This document shows, in pieces, positions 1 to 64,000 of a stretch of 64,000 nt of DNA. The stretch lies in contig NW_026861463.1 of assembly GCF_026571515.1 (NCBI RefSeq), positions 434,001-498,000 on the forward strand, written 5' to 3'. Both the position numbers and the translations under genes were made by a program. This stretch comes from Ruditapes philippinarum (lineage: Eukaryota). The notes under the pieces are model-generated. The model searched no databases. It was not told the DNA's origin and worked only from the letters and a program-made list of their open reading frames with translations. Every line of letters begins with the position of its first letter. The stretch's first letter is position 1.

Positions 1-7
1 TTTTCTT

Positions 8-982
8 TTTATTTTATGCTTAAAAACGAGTAAAAACGAAATTTCCATAATATTAACGTTAGCATTAAAATCTGTTTTCCCCATTAAGAGCCCCATTTAG
101 TCGGAATTTCTCATTAAATACAAGAAGTCTTGAGCTGAAAAAATTAGTTCGACAATCAACGTTAAATGACGGTGATATTATTCATTTTATTAAAAAAATA
201 TGAAAGATCACTTGTTTTAATAATAAAAACAAACAATTTTTGTAGGAGATAAAGTCCAACCATCCATCCATACATGTATTTCCATTTGTTAAATGTAAAC
301 GGCAGCCATTTTTTTAAAGTTGTGTATTTCACGGGAAGAAAATAATTGTGTTTTATTCAGAGGGATATCATTTGGATTTGTTATTCATACACCTTTTTAA
401 AAGAAAGAAAACTTATTTGAAGATTGTAACAGACAAAAAATAAGTGTTGACAGATGTGAAATCATTCAAAAAGCAGCAAGAAAAAATGGAAAACTTCAAA
501 GGCTGTCTCAGGAACGCTGGGTTGTTTACTTATTCTACGGGCTATGGGTGTCATGCTTTTCAAGTTTTCATAAAGCATGCGGCAGTTATTGCTCGTAGGA
601 TACTTTAATATGCCCAAATGTCATAAAGAGCAGTTTAGCATGTGGAAGGAATGTATTATTTTTCAGACTGTAAAAATGAAATTAAAAATTTAGAGACGAA
701 ATTTGGTGATTGGAATTTGAATGAATAAGTGTAAGTTTTCTTCTTTTTATTACTTTTGACATTTAAGTTATTTATCAATTTCAGCTTTGCTTTTATTTAA
801 ACAGCCTTACATTGTCAGAATTGTCAGCAAAAATAAAATTGAGGTACCACATGGGGAAAATCTTAAAAATGTAGTTTTGTCATTGAAAAGTCTGAAATTA
901 TATTTTGATAATTTTCACTGTGAAATTATCAAATATAATTTTCACGGATAAATCAGTAATCCACTGAAAAGCATAAAATAAA
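8..982. mobile_element. Putative non-autonomous DNA element (Crypton-like end architecture)
   Basis: 14-bp inverted ends TTTATTTTATGCTT (8-21) and AAGCATAAAATAAA (969-982), plus a subterminal hairpin at ~895-945 (gaaattatattttgataattttcactgtgaaattatcaaatataattttc). No ORF. Confidence 0.45.
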
Positions 983-1068
983 TCTTACTTTTTACATTTC
1001 TGATACCAATTAGTTTTATTAAACCTATTAATATATACAACCGTAAAAAGTTAATCAAGTTAGGCAAA

Positions 1069-1516
1069 CCAAAATTGTGTTGTACTGAAAAACGACCAAA
1101 CTGGTTTTCCGAAATGGCCGATTTAAACGGCTAAATTTAAGTGTTGTTTATGTTTTTCTTTTCCAATTCGTTTAAGTTGAATTGTTTTATTGAAAATCGA
1201 TCCCTGTAGTTCCGTATATGATTGTTGAAGGCTTTCAATGATCTAAGCTGTTATAATATAAGATAAATTTTCATTAAACTCTGAGAATTTTTTCACCTGA
1301 CGAAGTGAACGACGATTTGTTGAATACTGAACTTCAAAACCATGCAAATGTTTTACACTAGAACAGCCACGTTTCCCACACCCACACCTGCTCAGTAATT
1401 ATTTAATTGTCTTTTAGAACATAAATAAAACATATACTAACTATTAGCCGTTTAAATCGACCTTCCGCTTATCTCGGAAATACTGTTTGCTCGTTTGTTG
1501 TACACCCCAATTTTGG
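1069..1516. mobile_element. MITE with imperfect terminal inverted repeats
   Basis: ccaaaatt..gtac..aaacgaccaaac..ttccga..cgatttaaacggctaa is mirrored by ttagccgtttaaatcga..tcggaaa..gtttgctcgttt..gtac..aattttgg. Confidence 0.55.
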
Positions 1517-2564
1517 AGTGATGCGTTAGTTTGTCGGGAATGTTATTCAAAGTCCCATTTATTGAACGGAATGGCACGTTTGCGTTTTTTGGCACCAGTT
1601 ATGGAAATATCTGACGTAATGAAAAAACTATAGAAAATGACGAATTTGAATAGTAAGTATTGGCTATCCCCTACACTTAAGTTAGAAATATTTATTTCAC
1701 TGTCGCTTCGTACTTCTTAATATACTTTAAACGTGATATTATTTTCATTTCTGAAATAGATATAGAAATAGATATGGTCCATATTTGTCCTAAATACATA
1801 CACAATTACCATAACAAATTTCATCTCGACTGTACGGAGAACATTGAGACAATCTAACCTGTGCATGGGCATTTCAGCGGGGGTAACATTTTGTGTCAAG
1901 CAATGTGTATATTGGAGGAATTCAGTCAGACACATGGCATTGGGTCGTCAGAGCTGCAGGTGACTGTCAAAGACCAATAATTCTAGCAATGGTTTTGACC
2001 GAATAATAGTGCTTTGTTAGCATAGACAATAAGTCATTCTAATGTCGAGTACTAGATCAATCTCCACAATTATTGGAAAATATCTGGGAAAATATGTCTT
2101 TAAGATATATAATATAGTAATTAAATACCACAGTTAAAGTTTTATGTTATATTTATAACTCTTCACCTTGTTTAAAATAAATGCAAGGCCAGGTTAAAGC
2201 TTGTTTTCGTGATATATACACAACTACTGGAGGCATTCACTTGTCTATAGGTCACAAGACACACATCTCTTTCGTGGATTTTGAATGAATTATAGGTCTT
2301 GTGAATTTTATGAATAAGAAAATTTATGGTCAAAGATTTGTGTTAGATCTATCTTCACTACTGCAAAGGTATTCATTTGATGCTTTTGATTATAATATAG
2401 CAACGATGTCCAAGACTGAAAATAAAAGCATTTATAACAATTTGTTCTATTTTTGGTAAATTACTACATTTTATGTACCGATGTTTTACTATCAAGCACT
2501 GAGAAGCGCCGAGCACACTGTTCTAGTCATTAAGTATACAATGAACTATTTTACATCTTCAGAT

Positions 2565-5500
2565 ATGGCTGAATCAGACTACAAAACATTACACATGGAA
2601 GACACAAAACACTGTACTCCCTGCAAAACCAAAGATAAGGAGACAAAACCTGAGTTCTACTGCACTGATTGTGAGGCTTACTACTGCGAGGATTGTTTTG
2701 AGCTGCATCTAAGGGTACCTTACCTTGCCAAGCATATTGTCTTGAAACATGATGACATTGACATCTGGTCAAGAGATCAGTATAAGTGTACTTCACATGG
2801 CAAAAACCTTGAATTCTTCTGTAAAGAACATACGATGTTATGTTGTCATGTTTGCATATCGCTAAAGCATAGGTAATATCATTTTAGTAATATGTTTATT
2901 GAAACTTCCAAAAACGTTATTGCGATACACCTAAATATATTTCAAATTTGACCACTCTGGGACGAACCATTTCTTTAAGATTATAAATGCAACAGTTTTC
3001 AGCATATTCTTTAGTAACTGTTGTAGAATAAATATTTACTAATGAACAATTAAACTTATTGAATTACGATGAACGCCTTAACACATTGTTTTCCTTATGT
3101 CATGTAATTATAGAGTTAATATCTTGACCAAAAAACTGACTCATTAAAAGCACATAATTCTTAAAGACTTTCTCGCGATATTATTACATGCCGTAAGAAT
3201 TTCAATTGAATCAAAAGCATTTGTCATTTGTAGCTTTCCTACAAATTTGATTTCTGTCGTTTAAAAGCAGTATATGTAATATTGTTTTCATCTCCTTTTC
3301 TCTTCGGTGATAACCACTCGTATGTTCTTCAGAAAACCTGTGAACAAATGTCGTCTGAACATGACCTTTACAGACAAATGACCTTTATTTTGGGTTGTTT
3401 TCTATTTCATAAATGAAGGGTTGGTAAATGGTTAGCTTTAATTATAGGGTGATCTTTGACTTACATAGTTTTATAACTAGACTCAGCTACAAATGGTATT
3501 GCAGTCTAGTATTTAATCAGGATGATCGATGTTTAATGTTGAGGGGATATTTTACTGCAACACATTCAATTGTTTACTACATCCAGAGTGAATTTTGTCC
3601 ACATGCCAGTCTATCTTTGACACGCCCCTATAAGACAGGGCCATCAGTGACTGATCGGTATTTTAGCCAAATCATGAAGAAAATCGATAACATTGTACTT
3701 AACAACATATAACAAATGGCTTGAACATAGATTTTTATGAAGGCTACAATTACATATCAGTTAGCATTCACTGTATTACAATTTTTGTATCTATCTTTGA
3801 CCCTAAGACATACGTCACTGTCGCAAACATTTCAACATTAGTGTGAGGATGTATTGTAGAATCAAAGGTTTCAGAATAAAAGAAACATATAGAATAAGTC
3901 ATCATCACTGCAAGTATATGCACTTAGTTTATTTTTGAAAACTAAATTTGGCTTTTAAAACCACACTGATATAATGGATGGTCAAAATATCGCCAAATAT
4001 TGCTTATCCGCTTAAGAAGAATCTAAAACAAGAATGAAATATAATCGTTGTAATTCTAATACATTTACCACGAATAATGATTTGTTTTTCAATCCACTTT
4101 CAATGCCAAATTGAAACATACGTTACAGAAACTTGTATGACCAGCATATTTTAAAGAAATTTAATATCCAATGGGAAATTCGGATCTCTTAAGAAAACAT
4201 GCATAACAGCAACTAATCTTTGATTCTCTTTAACATGACAGCAACTAATCTTTAATTCTACTTTAAATAGAAAATTTTGATAACTTCTATCGAGTTTTTA
4301 AGTTATTTAAGTAACCAAAATGAAACAAACGTTACTGTTATATAAGGCTTAATAATGTTCAAACAAGAAATAAATAAAAAAACATATGAAATTGCATTTT
4401 TGTGCATTAGAAAGATGTACATTTAATCCGTATGCAAGAGTCGATGTTACGTATAAGTTTGAATGTATTGGTAGATTCCATAAAATAACATATGTTATTG
4501 CAACTTAAAATTTAACAATACAGAAAATTAACATTCCTGTTAGTAATGGTAACCTTGTTTAAAGATTAAAAAGATACAAAAATGGTCTAGCAAAAGAAAA
4601 GAATATGCAATAAAAGTTGATGTACCACTAGAAATGTTTAAAAAGCTGTTGAAGTTCTAAACTTTTTTCTTTTTCCCAAAACCCTAAATAATTGTATTTT
4701 ATTCTATATAGTTTGATGTTTATTCAGGGAAAAAACGTAGAAGGTTTTATATCTTTTTTACATCTTGGTCTTAAATGGTTTCAAGTTGAAAGTAAAATGA
4801 CTCAACGTTTGGTATGCTTTATCATGAAGCCAACTAATAATTCTCCAATTCCAAAAGTATTACATGTACATGGCTTTGTAACATAAGATAGTTGCAAAAC
4901 TCACATTTTTTCTAGTGTTACTCTCGACTGGTAACCCTTCTGGCAGATTTTTGTAGATTTTTACCACATTATAAGTCATTTATATAACGTTTATGTTAAG
5001 AAAGAAATATATGTCATAAGCGTCATCCAAAATAAGAAAGAAGTCATTCCCGGCAATTAAATAATTTTGTTTTAAAGAACAGAACTGCTGTAGTCATGTA
5101 ACCTAAAATGTGCACTCAACACATACATGTTTTTAAAAGTATACAAAAACGAGGAAAACTTACTCATTTGTCTCTATATTGTATTATTCTTACGCATTTA
5201 ATTGGTTTCTCCAATTTCTTTTTATATATTTATTTCAATTATTTCAAACTCGATTTTAAAGCGATTAAGAATGATATACTCAATTTTAGGTCATGTACCG
5301 ACATGGAATATATCTTAGAATCGGCAATGCAAAATAATTTGGAAGACGACGTAAAAGACATGATGAGACAAATCGAAGAGCAACTCCGTATTATCGAATC
5401 TTGCGCCGATAAAGTAAGGGAAAAAACAGAAAGTAACCAAACGTCAAGGTCCGGGTACATAAAGGAACTAGAATCATTTCGCAGTAGAATAAACGAAATG

Positions 5501-5896
5501 TTTGATTCGCTTATAGAGAAATCATTTGAAGAGGTGAAGGAGAAGTTCGATCAAAATGACTATTATTCCGATAACGTAAGACAAACATTAACTCGATTTG
5601 AAGGCAAACTAAAAGAGTTTGAGCAACTACTCAAATCAACTGCTGTTGGGAAAGAACCTCTTGTTTATATAAGTCTAAAAAGGGCTGAAATTCTTGTTGC
5701 AGAATTTTCAAGGGAGTTATCAAAACTCGATTTTTCATCCGATAAAGAAAAATATAAACCAGTCATTGATGATACAATTGAAGGCTACGTGAAAAATATA
5801 AAACAAATAGCGGTCATAGAAGATGAAAGAATGATACAAGAACGTGTTGCAAGTGAAAGCCTTTCAGAAAAAGATGACACATGTTCATCCGAAGAG
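2565..5896 (+). CDS. B-box zinc-finger / coiled-coil protein (TRIM-like, no RING); first two coding exons, 3' end uncertain
   Basis: Exons 2565-2872 and 5290-5896 join in frame (AG|gtaat ... ttttag|G), giving 305 aa. Two B-boxes (CxxC..FYCTDC..YCEDC..H..H and CTSHGKNLEFFCKEH..CCHVC..HRSC) are followed by heptad-rich coiled coil. A phase-0 donor follows 5896. Confidence 0.85.
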
Positions 5897-6910
5897 GTAA
5901 ATAATCTTTAACCAAGTAGGGTAAACACTTTTGTTTAAAATAATTCCAAAACAATAATGATTTATGAGTGTTTATCTTTGTATCTCCTTCTTTGCTTGAA
6001 TTAAAAGTGTTTTAATTACCTTTACCATAAATATAGAGCCAGTCTAATATGAACATTCAAGCAAAGTTAACCCTAAAGTTGTTATTTATAGGAAACGAAG
6101 TTTTTCCATTCAGTTTAGTGTGAGAAATCATATTTAAGTACCTTTATGTAAAAATATATATCGTTGATTGATTCTTCATTAGAACCACCCTACAAAAGTA
6201 AATTTTAATTTACAATGAAGCTTTTTGTGTATTATAGAACTCTTAAATTTGAAAAATAAGATGCATATAAATTTATTGAAGCGAAAGTTAGTCGAACGAT
6301 GTAAACGTATGGCTTCTATAATTATTTGTGAAAACCTCATACTTAGCAAAGCAAAGTGATATATAGTAAGAATCAGTTTTTCTGTTTGTCCTTTCTTGTC
6401 TGAAGCCATGTAGGCGGTAATTTTCATCAATTTAATAATATATGGTATGAATAGTTGCTTGTACCAAAAATTTTTTTAAAGGATTTGATCAGTCCTCAAC
6501 ATTTATTGAAATTATTTAAAAAATATACTTAACATCAATTCAGAAGACGAGTGTTGCAAGCAAGGTCTGTCGCTCACAAATCTTAATCAGGCAGATCAAA
6601 ATTAAATACACATGCTAGTTGTTGCTGGTAAATTCCTCATTTACGCAATGGTTTTGCCACTAGCAGCTGTGCTAATATATTATACTAAGTGGATAATTTC
6701 TTAATGTAGTAAAGTATTATAAAGCAATTTTGTTAATGTAGTAAAGTATTAAAGAAATTTTGATTGTATAGTATCGGCATTTTGCTTCAAGAACACAAAG
6801 GAGGAGATGGAAGGTCAGAAAAATATATTTCCTGGGGACTAATTTTAGAGATCTGTTGAGGTCATTTTTTGTAAACTAAACAATATGGCAAAGGTAAAAA
6901 TAGATTTTTT

Positions 6911-9900
6911 TAGACTCCACTTCAAAATAAAGTTATTCAGTAAAATATGGGTAGACGGATTTTCCAAACTACACTCCAAAATAAAGTTATTCAGTAAAAT
7001 ATTGGTATATCGATTTTCCAGTTACCAAATCTAAACGACTTTATCAAGATATCATATACATAACTTAAAAAATTACAGTGTATTATATGGAAAATTTAAA
7101 TCTTTAATTGAAATGATTTAGTAATTTGTGTAATGACATAACATAATTTCCTATAAATGTTATTGATATTGAATTACTATTGGTCATTTTCTACTTTATT
7201 TACAATTATATTATTTATAGTATGTGTAAAAAAACAGCCTCATCTTTATTCCCTTACAGCTTCATCTTTATTCCCTTCATAGCGTTTATTAAGATGTGTC
7301 TGAGATCTTTTATGATTTCAAATAAATATCCACTGACAAGTTGCATATATTTTCATTCAGTGAAACAAACTCTGTTATTTTGTGTGTTCATACCGTACTA
7401 GGTCTTCATTGTTAACAAGATTTCAAGATTAAATACATCTTTATTTTTAGGAGGTGCAACCATCATTTTCAAATTCGAGGCGCGTCACAGTAAGTTGTAA
7501 AACATATCTTTTTCAAGATGCATTTCAAAAGCTGAAATTAAGGTACCAAGTATTGAGACAATTGACGATACCTTTTTCCGGATTGTATTTCCAAGATCAA
7601 GGCAAGAAACAAGCTAGGTCACAATAAACACGCAATCTAAATATCGCTGAATAATTTCTCGTATGTGAGGCCATCATCTTAATCACTTGCAACTCTCTAC
7701 AGTTATTTGATCTAAGACCAATAATGAGTCTGTAATATGTGCATAAAATTTTCTTTAAAATGTGTATGGGTTTTAGATTTCATTTAAGCTTTGGGAAAAT
7801 ATGAAAATAATTGAGTCACACACTTGCTAAATAGCATGCACAAATGTAAGTCTAAGTTTAGTTCATGTGAATCACTGTTCAAGTACGGCTTCTATTTGTT
7901 TTAGACTCCACTTTAAAATAAAGGTATTCTGTAAAATATGAGTAAATGGATTTTCCAGTTACCAAATCTAAACTACTTTATCAAGATATCATATACTTAA
8001 CTTCCTATAGATGTTATTAATATTGAATTACTATTTGTCATTTTCTATTTTATTTACAATAAATTATTTATAGTATGTGTAAAAACAGCCGTACCTTTAT
8101 TCCCTTACAGCTTCATCTTTATTCCCTTCATAGCGTTGATTAAGATGTGGTTGAATTCTTTTATGATTTCAAATAAATATCCACTGACATGTTGTATATA
8201 TTTTCATTCAGTGAAACAGACTCTGTTATTTTGTGTGTCCATATCGTACTAGGTCTTCATTGTTTACAAGATTTCAAGATTAATTACAACTTTATTTTCA
8301 GGAAGTGCAACCATCATTTTCAAGTTCGAGGTTCCTCTCAGTAAGTTTTAAAACATATCTTTTGAAAGATGCATTTCAAAAGCTGCAATTAAGGTACCAA
8401 TTACTGAGAAAACCTCTTTTCGAATTGTATTTCCAAGATCAAGGCAATAAACAAGCTAGGCGACAATAAACACGCAATCTAAATATCGCTGAAAAAATAT
8501 CAAATGTGAGACCGTCATCTAAATCACTTGTCAACTCTCTACAGTTATTTGATCTAAGACAAATAATGAGTCTGTAGTATGTGCCTAAATTTTTCTTTAA
8601 AATGTGTATGGGTTTTAGATTTCATTTAAGCTTTTTGAAAATATAAAAATGATTGTGTCACACACTTGACTAGATAGCATGCACAAATGTAAGTCTAAGT
8701 TTAGTTCATGTGAAACACAGTTCAAGTACGGCTTCTATTTGTTTTAGACTCCACTTTAAAATAAAGGTATTCAGTAAAATATGAGTAAATGGATTTTCAA
8801 AAGTTACTAAATCTAAACGACTTTATCAAAATATCGTATACATAACTTAAAAAATAACAGTGTATGGAAAAATTTTAATCTTTAATTGGAATGAATTAGT
8901 AATTTGTGTAATGACATAACATAATTTCCTATAGATGTTATTGATATTGAATTACTATTTTTCATTTTCTATTTTATTTACAATTAAATTATTTATAGTA
9001 TGCGTAAAAAACAGCCGTATCTTTATCCCCTTACAGCTTCATCTTTATTCCCTTTATAGCTTTGATTAAGATGTGGCTGAGATCTTTTATGATTTCAAAG
9101 AAATATCCACTGACAAGTTTCATATATTTTCATTCAGTGAAACAAACTCTGTTATTTTGTGTGTCCATACCGTACTTGGTCTTCATTGTTAACAAGATTT
9201 AAAGATTAATTACAACTTTATTTTTAGGAGGTGCAATCATTTTCAAATTCGAGGCGCGTCACAGTAAGTTGTAAAACATATCTTTTTCAAGATGTATTTC
9301 AAAAGCTGAAATTAAGGTACAAAGTAATTAGACAATTGACGATACCTCTTATCGAGTTGTATTTCCAAGATCAAGGCAAGAAACAAGCTATTATGACAAT
9401 TAACACGCAATCTAAATATCGCTGAAAAATTTCTCGTATGTGAGGCCATCATCTTTATCATTTGCAACTCTCTACAGTTATTTGATCTAAGACAAATAAT
9501 GAGTCTGTAATATGTGCATAAAATTTTCTTTAAAGTGTGTATGGGTTTTAGATTTCATTTAGGCTTTGGGAAAATATGAAAATAATTGAGTCACACACTT
9601 GCTAAATAGCATGCACAAATGTAAGTCTAAGTTTAGTTCATGTGAATCACTGTTCAAGTACGGCTTCTATTTGTTTTAGACTCCACTTTAAAATAAAGGT
9701 ATTCTGTAAAGTATGAGTAAATGGATTTTCCAGTTACCAAATCTAAACTACTTTATCAAGATATCATATACTTAACTTCCTATAGATGTTATTAATATTG
9801 AATTACTATTTGTCATTTTCTATTTTATTTACAATAAATTATTTATAGTATGTGTAAAAACAGCCGTACCTTTATTCCCTTACAGCTTCGTCTTTCTTCC

Positions 9901-10532
9901 CTTCATAGCGTTTATTAAGATGTGGTTGAATTCTTTTATGATTTCAAATAAATATCCGATGACATGTTGAATATACTTTCATTCAGTGAAACAAACTCTG
10001 TTATTTTGTGTGTCCATACCGTACTAGGTCTTCATTGTTTACAAGATTTCAAGATTATTTACAATTTTATTTTCAGGAGGTGCAACCGTCATTTTCAAGT
10101 TCGGAGCTCCTCACAGTAAGTTGTAAAACATATCTTTTTCAAGATGCATTTCCAAAGCTGAAATTAAGGTACCAAGTATTGAGACAATTGACGATACCCC
10201 TTTCCGAATTGTATTTCCAAGATCAAGGCAAGAAACAAGCTAGGCGAACAATAGACACGCAATCTTAACTAATATTGCTGTAAAATTTATCGTATGTTAG
10301 GCCGTAATCTTAATCACTTGCCAACCCTCTACAGTTTTTTGATCTATGACAAATAATGAGTCTGTAGTATGTGCATAAAATTTTCTTTAAAATGTGTAAT
10401 GGGTTTTAGATTTCATTTAAGCTTTGGGAAAATATGAAAATGATTGAGTCACACACTTGCTAAATAGCATGTACAAATATTAGTCTAAGCTTAGTTGATG
10501 TGAATCACTGTTCAAGTATGGTTTCTATTTGT
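6911..10532 (+). repeat. Tandem repeat of four ~0.85-1.0 kb units with A-B-A-B higher-order structure
   Basis: Units begin tagactccactt at 6911, 7902, 8745 and 9677. Units 1 and 3 share an ~80-bp block (ataacttaaaaa...acataatttc) missing from units 2 and 4. Confidence 0.95.
7451..10115 (+). CDS. Candidate symmetric (phase 0-0) micro-exons of the B-box gene, one per repeat unit
   Basis: 7451-7489 EVQPSFSNSRRVT, 8302-8340 EVQPSFSSSRFLS, 9228-9263 EVQSFSNSRRVT, 10077-10115 EVQPSFSSSELLT. Each is flanked by a T-rich (t/c)AG and a consensus GTAAGT. Confidence 0.6.
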
Positions 10533-11629
10533 AAATATTTGTGGAAACCATGTACTAAACAAATTGACACATGATATACGAATCTGTCCTTCTGTCTGTT
10601 CTTTCTGATTAGATAAAATGCCAAAATAAGCCATATAGGCGATACTGCTTGTAAGTAGTTTGATTTAATTAAGCGGATTATCGAATTATGTTGTTTGTAT
10701 AAAAATATGAACAGCGAGCAAGGTTCGGGTCCATAGCTCAAAATTCAAGATCAGGCACAAGGTCAAAATTTAATACACAGGCTAATTGTTGCTGTTAAAT
10801 TTTTCATGTACGCCCTATTGTGCTTCTTTTTTATTTTATTCATTTTTTATTCTACTAGCGACTGTGTTTTCAATATGTTGAAGCGAAAGATTTCTTAATA
10901 TAAAAAGGAATATGAAAAACAATGTAGTAAAGCAATCTTCATTGTTTATTATTTCATTTTGATTCTAGAGAAAACAGATGAAGAATATGAGGAAAGAAAA
11001 GATGAGAAGTAGTAAAAGTGATTCCTAAAAGAACGCCGAATACGACAAAATTGAAAATGTTCCAGGCTCGGTTTGATTTAGCCTGTTCCTGGACGGTACT
11101 GGAAAATGCAAGCTATTGTCCACGCCCCCTAGCACATGGCAATGATGAAATTGTGTTCATACGGCGTTTATCATGGAATTGTCAATTTGACACGTTAGAA
11201 AGCGGTGTGTGGTCCCCAATTAAAAATATGATTTAGAGAATATTTTATTGAGTTGTAAAGTCAAATGTTTAGAAACAAAGCATGATGTAGGAATGAATAA
11301 ATCCTGAAAAAAAAAACTAAATCAAAAATTCATAATAAAGTTTTTCAGTGCCATCAGTGGCACAGTATTGACAGCTGGATATTCTAGTTATCAAAATGCA
11401 AACGACTTTATCAAATAAGGCATGTTTATATATAACAAATTATTTATAGATATTTAGTATATATATGTAAATTCAAGTCTTTATTGGAAATAAAAGTGTT
11501 GATATAACAGTATTTCCAGCAGATGATAATGATATTGAAGTACTTTTGTTTAATGTTCTATTCTATTATCTTTATATCATTATGTTTAGTATACTTTATG
11601 TTTGTTTCAATAAATGTCCACAAAACCGT

Positions 11630-12170
11630 CTTCTCTGAAATTATAAAGGCTAGAGCTTAGATAGTTTGCATGACACATCATGTGGTAGATATCTAACAAG
11701 TTTCTTCAAATAATAACCCTTGGGTCAAAATTTTCCCCAAACAAGGGGAAAATGTGTTTTCCCTATATTTTATAGTAAATTCTTTAAAAAAAAACTTCCC
11801 TAAAGCTTTTAAGGTTAGAGCATAGATATTTGGCATGATAAATTACTCTACCAGGCTTGTTCAAATAATAGATTTGGGGTAAAAGTAGCCCTGTCCATGG
11901 AGACATGGGATTTCCATATGTGTATATGTAGCATTCTTTAAAATAAAATCTCTTTAAGAACTACAATGACTAAATCTTAGATATTTGGCATAAAACATTG
12001 TGTGATAGACCGTTACCAAATTTGTTCAAATTATAATCCTTGGATCAAAATTGGACCTGCACGGGGGTCAAGGGTTTACCTTATAATGTGGATAAAGTAA
12101 AACTTTTTTAATCTCCTCTTCAACCTCTACTACTTGAATTTGTCTCATATAAGAGCACAGCTTTTGCTTA
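11630..12170. mobile_element. Degenerate element with ~170-bp internal tandem units (Helentron/HINE-type)
   Basis: Three recurrences of agatatttggcat..ctacca..ttgttcaaat.ataa..gggtcaaaa-like motifs. Confidence 0.45.
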
Positions 12171-13620
12171 ACAAAGCCTCGCACAAAATAAAACAATAAA
12201 TCGTTACTCGAATGATAGATCACAATTTTAATAAATATTATTGTTATTGAAGAACTATTAGTTTATAGCCTGCTTCATTCAATCTACAAATAATAATAGT
12301 TATTGTTTCTCAATAGAAACAGTTCTATTTTAAACTATTCAGAAATTCGGCATTTTACAAATAAAATATATATTTGATATGTTTCATGTTCTTTGAATTA
12401 ATGTGCACGGTTTTTGTGGTTTTAGATATTTCTTATTGATAAATATAATCAGTATTTTGTTGTTGTTGATGTGTTATTTTATTTTATTTTAGTTTCGTTT
12501 TTTTACACTTATACAGATACATGTTATGTAGCTGCATAGTATTTAATGTTGTTCTTTTGTTGGGTTTGTTTCTTAAATTTTATTTTGATCGGTTGTTGTT
12601 TACTTTTTTCTTTCTGTATGGTGCCAGCGTATCTGTTATCCAGACTTAATTTTATGTCTGTGATAACATCGTCATCAAATAGAAAACATTAAGGAGCACT
12701 CCACACTAAAGTTCAAGTTCCTGCCGTCAATAAATCTGATATTTCTGACCCCAAAATACACAAACTGGAAAAAGAAAACACATTTTGTTGAGCACATATA
12801 TGTTATAACATTGCAAAAATATAATGAAATTTAACCCATCTACATTAGTGTTCTGTGGTTCGCTCTAGCAAAAAATTCCTGCAGATATTGGTGCTACAGC
12901 AACACTGTTTACGCTTAAGCAAAATATTACAAAGAAACAGGTGGTTCGCCTTCCGACTATTTTGCTATTATTAAATGTTTGTACCCCCCCCCCCCCCCGA
13001 CAAATGTATTGATTTTACCGAGCATGCATCACAAAACATTGTTTACAAAACCATGGTGTCCTTGACATTTAAAATCAACTTAATGTAATTTCTGGCCATG
13101 TATTCGAATTTGTATTAGAGGTCCCAAAAACAAATTGGACTTTATAGAGTGTCACAACCAATCATTTAAATCCACAATAGTCACACATATCCAATAAATT
13201 CTCCAAGGCCAATCGAAGATGTGGCTATATTTGGTGTGGTGTGCTACCTTAATTTCACTTTCTGTAAGGTCGAATGGCAATTGATAAGATAATGTATCAC
13301 ATTGGTGGAAATGTGACATGCACGCATTACATATGCATTACTTTGCATTACAAACGAAAATATTCAAGTCTACTCTAAGTTATATTTCAGTTTACATTTC
13401 ACCCATAATACAGTAATTTTGGGATGAATTAAAGCGTTAAGTACCAAAAAAGTGAAAATGATATTTATGACAGATATATAAAATTAGCGGGACTAATCTA
13501 ATATTCGACGACCAAATTTCCTCTGTTCAATGTATCATTAGATGAATTTTTTATCAGTAATTTAAATTGAAACAGCAGGGTGTTAAAGATAAAATTTTAT
13601 TATCCATGTATTACATAATA

Positions 13621-15773
13621 TTATAACATGACCCACGGTGCAGGAGTGTTGTAAACCCATTCATTATTTTACGTATTAAATGGGTCAGTAATACACTAGT
13701 GTAATAAATATGCTAATGAGCCGAATCACTATCACTACGCGCTGTCAAAAAACATAAACAAATATGGCGTCGAATGTCATTTCTGTCAACGATCAGGTTC
13801 GAATCGACGGTCACGGCCTTGGAATCGTCACTGAGATAGTTTACCGCGGGTTCACCACGAGCTACATGGTCAGGCTAGTTGACAGTAACTTTGAAGTTGA
13901 ACTTGAAAGGGAGAGATTGACGATTGTGCCTACCGACGAGATGAACGCTATGTCCGAACGGCCAAGGTCCAGATTTAATATTGTCTCTGACTCTGATGTT
14001 GACGCCTTTAACCACGAGCAAAGTAATAAAAACACTCTCATAAAAACTGTTAATGATTTAAAAATTCTGAAATCTTTCAAAAATTTCACGATTTTCGTTT
14101 ATCTCAGGTTCTTCAAAGAAATTCTTTGAAGAACCTGAGATAAACGAAAATCGTGAAATTTTTGAAATTCCAGAAAATGAATTGTCCTCATTACTTTGCC
14201 GGTTTTTAGTCAGTGTCAGAAAGCAAAATGGAGACGAGTATGAGCCTTCAGTCCTGCGTGGAATGATATCTAGTTTTGATCGGCAGTTACGTCGAAAAGG
14301 TTATGAACAAACCATTGCTTTGGGCCCTGGATTTGCTAAAGTTCGAGAGACACTGTCTATGAAACAACGACAGCTTAAAAAAGATGGGAGGGGTAACTTG
14401 CCAAAAAAAAGTGAACCGCTGTCTGACAAAGATATAGACCATTTATGGAACTCAGACCAACTTGGCACAAGAACACCGGACACTATACTTCAAACACTTT
14501 GGCTGTACAATACCATACATTTTGGACTTAGAAGTTGTCAAGAACACCGTGATATGTGCTGGGGAGATATTTCATTAATGGCCGATGATAACGGACATGA
14601 ATACTTGCAATTTTCGGAGAGACAAACCAAGACACGGTCCGGTGAAAATCCGAGAGATGTGAGGGTAATAAAACCTAAGATGTGGGCAAATGTTGTAAAT
14701 CATGATCGATGCCCGATTGCCGTTTACAAATTGTACGCTGAAAAACGTCCAATGAATTATTCTGAATTTGACCATCCATTTTATATTGCAACTACAACTA
14801 TCCACTTACCTTCACCCCGTGACACCTGGTTTAAACGAAATCCAGTAGGAATCAACAAACTAGGATCAATGATGAAGAGAATGGTCCAGCATTCTGGTTT
14901 AAATTCAAGTAAACGCCTTACTAATCACAGTGCACGAAAATACCTTGTTCAAAAATTGAACGACAGTAACATTCCTCCTAACCAAATTATGCAAATATCC
15001 GGTCATAAGAATATAGCATCCATCAACAATTATAGTCACATAAATCAGAATCAGCACAGACAAATATCCGACATCCTTCATTCCAATGTAAAAGAAAACA
15101 ATCCAGCGAATCCCATTCCATATCCGTGTTCAAATTCTGCACAGTTAAACCATAACACAGCACATGTCAACACCGATTCAAGGTCCAATCTTCATGTATC
15201 CGGTGGGTTTCAGAGTATTTTCAGCGCTCCCATACATGGTGGAACATTTCATGTGCATGTTCATCAAAATGACTCCAAATTAAATCAAAATTCAGGCCAC
15301 AAACGTGCACGATACATAGACAGCGATAGTGATTAAATTCGAGTTCATATGCAAGATGCCGGCTATCAAACTTTACACACATGAACATTGACGTCATGAG
15401 TAAGATGGTGACAATGTGATATTTTTACAAATGAATGATATTAAGTCTTGTTATTGCTATAAAAACATGTTATGAATTTGACGAAATAAATGTGATATTA
15501 TATGTCAGTAAGCACAATAGTTTTTCCTAAAAAAAACTGTTTTAACTAGTACTACTTTTTTTAGCGCATGAGGGTCAGAAACCGTATAACAACTTCGACC
15601 CATTTCTCCTTATATAGAAAAAAGGCACAGCAATTTATTTTCTTCGTTTATCAGGGCGCTTTTTCTGGTCATGTCATAAATAGAATCTTAATTTCGTGTT
15701 TATGTTGTATTAAATTTATTAAACTCGTCATCTGAAAACGATAAAAACGAGGCTCTTCAAGATCCTCTATTTA
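13621..15773 (+). mobile_element. Crypton-type tyrosine-recombinase transposon
   Basis: Contains a DUF3504/YR coding region. The left end TTATAACATGACC (13621-13633) is inverted at GGTCATGTCATAA (15667-15679), followed by a terminal hairpin taaatagaatctt...aagatcctctattta (15677-15773). Boundaries are inferred. Confidence 0.7.
13764..15336 (+). pseudogene. DUF3504 (ZMYM/KCTD1-related) tyrosine recombinase, frameshifted by a 46-bp insertion
   Basis: ORFs 13764-14129 and 14182-15336 fuse into one 508-aa ORF if 14076-14121 is removed. Motifs: VRKQNGDEYEP, FGLR, TKT, NHSAR, SGHK, NNYS (catalytic R-K-H-R-H-Y set intact). No introns. Confidence 0.85.
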
Positions 15774-16603
15774 CACGATTGGTATTACTTTGAAAGTGAA
15801 TGACAAGGCGGTAAGTGTCAAACAAGGCGAAGCTCTTTTGCCCTACGCAGATTGCGCATGCGCGAAAAATACTACTTAATGTTTCAAAAAAGCAATGTTT
15901 GTAATATGGAGTAAAGTTAAGTACTGTTAACATACGTGATTATTCTGTTGAATCCCAAAATGTTGTTTAAGTGCAATAATCAGTTTTGGATTTAAATAAC
16001 CTATATGGTCTTCATAAGAATAAGAATACTGTATGCTTTTTTCTACGTCCTATAGCCCCTGAATTAGTAGATTAATAAGTAATACTGTATGAAATTATAA
16101 ATAGTTATTATAAATCAAATGCCCGTATTGTTTTCGGCATTCTCATATTTTTATCGATTTTTTTTGTTTAACATATTCTCTATTGTCAGGTTCCACACTA
16201 CATATGTTTTGCATATACACGCAAGTTTGTTGCACACTACATAATAGTTCCAAGCACGTTTACAATTCACGCATATTTAACCAGAGCATTGACACCAGTT
16301 TGGACCAAGTAATATAATTCTGTTTTATATTATTCGTGAAAATTATTTCATTTATACCTTGATTTAAGTTTATAAGTAAACGGGTTTTGTTTTGAACACA
16401 TCGTCCTTAAGAAAGATGATGTTGCTATTAACAAGATCATAAAAGTGTTAAACACTTTCGTTGAATCAACAATACGCGTTAAATTGTATGTGTTAAATAT
16501 ATGTAAGTTTATGTATATAGGCCGTTCCATTGAAACAACCCAGGCTATATACCGTGGATAATTATATTGAGCGTTGAGTAAACCGGGCACAGTTGTGTCG
16601 GTG

Positions 16604-16610
16604 TATATAA
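16604..16610 (+). promoter_or_regulatory. Candidate TATA box of the acid phosphatase gene
   Basis: TATATAA ~80 bp upstream of ATG 16685. Confidence 0.4.
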
Positions 16611-16684
16611 GTAGAGAGCTATGATCACAGCTGTCTGTAAATAAATTATTTTTTTAGAGAAGTTTCCAATTAGGCATAATATTC

Positions 16685-19600
16685 ATGGACGATGTCATTG
16701 TTTTTACCGTGTTGCTGGCTTTATTTGCTCAAGGTATAGATTACAATAAATAAATAAATACATAAATGAAAAAAACCTGTTTCAAGTTTAATGATAATTT
16801 TTTATTGAGAAACAAGAGAAGATTTAATTTTAAAGCTCGTTAATTTTTTAGAGTAACAATGTTAACAAGATAATTACAGGATTTTGATATCAAATCAATA
16901 AATGACAGTTTAATTATAAAATCAAATTTGGTGTCAGCGTTGGGGCACACACACAAAAGATATCATTAAAATTGATGTTTGATTTTTTTAAAAACAAAAC
17001 AGTTGTTTTGTTTGTTGTTGTTCTTCTTGTTGTTTTGTTGTGGGTGTTTTTTTTATTTCGTTTTCTTTTTTTTTCTTTTTTTTTTCTTCTTCTTTTTTAT
17101 ACCGACATTTTTGACATTATGAAAGGATATAACGGTGTTTCATTTTTTATGATGTGTGCAATTGTTTCTACCGTAAGTACTTTTAAAGAATCTCTTTCTA
17201 TATCGATAAGCTCTTTTATTGCACCATTTTCTAAACTGGTTATTTTGTCATTTTCCCACCATCATTTCTACGATTCATTATCTCTGTTATATAACGTGTG
17301 TCTGGTCACACTAATATTTCCCATATCTCATTTTTAGATTGAATCATTATCCATCATTCCAACGACAGTATTTTTTTTTTCAATGAATTCTTCCATAGCA
17401 TGATTTTAAATTTTTCAAATACTTTAAGTATTCATCTTTATGATAGGGGTAAAAGGATCACATTTAGTTCTGTCTACTTCAACCGATAAGCTAATATATA
17501 CTTTTTCTGAATCAATTAGGCTTCAAATGCAAATATTTTTATATCTCAAAAGATTTTTATTCGGGACGCTATTACAGATTAGTATAATTACTTATTGCCT
17601 ATATGTACGAAAGACCGATGGGGACATTTCATCTTCATGAATTCCCGATTTCATCTTCAGAGTTATCACAAGTACTCCAGAACATTTGAAAAATCGGGTA
17701 TAAATCTGTTAGCCGGTGCTTTTTGTTTGCAATTTTGCATTAAAATTAATAGGTAATTATGTATGGCAAGGATAAAGACCAGAAATAAACAGGTCAATAC
17801 ATGTGAATTGGCAAATAATTTGAAAATTTTACTCAAAACTACCAGATTTTAAGCAAGAGGCGATAAAAATTGCCTATGAATTTGCTTTGTCACAAAATAC
17901 AAGATGTAAGACAAGCTTAATTATTTAAGTTTAATTGAGCACCTAAAACTCATTTTTAAAAGATGAAAATAGCCATTTTTGACGAGTGTTTTTGTAATGT
18001 ATACTGATGTTTAACGACGAACTACGTGACAGTTATCACAAGAACCCCTGAACAAGTTATCATAAGAACTCCATCCTTCGTGTAACACTTCCTCCGCCGT
18101 GTATTTTATCTTTATCAATTCACGATTTTAACTTCACGAATTCACGATTTCAACTTCAACTTTATGAAGATGAAATCGTGAATTCGTGAATTCCCGAAGT
18201 TGAACTCGTGAATTCAAAAGTTGAAACCGTGAATTCATGAAGATGAAATCGAGAATTCATGAAGTTGTAATGGCCTACCGGTCTTTCGTACATATATCTT
18301 AATCATCATTCGCTTCTTAAGCATTTTGGCAAGTAGTGACCTTATAAATATTTAGTATTTTTATAGAAGTCACTTTATCACTATGGGTACATTTTGCTTA
18401 CATGTTTTACTCAAAGCACAGAAGGCGCTGAATTTGTTTGGGTCTCAGAATGTCAGAAAGGTGAAGGTTGTGAGATTATAAAACAATTTGTTTTTGTATA
18501 GTGCCACCAATGCTTTCAAGCGTTTTAATTGTAGTAGAATGGCTAAAAGATTAATTGCAACACTGCTATTAGATCCAATGTTTATTCTACTTAAACAATT
18601 TGAAAAAAAATGAGTTGCCTTAACTGGGATTTGAACTCATACCTCTCCCTTCCTAAGCGAGCGCTGAAACCCTTCGGCCACGATGAATTTCTTTGTTAAT
18701 GTCCTGAAGAAAACCATATTATTCTATTTAGGGTTTGTAACGCTAACTGTTGTTTAACACTTGTGTAAATAATCATGGCGCTTATTATAAGCATGTATAT
18801 ATCTATAAAGAATAAAACAATATTAGAAATATTCGACCATTCGGGAATTATTTTGCTTGAAAATTAATCCGCCTGTCATGTTACCATATTTACGAAGTGA
18901 TCTCCCCTGAACTTTTCGGCCTAAGTGTTACATATAAAGGGAAGTAACCGCTTCAAAAAAGCGGACTACTTTCGGCACTTACAATTAACAGCATTAGAGT
19001 CTGAAATTTCGCTACCATTATTTGTTTGGTCTGACGACCCAAACAAATAAAAACCCATTATTACTAAACTATTAAACAAATGTTAGCCATTGCTACGAAA
19101 AATAAAACGTTACTTTACATTTCTGAGGTTTTAAACTAACTTGACATTTTTTTCTATTTTACAATATGGTGTTTCTAAGAGAACGTTACAAAACACCTTC
19201 TTCGATATCAAATGTTTTCAATTTCTTATACCGTCATTTCTATCCCAGCGTAAAATTTCTTTAAAAAAGTTTACAATAAAAAATTTTAATGTCTTCTTCA
19301 TTGCTTAATCGTAGTTTGATACGTGCGTCTTCAATACTGATATATATTTATATCAACCCCACAGTAAAAGGTGTTCCTCTTACACGAGACAACTGCGACT
19401 CCTTACAGATCCTCGTTTTAGCGGACTGGGGCGGCTCACCACATGCACCGTACACAACTTCAATGCAAATTGATGTGGCCAATCAAATGGCTACGACGGC
19501 GGGTGAAAGGAATATCAGTTTTGTCCTTTCTCTTGGCGACAACTTTTACGATACTGGGATTTACAGTTGGAAAAGCGACAGATTTGAGGTGAGGTAGAAC

Positions 19601-22600
19601 AGTCATCATAAGAGCGTAATTTAAGCGTAAAATATCATTTTATTCAGTCATTATTTTTATTTGTATTGCAAACGGAATCTAATGTAAAGTATGGTCAATA
19701 TTTTGCATGACGCTACTCGAAAGTTTGCGAAGTGTCGCGTTCTACCTTAAGCTTTATTTAGTGTCTTGAAGAAAGACAAGGAAAGACAAAACTTTATTTC
19801 AAATATTTTTGCAGACGACATTTGAGAACGTTTATAACCAGGAATCGTTACAAATACCGTGGTATATAATTGCTGGTAACCACGATCATTATGGTTCTGT
19901 TAGGGCTCAAATACGGCGTTCAAGTTCGTCTTTTAGATGGTAAATATAATATGTCAGTGTTTTATGCGTAGTTTTTGTTGTTGTTTTTTCTTATTATTTT
20001 TTCTTATCTTTTCTTATATTGAAAACTATTTCAACAGGTGTCCCTCACGTCACTGTCACAGAATCTTCTATCTTCTGCGTTTTTTTGTTGTTTGTTTTTG
20101 TGTTTTTTTAAGTGGAATGAACTTGGGTCGCTAATTTTCTCGCTTCATCTCCACATATGAAGCCTGGTAATAGTGACAGAAAGAAAGACGCTTGTTACAT
20201 CTTGAATTTATTTTACGACGTCATGAACGTCATTTATTGTGCGTACGACTGGCTTCGAACCCACGCCCCCACCCCCCCCCCCCCACCCCCCCCCCCATTG
20301 TCATTTGAACAGAAATGTTACTTGTAAACATTTTGTATTCCTTTCTTTCACGGTATATCGATAGTGAACATGTTCTTGTAAAATTGTGTACGTTTAAATA
20401 AAAAATGTGATCAGTTGAGCTGCAGTCCTATAACTTTTTAACAACCCTCGTTGTGCAGACGTAACTGTTTTCCTCTTATAAATACATGTATGTGCATTCC
20501 TTCAGTTGAACCAAATAACCAAAGTTTTTTTTAACAAAATCAATCTTGAGAAAATGTGCATTTTTTTAGAAAAGTAAAAATATTCAAATAATTTTTATGT
20601 AATGTGCAGTAATTAACTTATTTTGCAATATTTATCTTCATATTTCAACAGCGTGACTAACGCAGTAATGGTTAGTTTTGCACATACCGACCTCTTTATG
20701 GTAAATTAAGTTGGTTATAAGAGAATAAATTATAAATTACTTTGATTGTTCACTTTAAATGCATTTTTGACAATAAGAATGAATGCAGATACATGCTGCT
20801 TTAATACTTAAGTAGTACACAGTATCTTTGAAAAGTATCCCTTTCACAACTTTGTTTTAATGATTTTCATTCTTAATGTTTCAAAACGCCTTTCACCAAC
20901 AATTTTACCAACACAAAAATTTATTTTAACACTTACACATTTCATTTTATCAAGGATGTTCCCGCACTTTTACTATAAACAATCATGGATGCTACCAGAC
21001 GATAAGGTTTTGGATGTATTGCTAATCGATACCACAATCCTTTGCGGCAATACATATGATACACCATACGGCAAGCGTCTGAAGGGACCAAAAAACGTGC
21101 ATAATGCAAACTTGCAGTGGTCTTGGTTAGAACGCACTCTTAAAGAGTCAAAGTAAGCAGGTTTTTGTTATTCGTTTTGGGGTATGTCAAGTTTTAACAC
21201 ATGTTGCAAATGTTGACGCATACTATGTTATGTACAGATAACTCCATACAAGTACACATATAAACCACTGCCTATAAAGCATAACGTTTATGTCTTTTAT
21301 ACTTACCTTCTGTTCCGAAAGTTGTATCAATTAACTTATAATGAGCTATTTTATAGAGTAAACAGATTGGCTTACTCTAGTGAAAATAAGGTTTCGTTCA
21401 AAATTAAATTATGTCCAATCCAAGGAACATTTACTAGTTAAAATTCCTTGCAGTGAAAGGTCATTAACCTTCAGCACCGGAGAGAGGAATTTTCAATTTT
21501 CTATGAAATAAAATGTCTGAAAATAGTTCTTTTGCGTTACATTACCAATTTTAAGAAAAAATTATTTTTGCTATAAGAACTGTTATAATAGCTCCGTACC
21601 AGTACGATCCAGTGGCTGAAATGTTCTGCGGTAAATTCAATGTGCCTAATAACTGACGTTATCCGGAGTGCAAAGTTCCAAACGTCCCGACATCAAAGAT
21701 AGAAAAATCCGTAAATGTTACTAAAAATAGAGGTGTATATCACATTGATTCACACTGCATGTGCAGTACTTCCTTACGTATTCCTACACAAACGCGATAT
21801 TTACTCCTAAACTGCGCTTATTTTCGAAATTGCAACTGTAAAAGTTTTTGTACCCACGGAGTGGCTAGGAAAATCCAAAATATTCTTAATTCCGGAGTAA
21901 GTCTCTATATAAACTTTGTATAACATGCTATTTTAGAAGTGACTTTCTTCTGGTTGGGGGACACTACCCTGTCTATTCGGTCGGTGTCAACGGGCCAACA
22001 GAATGCCTCTACTCGAGACTCGAACCTCTACTTTACAAGTACCACGTGACAGCCTATTTATCCGGGCACGACCATAACTTACAGGTACTAGTATATAAAC
22101 AATTAAAATTGCATAATTATAATATTGGGTACCTTAAAGGCACATTATGCCTCAGAAGTTCGTCTTTTTTATTCTTTAGAAATATCAAACATGTGTTTAA
22201 TAATGGATTAGAAAAAATGTCTGAAGTAGGAAGCGCTGAACGTTTAGTGGGTCGTTAATGTTTAAACGAAGTAGTATTTCAACTTCCATACAAAATACAA
22301 ATTTACGTGAACTATACCACATGCCATAAGTAACACTGACATGTTCTGTGAAGCACAATATTCAAAGACTAACAACTGTAAATGTGTTTATTTTGACTAT
22401 TCTCTTACCTCGTCAAGCTCAAACTCCATTTTATTTAGAATCGATCCGGTGCTATTAAATCAAAATTAGTAAATCGATAGCATTGATAGTATTTTTTTAG
22501 GAAAATTAGCCTTTAAGCACCTTAGATTGTTCACATTAATTCACGAGATGCGATTATTTTATATACATGTTTTTCTGATAATGAATAAATTGGGTACATA

Positions 22601-23045
22601 GTGGATTTAAAACATAATGATATGTACATGTTTTATGATACTGCACGTTTGTAACGACGCTTGTCATTGGATAATCGAGACGTTTATACTGCTGTCAATG
22701 TAGGAAGTAATTTTTACTTTTTCCTAAAATATACTCGTAATGATCTGAATGAAATTGAGATATTTATTTTAAAGAAACCAACAGACACATTCCTTCTTGC
22801 AGCACATACAAACGAGAACAAGCGGTCAGAAAATGGACTATTTCGTTCTTGGGAGTGGCTCCTGGACAGATGACTTGATGACCAATCAGGACACAGTTCC
22901 AAAAGAATCCTTGAAATTCTTTTTTGCTAAAAAACATATCGGTGGATTTGCATTAGTAGATGTGACTGAGAAAAGATTGAAAATATCTTTTGTAGCCAGT
23001 AATGGAGATGTCAAATACAACTATAACTTAGACCCACGAAAATAA
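16685..23045 (+). CDS. ACP5: Tartrate-resistant (purple) acid phosphatase type 5-like, 328 aa, with signal peptide
   Basis: join(16685-16733,19365-19588,19815-19939,20955-21152,21937-22084,22803-23045). All junctions are GT-AG and in frame. Metal-ligand motifs DWGG, GDNFY, GNHD, GHYP and GHDH are present. Exon 1 is less certain. Confidence 0.9.
17600..18296. mobile_element. MITE with TIRs and subterminal short repeats, within ACP5 intron 1
   Basis: tatatgtacgaaagaccg ... cggtctttcgtacatata; subterminal gaattc/gatttcatcttc repeats. A related fragment lies at ~28060-28190. Confidence 0.75.
18610..18682 (-). mobile_element. tRNA-derived SINE head
   Basis: Minus strand gives gtggccgaagggtt (A-box-like) ... 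gagttcaaatccc (B-box). Confidence 0.5.
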
Positions 23046-24536
23046 TCGTTTGAATCTGTTGTTTGTGGAATTTTCCATCTATCAATACATCGTATAAATT
23101 CGGCAAACTCCGCAAGATTCCGTGAGTGGGACAAATCCTAATTTCATGAGCAAAACCATTTCTATAGCATATACAATTCTAGATAAAAAGGGTGTTTGAA
23201 GGACAGGAAGTAGAGGATTTGTTCCGACCGAAGGCTGGTCTAAAATCAGTTTGACTTCCTGTAAGAAAGAAAATGTGAATAAAAACGTTATGCAACAAAG
23301 CAAGAAATTTAGAATAGAGCTTATGTATATTAAAGGTTTATGTACTTGCATTTTTATTGAGGAATCGCGAAATAAATCGTGTCATTCCGCAGTAAATCAT
23401 ACCCATTATTTAAAGTCATAGAAGACTGGGCTGTTTCGCAGCCGAATGAAAAATAAGAATGAACTTTGTAATTGGAACACAGTCTGACATGGCTTTTCAT
23501 GTGATTCACATTAAAAATACCTATTGCATGACTGATTCCATTTGAGTTACCGCTGATTACGCTAAACTCTATGAAAAGTTTATATCTATGTCTATTAACG
23601 TGTTGGCCGCATATGTTGTAAGTAACAAAGACTGGTTTATAAAAAAATTATAATATGTTACCAAGTTGACCTAAATAAAGTACATTTACATTTACTTCAT
23701 ACTGTATGAATTACATGTGTTTTGCAACTGATGTCTATCAAACACTTAGAAATACGTTAAACAATTTACGTGGTTTGTTTTATCTTTACGAGTAACATAA
23801 ACTTAAAGAAAGAAAATATCCATGTCTGTATTTTTGTGCAACAAATACAATATATAGATTTTGCGCTAGGGATGTGATTTGACGATTCGTAGTATTTAAA
23901 TAGAATTCGAATGATTGAATGTACCGGTATTATTTATTATCTAGAGTAAAAACATACCAATCAAACACATCTATTAACCACATTTATAAATTTTACCTTG
24001 CAGTAGTGTAAGACATTTTAACATTGCCCTTATCATTTCAGAGCATTGAACTTTGCAGACTACATAATGACAATATGTTGATAGTTAATAAAGCGCATAT
24101 AACAACATAACAGTTTTGAAGCACAACAAGAATGTAACAAAATTAAGTGCAATAGAGTTAAAAACGGTGACAGCTTGGAAAAAAACAACACGCAGTAAAC
24201 CCGTGAATTGATCTACAATTGGCACATTTTCCATTTCCAAGTGTTTCAAATATTGATAAAACCCAAGTATGAACCATGTCACATTCCCATTTTATTTTCG
24301 GAAAATGACATAGTTCATTCATTTATAAGGTACGTGCATATTTGGTTGATAAACGGAATACTAAATATAACTTCTATTATCTTAACAAAATGTCCTTTCC
24401 GGCTGTCCTCAATACACATTCCCAGTTAATAATATTTTATTATAACTATAAAGCATTTCATTTTTAAAACTCCTGCTTAAAAAATGGTTGTCTAATGGTC
24501 CTAAGAAATGAGTTAATTATATAGATTTAGTATTCA

Positions 24537-25587
24537 TTTTAGCTCGACTTATGCAAAAGAAAAAAATCTTGGTATTGCTTAAGTCTCCAAAGCTGGACAC
24601 GGCATCCTTTTTGGACAAGACCACTAAACTTGACCTTGACTCATCAAGAACATTGACCTTCAATATCAAATGTTTGTGTTTTTTTTATTGTTTTTTGCTA
24701 TAATTGACTATAACTTTGTGGGGTTTTTTTTTATAAATGGATTGTCTTCATACTTGGACTCACATTTCCTTTGGACACGACCTACAAACAGATCAAATTA
24801 ATCATGACCTTTACTTGTCAATGTCCTTGACACTGAAGGGTAAATTAATGAATTGTACTTGACTTTTGCTATAGCTTTGCTTTTTATGAATGTATCGTCT
24901 TCATACTTTGACCCAATAATTCGTTGGACAAGACCTGTAAGTAGACCAAATTAATTCTGACCTTCACTCATCAATTGTCTAAGCCTTGAAGGTCAAATGC
25001 TTGTAAATCCATGTAGTTTCTTTGCTTTTTGCTATTATTGGCTATAACTTTGTAAATAATGAATGCATTGTCTTTTTACGCATACACAACAAGCATTGGG
25101 ACAATAAATTAAAGAATATGTAATTGAACTTGACTTGGACCTTAATTTTACCTTGAAATTTAAGTCAAATTAACTGGCCATTATTTTATTTATTTATGGC
25201 TTTGATTTATACTTGGAAAAAAAGAAAACTTATGACAAAACCAGTATTCTGATAATTATGAACTTGACCTTTAATTGACAATGACCTTCAAGGTCAAATT
25301 ACTGAGATTTGCTCCTATTGTCACAACTTTGATATTTATTTATGGATCTGATTCATTCTTGGACAAAAGAACACATATGACAAAACCGACATAATGATTA
25401 ATTCAAATATGACCTAGACTTTTAATTGACATTGATCGTGAAGGTCAAATATGATATATGAATTTTTTTTGTTACAAGAAAACTATTTAATAGTAGTAGA
25501 CTTTACTACAATATTATTCTTATTATGTGTTTGTTTTTAGGAAAAGAGAGAAAGTCGACTATGACCCTGGTAGGTGGTGGCTCTTGT
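24537..25587 (+). mobile_element. Helentron-associated (HINE/pearl-like) non-autonomous element with internal tandem repeats
   Basis: Starts TTTTAGCTCGACT, has a subterminal inverted AGTCGA near 25553 and ends ctcttgt. Internal ~170-bp units contain ttgacctt/aaggtcaa/tataacttt. Confidence 0.6.
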
Positions 25588-25862
25588 GAAGAATTAGACA
25601 ATTATTTCCTAACAATAAATAAAGAAAAGATTTAGATGTAGAAATAATAAGTATCTCAACAAAATTGATTTTTGTAAATTCTAATGTCCTTATAAATGAA
25701 TGTCTTTAATTGCATGCCAACTCTACACAAAGATAACAAAAGTAACAAAAAACGCTAGATAACGAAATACATGTACAATCGCTCTTCCGATTTCTTCATA
25801 CCTTATCTCTTACATATAACTTACACTGCTTTACATGGTTTCTAAAATAATAGGCGGGGGAA

Positions 25863-27991
25863 ATGTCTACGTTTTTCTATTGTTATGTGAGTTTTTCCTT
25901 ACTTGCCGCTGTTCACACTTTTGTTGTTTCGGTCGGAGTTCCAATTATACAGACAAAGTATGGAGAAATTCATGGACAGTTAGTGACAGTAAACTACGAA
26001 GGTAAAAATGTCGAAATTAGGAAGTTTTTAGGAATTCCTTATGCAAAAGCACCGGTTGGTGATCGACGATTTCGGAAACCGGAAATGATGAACGCACTTC
26101 CTGTGACGCCTTTTATGGCAACTAATTTTGGACCTATTTGCCCTCAGCCAAACGTTGCTATGTTTGGTCTGACCACATCGGAAGATTGTCTTTTTCTAAA
26201 TATATACGCGCCAATGATGTCATCGTCGACCGTGTTAAAACCTGTAATGGTATATATTCATGGCGGCGGGTTCGATCTAGGATTTTCAGACATTTATGAC
26301 GGTAGTATCATCGGCGCCTATGCTGATGTTATAGTGGTTGCGATGAATTACCGCATTGGTCCTTTAGGATTTCTGTCAACCAAAGATGCCGAAGCTCCGG
26401 GAAATTTCGGATTGTGGGACCAGCGTTTAGCTATAGAATGGGTTTCTGAGAATATTGCTGCATTTGGCGGCGACAGGTCTAAAATCACAATATTCGGGGA
26501 ATCAGCTGGTGGTAGTAGTGTGATTTATCAAACTGTTTACCCTGGAAACGATGGCTTGTTTCAGCGCGCCATTGCACAGAGTGGTACAATTGCTGCGTGG
26601 GGTGTTAACCGTTTTGATTCAAATTACAAGGTGTCCACGGCCTTTGCGAAATATGCGGGTTGTAATTACGTGAGCTCCTCTCTTCTGCTCCAATGCCTAC
26701 GAAACAAATCATCAGATCATATGAAAACTGTCACAGAAAGTTTCCAGTCTTTTTTGCCTGTGAATTTGGTTAACAACACATGGGTCCCTGTTTTTGACGG
26801 AGTCTTTGTGGTTACAAAACAAGACCATCTTCTGAACGAAATGGCTGATCCTTTAGTAAATTCAAAATTCCCATCTTTCAAAAATGTAGATTTGATGATA
26901 GGTGCGAATAAATTGGATGGAAATGTTTTTATCACAAATTTTCTGGAGTATATCAACGAGTCTTCATATGGTCCATTGACTGATTACTTTAATGTGACGT
27001 CAGAGCAGTTTGAACATATCATTATGCCTATAGCAGCTGCAGTATCTCTCGGAGAAATTCCGAATAAAGCTGTGCTAGAAGCTATTAGATTTGAATACAC
27101 CGCTTGGGATGACCGTAACAATCTAACTCGGCGTTTACAAAATTTGATAAATATAGCAACCGACTTAAGTCTGAATGCACCATCTGTGTCAACAGCAAGA
27201 GCGCATGCAAATGGAAACACTTCAACGTTTATGTATCAATTTTCAACCGCATATGTGATGGAATTTCTTCCAATACCTCCGATGCTTAAGGACGAAGAAA
27301 GTGCCGGACATGCGGACGAGCTTGGTTTCGTATTTGGATTTCCAGCTGCCTTATTGCTGCCGTTTGGGGCGAATCCCGCAAATGTTACTGCAGAACAACA
27401 TAAGGTGTCCAAGGCAACAATGGCGATGTGGAGTAACTTTGCGAAAACGGGGTAAGCGCTTAATTTTGATTTTCAACAGAACTACATTGTATGTCTTACA
27501 ATGATTGTAAAAGAACATGCTGTGTCTTTTGTGCATATTTAAAAGGAAATCATTTTTTAGGTTACCGTAAAAATGCACTTAAATCATTTAAATATCAATT
27601 ATTGTGCGGATTTCATTGTTAATTTCTGTGGTACCCAGTCAGCGTTACGTACATCATACATGTATAAATGATGAAAATATATATACATATATTCACAGTT
27701 TCATGAAAAAATTGTTAGCCTGCTATTGAAAAAGGATTCCCAATTTTTATATTTACATCGACTTATTTCTATAATAACGAACACTTTTCTTTCAGAAATC
27801 CAAACAAACCGATCAATTTGGAAGCTATATATAGTAATCTACACTGGCCTCAGTTCACAACAATGGCGGAACAATATCTCGAAATCACACCAAACATGGG
27901 GTCACACTCGGCAAAGACTAGACTTGCCGCTAAGGCTGCTCAATTCTGGAATGATTTAGTACCATCTCTCCAAACACTTGGATCACATTAA
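25863..27991 (+). CDS. Secreted type-B carboxylesterase / bile-salt-activated lipase-like, 594 aa
   Basis: join(25863-27451,27796-27991). Signal peptide, FLGIPYA, EDCLFLNIY, HGGG oxyanion hole, GESAG nucleophile, GANKLDG acid, GHADEL His, WSNFAKTG|NPN across the junction. Confidence 0.93.
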
Positions 27992-28190
27992 ATCTTATAT
28001 TCATAATTAATATTTATTTTCTGACATTTGCTATAGTGAAACAATCTACATTATTTTCTATGAAAGACTGGTAAGGGCATTTTAACTTCATGAATTCCTG
28101 ATTTCATCTTCAATGAATTTCCAATTTTAACTGTGTGAATTCACGACTTCAACATACGGAAGTCCCTTATTAACTTCAAGAATTCAACAA

Positions 28191-29060
28191 TATCTGTGTG
28201 TGAGTAGTGACCTGTGTGTCTGTGTGTGAGTAAGTGTCCTGTGTGAGTAGTGACCTGTTTGTCACGATGTGAGTTGTTACCTGTTTGTCTGTGTATCCTG
28301 TGGCAGTGTGTGAGTAGTGTCTTGTGTGTCCGTGTGTGAGTAGTGTCCTGTTTGTCTGTGTGCCCTGTGTCAATGTGTGAGAAGTCTCTTGTGTGTCTGA
28401 GTAGTGTCCTGTGTGTCCGTAGTGTCCCGTGTGTCATGTATGAGTAGTGTCCTGTATGTCCGTGTGTGAGTAGTGTCCTGTATGTAACTGTATGAGTAGA
28501 TCTGTGTGTGAGTAGTGTCATGTGTGAGTAGTGACCTGTTTGTCACGTTGTGAGTTGATACATGTGTGTCTGTGTGTGAGTAGTGACCTGTTTGTCTCTG
28601 TGTCCTATGTCAGTGTGTGAGTAGTGTTTTGTGTGTCTGTGTGTGATTAGTTTTCTGTGTGTCAATGTATGGGTAATGTTCCGTGTGTCCGTGTGTGAGG
28701 AGAATCCTGTTTGTCTGTGTGCACTGTGTCTTGTGTGTGTGTGTAGTGTCCTGTGTGTCCGTGTGTGAGTAGTGTCCTGTGTGTCACTGTATGAGTAGTG
28801 TCTGTTTGTCACTGTATATGAGTAGTCTTTTGTGTGTCCATGTGTGAGTAGTGTTCTGTGTGTCAGTGTATGAGTAGTGTTCCGTGTGTGATTAGTGTTC
28901 TGTGTGTCACTGTATGAGTAGAGTCCTGTGTGTCAGTGTATGTGAGTAGTCTTTTGTGTGTCATTGTGTGAGTTATGCCATGTGTATACATGTGTGAGTA
29001 GTGAACTGTATGTCAGTGTGTGTGTGTATTGTCATGTGTGTCAGTTTAGTGTTTGAGTAG
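28191..29060. repeat. GT-rich minisatellite, ~22-24 bp unit (gtgtgtgagtagtgtcctgtgtgtc)
   Basis: Directly visible degenerate tandem array. Confidence 0.95.
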
Positions 29061-29106
29061 TTTTATTAATCAATTTTAATTTCTATTATATTGTTGGTAA
29101 TTTTAG

Positions 29107-29182
29107 TGGAGTAGCGGGGAATCGAACTCGCAATCCCTAGACTTGTAGTCACAGAGTGTTACCACTGCACCACAGCGCCCGC
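29107..29182 (-). mobile_element. tRNA-derived SINE head
   Basis: Minus strand gives gtggtgcagtggta (A box) ... gagttcgattccc (B box). Confidence 0.55.
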
Positions 29183-29519
29183 TCTGATTTTTAACTGTTT
29201 TGGAAGTCCCTATATACATTATCACATTAGTAAACAAGAAATTGAGTAATACAATTGAATTTTCACACCTCAATAGTTAATATAGCTGTTAAGTTTAGAG
29301 TGGTTTAAAGTGTTTTACAATGGCTGACATTCATGTCCTTGCTGGAGGGGTTATGACAAATGACTTTACACAAACGAATAAGTGAGACTGTTGACAGGCA
29401 TTAATTAAACATACCAAAAAAGCCATGTTCCGTTTAATAGAACCAACATATTGACATGAGGGTGGTGTGGCTACCTAACAGTTAACTTGGTCATGGAATA
29501 ACCGAATAAGACAGAAACA

Positions 29520-30244
29520 TGAAACATTATAACATAGATAATTTCAAGAATTTCATGAATCATTATAAAATGTTTCTAATATTAATTTACGTCGACTCAA
29601 TTTTAGTGATTTTAAATGCGTTGTCTGTANNNNNNNNNNNNNNNNNNNNNNNNNNNNNNNNNNNNNNNNNNNNNNNNNNNNNNNNNNNNNNNNNNNNNNN
29701 NNNNNNNNNNNNNNNNNNNNNNNNNNNNNNNNNNNNNNNNNNNNNNNNNNNNNNNNNNNNNNNNNNNNNNNNNNNNNNNNNNNNNNNNNNNNNNNNNNNN
29801 NNNNNNNNNNNNNNNNNNNNNNNNNNNNNNNNNNNNNNNNNNNNNNNNNNNNNNNNNNNNNNNNNNNNNNNNNNNNNNNNNNATTAAGGGAGATAGTTAC
29901 TCTCCAAAATGAAGGTAGAAAACTAGGATTCGGATATTATCTAAAGAAATATAATAATTTTTTATTGAAGGATCAAAACTCTAGAAAACGCCGTTAAAAC
30001 GTATGCCTTTTATAGATTAGCCCATAAACTTACTTTAGCCAAATGTAAACAAAGTAGTAATTTGACTTCCATACAAAATACCATTTCACTATGATTTTAC
30101 CCATTGCAAACAGAGCAAACTAAATAAAAGATTCATCTATGTGGCAAATGAGGTTTTTTTTTCGAAACTGTAACAAGAAACTAAAAATAGAAATGTTTTG
30201 AGAAATAAAAATAATAGCAGTTCTGAGACATAATGGGCCTTTAA
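29520..30244. mobile_element. Partial Kolobok-like MITE spanning gap 1; homologous to 35210-35470
   Basis: Ends ttctgagacataatgggcct-TTAA. Internal blocks (aagggagata.ttactctcca, tttttattgaaggatcaaaact) recur at 35210-35470. Confidence 0.55.
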
Positions 30245-30576
30245 TAACGATTTAACCGGTAAATATTGAACACTGTTCTACAATAGCAGTTCTATATGTC
30301 GATCTAAAATGCGGCTTATACTATTTTGCTATAATTATACCATGTCTAAAATATACATGTATTTGCTGTATATATAGAATGATAAATCCTATATGCATTA
30401 ACCATTAAGTAATCACCAAATATCGGGTGATTTTTTAAATACACTCTTAATATTTATATTGGTTTATTGTACATATTCCACTTCTATAGTGTAATTACCT
30501 TTTAAACATAGCCTGGTCAATTTTGTCAGGTGTAATTTAAGTTAGAGATATACAACGCTTTTCTGTTTTGGAAACA

Positions 30577-33328
30577 ATGGGAGTCTGTTCTTCTGTTAGT
30601 GAGAGCAAAAAGATATTGATGCTTGGCTTAGATGATGCAGGTGATTATTTTTAAGTTTTGTTAAATAAAAATAATTAATATAAAAGGCTAACTTTCCATT
30701 TGAGTAAAATCACTGTTGTACAGCGTTCACGGGAAATAGCCCCTCAAAACATCGAAAACGAAAGTAAAAAGGTGTACGAGGTAATGTTTCAACTTATTTC
30801 TCCATCATNNNNNNNNNNNNNNNNNNNNNNNNNNNNNNNNNNNNNNNNNNNNNNNNNNNNNNNNNNNNNNNNNNNNNNNNNNNNNNNNNNNNNNNNNNNN
30901 NNNNNNNNNNNNNNNNNNNNNNNNNNNNNNNNNNNNNNNNNNNNNNNNNNNNNNNNNNNNNNNNNNNNNNNNNNNNNNNNNNNNNNNNNNNNNNNNNNNN
31001 NNNNNNNNNNNNNNNNNNNNNNNNNNNNNNNNNNNNNNNNNNNNNNNNNNNNNNNNNNNNNNNNNNNNNNNNNNNNNNNNNNNNNNNNNNNNNNNNNNNN
31101 NNNNNNNNNNNNNNNNNNNNNNNNNNNNNNNNNNNNNNNNNNNNNNNTGCTATTTATTCCATTTTCTAGGGAAAACCACACTTCTGTACAAAATCCGGCT
31201 TGGGGAGATTTTAACAACAGTTCCAACGATTGGATTTAATGTAGAGACTGTAAAAGTAGCGGGTGACGTCAGTTTTGTTGTATGGGATATTGGCGGTCAG
31301 AAAAATTTAAGATCGTTGTGGCACCATTATATAAGCGGAGCGGATGGTAAATTTCTTACTTTTTTTCTTCTCTCTTGCTTGTTGCGAATCGAGTTGATAA
31401 TTTAGGTTTTATTATTTTCTACATATCCAAGTGAGAATGGTTAATGTTAAGTTGTATTTTTAAGTTTTATATTTTATTCTAGTTCATTTATTTCATCCTA
31501 AACATGTATCGTTATCAGTAACTGGTCAGTCACCATTATAATAGTTAAATTTTTAAATATATAACAAATACAGTTCAACTTCACAGCAATTTATTTTAAC
31601 TAATAGCATTCTATGTTTGACAATTGTAATTCTATGGGTGGCCTAGTATCCTAGTTACAATGATATCCAACTCTCCATCCCTGGTTCGTGGATTCAAGCC
31701 GTACTTAGGCAACCACAATAACGCCATTGATTGGAACATTCTCGGCTTTTATCTATATCCTTATCGAAGACTGACGGAAAGGGCTGAAAAGGGGCGATTG
31801 TAACGCCTTAAACAGCTATAGGACATATTTACTGGACATAGGAAATGTTACAGATGTAAGGAGATAAAAAAAGTTTGCTATTAAAACAGTTTGAATACAT
31901 AAGAGGATGTGATAATGTATTGTTGATCATAAGTATGTTTTAGTTTTAGTAAAGTTCTCCATCACACAGGCGAATTAGATATGGGTGTTTTATATTAACA
32001 AAAGATAAAACAAAACGTTGGCTAGTTTTGGGACATGGCTGAGGCTGACCCAGGATGCGCTCCTTCCCAAAGCTCCTAGAAGTAAATTTTTAAAAATGTG
32101 TATAGTAAATGTCAGGAAACCGTACTTAAAGACACCCCTCACACTCTCCTTCGAACCCCAACTGAGATTACACCACCGTCCCCCACCCCCCCCCCCCCTA
32201 CTAATCATCATCAAAGTTTATTTGTGTTCGTCGGTATGGTTGTGTGCTTGTGCAAATCATTCCATTTAGGTCTTTATGAATGACCATGATTACTTTACAG
32301 GATCACGCATTAGAAGTCATTATGAAATTCTGTTTTGTTCTGTCGTATTTTTTTGTGGTTTCACTGATCTACCATATCATGTTGATGTTATTGTTGTTGT
32401 TTTAGGGTTGTTGTATGTTGTTGACAGCACAAATGTGGAGAGACTGTCAGAAGCTCGAGAAGTGTTGTTTAATACCTTAAACAATGAAAACATGAAAGGT
32501 GTCCCTGTTGTAATTATTGCAAACAAGCAAGATTTACCAGGTAAGTTCACTTCTTGCTCATTGCATTTTCATTGTTGGCTTCTCCAAATTTTCGTTCCGT
32601 ATTTAAAATTATTGCGAGGTTTTTCCAAGTGCATGTGTTACATGTTTCTCCTCCATATGTTTAGTATCATAGTAAATCGAGGTTAATATATATAGTAAGA
32701 TTATTAATATTTAATTAATTTCTATATACACTGTATTGGAGCATCCGTGCCCCAGTGGTTAAGGTCGTTAACCTCAAACCACTTGAATCAAGCCGCGCAA
32801 ATGTCTTCGGATTCTTCTCAAGTGAAAAATTACTGAACGTCAGTGGTTCTACTCAGGTACCCTTTCGTGCCTGGGGCCAGTAAAGCTGGAAAGCCGCCAT
32901 ATAACCTAAACTGTGTGGGTATGACGTAAAACTCAACCAAATAAATTAATAAACTATTAATCTTATCAGCTTATTGAGAAATATATATTTTCTTCACTCA
33001 AAGAAATTAGTATCCTTTTGGTTTAGAGTAATAATATAGATGACATTTTCACTTGGATGCTATAACTTAATCTTTCTTCTCCAATGCTTAATTCGTTTAA
33101 GAAGTGAGTAAATCCGTTAGTTACAATATCGCTTAATTGATTTTAACTTAATATTCCATTTGCTATTTAGGTGCTTTAAAACCAAGTGAAATCTCCGAAC
33201 GAATGGGTTTAAACGATCTCGGACACTGTCATTCCTGGCATGTACAAGGTGCTAGCGCTGTTACTTCGGAAGGAGTTTTTGAGGGCGTTGAGATGATGGC
33301 GACATTGATTAAAAACTTAAGGAAATAA
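30577..33328 (+). CDS. ARF-family GTPase (divergent paralog A), 177 aa
   Basis: join(30577-30640,31170-31346,32406-32540,33171-33328). [30 protein letters not shown]. Intron 1 contains an N gap. Confidence 0.9.
32738..32945 (+). mobile_element. tRNA-derived SINE
   Basis: A-box-like gtgccccagtggtt head; core gtggttctactcaggt..agtaaagctggaaag shared with the copy at ~61845-62030; A-rich tail. Confidence 0.6.
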
Positions 33329-33937
33329 GCGTGAAGCAAAGTGCCATAGGAACATCTCGGCTTTTATCAATTATTATATAGTTCTTAACCGAAGTTTGAC
33401 GTTAAGATGCGATTGAGCTGTGGCCGGGTTCTAAAATCTGTACACTTTAATAAGAGGCCTAGTCTTCAATAAGAGTAATAAAGACAACATGTATCCTGCC
33501 TACGAACATAACTACAGCAAATAGTCGCATAAAGAGCAAAATATAAAGGAAATCTAATTGTAGCTTTACTTTTTAAATACTAACAAAATTCTTGAAGTCG
33601 GTTATAAAGGTAGTCAGTGAATGTATGATTGGCATAAAAGGAAGATATTCCAACAATGAGTGTACCAATTAGCCAAAAAAGGAATATATTTTCATGCAAA
33701 AAGGAAAATTTTCCGAAAGTGAATATGCCATTTAGCCAAAAGGGAAGATATTATGAAAGTGAATGGACCATTTAGCCGAAAAGGAAGATATTCCAACATG
33801 TTCTAGGGTCTGCTTCCCGGAAGAAACTAGTACACATGTACTGGTGTCCTGATTAAAGATAGTCCCGGGTAGGACTCAAACCTACAATGCCTGGTTTAAG
33901 GAGCTAGTGTGCCATCTTTCTAGCTACTAGTAATATA

Positions 33938-34735
33938 TAAATAACACGTACATGGGTTTGTTGGTAACAGTAAAAATATCATCGTATTTTTACGAGGGAT
34001 GATATTTATATTGTTACCCACAAAACCATGTGTTATTTATTTTATTACCCCGAACAAATACTGTGATGATCTGAATTTGTAAACTAAATCTAACTGTAAC
34101 AAAAATAAACCAAGAGTAGCAATAACTAAATTGTCCTTACCTTGCAAGTTTTAAGTGTACAGTAGGCCTACTTGAGAAGCTGTTTTTCTTTTATTCTTTT
34201 ATCTACCAGTCATAAACATACAATAAGCTGTGTTTTATTTAGAAAACAAAACACTAACCCATTTATAAGGTTATGATCTGTGAAATCTGATCCTTCTGTA
34301 TCCAGAATATTCCTCGCACGGTTTTTGACAAAGTGCATTTACAAAATAACGGTGATATCCTACAGATGTATGTCCACCAACTCTATCTGTAACGTTTCAC
34401 TGGTTAAAATTGTTAAATACAATAACTTCCGTTGAAAACGGATGTTTACTTTTTGACTATTCATCAAAAAGATATTTTATACGCGAAAAGAACTCTAAGG
34501 TGCAAAGAACTAAATTTGACGAGAGTCATAGTTACTTTGATGATGCCCTAGGCCCTATCGTCGAAAGTAAGAATGAATCGAGAGAGAAATGGCGGCCATT
34601 TTATTTAGAAAATAAACCACGTGACCAGAATACTACAAAATTCTTAGTCACGTGGTACACTTGCATTAACAGTAAAAATAACTCCCAGAGGCCTATGAGA
34701 AATTAACATTACGAAAAAAGTGAGGTGTAATAATA
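33938..34735. mobile_element. Non-autonomous Crypton-like element
   Basis: A ~100-bp terminal hairpin (33938-34039) is followed by TTATTACCCC, which is inverted at the far end as GGTGTAATAA (34724-34733). Confidence 0.55.
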
Positions 34736-36012
34736 TGATTTGGTTTGGTTGCTGATTCCAATATTTACAGCATATGCCGGAAGTATATAGCCAAGTCAGT
34801 CTTCATATACATGTACTTCATCTAGATTTGAAAGTGTCGTCATACATTGCTTTGTAGTCCCTTATTTTATATACATGTATAAAACACTATCTTGATTTCA
34901 ATGTAAGCTGATTTTCAAACCTACCGTTGAATTGGCTTTAACTTTTCGGATTTCCTGGCGTGTTTGAACAGTGATATTATAACAGACAATATTTTCCATA
35001 GAAAAATTTATTAAATAAAAATAACAATATCAAATAACAGTTTATCACAGATAAAATAGATTATAAGACATAGTATAATATGAAAACATGTTAAATAATA
35101 ATATTTACAAAAATATACATGCATTTCAATATGCATTATAAATAAGAACATTTTATTTACATATATACATGTACGGACTGATTTAATTCAAACTTAAAAT
35201 GATCACGTTCATTATCAAAACATTAGATAATTTCATGAATTCCATGAATCATTATTTTAATTTACATCGCCTAATTTATAATGATTTTAAAGATGTTGTC
35301 GGTATTTTTTGCGCAACTTTTCGGCGCATGAAGGGAGATAATTACTCTCCACAGAGTACTAGCATTCGGATATTACATAGAAGATAAAAAAAACTACAAA
35401 TTTTTATTGAAGGATCAAAACTTAGGAAAACGCTCTAAAACTTTTTTCCTTTTTAAGATTAGCCCAAAAAACTTTCTTTACCAACTCAAGGGCAAAAATA
35501 GCAACATACAGGGATGGACACTATTTGTTTGTCTTCGCAGCACAACGCTCAAAGAGTCAAAGCATAGATCGTGGCCAGTCTGACTAACCGTAAACTTTAA
35601 CAAGGCTCTACATTTTTGGCTCCTAGACTTTACTTTTTATCCATAAATTTCTTAAAAACAATAAATAGTTCTAAATAGCAAGCCTGCACATCCGTGTAGT
35701 TTTAAAAAGACACTGGTTGTGCAGAAACAGTGATCTCACTGTTAAAGTTACAATGGACTGTCCCAAATTCAAAGCAGAGCTGAAAGATTCAATGGTTGAA
35801 TCAGAAACACAAATACTTTGATTAAAATCTACCACATAATACAGCAGATATATGGCAGTCAATTTCGTCCTTAATATCACTTATTTCTTATTGCACACAC
35901 GTGTATGATTTTGAAAAATGAATCTATATGTGTCATGTGCGCTTGCGCGTGCATCACTCTTGACGATCCAAAATGATATTTGATGTGTAAACATTCAATT
36001 GTCTGTGTTAAC

Positions 36013-37668
<1,656 letters not shown>

Positions 37669-37794
37669 TGTGCCGTTGTTATTCAAGTAAGCGCGTAACA
37701 GAGTCTGTTCAGTGAATATTAGTTTAATTTAGTTAATGCGTATCCTGCTTGAAATTTTTATTTAATAATATCAGATCAAACACGGGTCTTGATT

Positions 37795-38012
37795 TATATA
37801 GGGTGGATATGGACATCTAACGTTTCGCTGGACACATGCAATAATTTACATTTCATTTCTTTGGTCATTTCACACAACGTAAGCGGTGCCAGCGTGGAGA
37901 AAATATCGTCAATATTCAATAGTACATTTTGATTGGATGGATATATATAGATCCGAAAACTGTATTGCTATTTTAGGATATCGGATTATTATGACGGTGT
38001 AAATGTAAACAA
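37795..38012 (-). promoter_or_regulatory. Proximal promoter of ARF paralog B (blocks conserved with paralog C)
   Basis: TATA (ccctatataa on -), two 25-bp blocks identical to 43266-43290 and 43333-43357, CCAAT, TGTAAACA. Confidence 0.7.
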
Positions 38013-38339
38013 AAAACACGTGCCGTAACCCCGCGCTTTATCACATAATTATAATCTGTTTTGTCTGTATTTAAACAAAAATGATATATTCTTGAATCAC
38101 TTGGAGAAAATAACAAAAATATAAGTTTGAAACAAATTGAGTACTTGCTTGTATTCTAAAAGTGCATGTACTTGAATTGTTTCAAATATCTTTGTTTTAA
38201 ATGGAGGCTTTAATATGTTCAAATGATCGTTGTGAAATATTCAATATTTTTTAAGTTGTTTTCTTTTTTCTCTACTATGCGTGATATCTAGTGCAAGTAG
38301 TTTAACCATACTTTGATGTTTATTGAACATATTTATTTA

Positions 38340-38515
38340 AGCTCGATTGCGAAACAAGTTCTTGCAACTTATATTAATCACTTTCGAGTCCGCTTCCTGG
38401 AACCAACCAGTACTGGTGTCGTATGAAGAAACATGGTCGTGACCCGAGTAGGGCTCGAACTCATGATCTCTGGGTTGAGAGGCAGAAACCTTAACCACTA
38501 GGCCACCCGCTCCCA
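38340..38515 (-). mobile_element. tRNA-derived SINE
   Basis: Minus strand gggagcgggtggcctagtggttaagg...gagttcgagccc head; core agtactggttggttccagga also at ~58970 and ~60660; degenerate copy ~43880-43975. Confidence 0.65.
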
Positions 38516-38734
38516 AAAAAACAAATGATGAAGGCTTTTAAGCCACAAGAACTCAAAATTTGTTTAAGGATTTTTTTTAAATAAGGATTTTCATAAGATG
38601 ATACTGATTAGCTAATTTTTCTGTAGTCAATTCGAATATCGACAATCGCTGCGTCAATCGACACGTCATACGTATGTATATAAAGAGAAATAGAATCTGA
38701 CAAAAATGATATGAATTTGAACTGATAAATAGTT

Positions 38735-38735
38735 T

Positions 38736-38783
<48 letters not shown>

Positions 38784-38803
38784 TTATTTATTTTATTTAT
38801 TTA
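38735..38803. repeat. (TTTA)n microsatellite
   Basis: Directly visible. Confidence 0.9.
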
Positions 38804-38881
38804 TCGTTCATTCCGTGCTTTTATTATATATTTTTTTATTTTTCTGGTCCTTCGGGTTCATTGATTTCAACACTTTTCAGT

Positions 38882-39025
38882 GTTGAAAATTGAGTACCGC
38901 TCAGGCTGATGGTAGGGGGCTTGAGGGATGTTGCACTTTTTCATTATCCCTCGTGCACAGACTCAATCAAACTGAGTCTGCAATTTTCATGTAATTTTGT
39001 TGTGATTATTGCTTCCGAGGGATCA
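38882..39025. repeat. Dispersed repeat, second copy at ~62821-62960
   Basis: gttgaaaattgagtaccgctcag...gagggatgtt...cagactcaatcaaac.gagtctgca shared by both copies. Confidence 0.75.
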
Positions 39026-39697
39026 CACTTTATCCAGATTTTTAATATATCATATATATCCATATCTGGAAAAAAAAAGTTAACGCAGAAATGAAATTTT
39101 AGTCGGATCGCCATGGAACTATTAAGTTTTTATTCATAATTTAGTGATTTTGACCAGTTACCTTGTATCATGAAATCATTGCCTCTGACATTTCATTTTA
39201 CTAATGTTAAGCCACAAAAAGTTCATAATTTATTTAAAAGAATACCATTCGATAAATGTGTATTCTTAATTCTAATTCAGATAGTTTATATCAGATATAC
39301 ATCAACGTATATAATACCGCATTGAGACCTTGTAATGTTTACATTAACGATATATACATATACACAAGCGTTACCAGTTTATGAATTAATTTTTATTATT
39401 ATCTTTATTTTGATCAAAGAAAGCACTCTTAGAAACTTTTTGACAGGTTAAAAGGCCCGGTACAAACGGTTGATTGAAATATAACTTAATATAACCTGAT
39501 AAGTTCATACATCTTATTTTACTGGGCCATATAACTAAAAAATATATTAATAACTAATGCATTAATTGTTTTGATAAGAAAATGAAATGACACGTTTTAC
39601 ACCTGAAGTCTTAAATTAGGGATAGTGCTTATGAAAGGTTCGACTCTATACGCCTAAATAAAGCAAAGAAATCAAATCAGTTCATCACATGGGTCTC

Positions 39698-39836
39698 TAT
39701 GGTGGCTGGTTTCTGCCATTTCTTGTCTTCGTGTGTTCGCCCCGTAAGACTGGTTAAGTAAGCATATATATTATCGTGTCTTCGCCTTCGACTTCTGAAG
39801 GGCGAAGACACGAAATGGCAGAAGTCAGCCACCATA
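39698..39836. mobile_element. Short palindromic MITE (TATGGTGGCTG ends)
   Basis: tatggtggctggtttctgccatttc ... gaaatggcagaagtcagccaccata; same termini as 57857-58257. Confidence 0.75.
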
Positions 39837-40692
39837 GGTTTCTGATAACACAATATAAAATATTTATTTCTTTTTAAGTTTTATTAAAAGAATAAATACC
39901 GAGTCACGCATATGTCCTGATTTTTATTATGTTCTTTTAGATATGGAGTGCATTAACAGCAGCAGCCTCTTTCACTTTTTAATTTCTGTTACTATTGGAA
40001 GCACCTTTTCCATAAATATTTCAAAAGTTACTAAAGGCATTAGAAATGTATTTTTTGATATTCTTTATAAAATATTTCTTGAAAAAAAAAATGTTGATAG
40101 AGTTCCAATTGATTATAGTATAAACATTTACATAATTAATAACTATATTTTATTCTAGCTTGTTTTGTTTGTTGACACAAGCCAGGGGTCAAAACCACCT
40201 CACTTGCTGGGGCTGAGAAATCCATAGACTCCACATGTTGTCGCCTCTTACAATCACACAGGGATAAACGGTGGTCAACCATTAATGGCAACCCCTCAGC
40301 CACAAGGGGCGACATTTTATTATCTGCTCTATGTAGATATGTAATATCGGTTCATATAACTAACTTACCATCATTCTCTCCCCGCTTTTTTTTCAGAATC
40401 ATCAATTTTATTGTGCAAACTTTCTAAGCATATTTCGCGGATGATACCATATTTCGTCTTTCACTAAATCTATAAAAGAATTTCAAAATTTCAATTTTTT
40501 GTATATTTTAAGACTTTTTGACCTTTTGACCTCAGTGGAGTTCTTTTCACATCTATTATAGTGATATCTCGGGGGGGGGTCGACATTCCTAACCGGCTTT
40601 CCTGGCTTTTGTGTTGCTCAACGCTCGATCCTGTATTGTTTTCGCTTTATAAGATTATTAATGCTTCAAAACCAAAACTTTTAAACGTTTAA

Positions 40693-40911
40693 AGGCACAT
40701 TATGCCTTAGAAATCCATATTTATAAAAAAAAATGTGTCATAAATGTAGCAAAATGTAAACTAAGTAGTATTTTGACTTCCATACAAAATACTAATTCCC
40801 AAGAAGCAAATATATGGCAAATGAGTAATTTTTGGAAACTGTAATAAGATACCAAACTTTTAAAGTTTATGTGAAATAAAAATAATAGCATTTTTGAAGT
40901 AAAATGGGCCT
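40693..40911. mobile_element. Kolobok-like MITE (TTAA flanks)
   Basis: TTAA-AGGCACATTATGCC ... AATGGGCCT-TTAA; related to 49738-50094 and to a left end at ~22138. Confidence 0.65.
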
Positions 40912-41654
40912 TTAAAACATTTTTTAATTATTTTTAAAAAGATTAAATTCTGTCTTGGTTCATACATTGTATTACAGTCTACTATTTTTGGTTCATACGG
41001 AAACTATGTTTTGAATAGACCTACTGAAGCCATCTAAGAGATATCTGCCGTCTTGTCTAATAATAAATGAAATAAGATAAAGTTGAAATTTATCTTTTAT
41101 TTATAAATTTGTAAATTCAAAACAATATAAAAACAATTTGATCACAGATCTTAAAGAAATACACAACATATACACACAAAACAATAATGATATTTACATA
41201 TGTACAAGTCCGGACAATAATGAACTGATAAATGCGGCCATAAAACTATCCCAACTTCTCGGTCATTTCCGTAAATGTTCGGATAAGATGATTATTGGTA
41301 ACCGATGAGGTATTTCTACAAGTCTTGAAACGGTGCGTCTATTCTTCCGTGGATGTATTACTCCACTTACCGTCACTATCACACACTGGATCACACGACT
41401 GACGTCTATGTGCGATGCTTTCATCTTAGAACAGATAGAATTGCACATACCCGAGTATTTCATTCCTTATAATTATGTGAGTTATGACACAATAATGATG
41501 TCTGACATCTTCAGACTATTTCATGTCAGACGAAATTCGTTCGTCGCAATGTTTACAGGTAACATGTAAGTATCCTGTTTTAAACCCGTTTACACGAAAA
41601 CCCATGATATATAGCAGTGTTATGTATTAAAGTTTGATTTTCATTCGTTTGTTT

Positions 41655-43092
<1,438 letters not shown>

Positions 43093-43243
43093 CTTTAGCA
43101 GTTGTAATTGTTGATTGCAAAACACCGTTTAATATCTTTACTCAGCGTAGCAGTTTCTTAAGTGTTGTACTATAATACTGTATTTATTTCCTTATTCTTC
43201 AAGCTTTGTCAAAGTTATGATACTGACTTGGACTACAAAAATA

Positions 43244-43452
43244 CTTATATAGGGTATGGATTTACAACGTTTCGCTGGACACATGCAATATCTGACGCTT
43301 CAATAGTGTAGTCATTTGTTTCACGTACTAACTGCCAGCGTGGAGAAAATATCGTCATTTTTTTCGTGACAGCGCATTTTGATTGGCTGCTATATTTAAA
43401 ACCGGATTTTTGATGTGCTATATTTAGATATCTTAGTAACTATGTAAACAAA
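43244..43452 (-). promoter_or_regulatory. Proximal promoter of ARF paralog C
   Basis: TATA, two 25-bp blocks identical to the paralog B promoter, CCAAT, CTATATTTAG (MEF2-like), TGTAAACA. Confidence 0.7.
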
Positions 43453-43619
43453 GTCCGGATCAATTATTATACGCGTTGACATTATTTTGTTGATCTTTTA
43501 TTAAAAAAAAATCTTGATTTAAATTAAGCAAGCGTTCTATGCGAAGTAAATGAAAAAGTAATTTTAATTAAAAGTAACATTACAAATATAAGAATACCTG
43601 CATTAATTCGTTCTCGAAT

Positions 43620-43735
43620 TCATTCATTCTATATTGATTCATTCATTAATTCATTTCATATATTAATCTATTCATTCATTCATTCATTCATTCGCTCATT
43701 CATTCGCTCATTCATTCGATCACTCGCTCGCTCAG
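43620..43735. repeat. (TTCA)n/(CGCT)n degenerate microsatellite
   Basis: Directly visible. Confidence 0.85.
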
Positions 43736-45310
43736 CCACACCCATCCGTCCGTCTGCTCATTCTTTATCATTCTTTTATTACCTCGGTCATCCCAGACAT
43801 ACATGTATGTATATATACATGCATTACTATTTAGGCTAAAACTTTGCAAATTATACATTTGTCTCTTATAACGGTACACTAACCCGGACTACTGCTGTAT
43901 GAAGAAACATGATTGCGACCCGCAGCAGGCCTCGAACCCACGTTCGATTCCTGGACCGAGAGGCAGACAACTTACTCTGGGATTAACAACACAGCCGAGC
44001 GTGGTTGTATGCTATAAATAAAACACAATGTTAATAGAGAGGATGTATGAAGTAACAATATTTTTATTATGTTCGTTGTAAAATTGAAGTTACAAAAGAG
44101 GCACAAATCGAATCATCTCGGCCCATTCCGTCAAACTGGATAAGGACCTTGAACACAATAGAAAGAACACACAGAAACGGTATCTTGCCTTATGACAAAT
44201 GCATATAGCAATATCATATAACAAATTCAAAATATTTACTGACAAGTGTCATTTAAACAATATTGACTAATGATATGTTTAATGTAAAAATACAATTACC
44301 TAATTGAATAATACATGTCTTGCATTGCGACATCTGCTTTATGGCCGATTGATAATTGTAAGACTGCTTTCAAAAATGATTATTTTTATCTGTAGCTTTC
44401 AATTCACACGACCCAGCACAAAAGCGTGGTAACATGCATGCAGTTACGAATTTGTGCAGTTTGGCCCCTCTTTAGTCTACAAGTATCCATTGACAATTTG
44501 GCAAGGTAAACAATGTATATTCAGGTACAATGTATATTCGTTTATATAAATCAAAGCACTGAAAGTTCTGGAGACAAGCTCAATAATTCTTATAACTAAC
44601 CAAATACAGCAAAACCTGTTAACAAAGGCCATTTTTTCCTAAGGAGAGGTCGAATATGTCCTTTATAGACAAATGGTATTTATTTGGAGGTTACTTTGTT
44701 CTTTATTATCAATTAAGCGTAGTCTCAGAGTGGCCCTTTTACACATGGTGATCTTTATTTCAGCATTGATTTTTACCACAGGTTTGAATGTAGTGGATAG
44801 TACATATAGTGCATAGTTCAGTAGGGAGTGCTTCAGATTTATAATTCAGGGCCTCTGGTTTTATTCTCGGGCGAGGCGTAATTCTCAGTGACAAAAAATT
44901 TCGGACACTCAGTCTCGTGGTCATTTGGCTATGGTCGCTGGTTAAGAAAACATTTGGGATTAATAATCGGCCAGTTGCAGAGGAATTGATTATAAGGTTA
45001 TGCGGCAATATTGAAAACTGTTTCAGCAATATTTTCTCCTGGCTGGATTTAAGCATAATTAAATGATTAAAGTTTAAGTTTTATTAAGTTTTGGCATAAT
45101 GTTGTATTATACTGATATTTGTATTCTCTCATGTTTTAGTTTATATTGTTGATATATTTTTATGTGATTTCTATATTTCTACATAATTTAAAAAAAAAAA
45201 TGAAACTTGAAACCACGTGATCTTGACGGACTTTGTCTTTAAAAGTCTACGCGCACTTTATTGAACGGATTTATTTCAGGTATAAACAATGTCAGATAAT
45301 ACAATACATA

Positions 45311-45547
45311 TGAGCCGCGTCACGACAAAACCAACGTAATGGGTTTGCGACCAGCATGGATCCAGACCAGCCTGCGCATCCACGCAGTCTGATCAGGATC
45401 CATGCTGTTCGCTATCAGTTTCTCTACTTGTAATAGGGTTTGTAAGCGAACAGCATGGATCCTGATCAGACTGCGCGGATGCGCAGGCTGGTCTGGATAC
45501 ATGCTGGTCGCAAACCCATTATGTTGGTTTTGTCGTGACGCGGCTCA
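45311..45547. mobile_element. Near-perfect palindromic MITE (~100-bp arms)
   Basis: tgagccgcgtcacgacaaaaccaac...ccatgctgttcgct / agcgaacagcatgg...gttggttttgtcgtgacgcggctca. Confidence 0.9.
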
Positions 45548-45823
45548 AATGTATATACCGCATATTGCATCGGACCTTATCTGAACAGTAGCGATTTATA
45601 ACAAATGAATCATTGTTTTTTATTGCTTTTGATCAACTATTGATTATAGTGTTTGTATATTGAGATAATCTTGATCCTAAACTACCTTGACAAATATGTA
45701 GTTATGTTTTTGATACCTTTAAAACTTTAGTGCTAGCTATTCTCAGTGTTTCGATTTTAAATTTTTTGATGTTTGTTTAATGTGTAGAAATAAAATAGGA
45801 TTAAAGAAGAACAACAGACAAAG

Positions 45824-48800
45824 ATGGTAAGATTTTAATTACATGTACTTATATAGCATAACTACACGTTTACAAAAAATGGATTGTTTACAAAAAAAAC
45901 ACACAAAACAAGTGTTTCCAAGATACTGTAAGGACTCTTCCAAAAATGCCATCCGTTTGCATTGTAAGTTGTTATGGATTGGCTTATTTGGAAGTGAGTA
46001 AACAAATTTAGTTGTTGTTGGTGTTTTGTTTTTTTTTTTTTTTTTTTTTTTTTGTTGGTGTTGTTGTTGCTTTTCAGCCAAATCCTCGCAGGCTTTCTAT
46101 AAATGACCAATGAGCACCGCGAGCAAATTGTAATAAGAAAATAAAAAGCACTTTCATTTATTTATTTTTCCTGGTATAAACTGTTGCATCTTTACTGAAA
46201 AGTGCCCATGTTCAGTCTGTCTATGCTCATTCGGATTATTAAGGTGTATGCAGGGACACGGTAACAGGGAGAAATGTATACATGTATCACACACGTATAT
46301 ATATATATGACTTGTATTGTTGTTGTTGTTTTTTTGTTTGTTTGTTGTTGTTGTTGTTGTTGTTGTTGTTAGGGGGTTGGTTGGTTTTTGTTTGTATTTT
46401 TACTTTTTTTTATTTCTCATCTTTGCTCTGCCATAATTATACTAACTTCATTGCATTGCCTTTTTTAGGGTGAACAATTAACAGATGAAGAAATATTAGG
46501 TGGGCATTTTTTTCAATGATATTTTTTTTAGGTTTACAAACTTACAAACATTCAATTTAACGAAGTCTCCCGTGTTTAGTTTAAAGAATATTTCATTTAA
46601 TCAAACATGCATGTATATACACGATATAATAACAACCAAAAAAAAAGATAAACTTTTGTAGAAACTCTCTCCTTCACTGCGTTTACCATATCTAGAATAG
46701 TTTCTTCAAATTCTTTTCTATTTATATTATGATCTGTATACAGATTTTATAATTTATACGGTAATATTTTTAAATCCATTATTCGTACAGAATGCAAGCG
46801 GAGTTTCGCCATGTATGATCGTGACGGGGACGGGACGATTAGCTCGAGGGAACTTGGCGCGGTGATGCGGAGTATGGGATACCGGCCATCTGACAATGAA
46901 CTCACGGACATCTTTAACGAGTTTGATCCCGATGGTAAGCGCTTAAATTTACTAGTTAATTGTAACCCCGGACCCCACCCTCGGGAAAAGTAGCAGGGAC
47001 TTTGATGTTTGGTTATTCAAATTTTCTATAAATTTCCAGCCCTGCAGTTAGATTGTAAAAAATCTTTGCGAAATGTCGGACAGCGGTCTGGACATACCAT
47101 GCTTTTTATCGCCAATACCGAACCACGGCATATATTTTATATAATTTATACTGTCCAAACAGGGACAATATGGAAGTAAAAACCTCATTTCCAACGTTAT
47201 CCCCGTATTCCAGCGGATATTAAAGGAGGGACGAGGTCACAATTGGCTGTACACAAAATGTACTTCTTGTTTATTTGAATAACTTCACAAAAATGGTTTG
47301 ATTACGGTGGTTGTTGTTGTTGTTGTAAAATGCCGTTGAAATTGTTTGTTTGTTTTTCTTTTTTACTAGATAATTTTATTAAGGCATGCAGAAATGCAGA
47401 AACCATTCGTAATTGTTAAGAAAGTAAAGGTGGCTGGAGAAATTTTATTATTTACAGAGGTACAGTTAATTATATATGTGCCGTAGCAGGTTTTACGTAT
47501 GTCAGACAAAAATGAAATTATTGAAATAGAAAGATTATTTAACTAACAATTTACACACCTTTTTTCAGTAATTATGAAAATTTTATGACAAACTATTTCA
47601 GGTCATGGGGAATTTTCTTTTCCTGAATTCCTCTCAATAATGGCAAAGAAGTTAAAGGAATATGAAGGCGAAGAATCCTTAAGATTGGCATTCCGTGTGT
47701 TTGACAAGGACGACAACGGCATGGTATTTATTCCTAGATTTCTTTTGGAGCATCACACTAAATACCGTATTCCGGTATATACCGAACAAGGAGTTTAAAT
47801 GATAAAGTGCTAAAATCTCACCATTTCACCCACCAAAATGCACTTTTAGATCTCTAATTCATCTCTTCACACCGATTTATATACGTTAATGAATGAAAAA
47901 TGTAAAATTCGGCGAACTTTGTGACCATGATTTCTGCAAGCGTCTATAGTAGGCCTAGTGAGTTAAATTCTTTTTGACAAAAGAAAATAAAACCTATTTT
48001 TTGACAAAAGAATTACGATATTAGCTTTTCATTTAGCGAAGACAATGCAAATTTATCTTTAAGCTGTGCAAATTAATACCTTTTCTAAATGTTACTGCGT
48101 TATTTTCGCATATTAAGAAAAGTAAGCAAATGCATTTTATCATAGATATGTTAACCCATTTTATGGCCATATCCCCTAGACACCGACCTTTTTTGTATAT
48201 ACATGTGCACTTCAGTTCCCTTGGGTCATACAATTAAATTATATTCTATCTGTATATGGAATGTTATATTCGCCCTCAAAATGTTCGTAACGACAATGTG
48301 TACTTTCAATTTAGGTGACGGTGTCCGACTTCCGGTACATGATGGAGAATCTGAAAGTCAGTGTGACGGAGAAAGAGATTGAAGAAATGATAAAAGATGC
48401 AGATAAAAATCATAATGGATACATCCCTTATAATGGTAAGCATTTTTAAACATATAATCATCTTCTTTCTTGGAATGGAAACAGTCTTGAAACGGTGGAC
48501 ATAGAATCTAAATTCTTGAAATCTGTAACCATGCATGTAAAACGGCACGCAGAATAAAGACCTATTGTTTGGACATTGTCTTAGCCTGTTTAAAATCGAT
48601 TTCTGAATATTGCTACGGCTTCTTATAAACATAAAAGAGCTGCACTTTGTCAGGTCGGTTCTTTGCATGATGCAGTACGTTGAAATCTTACAACCAGTCA
48701 TGTTATTTTCAGTCATATCCTCGAATGGCATGATGGCCAATATTGTTTAAGAAATACCATGAAGCGTAATTATTTTTTTTATATTGAGATGTAAATAGAG

Positions 48801-49067
48801 GATAGAAACTAATTTTGTACCATTTTTTCCAAGGGGATTCCCAGTGCTATGTATGGCTAATTTTGGGCCGAAATGTGGTCCCATTCCAAACATTTTAAAC
48901 GTTTTCAATTATAATCATCATGACCATAGGCTGTGTACTTATTCACTTGATTAACATGATTACTTCTTAATACACTAAACGTGCATCATGGATTATTTAG
49001 TATGTTAAAGATTTCAATGTTGTTTATTTTTATTCCAGAATTTATAACATGGATCACGGGCAGGTAG
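45824..49067 (+). CDS. Divergent calmodulin-like EF-hand protein, 149 aa
   Basis: join(45824-45826,46469-46499,46791-46934,47602-47723,48315-48435,49039-49067) = 450 nt. ATG-only first exon, as in calmodulin genes. EF loops [48 protein letters not shown]. Confidence 0.9.
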
Positions 49068-49737
49068 TATAGTAATTAGAGATGAAAATGATTTCAGTTT
49101 AGACCCGTGTGCGTGCTGACGAAATACGATAAACTGCCAATGTAGAAGAAAATATCTACGCAAGACACTAGAATAAAACTATAATTTTTTTTAATAAAGT
49201 GGCATCAAAGTTTATTTTTACTTCAACAATAAACGTGTCGAGTAGGATTTCAATGAATTTTAGTGTTTTTGTAACCTTGTATACTGTTGTATACGATTTA
49301 TTCATATATACATGCATGTTTATTGCGAAATAAGTTGAATTCACTGCAAAGTTGTGCGTCAAATGACTATTGCCCATTGTTCTAGACACATTTATCTTGG
49401 AAAATTTTGTTTGTTAAATTTGCTTATGTATAAATGTTTATGTGAACTTTAAGCAAATCCAGGATCAAGAATGACGTATACTTATATATCTTACATAATA
49501 TTTTCTTGTAAATACCAACAAAAATTGTTTTAATAATAAAATGCGCCAGATAAGATTAGCAGTTCACTCATAATTTAATGTTCATAATAGTTATAAAAAT
49601 ATTAATATACGCTTATTGTTATATTTGTTTTTGTTGTTTTTTTTTCGTCTTTTTGTTCAATGACTTTGCTTGGTTTCATAAAAAAACATTATACTCAAAG
49701 TTGTAGTAAAAGTTGCATTTTTCATATTTGACTTTAA

Positions 49738-50094
49738 AGGCTCATTATGCCTCAGATATTATTGAATATTTACTTATTTAGAAAGGTCAAACATGAGTTT
49801 TATTACATATAAATAATGGTTTTAGAGCATGTGAGATGCATGTTACATGTACCTGACAAGAATAACGCAAAATGTAAAATAATGTGTAATAAAAGTGGCA
49901 AAATATAAACAAAATAGTATTTTCACTTCCATACAAATACGATGTACTAATAATTGCTAAAAAGCAACAGAAGAAAAGAAAGCCGGTCCAGATAATTAGC
50001 CAATGAGTAATTTGTTGGAAACTTAAAAAGAATACCAAAAATAAACAGATTTTGAGAAATAAAAATGGAAGCATTTCTGAGGCATGATGGGCCT
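49738..50094. mobile_element. Kolobok-like MITE
   Basis: TTAA-AGGCTCATTATGCCTCAGA ... TCTGAGGCATGATGGGCCT-T-TTAA. Confidence 0.75.
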
Positions 50095-50872
50095 TTTAAG
50101 AATAAAAAAGCATTCGTGCCCTTTGACATAATGATCAGGACCGTGTTTTGTCCAGTTAAGTGAGAGTATATTCTAATGAAATACTCGTACATGTAATTAA
50201 TTAAAAATAACCCTTGGTTTGTTCTTTGTGTTAATTGTATAATTAGTTACAATTTGATTTTTCCGGAAAAGTCCGCGTGCTCATTGTGACATGACGTGTG
50301 GCGTATAGTAAGTACAAATTACTTAAACTCCGGACAAGGTGATGCAACCCGGAGTCATTTTATTGACAAATACAACTCAAAAATGATTAGTTAGAGAATC
50401 TTATTACATCCGGGCCACTTGAACTCAAATGAAGACAACCGTGACGTCATTTCCGTTATCTTTGGTGCTCCAAACAATTAGAATGAGTTAATGTCAAACT
50501 AGCTTATCAATATGTGTACATATGTACATTTAGGTTAGTTTACATAATAATTTACAGCATAGTCTTTGATGTGATTATCCTTTTATTTACTTCAAACGGT
50601 AATATTGGTCATTATCGAAAGTGGGGTTTTCCTTAATCAATGCACAATGCTCTGAAGAAAAAACTGCATGAATATGATAGGATATGTTTCGAAGAAACAA
50701 GCTATTATTAACTCAACTAAGATTATTTGAACATATATAAAAACAAAACTTGCGGAAAGTTGCAAACACTTTAAATACACAGTCGGATATAGGAGACATA
50801 AAATATTTAAATATTTATTTTTGAAAAAAAAAAGAAATTTTGATAATGCAAGAAAAATGTTTGTTAAAGAAG

Positions 50873-52600
50873 ATGAACAACTGGTCGCTGTCAATATGGA
50901 TGCTTGTTGTGTTTTTGTTGACTGGGTGGGTTCTGAATATTGTTAGTTTTGCAGTACCTTATTGGAATAACGAGAAACCCGTGCATTGGGGATTGTGGCA
51001 AATGTGTCATGAAGCTACTGGTTGTGAAATAATCTCAAATGAAAATCTTACAGGTATTTATAACTCTTTTCGTGATTTTAAACTTTTAAGTGTACCTGAA
51101 CATTCTCCACTAGTGATGCAACATTTTCTCAGAGCTGTCTACTGGTTACTTCAGTCGGAAAACACCGGTCTATTTTTTTAAATATTAAATAACAAGCTTA
51201 TTTAAAAATAGTACACAGGATGCCTCATAGGATTATAGTAACAGACCAGTCTGCCCGACAACATTTCGGCTTCGGTCCGTTCAATGTTCGTCTTTGGTCC
51301 GTTCGTGTTCGGCTGAGGCCCGTTAATGTTTAGGGCTGACTGGGAGGTCACTTTAATGCTGTAAGGTCCGAAGTGTTGTGTGCCCATATTTGTTATACAG
51401 CACTTTTTACACGTGAATCATGTATTACCCTGTTTTAAATTATCCGTTTCGCGATATAACGTTTATTTTATTCCGCTAAATATTTTGGGTGCTGCATTAA
51501 AAAATTGTATTACATGCCTCTAAAATGCATTATTATATAATTTTTGGGTCCTGCGTTAAGATTAAGTGTCACGTGCCTCTCAAATGCACTATTATTTAAT
51601 TAACGCATAAACTATTTAGCTGAATAAAATGAACGCTATACGGTGAAACGGAGGAATTCAAGACAGAATATAAAATACGTGTGCAAAGACACATCAATAA
51701 TTTATCATATTAAAAATGATATACATATATAGCAAAAACATATCAACAATTATATTAGATATTTGAATACAATGTAGCATTTCACAACAGACAAGCTTTT
51801 CACATGAAATTTATCCTAATAGATGATAATGATCTAAAGTATATATTTATAAACATTTTTTTCCATATTTCAGGTATGATGCAAACAGGAAGAGTTTTCC
51901 TGACCATATCAGTTGTTTCCTATGTCACCCTCATAATCCTGGTTGTTCTTTATTTATTTTGGAAAAATAATCTACGACTTTTATCAGCCGCCGCTGTTAC
52001 ATCGTTTTTAACACGTAAGTCTAGTCGGAACGCCATATCCGATATCTTCTACTTTTATTGTACTTATATGCTGTCAAACCTAGCTATTTTAAAACATTTG
52101 ACATTGATTTTAACAGATAATTCCTTTGAATTTCTGTAAAAATTAAAAGATTCATACAGTTAAGTGTGGACTAATAATTAGTTTTTTGTTCACCAGATAT
52201 TCATCTGAATTGGAAAGCATTTTTCTGAAACTTAAAAAAAATTAATAAAGCATTCAACGTTAGTGAATCATTTTCTGTTTAAAATATAATTATGTAAACA
52301 ACATATATTCGAAGCTGCATTCATTGGTTGTGAGTACAAAGTTTACCTACGTCACTTTTCTTTTTGAAAATATCTCACTTCATGTTTTAATGATTGTGTT
52401 GCTTTTTCAGTTGTAGGTTTATTTCTTGGCGCAATACTTCGGATCTCGGATTCAAACAGACGCTTTTTTGGTGTTATTATCTGTGTTATGCAAGCGCTTT
52501 CCTAGCTTCCGCTTCCGGTGGCGTCATTTTGCACGTGCGTCGACAGGAAAGACTTAGACTAGCCGGAATTCAAGAGCAGCAAATTGACATTGGAATTTAA
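50873..52600 (+). CDS. Claudin/PMP22/EMP-family tetraspan membrane protein (apparent frameshift in last exon)
   Basis: Exons 50873-51053, 51874-52014, 52411-52600. TM1, then W..GLWQMC....C signature, TM2 and TM3. The TM4-like FWCYYLCYASAFLASASGGVIL lies in a different frame from the spliced frame, which stops at 52505. Confidence 0.75.
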
Positions 52601-55426
52601 ATGATTAGAAATAATTATATTGAACATACATATCATTAAATGTGTTTAAACAGAATTACGTATATTCTAATTTATTTTTAAAGCTTATATGCTAAATTGC
52701 AAACTACTTATGTTGATGTGTATATGATTTGACTTTGTAGCATTATTGTATACCATTAAGTGAACATGTTTGTTTAGTTGTTATTATTTTGTTTTTAGTA
52801 AATGCTTTGAGAAACTAACGCATTTTAAGTGTTTATTAATTTAATCCTGATTGTGCTGTCTATACAAAATATTCCCCCTCAAAGCTGATTAACGTATGAC
52901 ATACGTGTGTATATGTGTTAGACCTTTGATTCCAAATTAATACTGTAACAATCTTGACTTAAGGCCTACTAAAGTTACTTCTTGCCTGATGCGTAGCGTT
53001 AATTAGTGGTTGATTTTAATCAGATGAATACTATAAGTGTGTTATGGGGCATGCGAGATGTTGCCATTTCATTTTATTCACAACTTGGAGGTCATATAGG
53101 ATAATTAAGATAAAACATTTTTTCAGGCAAGTTTCTTGATTGGGTCTCTTCCCTTATTGAATGTTTATTTTTGATAACTCAAACAAAGTTGCATCGGGGC
53201 GTATATTGTCCCGCTTTTAGGTGCTCTTGTTTAATTTGTTTTTATTTTCTTGAAAGTACGTGCATTTTACTCTAATATGGTGAGAGCGTGATTGATTTTT
53301 ACGACATAACATAATTGATCCATTTTGGTCCACTAAGGTCAAGGACATCGATGATTATAAAGCGACCAGCATTGCCCTTTTACTTTGTATCTTACATATA
53401 AACATCTCTACTTATGTTTTTGCAAATAAGTATGAATATTTAAGAGCTCTTGTACTACAAACAATGCAAATATTGAGTTGTAAAACAGTATAAATTATAT
53501 TTTAACTACAATGTGTACAGCCATGTTAGACATGTCCTTTGACCTTGTTCACATCATATCGTATTAAATGGCGCACAATTTCTTGGTTAGTTTTAAATGT
53601 ACATCAGCGATTATATACAAGAAACAAAACGAAACATGCTATGGAAAGATGTTTAAGTCATTTTCTCAAATGTAAGTTGCATATCTATAGACATTTTAAA
53701 CTAAAATTAATAAGTAATTCGTGTATATATTTTGTTGCTTCGACTCGCTTTGGATGAGCTGCAGAAGGATATGTGTTTAGCTGAATAAAAATTATGGTGA
53801 CTTATTTGTTCTTGTTTTCGCCCGATGACCTCACGAATAGCACAAATCAGTCACCATGGGTAATACTATTACGAAAGTGTAAATAGATACGTCTAAAAAG
53901 AAAGTCCCATTGGTTTATGGTAACTTAAGTCATTGCTTAGTGCCAAGGGGAGTGATTCTCAGATAAGTCACAGTGAGTTTCGAGAAAATTGAGCGGGTTA
54001 AGGAAAACACCGTACGGGCCTCTCCTGAACTTGTTACTTGAGGCACAGCCAAATGAATTAATTATATTGTCGTAAAGAAGAGCTTTCAGTCTTTCCAATG
54101 ATTTCTTGTGCAAAAAGCGCTGAACCGAGTTCATTGCGATATGCTGCGCAAGGCACGTGTTCAGCTGGGTACGAAATTACAAACGAGTATGCATAAAAAA
54201 CTGCATTAGTTATTAAGGCTTATTGGACGGTGTTGAGAATAATTGCTGGCGGCATCCATTTTTGCGTATCATTGAAGTTAATAAATCTCATTGAAAGTCT
54301 AAATAATTAAAACCAGTTTACAAGGTGGTAATATCATTTACATTTATATTTATCATTAACACTACGAACAGTGATTCCTTTAAACTGTATAAATTAGGAA
54401 ATAGCTGATATGTTGCTATTGTTCGCAGATGCAATTCGACCAATCCGAAATTATTATTTTCCCGCCATTTGAAAAATTAAACAAATATTCCACAGCTGCA
54501 AAAAAAGACATCTCCCACGCTTCTTTTAAAGAAGCTATCTTGTCACGTGCGGATCTCTCCTGACTGTTACATGAGCCAGCCGCCTTAATGTCAATATATA
54601 TGCCGTACTTCTCTTTGCTGAAGCATGCGTAACACCTCATGACAGAAATTGCATAATGCGCAACATTCTATTGACACTATGAACGCTTTCCGTACCGTTG
54701 TATGTTAGGCGTCGCTTCGATCGAGGTCGAATGTTCGAGCCACGGAGCGTTAATTGAGTAATGTTCTCGTGGACTCATTCCGAATGGCCGCTCGTACCGC
54801 GAGTAGTTAGAATGAATGGTTACGATTTTTCGTCTGCGCCTGGCATAGTGTAGAATTGGAAGTATTTGGTATGCAGCAAAGTGTTATAGTGAATGGTGAC
54901 CTTTCAGTGGTGACTATAATACAGACTTTACCTTTAGTATTGACTATTGTTCCTGTATATGGATATACATTGTAATGTGTTTGTTTGTTTGTTTGTTTGT
55001 TTGTTTGTTACTCTCTTTTTAACCTTACTTGAAAAGTCATTTTCATTTCGTATGTTTATTTACCATGTGTATCATCGAATTCACATTTGAATATCTTTTA
55101 AAAAAAATAGAAAAGTGAAGTTAACAAACATGTCTTAAAGTTTAATTGAAAGACAAAGATTAATCGTCAAATATTCATCATTTTTTCCAGCGAGTGTTCA
55201 TGCATTAAGTGAATATATTAAACCCTTCGGTATTTCATTTTGAACGTAAGATAATAATGCTTAACGAAGCGGCAATATTTAAAGAAACGCTGTCCGATTT
55301 ATACACTATTGTTGACGTTTAAACTTGCAACACAAATACGTTCATACTATTTTGTGTACAATTTTGCACATAGAAGAAGGATTTTAACTTACTAACAATA
55401 CATTTTAAATCTGCACATTGAATGCA

Positions 55427-55617
55427 ATGAAAATGCAGTCCAGAGTAATTATAGTAATTGCTGTGGTCGCATGTGCTGTTACACTTGCATTAGGAATTAT
55501 TATTGGACACTTTGCCATCGAGAAAGCAGACGACACAGAAGGTCAAGGTGACTCGCAGAAGCTGAACGCCGGATGTGGCGCTAAATTTACTGCACCATGG
55601 AAACAATACAGGGAAAG
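55427..55617 (+). CDS. Duplicate copy of the first coding exon of the CBM9/DOMON-like gene
   Basis: Peptide identical to 56751-56941; AG|gtagga donor intact. Confidence 0.65.
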
Positions 55618-56041
55618 GTAGGAATGAAGTCCATGTGTTTTGTTGTTTTTTTGTTGTTTTTTTTTTAATTTCAAATTTATGAATAAGAATAATTAAAACG
55701 TGATGACTTAATGATAAACTGATGTATTAAAATAAAGTCTAGCACATGGTTGGAGACCTGTAGCAATCTTAAAAAAAATAAATGTGGTGCAACCGCTGTG
55801 TCTTAACTAATATTCCTTTAAGCTGTAATGAGGTAAAAGTACAAGAATTAAAAGTAAAAGTATTTCTTTACTTACAATAGTTTGAGAGAAAGGAGGGTCT
55901 GTATGGCCCTATTGAAAATTAAGTCACTATATTAGTTTGATAAAATGTAATGCAGTACAAATGACCTGTCTCGTAAAACTGTGTTAAAATACAGCAAAAT
56001 GAGCCTGTATGACATGTATTTAGGTAAATAATAGAGAAATA

Positions 56042-56363
56042 CATGTTCTTTGATATTGGTATTCGGGCCCAATTTCCGGTTTCTATTGGTAATCTATGGT
56101 TACGTGTACGAAATTTTATCATGTAACGAAGAAAAGGTTTAGGAGTTGATAAAAGGTATTTTTCGAATTTAAATTCTTTTTTGAATATTCTGTAGAATGT
56201 ACTTTTGCTGGAGTTTTGAATAACGGAATACCAATCATTTAGAAAAACATCTTTTAGTTTCTGTCTAATTGCTAATTTCAACCACTTCTCGTTTCCAAAA
56301 TTTTGTGTATCCCATATATTACATAAACCGCAATTTATAAAAATTTGTCTTAAGTTTGCAAAG
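56042..56363 (-). mobile_element. Non-LTR retrotransposon (LINE) ORF2 C-terminal fragment
   Basis: Open frame ..LKDVFLNDWYSVIQNSSKSTFYRIFKKEFKFEKYL..KFRTRNHRLPIETGNW, typical of the post-RT region of LINEs. Truncated at both ends. Confidence 0.8.
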
Positions 56364-56750
56364 GTCATTTTCATTTCGTATGTTTATTTACCATGTGTAT
56401 CTGAATATCTATAAAAAAATAGAAAAGTGAAGTTAACAAACCTGTCTTAAAGTTTAATTTAAAGACAAAGATTAATCGTTAAATATTCATCTTTTTTTCC
56501 AGCGAGTGTTCATGCATTAAGTGAATATATTAAACCCTTCGGTATTTCATTTTGAACGTAAGATAATTATGCTTAACGAAGCGGCAATATTTAAAGAAAC
56601 GCTGTCCGATTTATACACTATTGTTGACGGGTAAACTACGGTTTAAACTTGCAACACAAATACGTTCATACTATTTTGTGTACAATTTTGCACATAGAAG
56701 AAGGATTTTAACTTACTAACAATACATTTTAAATCTGCACATTGAATGCA

Positions 56751-59700
56751 ATGAAAATGCAGTCCAGAGTAATTATAGTAATTGCTGTGGTCGCATGTGC
56801 TGTTACACTTGCTTTAGGAATTATTATTGGACACTTTGCCATCGAGAAAGCAGACGACACAGAAGGTCAAGGTGACTCGCAGAAGCTGAACGCCGGATGT
56901 GGCGCTAAATTTACTGCACCATGGAAACAATACAGGGAAAGGTAGGAATGAATTCGATGTGTTTTGTTTGTTTTTTGGGTTTTTTTTTAATTTCAAATTT
57001 ATGAATAAGATTAATTAAAACGTGATGACTTAATGATAAACTGATGTATTAAAATAAAGTCTAGCACATGGTTGGAGACCTGTAGCAATCTTAAAAAAAA
57101 TAAATGTGGTGCAACCGCTGTGTCTTAACTAATATTCCTTTAAGCTGTAATGAGGTAAAAGTACAAGAATTAAAAGTAAAAGTATTTCTTTACTTACAAT
57201 AGTTTGAGAGAAAGGAGGGTCTGTATGGCCCTATTGAAAATTAAGTCACTATATTTATGATAAAATGTAATGCAGTACAAATGACCTGTCTCGTAAAACT
57301 GTGTTAAAATACAGAAATGAGCCTGTATGACATGTATTTAGGTAAATAATAGAGAAATAATAGAAGCAAGGCAAAAGACGCTAGTTTAATTCAAGTTTAA
57401 TAATAAAATTCATGAAATTTGTTGTTATTGTTTTTTTGTTGTTGTTTTTGTTGTTGTTGTTGTCGTCGTAGATAAATAGTTTGGGAACTAATTCATTATA
57501 TATTTGTGAATATGTATATATTCTGCTACTTTGAACTGTTTTAATTAGATACAGCGACGCCAAAAAGATTTGCAAACGTGTGTAAACCGTAATGGCATTG
57601 CTGGTGATGATGTTATTATGTTTACTAAAATGCGAAAGGGTATATAACAGAACGGAAATCTGACCTGCGGCTATAATGCTTCGCAATAGATCTCTAACAT
57701 TCTCAATTTATAACCCTTATTTTGTTTTGTTATGGAATTGCCCGGCTTTAAAATGACAAACAGTTTATTGGTTACATCAAGTTTGTTACCAAAATGATAA
57801 TATAATAGTGCGTGGTGAGCTACATACATGAAGTTAGGCAACACGTATGACATTTATATGGTGGCTGATTTGGTACGTCTAGTTGGCGCTAGCGACAACA
57901 CGACAAAGCGCCAAACGGCGCGTTGTCGGACTTTCGTCTTGTCGTCCTGTCGCTAGCGACAACACGACAAAGCGTCTAACGGCGCGATGTCGTCTGTCGT
58001 CCTGTCTCTAGTGCGGCACGCCAAACGGCACGTTGTCATGCGGCACGTTCTCGCGATGTCGCCTTGTCGCTTGGCTTATAAGCGAATCCTTCAATTTGAA
58101 GCAAGCGACAAAGTGACATCGCTACAACACGCCGCACGACAACACGCCGTTTGGCGTGCCACGCTAGAGACAGGGCGACAACGCGCCGTATAGCGCGTTG
58201 TCGTGTTGTCGCTAGCGCCAACGCGACGCACAAAAGTGTACCAAATCAGCCACCATACATTTAAGCACGTTAGTGGCACAGTGGCACCCAATCATATCAT
58301 TTTACGAACTGTGAAGTTGACTGCCGATAAACAATTTTTCTGAAGTGTTTCCTTAAGAAACAGTGGCTCAATGTTTAAATATACATGTACGTAAAGTAAA
58401 TAAATAACAATTTACAATAGCTGTAAATTTCACGGACCAACTGAGACATTTTGCAATTCGTTTACATGTATACATGTATATTTGTTACAACAAAAATTTA
58501 AATACGGATCATAAACAGTAAATCATATATAAATAGTAAATAATTTTCATTTTAAAAAACAATGTGTATTATAGTTTTACATTAAACATGTATTGTTGTA
58601 TGGTCTCCCACATTGTTTTGAAAACTTCCCTCAAGCGTACTATTGATAGATTTGAGGTTAGGCAAAAAATAATTTTCTATGTTTCGGGTAACATTCTTTA
58701 TAAAGGTTTGTTGTTGTTGTGTTTNNNNNNNNNNNNNNNNNNNNNNNNNNNNNNNNNNNNNNNNNNNNNNNNNNNNNNNNNNNNNNNNNNNNNNNNNNNN
58801 NNNNNNNNNNNNNNNNNNNNNNNNNNNNNNNNNNNNNNNNNNNNNNNNNNNNNNNNNNNNNCGAGACGAGGCATGCTTTTACTCATTGATCTGTCACTAT
58901 GAACATAAGGGTCGGCTAATAGTCAGGGGCAAGTCGTTGTTTCCTTACGAAACTTTACACTCATTGCTTAGTACTGGTTGGTTCCACGGGGCAACTTTTT
59001 ACAGCTGCCACACAGCACTTGACACCTGCTGTTGCCATAAGGGTCGGCTGAGTAAGGTTTGTTAGGTTCGGCCGCCCGAAACAAAGGATTTATAGACGTT
59101 AAACTTTCCGGTGATTTTACACTTTTCAGTTATTTAGACAACTGTGTGAAGGAGTCGTGCATGTCGCCATCGTCTTGCAATACAGAAGATCTTCCAAGAA
59201 CATTTCTGGCGTACCATTTGAACGGAAAAACAGTGAATATTGATGGAAAATTGGATGACGAAGCATGGACAGAAATTCCATATTCAGAGACATTCATGGG
59301 TAAGATCTTTGTAAATAAAAGTTTGGTTGACGTAAAGCCCTGTCCTCATCCCTTATTTAAATTAAATAAAGAATAATTCACAATATGAGGTATCACAATG
59401 CTGAACTTAATGTCCTCGTATTGCTTGCTGTACCAACCCACACACATGCCTTATCCGGCTTTACAGGACACTTCATACTGTCAATCGTTTGTTCTCGGAC
59501 ATTCCAGTCAAATTTCGGAAATGAATAATAGCCGAGATGTTCCGATATTGGAATGCGGATCTAGAGGGTGGTAGGAGGCGGGGGATTTGACAATAATGTA
59601 GAACCCATCTTAAATTAGGGTATCAATTTACCGTGGGGCGGGGGTAGCGAAAATCGGGCAAAAACTAGTGAAAGTCATCAAAATTTTGTCACATGACCCC

Positions 59701-62444
59701 ACACTTGCGAACTAATAAATAGTCATCCCCCTTTCATGCCTTTGAAATATTCATTTCCATATGCCGTGATTTTGCTACCCACTCAGGAAAAAAAATCCCG
59801 GATTTTTGTGAATATTGTGAGGCTCAGTTGGCTGTAATGCCTGAAGGCAGTGTTTTCTTTCCGGATGTAAAAGGTCAACTTTCATTATTAAGGGTGTTTC
59901 GGATGACAAACGTCACATATACACGTGTGATGGTGAACTTTGAACAAGAGGTCAACGAACTATTTATTCAAAATGATATTCTAAACTTAAAAATAATTAT
60001 AACGCTTGGCCACCTGAACTACCATAGGACACAATTTAATATCTGTTTGCCAAAATACCGTAAAACGTCTTGTATAATTTATGATGTCGTAAAAGCATAA
60101 ATTATAATTAATGAAAGTAATATTATACAATTGTTACTTTTTCTTATACCTGTCCGTCTGTTCAGATATTCGAGGTCCGGATTATCCTACGCCCTATTTC
60201 AACACAAGATTTAAGGTTCGCTGGGACGATGACCGACTCTATGTGGGTGCACTAATGGACGAGACAGACTTCTGGGGTACTTATACTGTGGACGAGTCGC
60301 AAGGTAATTTTAATGCTTCTTGGTCGCACTCTCAGCTTTCCGGACATTTCCGGCAAACTCCGTAAATGTCAATTTTGAACGAAAGTCAATGAGACATTAT
60401 ATGATGAGTTTCTATTTCCGGTGATGGAAATAATATTTAATAAGGAATATCTTGTTATATTTGTCTTACAACATGTTTGCTTTAAGTTTGAATAAGTTAA
60501 TTTACTCCAAGTTTGAGTGTATTGTCAAATGAGAAGATTGGAATAGAAAAAGCAATAATTGGCGTCGACTAATATTCTAACGAGTAAGTGTGGGTTTAAA
60601 TCCCGTTAGCTTGGGCAAGCTTTGCTGCCTTGAACAAGAAACTTTACACTCATTGCTTAGTACTGGTTGGTGCCAGGAATGGACTCGAGAATGTGTCTTT
60701 AAGCTTGTAAAATTCTAAACATTCGAATCAAAAAATTCTGTATAAAGTAAAAGAAGGAGTATTACATTTATGACGGCGTGCTTATATTACATTTCTATAC
60801 TGTACATTGTGCATTGCATTCTGTTCATAAGCGTTATTTTTAATAAGTAATTTTCTCTTCATTTTAAAATATTTTTTATCAATAATACATGTATTGGCTA
60901 GGAAAAATACTACTTTTAGAACTGAAATAGTAACACTAACCAGTTTAAATTTCTATTCTATTTTTATTTGATTTTTCTTAACAGTTTGGCGGGAAAATGC
61001 ATTCGAGGTAGGTACTGTATGTGTAGAAATATTCGCGGGCTTCAAATTTTCGCTATCTTCGCGGTGACATTGGTAGATTTGAAAAGTAATATGTGTACAA
61101 TATAATATGTTGGAATATGTGAATTACATATGTATTTATGTGCTTGAGTTTTGTTGTAAAGATTTAATTGTAGAAATTTCTTATAAGCATAACATCTATA
61201 AACATTTTTTTATTTCTATATCAATGTTACGTACATATGTATGTTACATTTTTTATTTGCTATAGGCGAAAATAAACTTAAGTAAAAAACTTACGTGTTT
61301 GATAAGTTTAAGCAAAATGACTGGTTTATGTTATGTTCATGTGAACATCCATCATTTTCAACTGATTTTTGTACAATTCTAAAAAGTAATTTCTTTTTTT
61401 TTTCTGTGGCGCCGTTATATGTCGCAACGCCGCTAGATGTCGCACCATTGCCACTGAATGTCGCAACCTCCATTGAATGACACAAAATCTTCTGGCGATA
61501 AATGTCGCAAAGTAACATTAAATGTCGCACGATTTTCCCTTGCCGTTACATGGCCCAACGTTACCGTTTAATATCGCAATATGTATATCCATGATTAAAT
61601 TACAGTAAACATTGGGAAAATGCTTGTATATTTGTATGTATAGTAACTATAAGACATAACGGAATGTCCCGATCCACCTGCCGATTCAAGATAAAAAAAA
61701 ATGTTGTTTTTTAAGTTTTTGGTCTAAAATGGGGACATTTTTCATGAATTATTTTAAACATTCCTAAAACAATAGAAACGTATCAGTATGTGCATGATTT
61801 AAGTAAAGAACTTTGTGTACTTTTGAAAGTTTATAACTAGACTATATAGTGTCCATCAACTTGCTCCTTCACCGCAGTGACATAGGTTTCTTTCATGTGA
61901 GGAAGCTACCCAGAACGTCGGTGGTTCTACTCAGGTTTCCGTTCGTGCACAGAGAGAGGCACTAGAGGTCTTCCTTCGCAAGTAAAGCTGGAAAGTCGCT
62001 TTATGACCTTACATTGTTCGTGTAACGTATTTTAGGATTATGAAAAAAGAAATTTTCACAAATATGCCTTGAATTGGTTTATATACAACAATTGTAACGC
62101 AAACCAAGCGTGGTATCAGTTTTCGCCCTTTTCAGCTCGCTATGAAATTTTAAAAAGAGCAAATATATTTAAAGTTCTCGGAAAATTTTGAGTTTTTGCG
62201 ACATTAAACGGTTGTGTAATGACATTCAACGATAAGGTAAATTAGTGTAACATTTAATGTCATCATTGCGACATTTTTAAATGTAAAATATTTTGAGACA
62301 TTTAGCGGCTATTGGGATATTCAGCGGCAATAGCGCGGCATTTAACGACAAGTGCGGCATTTGACGTCGTTGCGACATATAACGGCACCAGAAACTTCAT
62401 TTGTTTTCATAGGTGTACGCTGTCCCCGATGGAAGTATGCATAA
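56751..62444 (+). CDS. Type II membrane protein with CBM9/DOMON-like sugar-binding domain (5' part; no stop found in window)
   Basis: join(56751-56941,59130-59299,60166-60303,60985-61007,62413-62444...) is in frame. N-terminal TM anchor; IDGKLDDEAW, DIRGPDYPTP..TRFKVRWDDDRLYVGA, VWRENAFEVYAVPDG. Confidence 0.8.
57857..58257. mobile_element. Palindromic MITE (TATGGTGGCTG ends)
   Basis: tatggtggctgatttggtac ... gtaccaaatcagccaccata with internal inverted GC-rich repeats. Confidence 0.85.
61408..62389. mobile_element. TIR element with subterminal repeats and a nested SINE (~61845-62030)
   Basis: ggcgccgttatatgtcgcaacg (61408-61429) / cgttgcgacatataacggcacc (62368-62389); repeated atgtcgca / tgcgacat motifs. 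Confidence 0.75.
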
Positions 62445-63126
62445 GTAAGTATTAAAACAGCAGATCGACATTATCAAATATTCATTTCTATAACAAAGAC
62501 ATGACAATAAAATGAAATTATCAAAAGTTTGAAATGTTTTTCTATTAACGCAGCGAAAATTAAATCAGTGACATCTACTCTTATTGCCATGTGTCGTAAG
62601 CGTGATTATTTCGAGGCGGTAACACGGTTGGGCACCGGGGCAAGTATGTAAGCCACGTTTTTACCAGTAACCAACCATGCAGGTTTATTTTATCAAAGTT
62701 TATTGCAAATGAGTGACATTGAAACCTAAAAGTCCCTTATTGGATGTACGCTTCAGTAGATGCGACCAATAATTCCTCATTACATAACTCCAATTATCAT
62801 TGAGTCCAGCACTATTAAGTGTTGAAAATTGAGTACCGCTCAGCCGGTGCTAGAAGACATGAGGGATGTTTCATATTTTCATTATCTCTCATGTACAGAC
62901 TCAATCAAACCGAGTCTGCACTTTTCATATAATTCTGCTGTTTTTGATGAGGGACCATATATATCCACCAGTCAGCAAAATACCATGGATGACAAGAAAT
63001 AGAAGTTTTTTTATTGCCCAATTTTATCATTATCATCATAAGTATGGTTTGCTTTATAAAGTTACATGTCATAATGTGATTTTCAGCTTTAGGTGAGGTT
63101 GGAGGGGGTCAGGTGCCTCTCCATTA

Positions 63127-63160
<34 letters not shown>

Positions 63161-64000
63161 TGGACACCTTGAAGATTATCTGTTTAAGCGTATCCGATGT
63201 AGATGCCGGACGGAAACTGGTCGAAAAATTTGCGACTTATCAGCTTAGGTTAGTGTTTATAGGTAAGCATTTATTATATTAAATTGATCTGGTAAATGCT
63301 TACTTATCTACACTAACTATTTGATTAATGTTTGGAATTATTTATATAAATGGTCGATTTACTAGATTGATATATAGTTAGCCGATTAACCAAAGTAAAT
63401 GCATTACGATTCATATCACACACATATTGCAACCTTATTGGACAAAAATAATTTCAAACATTGAAACAAATTGACATTACGCCAGAGAAGAGATTGCTTC
63501 GCCCACTGATTCACGTGACCCGGTCATTCAGAACCTTAGACAAAACACGGTACCGACGTTTACAGGAAACTATTGTGCCACTAAAGTTATTAATGAATTT
63601 TCCTTATATAATTTGGTATAAAAGTTTAATACTTTTCTTGAATAGTTCAATGTATAATGGTATTTAAAAAAAGTAACAAATAACTTCATTCATGCATTAA
63701 TTATGAATAAAACGTTTGGCAAAGATCTTGTTATATTTCTCGTTGACTTCGAGGAAGATGTTACTGACAAAATATCATTTTAGTTTACAAATTCAAAGAT
63801 AGTTAAAATTTAAGTAGCGGGACATATAAATAGTAAAATTATATTAAAACACAGTAACATTTACAAATGTTTTTAGGGTTTTATGTGCGAAATCATTAAT
63901 ATATAATGCATTTGTGCATAAATTGTTAAAATTGAATGAGAAAATTGCCCTTGCGTAACTTTGTAGTATGATATATGATTATATGTATATGTGTACATTA

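What the first reader, a model, noticed from the sequence alone, without database searches (positions are those of the whole stretch)
14075..14167. Perfect 46-bp inverted duplication is the only visible lesion in an otherwise intact Crypton recombinase
Seen: 14075-14120 is the exact reverse complement of 14122-14167, with a 1-nt spacer. Removing 14076-14121 restores ...LKILKSFFEEPEINENREIFEIPENELSSLLCRFL... and a 508-aa ORF with all catalytic residues. Short TTC repeats flank the insert, and weak pre-existing symmetry (ttctg/cagaa) lies outside it. Inference: a recent replication template switch. Such a palindrome could revert by slippage, would form a dsRNA hairpin able to seed siRNAs against the family, and adds a cryptic acceptor (ttttcgtttatctcAG, 14107). 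It could therefore act as an off-switch or silencing allele.
Basis: partly seen in the sequence, partly recalled or inferred. Interest (0 to 1): 0.7.

Follow-up and report, generated by a model that had tools for sequence, protein, structure and literature searches.

The report
Template-switch scar in dead Crypton copy
One copy of a young jumping-gene family carries a perfect 46-base mirror insert that its sister copies lack; it likely came from an ordinary DNA-copying slip and, with two further scars in the same copy, likely just broke that copy rather than creating a switch.

Summary
The perfect 46/46 inverted repeat is present at the stated coordinates. It lies in a 2.15-kb DUF3504 (CryptonA) element and is private to this copy: 0 of 13 other contigs spanning the site carry it, the junction occurs once in the assembly, and contigs of 6 of 6 DNA-like runs skip it. 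It is not an intron. It is not the only lesion: this copy also lacks 9 bp at 13957 and has lost most of the family's 3' hairpin through a second inversion-plus-deletion. The geometry fits a known short-range template switch (four-point type 1-3-4-2), primed at a pre-existing imperfect inverted repeat. Two more perfect palindromes turned up in 800 kb sampled from the assembly, one of them a private event of the same kind. The off-switch reading is weak: exact reversion has only a 3-bp repeat across the hairpin tip, rescue splicing has only a weak donor, and molluscs reportedly lack an endo-siRNA pathway. No raw reads were available, so an assembly artefact stays open (about 15%). The scan has noted such template-switch hairpins before in other genomes.

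The parts
13621..15773 (+). CryptonA-type DNA transposon copy (about 2.15 kb) bounded by a TTA direct repeat (13621-23 and 15771-73), inserted into a copy of a high-copy repeat whose empty site has one TTA
   Evidence: Family matches start near 13621 and end near 15748-15770; empty-site relatives L032-L035; 54 matches in G000
13764..14075 (+). Native 5' piece of the recombinase ORF (104 codons from ATG); it now runs into the insert and stops at 14127 after 121 aa
   Evidence: no Pfam family at cut-off
13957..13958 (+). Second lesion: private 9-bp in-frame deletion behind 13957 (3 codons)
   Evidence: The 9 bp are present in 8 of 8 other aligned copies and in all 6 DNA-like runs plus the RNA run laid
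14065..14075 (+). Left half of the pre-existing imperfect inverted repeat (TTCTGAAATCT, followed in the family by TTC); likely priming site of the first switch
   Evidence: Compared with the reverse complement of 14164-14175; self-match 14065-14175; priming role inferred
14076..14121 (-). 46-bp insert: inverted copy of the adjacent coding arm. It includes A14080 mirroring this copy's private T14162, and a cryptic AG at 14106-07
   Evidence: junction found once in G000; uninterrupted site found at 9 places
14122..14167 (+). Native arm that served as template; T14162 is private (A in the other copies and in all 6 DNA-like runs)
14122..15336 (+). Native 3' piece of the tyrosine-recombinase ORF (404 aa): QRICH1-like region, DUF3504 and phage-integrase catalytic half, with R (14530), K (14629), HxxR (14926-14937), H (15004) and Y (15031)
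   Evidence: Pfam PF12012 E=2e-29, PF00589 E=5e-10, PF25561 E=8e-6 (below cut-off); PDB QRICH1 9hjt E=2e-11; motif positions
15676..15770 (.). Third lesion: remnant of the family's 3' terminal hairpin. The left arm is kept, the loop is replaced by an inverted 7-8 nt piece (15749-15756), and a net 62 bp of the right arm is lost
   Evidence: DNA fold -8.6 kcal/mol here (101 nt) vs -46.6 to -53.5 in L002, L004, L005 (165-166 nt); junction unique

Best explanation
A private 46-bp inverted duplication interrupts one copy of a young multi-copy CryptonA transposon; it likely arose in vivo by a single short-range inter-strand template switch and is likely just a neutral inactivating lesion in a copy that carries two further scars. 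Shown: the uninterrupted family sequence has an imperfect inverted repeat (TTCTGAAATCTTTC versus the complement of GAAATTCCAGAA, exact over the inner TTTC/GAAA) around a spacer of about 40 nt; the insert equals the reverse complement of the adjacent arm plus one base; it shifts the frame, giving a stop at 14127. Inferred: the nascent + strand stalled near 14074-14075, annealed through TTTC/GAAA to the opposite strand at 14164-14167, copied 46-47 nt backwards, and returned to its own template at 14122. That is order 1-3-4-2 in the four-point model, with the single A14121 as the inverted spacer. A similar switch at the family's 3' hairpin likely inverted the loop and removed the right arm. The copy is therefore probably non-autonomous and may also be impaired in cis. 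The hairpin's likely fate is decay or loss of both arms, not regulated reversion.
For: Private: 0 of 13 other contigs spanning the site have it (a 14th has a deletion over the site); 1 interrupted vs 9 uninterrupted pattern matches in G000; 6 of 6 DNA-like runs from 4 samples skip 14076-14121. The template is local: the insert carries the complement of this copy's own private T14162, not the family A. Recent: 5 private substitutions in about 2,110 bp and arms still 100% matched. Priming homology at the junction. Type 1-3-4-2 is described and made up 23% of human-chimp events (PMC5453318 passages); great-ape insert lengths have median 12, max 128, and 65% lengthen the sequence (PMC7954356 passages). 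The process is common here: 2 more perfect palindromes (arms 35 and 33, spacer 0-1) in 800 kb, of which L090 is private against 6 family relatives; about 2.5 per Mb, 95% interval 0.3-9. The family's 3' hairpin shows arm-perfecting conversion in another copy too (L005).
Against: No read-level confirmation: none of the contigs shown carries the insert or any of this copy's private alleles (piece table cut, 446 rows not shown), which contigs cannot be expected to show. The 46-47-nt fragment is in the long tail of described events. The return switch has no clear homology beyond TTC. Two inversion-type lesions in one young copy are more than the sampled background would predict, and 2 of the 5 private substitutions (14060, 14162) sit at the event (post-hoc P=0.008). 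That could mean error-prone repair synthesis rather than plain replication, or local consensus trouble; three of the five substitutions lengthen a homopolymer run.
Confidence: 0.72

Rival explanations
1. The insert, and perhaps the 3' hairpin lesion, is a sequencing, amplification or consensus artefact at a multi-copy repeat and does not exist in the animal.
For: No run laid shows it (6 DNA-like runs). The best runs hold only 0.84 of the words of 13700-15400. The assembly has noisy, indel-rich copies of this family (L007 19 and L008 18 indel events). Both large lesions involve hairpins.
Against: Logan contigs collapse this family of about 10 copies into one path and drop rare variants. Flank contigs of X4 and X8 differ from the window (13500-13509 in X4; 15931 and 15975 in both), so those animals may not carry this haplotype. 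Both arms carry the copy-specific allele instead of the family-majority allele, and this copy has no 1-bp indels. Fold-back read artefacts usually invert the rest of a read rather than return after 46 nt (my own knowledge; one paper search for it gave nothing relevant).
Confidence: 0.15
2. The insert is real but was made by break repair: a hairpin-sealed end at 14074/14075 was opened about 47 nt from its tip and rejoined, or error-prone end-joining made a templated insertion, possibly around the time the copy integrated.
For: A palindrome centred exactly on the breakpoint with a 1-nt tip is the expected product of hairpin opening (established for P-nucleotides; recalled). Clustered private substitutions and a second complex lesion point to error-prone synthesis.
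Against: Hairpin opening normally leaves only a few palindromic bases (recalled). The distal junction falls exactly on the pre-existing TTTC/GAAA quasi-palindrome, which this route does not need. The site is inside the ORF, not at an element end. A self-primed snap-back is sterically excluded by the 1-nt centre.
Confidence: 0.08
3. The insert works as a regulatory allele: a reversible off-switch for the recombinase, or a hairpin RNA source that silences the family in trans (Mu killer-like).
For: The RNA would fold into a very stable stem (-73 kcal/mol, z=-16.4) whose 5' arm is antisense to the family mRNA. Family-like contigs occur in one RNA run (X17; not shown to be transcripts). Template switches have made real miRNAs in primates (PMC10710096 abstract and Discussion). 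Short hairpins are proposed as the workable silencing route in molluscs (PMC12479628 passages).
Against: Single copy, seen in no other sample. Exact reversion has only TTC across the tip; the best repeats give an inverted-arm product (7 bp) or loss of both arms (6 bp; 95 or 103 nt). The 3' hairpin is also lost. The 3-nt loop differs from the preferred stem of about 35 bp with a loop of 10 nt or more for pri-miRNA (PMC10710096). Endo-siRNA machinery is reported lost in Trochozoa. Mu killer makes a hairpin of about 4 kb (PMC3440606, search listing). RNA contigs carry family alleles, not this copy's.
Confidence: 0.05

Closest known systems
[quoted passage not shown]
   Same: Reverse-complement copy of adjacent sequence, perfect new inverted repeat, inverted spacer (1 nt here), start at a pre-existing imperfect inverted repeat, net length gain.
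   Different: The fragment of 46-47 nt is well above the great-ape median of 12 (max 128). It is seen in a likely mollusc transposon copy, inferred from paralogues rather than from orthologous alleles, and is not read-validated.
CryptonA (DUF3504) tyrosine-recombinase DNA transposons (PMC3212892; PMC13465315)
   Same: Single intronless ORF with DUF3504 and an intact R-H-R-Y tetrad, related to QRICH1/ZMYM; no terminal inverted repeats pairing the two ends; short direct repeat at the ends.
   Different: The direct repeat is 3 bp (TTA) rather than 4-6 bp. The family has a hairpin of about 160 nt at its 3' end, whereas PMC3212892 found no terminal repeats in animal Cryptons. This copy is broken.
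Mu killer and Ac killer (maize) inverted-duplication silencing alleles (PMC3440606; 10.1101/2020.01.07.897926; search listings only)
   Same: Inverted duplication of transposase-coding sequence that could give a hairpin RNA matching the family.
   Different: Those are kilobase hairpins in a plant with siRNA and RNA-directed DNA methylation. This is 46 bp, in a lineage reported to lack endo-siRNAs, with no expression or silencing shown.
Template-switch-born miRNA hairpins (PMC10710096)
   Same: A perfect stem made in one event inside potentially transcribed DNA.
   Different: 3-nt loop and 46-bp stem instead of about 35 bp with a loop of 10 nt or more; no small-RNA evidence. In primates 18 well-supported miRNAs came from more than 6,000 suitable hairpins.

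Membership tests
Short-range template-switch mutation (four-point model) | Ancestral state lacks the inverted segment | tested here: met
   0 of 13 other contigs spanning the site; 6 of 6 DNA-like runs skip it. Ancestry is inferred from paralogues.
Short-range template-switch mutation (four-point model) | New sequence is fully explained by a reverse-complement copy of nearby sequence with two switch points | tested here: met
   45 of 46 insert bases match the adjacent arm in reverse; the remaining A complements the base before the arm in the family sequence; order 1-3-4-2.
Short-range template-switch mutation (four-point model) | Event exists in the organism's DNA (not an assembly error) | not testable with these tools
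   Only Logan contigs were served, no raw reads.
CryptonA transposon | DUF3504 tyrosine recombinase | tested here: met
   PF12012 E=2e-29 and PF00589 E=5e-10; QRICH1 structure hit E=2e-11.
CryptonA transposon | R-H-R-Y catalytic tetrad retained | tested here: met
   HFGLR, NHSAR, SGHK and NNY motifs. Tetrad definition from PMC13465315 passages; motif placement recalled, not aligned to a solved recombinase.
CryptonA transposon | Dispersed multi-copy element with sharp ends, no TIRs joining the two ends, short direct repeat | tested here: met
   Near-identical copies with unrelated flanks; TTA at both ends vs one TTA at the empty site; shorter than the 4-6 bp in PMC3212892.
CryptonA transposon | Phylogenetic placement among named Crypton clades | not tested
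   No tree built; placement rests on the Pfam and PDB hits.
Spliceosomal intron shared by the family | Present in all copies and bounded by GT...AG | tested here: not met
   Absent from all other copies; the skipped piece reads TT..AA.
Mu killer-type silencing allele | Long hairpin transcript | tested here: not met
   Stem is 46 bp vs about 4 kb for Mu killer (listing); transcription of this copy not shown.
Mu killer-type silencing allele | Small RNAs from the stem and trans-silencing of the family | not testable with these tools
   No small-RNA reads served; the pathway is reported absent in molluscs.

The most novel reading that the evidence does not exclude
A one-step template switch turned a Crypton copy into a short-hairpin source whose antisense arm is diced by the miRNA machinery and represses the whole family: a miniature Mu killer in an animal lineage without endo-siRNAs. 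A second, less bold reading (about 10%): two inversion-type scars in one young copy mean that Crypton transposition or recombinase cutting at the 3' hairpin itself provokes template switching.
Probability: 0.04. Interest if true: 0.65.

Novelty: new member of a known kind. Interest (0 to 1): 0.14.

Why it matters
As it stands it matters little. It is a clean, fairly long invertebrate example of a known mutation type, dated by its paralogues, in an assembly that probably holds hundreds to thousands of such palindromes (0.3-9 per Mb). If small RNAs from the stem were found, it would show that a single copying error can create a transposon-silencing allele through the miRNA route, which would be of real interest. 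The by-product most worth following is the family's long 3' terminal hairpin, a candidate cis-element for the poorly understood transposition of animal Cryptons.

Tried and rejected
They show the family majority path and cannot show absence, so I did not count them as proof of artefact. Whether any of these animals carries the insertion at this locus could not be read: no listed joint links an element end to this flank, and the piece table was cut. The RNA run X17 has no contig over 13987-14556, which is uninformative. Shared intron: rejected (absent from other copies, no GT..AG). Foreign mini-element or MITE: rejected, since the insert is the gene's own codons reversed. Intra-strand snap-back: rejected on geometry (1-nt centre; the native TTC-TTT-GAA mini-hairpin would give a different product; reasoning from sequence). 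A family-wide tendency to templated inverted insertions: not seen; the 5 other insertions of 4 nt or more in the other 7 copies examined (L006 left out as poorly aligned) are tiny duplications or foreign inserts. Splice rescue: only donors scoring about 0-1 bits on a recalled weight matrix give long open frames. Background scan: AT-microsatellite hits were dropped; the 80 stretches came from 12 large contigs and are not a random sample. Paper searches for Crypton hairpins in bivalves and for matching library artefacts gave nothing relevant; Repbase entries and paper supplements were not seen and may already describe this family and its 3' hairpin. Own-scan look-up near this place: nothing.

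Full report
Observation. The arms 14075-14120 and 14122-14167 are exact reverse complements with one A between them. Chance is excluded: among 863 kb scanned it is the longest perfect inverted repeat outside AT microsatellites, and shuffles of 40 of the 81 sequences gave none with arms of 14 or more. The upstream piece from ATG 13764 runs through the insert into a stop at 14127 after 121 aa. The two native pieces are each open and sum to 508 aa.

The element. The 3' piece hits DUF3504 (E=2e-29), phage integrase (E=5e-10) and, below cut-off, QRICH1, and also the solved QRICH1 chain (E=2e-11). R, K, HxxR, H and Y motifs are present (layout recalled; tetrad as defined in PMC13465315, passages). 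This is the CryptonA group of PMC3212892 (passages). The element spans about 13621-15773, has TTA at both ends, and sits in a high-copy repeat whose empty site has one TTA. G000 (1.41 Gb) gives 54 matches; full-length copies differ from the column majority by 0.4-2% in most cases, so the family is young. The host is likely a mollusc: RNA runs labelled 'mollusc metagenome' hold part of the stretch. This is an inference.

The insert is private. Of 14 other contigs aligned at the site, 13 span it and 0 have the insert; the last has a deletion over the site (L004 and L007 share a flank and are probably one locus). The junction pattern occurs once, the uninterrupted site at 9 places. Contigs of 6 DNA-like runs from 4 samples all skip 14076-14121, with ends TT..AA, so it is no shared intron. 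This copy has a private A-to-T change at 14162 and the insert carries its complement at 14080, so the template was this very copy.

It is not the only lesion. The copy lacks 9 bp behind 13957 that 8 of 8 aligned copies and all seven runs laid have. The family ends in a hairpin of about 160 nt (DNA fold -46.6 to -53.5 kcal/mol in three copies). Here the loop is replaced by 7-8 inverted bases and a net 62 bp of the right arm is gone (-8.6 kcal/mol over 101 nt); that junction is also unique. None of the 9 aligned copies has an unbroken ORF in the assembly. L002 is broken only by a frameshift at a homopolymer run and keeps its hairpin, so this copy is not the family's closest-to-intact member.

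Mechanism. In the family sequence the strand ending ...TTCTGAAATCTTTC faces, about 40 nt downstream, a segment whose reverse complement is ...TTCTGGAATTTC: an imperfect inverted repeat with an exact TTTC/GAAA core. I infer that the nascent + strand jumped from about 14074 to the opposite strand at 14167, copied back 47 nt to the base it had left, and resumed at 14122. [quoted passage not shown] The length is in the tail of the great-ape distribution (median 12, max 128; PMC7954356, passages). The 3' lesion reads as a second switch at the native hairpin, and copy L005 shows arm-perfecting conversion at the same loop. Two of five private substitutions (14060, 14162) lie at the event (post-hoc P=0.008). 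This hints at error-prone synthesis, but both also lengthen homopolymer runs.

How ordinary is it? In 80 stretches of 10 kb from 12 large contigs (not random), 2 further perfect non-microsatellite palindromes with arms of 30 or more and spacer 0-1 were found, plus 2 with arms of 18-19. L090 is a private inverted copy replacing family sequence, absent from 6 of 6 relatives; L103 is a perfected family quasi-palindrome. The rate is about 2.5 per Mb (95% interval 0.3-9), which means hundreds to thousands in the assembly.

Real or artefact? This is unresolved. Only contigs were served; they collapse the family and show none of this copy's private alleles. Flank contigs in X4 and X8 differ from the window, while one X11 contig matches 15839-16050 without a difference. 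For a real event: the copy-specific allele in both arms, priming homology at the junction, no 1-bp indel noise in this copy, and the same class of event elsewhere. For an artefact: no independent sighting, noisy sister copies, two hairpin-linked lesions. I put an artefact at about 15%.

The functional claims. Reversion: the only repeat giving exact removal is TTC (3 bp) across the hairpin tip. A 7-bp repeat (14118/14164) would remove the native arm and leave the inverted one; 6-bp repeats at the stem base would remove both arms (95 or 103 nt). That hairpin bypass favours loss of the whole palindrome is recalled knowledge; one paper search added nothing that I read. Splicing: the AG at 14107 exists, but a long open frame needs the weak donor at 14023 (495 aa), which also pairs in frame with native AGs at 14131 and 14173, and the site would be buried in the stem. 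Silencing: the RNA stem is very stable (-73 kcal/mol, z=-16.4) and its 5' arm is antisense to family mRNA. But endo-siRNA proteins are reported lost in Trochozoa (PMC11114477, abstract) and no dedicated siRNA pathway was found in molluscs (PMC12479628, passages). The miRNA route remains: template switches made at least 18 human miRNAs out of more than 6,000 hairpins (PMC10710096, abstract, start of introduction and Discussion), but the preferred substrate has a stem of about 35 bp and a loop of 10 nt or more. Mu killer uses a hairpin of about 4 kb (PMC3440606, search listing). The one RNA run laid carries family alleles only and does not cover the site.

Verdict. A probably real, one-off template-switch lesion in one broken copy of a young CryptonA family: a new member of a known kind, interest 0.14. 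Earlier scan notes on other genomes reached the same kind of reading; my reading was stated before I saw them and I did not test their claims. Supplements and Repbase were not seen.

Noticed in passing
L002, L003, L004, L005, L007, L008, L009, L010, L014 3' ends (equivalent to window 15676-15773): The family ends in a hairpin of about 160 nt whose base is the element end, with CTC-opposite-CTC bubbles mid-arm and at the loop. Similar sequence recurs at the ends of diverged relatives (L024, L025, L030). It is a candidate recombinase or replication cis-element; not found described in searches, Repbase not seen.
   Followed up: partly
L005, 3' hairpin loop: The loop-proximal TCGG reads GAGG, perfecting the stem: a small quasi-palindrome correction at the same hairpin.
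   Followed up: partly
L090:1587-1656 (G000:C9228): A private perfect 35-bp-arm palindrome with no spacer that replaces family sequence in a different repeat; same class of event.
   Followed up: yes
L103:6760-6826 (G000:C1372): A perfect 33-bp-arm palindrome made by perfecting and shortening a repeat family's native hairpin.
   Followed up: partly
window 13384-13620 and about 15774-15880: The Crypton sits inside a high-copy repeat (1,315 first-look candidates, about 85% identity), splitting it at a TTA.
   Followed up: partly
L004 and L007 (G000:C7117, C8006); L024 and L025 (C11503, C1372): Pairs of contigs with matching copies (same flanks in L004/L007), probably uncollapsed haplotypes; L007 is indel-rich, suggesting poor polishing.
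   Followed up: no
window 18103-18271: A short 22-bp-unit satellite in two opposed blocks, giving 19-bp perfect arms at 18133-18190; the same unit recurs at 28079-28153.
   Followed up: no
window 2460-2876 and 5102-5911 (+); 25854-27455 (+); about 31150-32550 (+): Open frames that look like a B-box/coiled-coil (TRIM-like) gene, a carboxylesterase and ARF-like GTPase exons, by eye from the translations; not scanned. Whether the Crypton lies in an intron was not determined.
   Followed up: no
L005 (behind window 15458) and L008 (behind window 15447): Foreign inserts of 86 and 152 bp in the 3' non-coding part of two sister copies.
   Followed up: no
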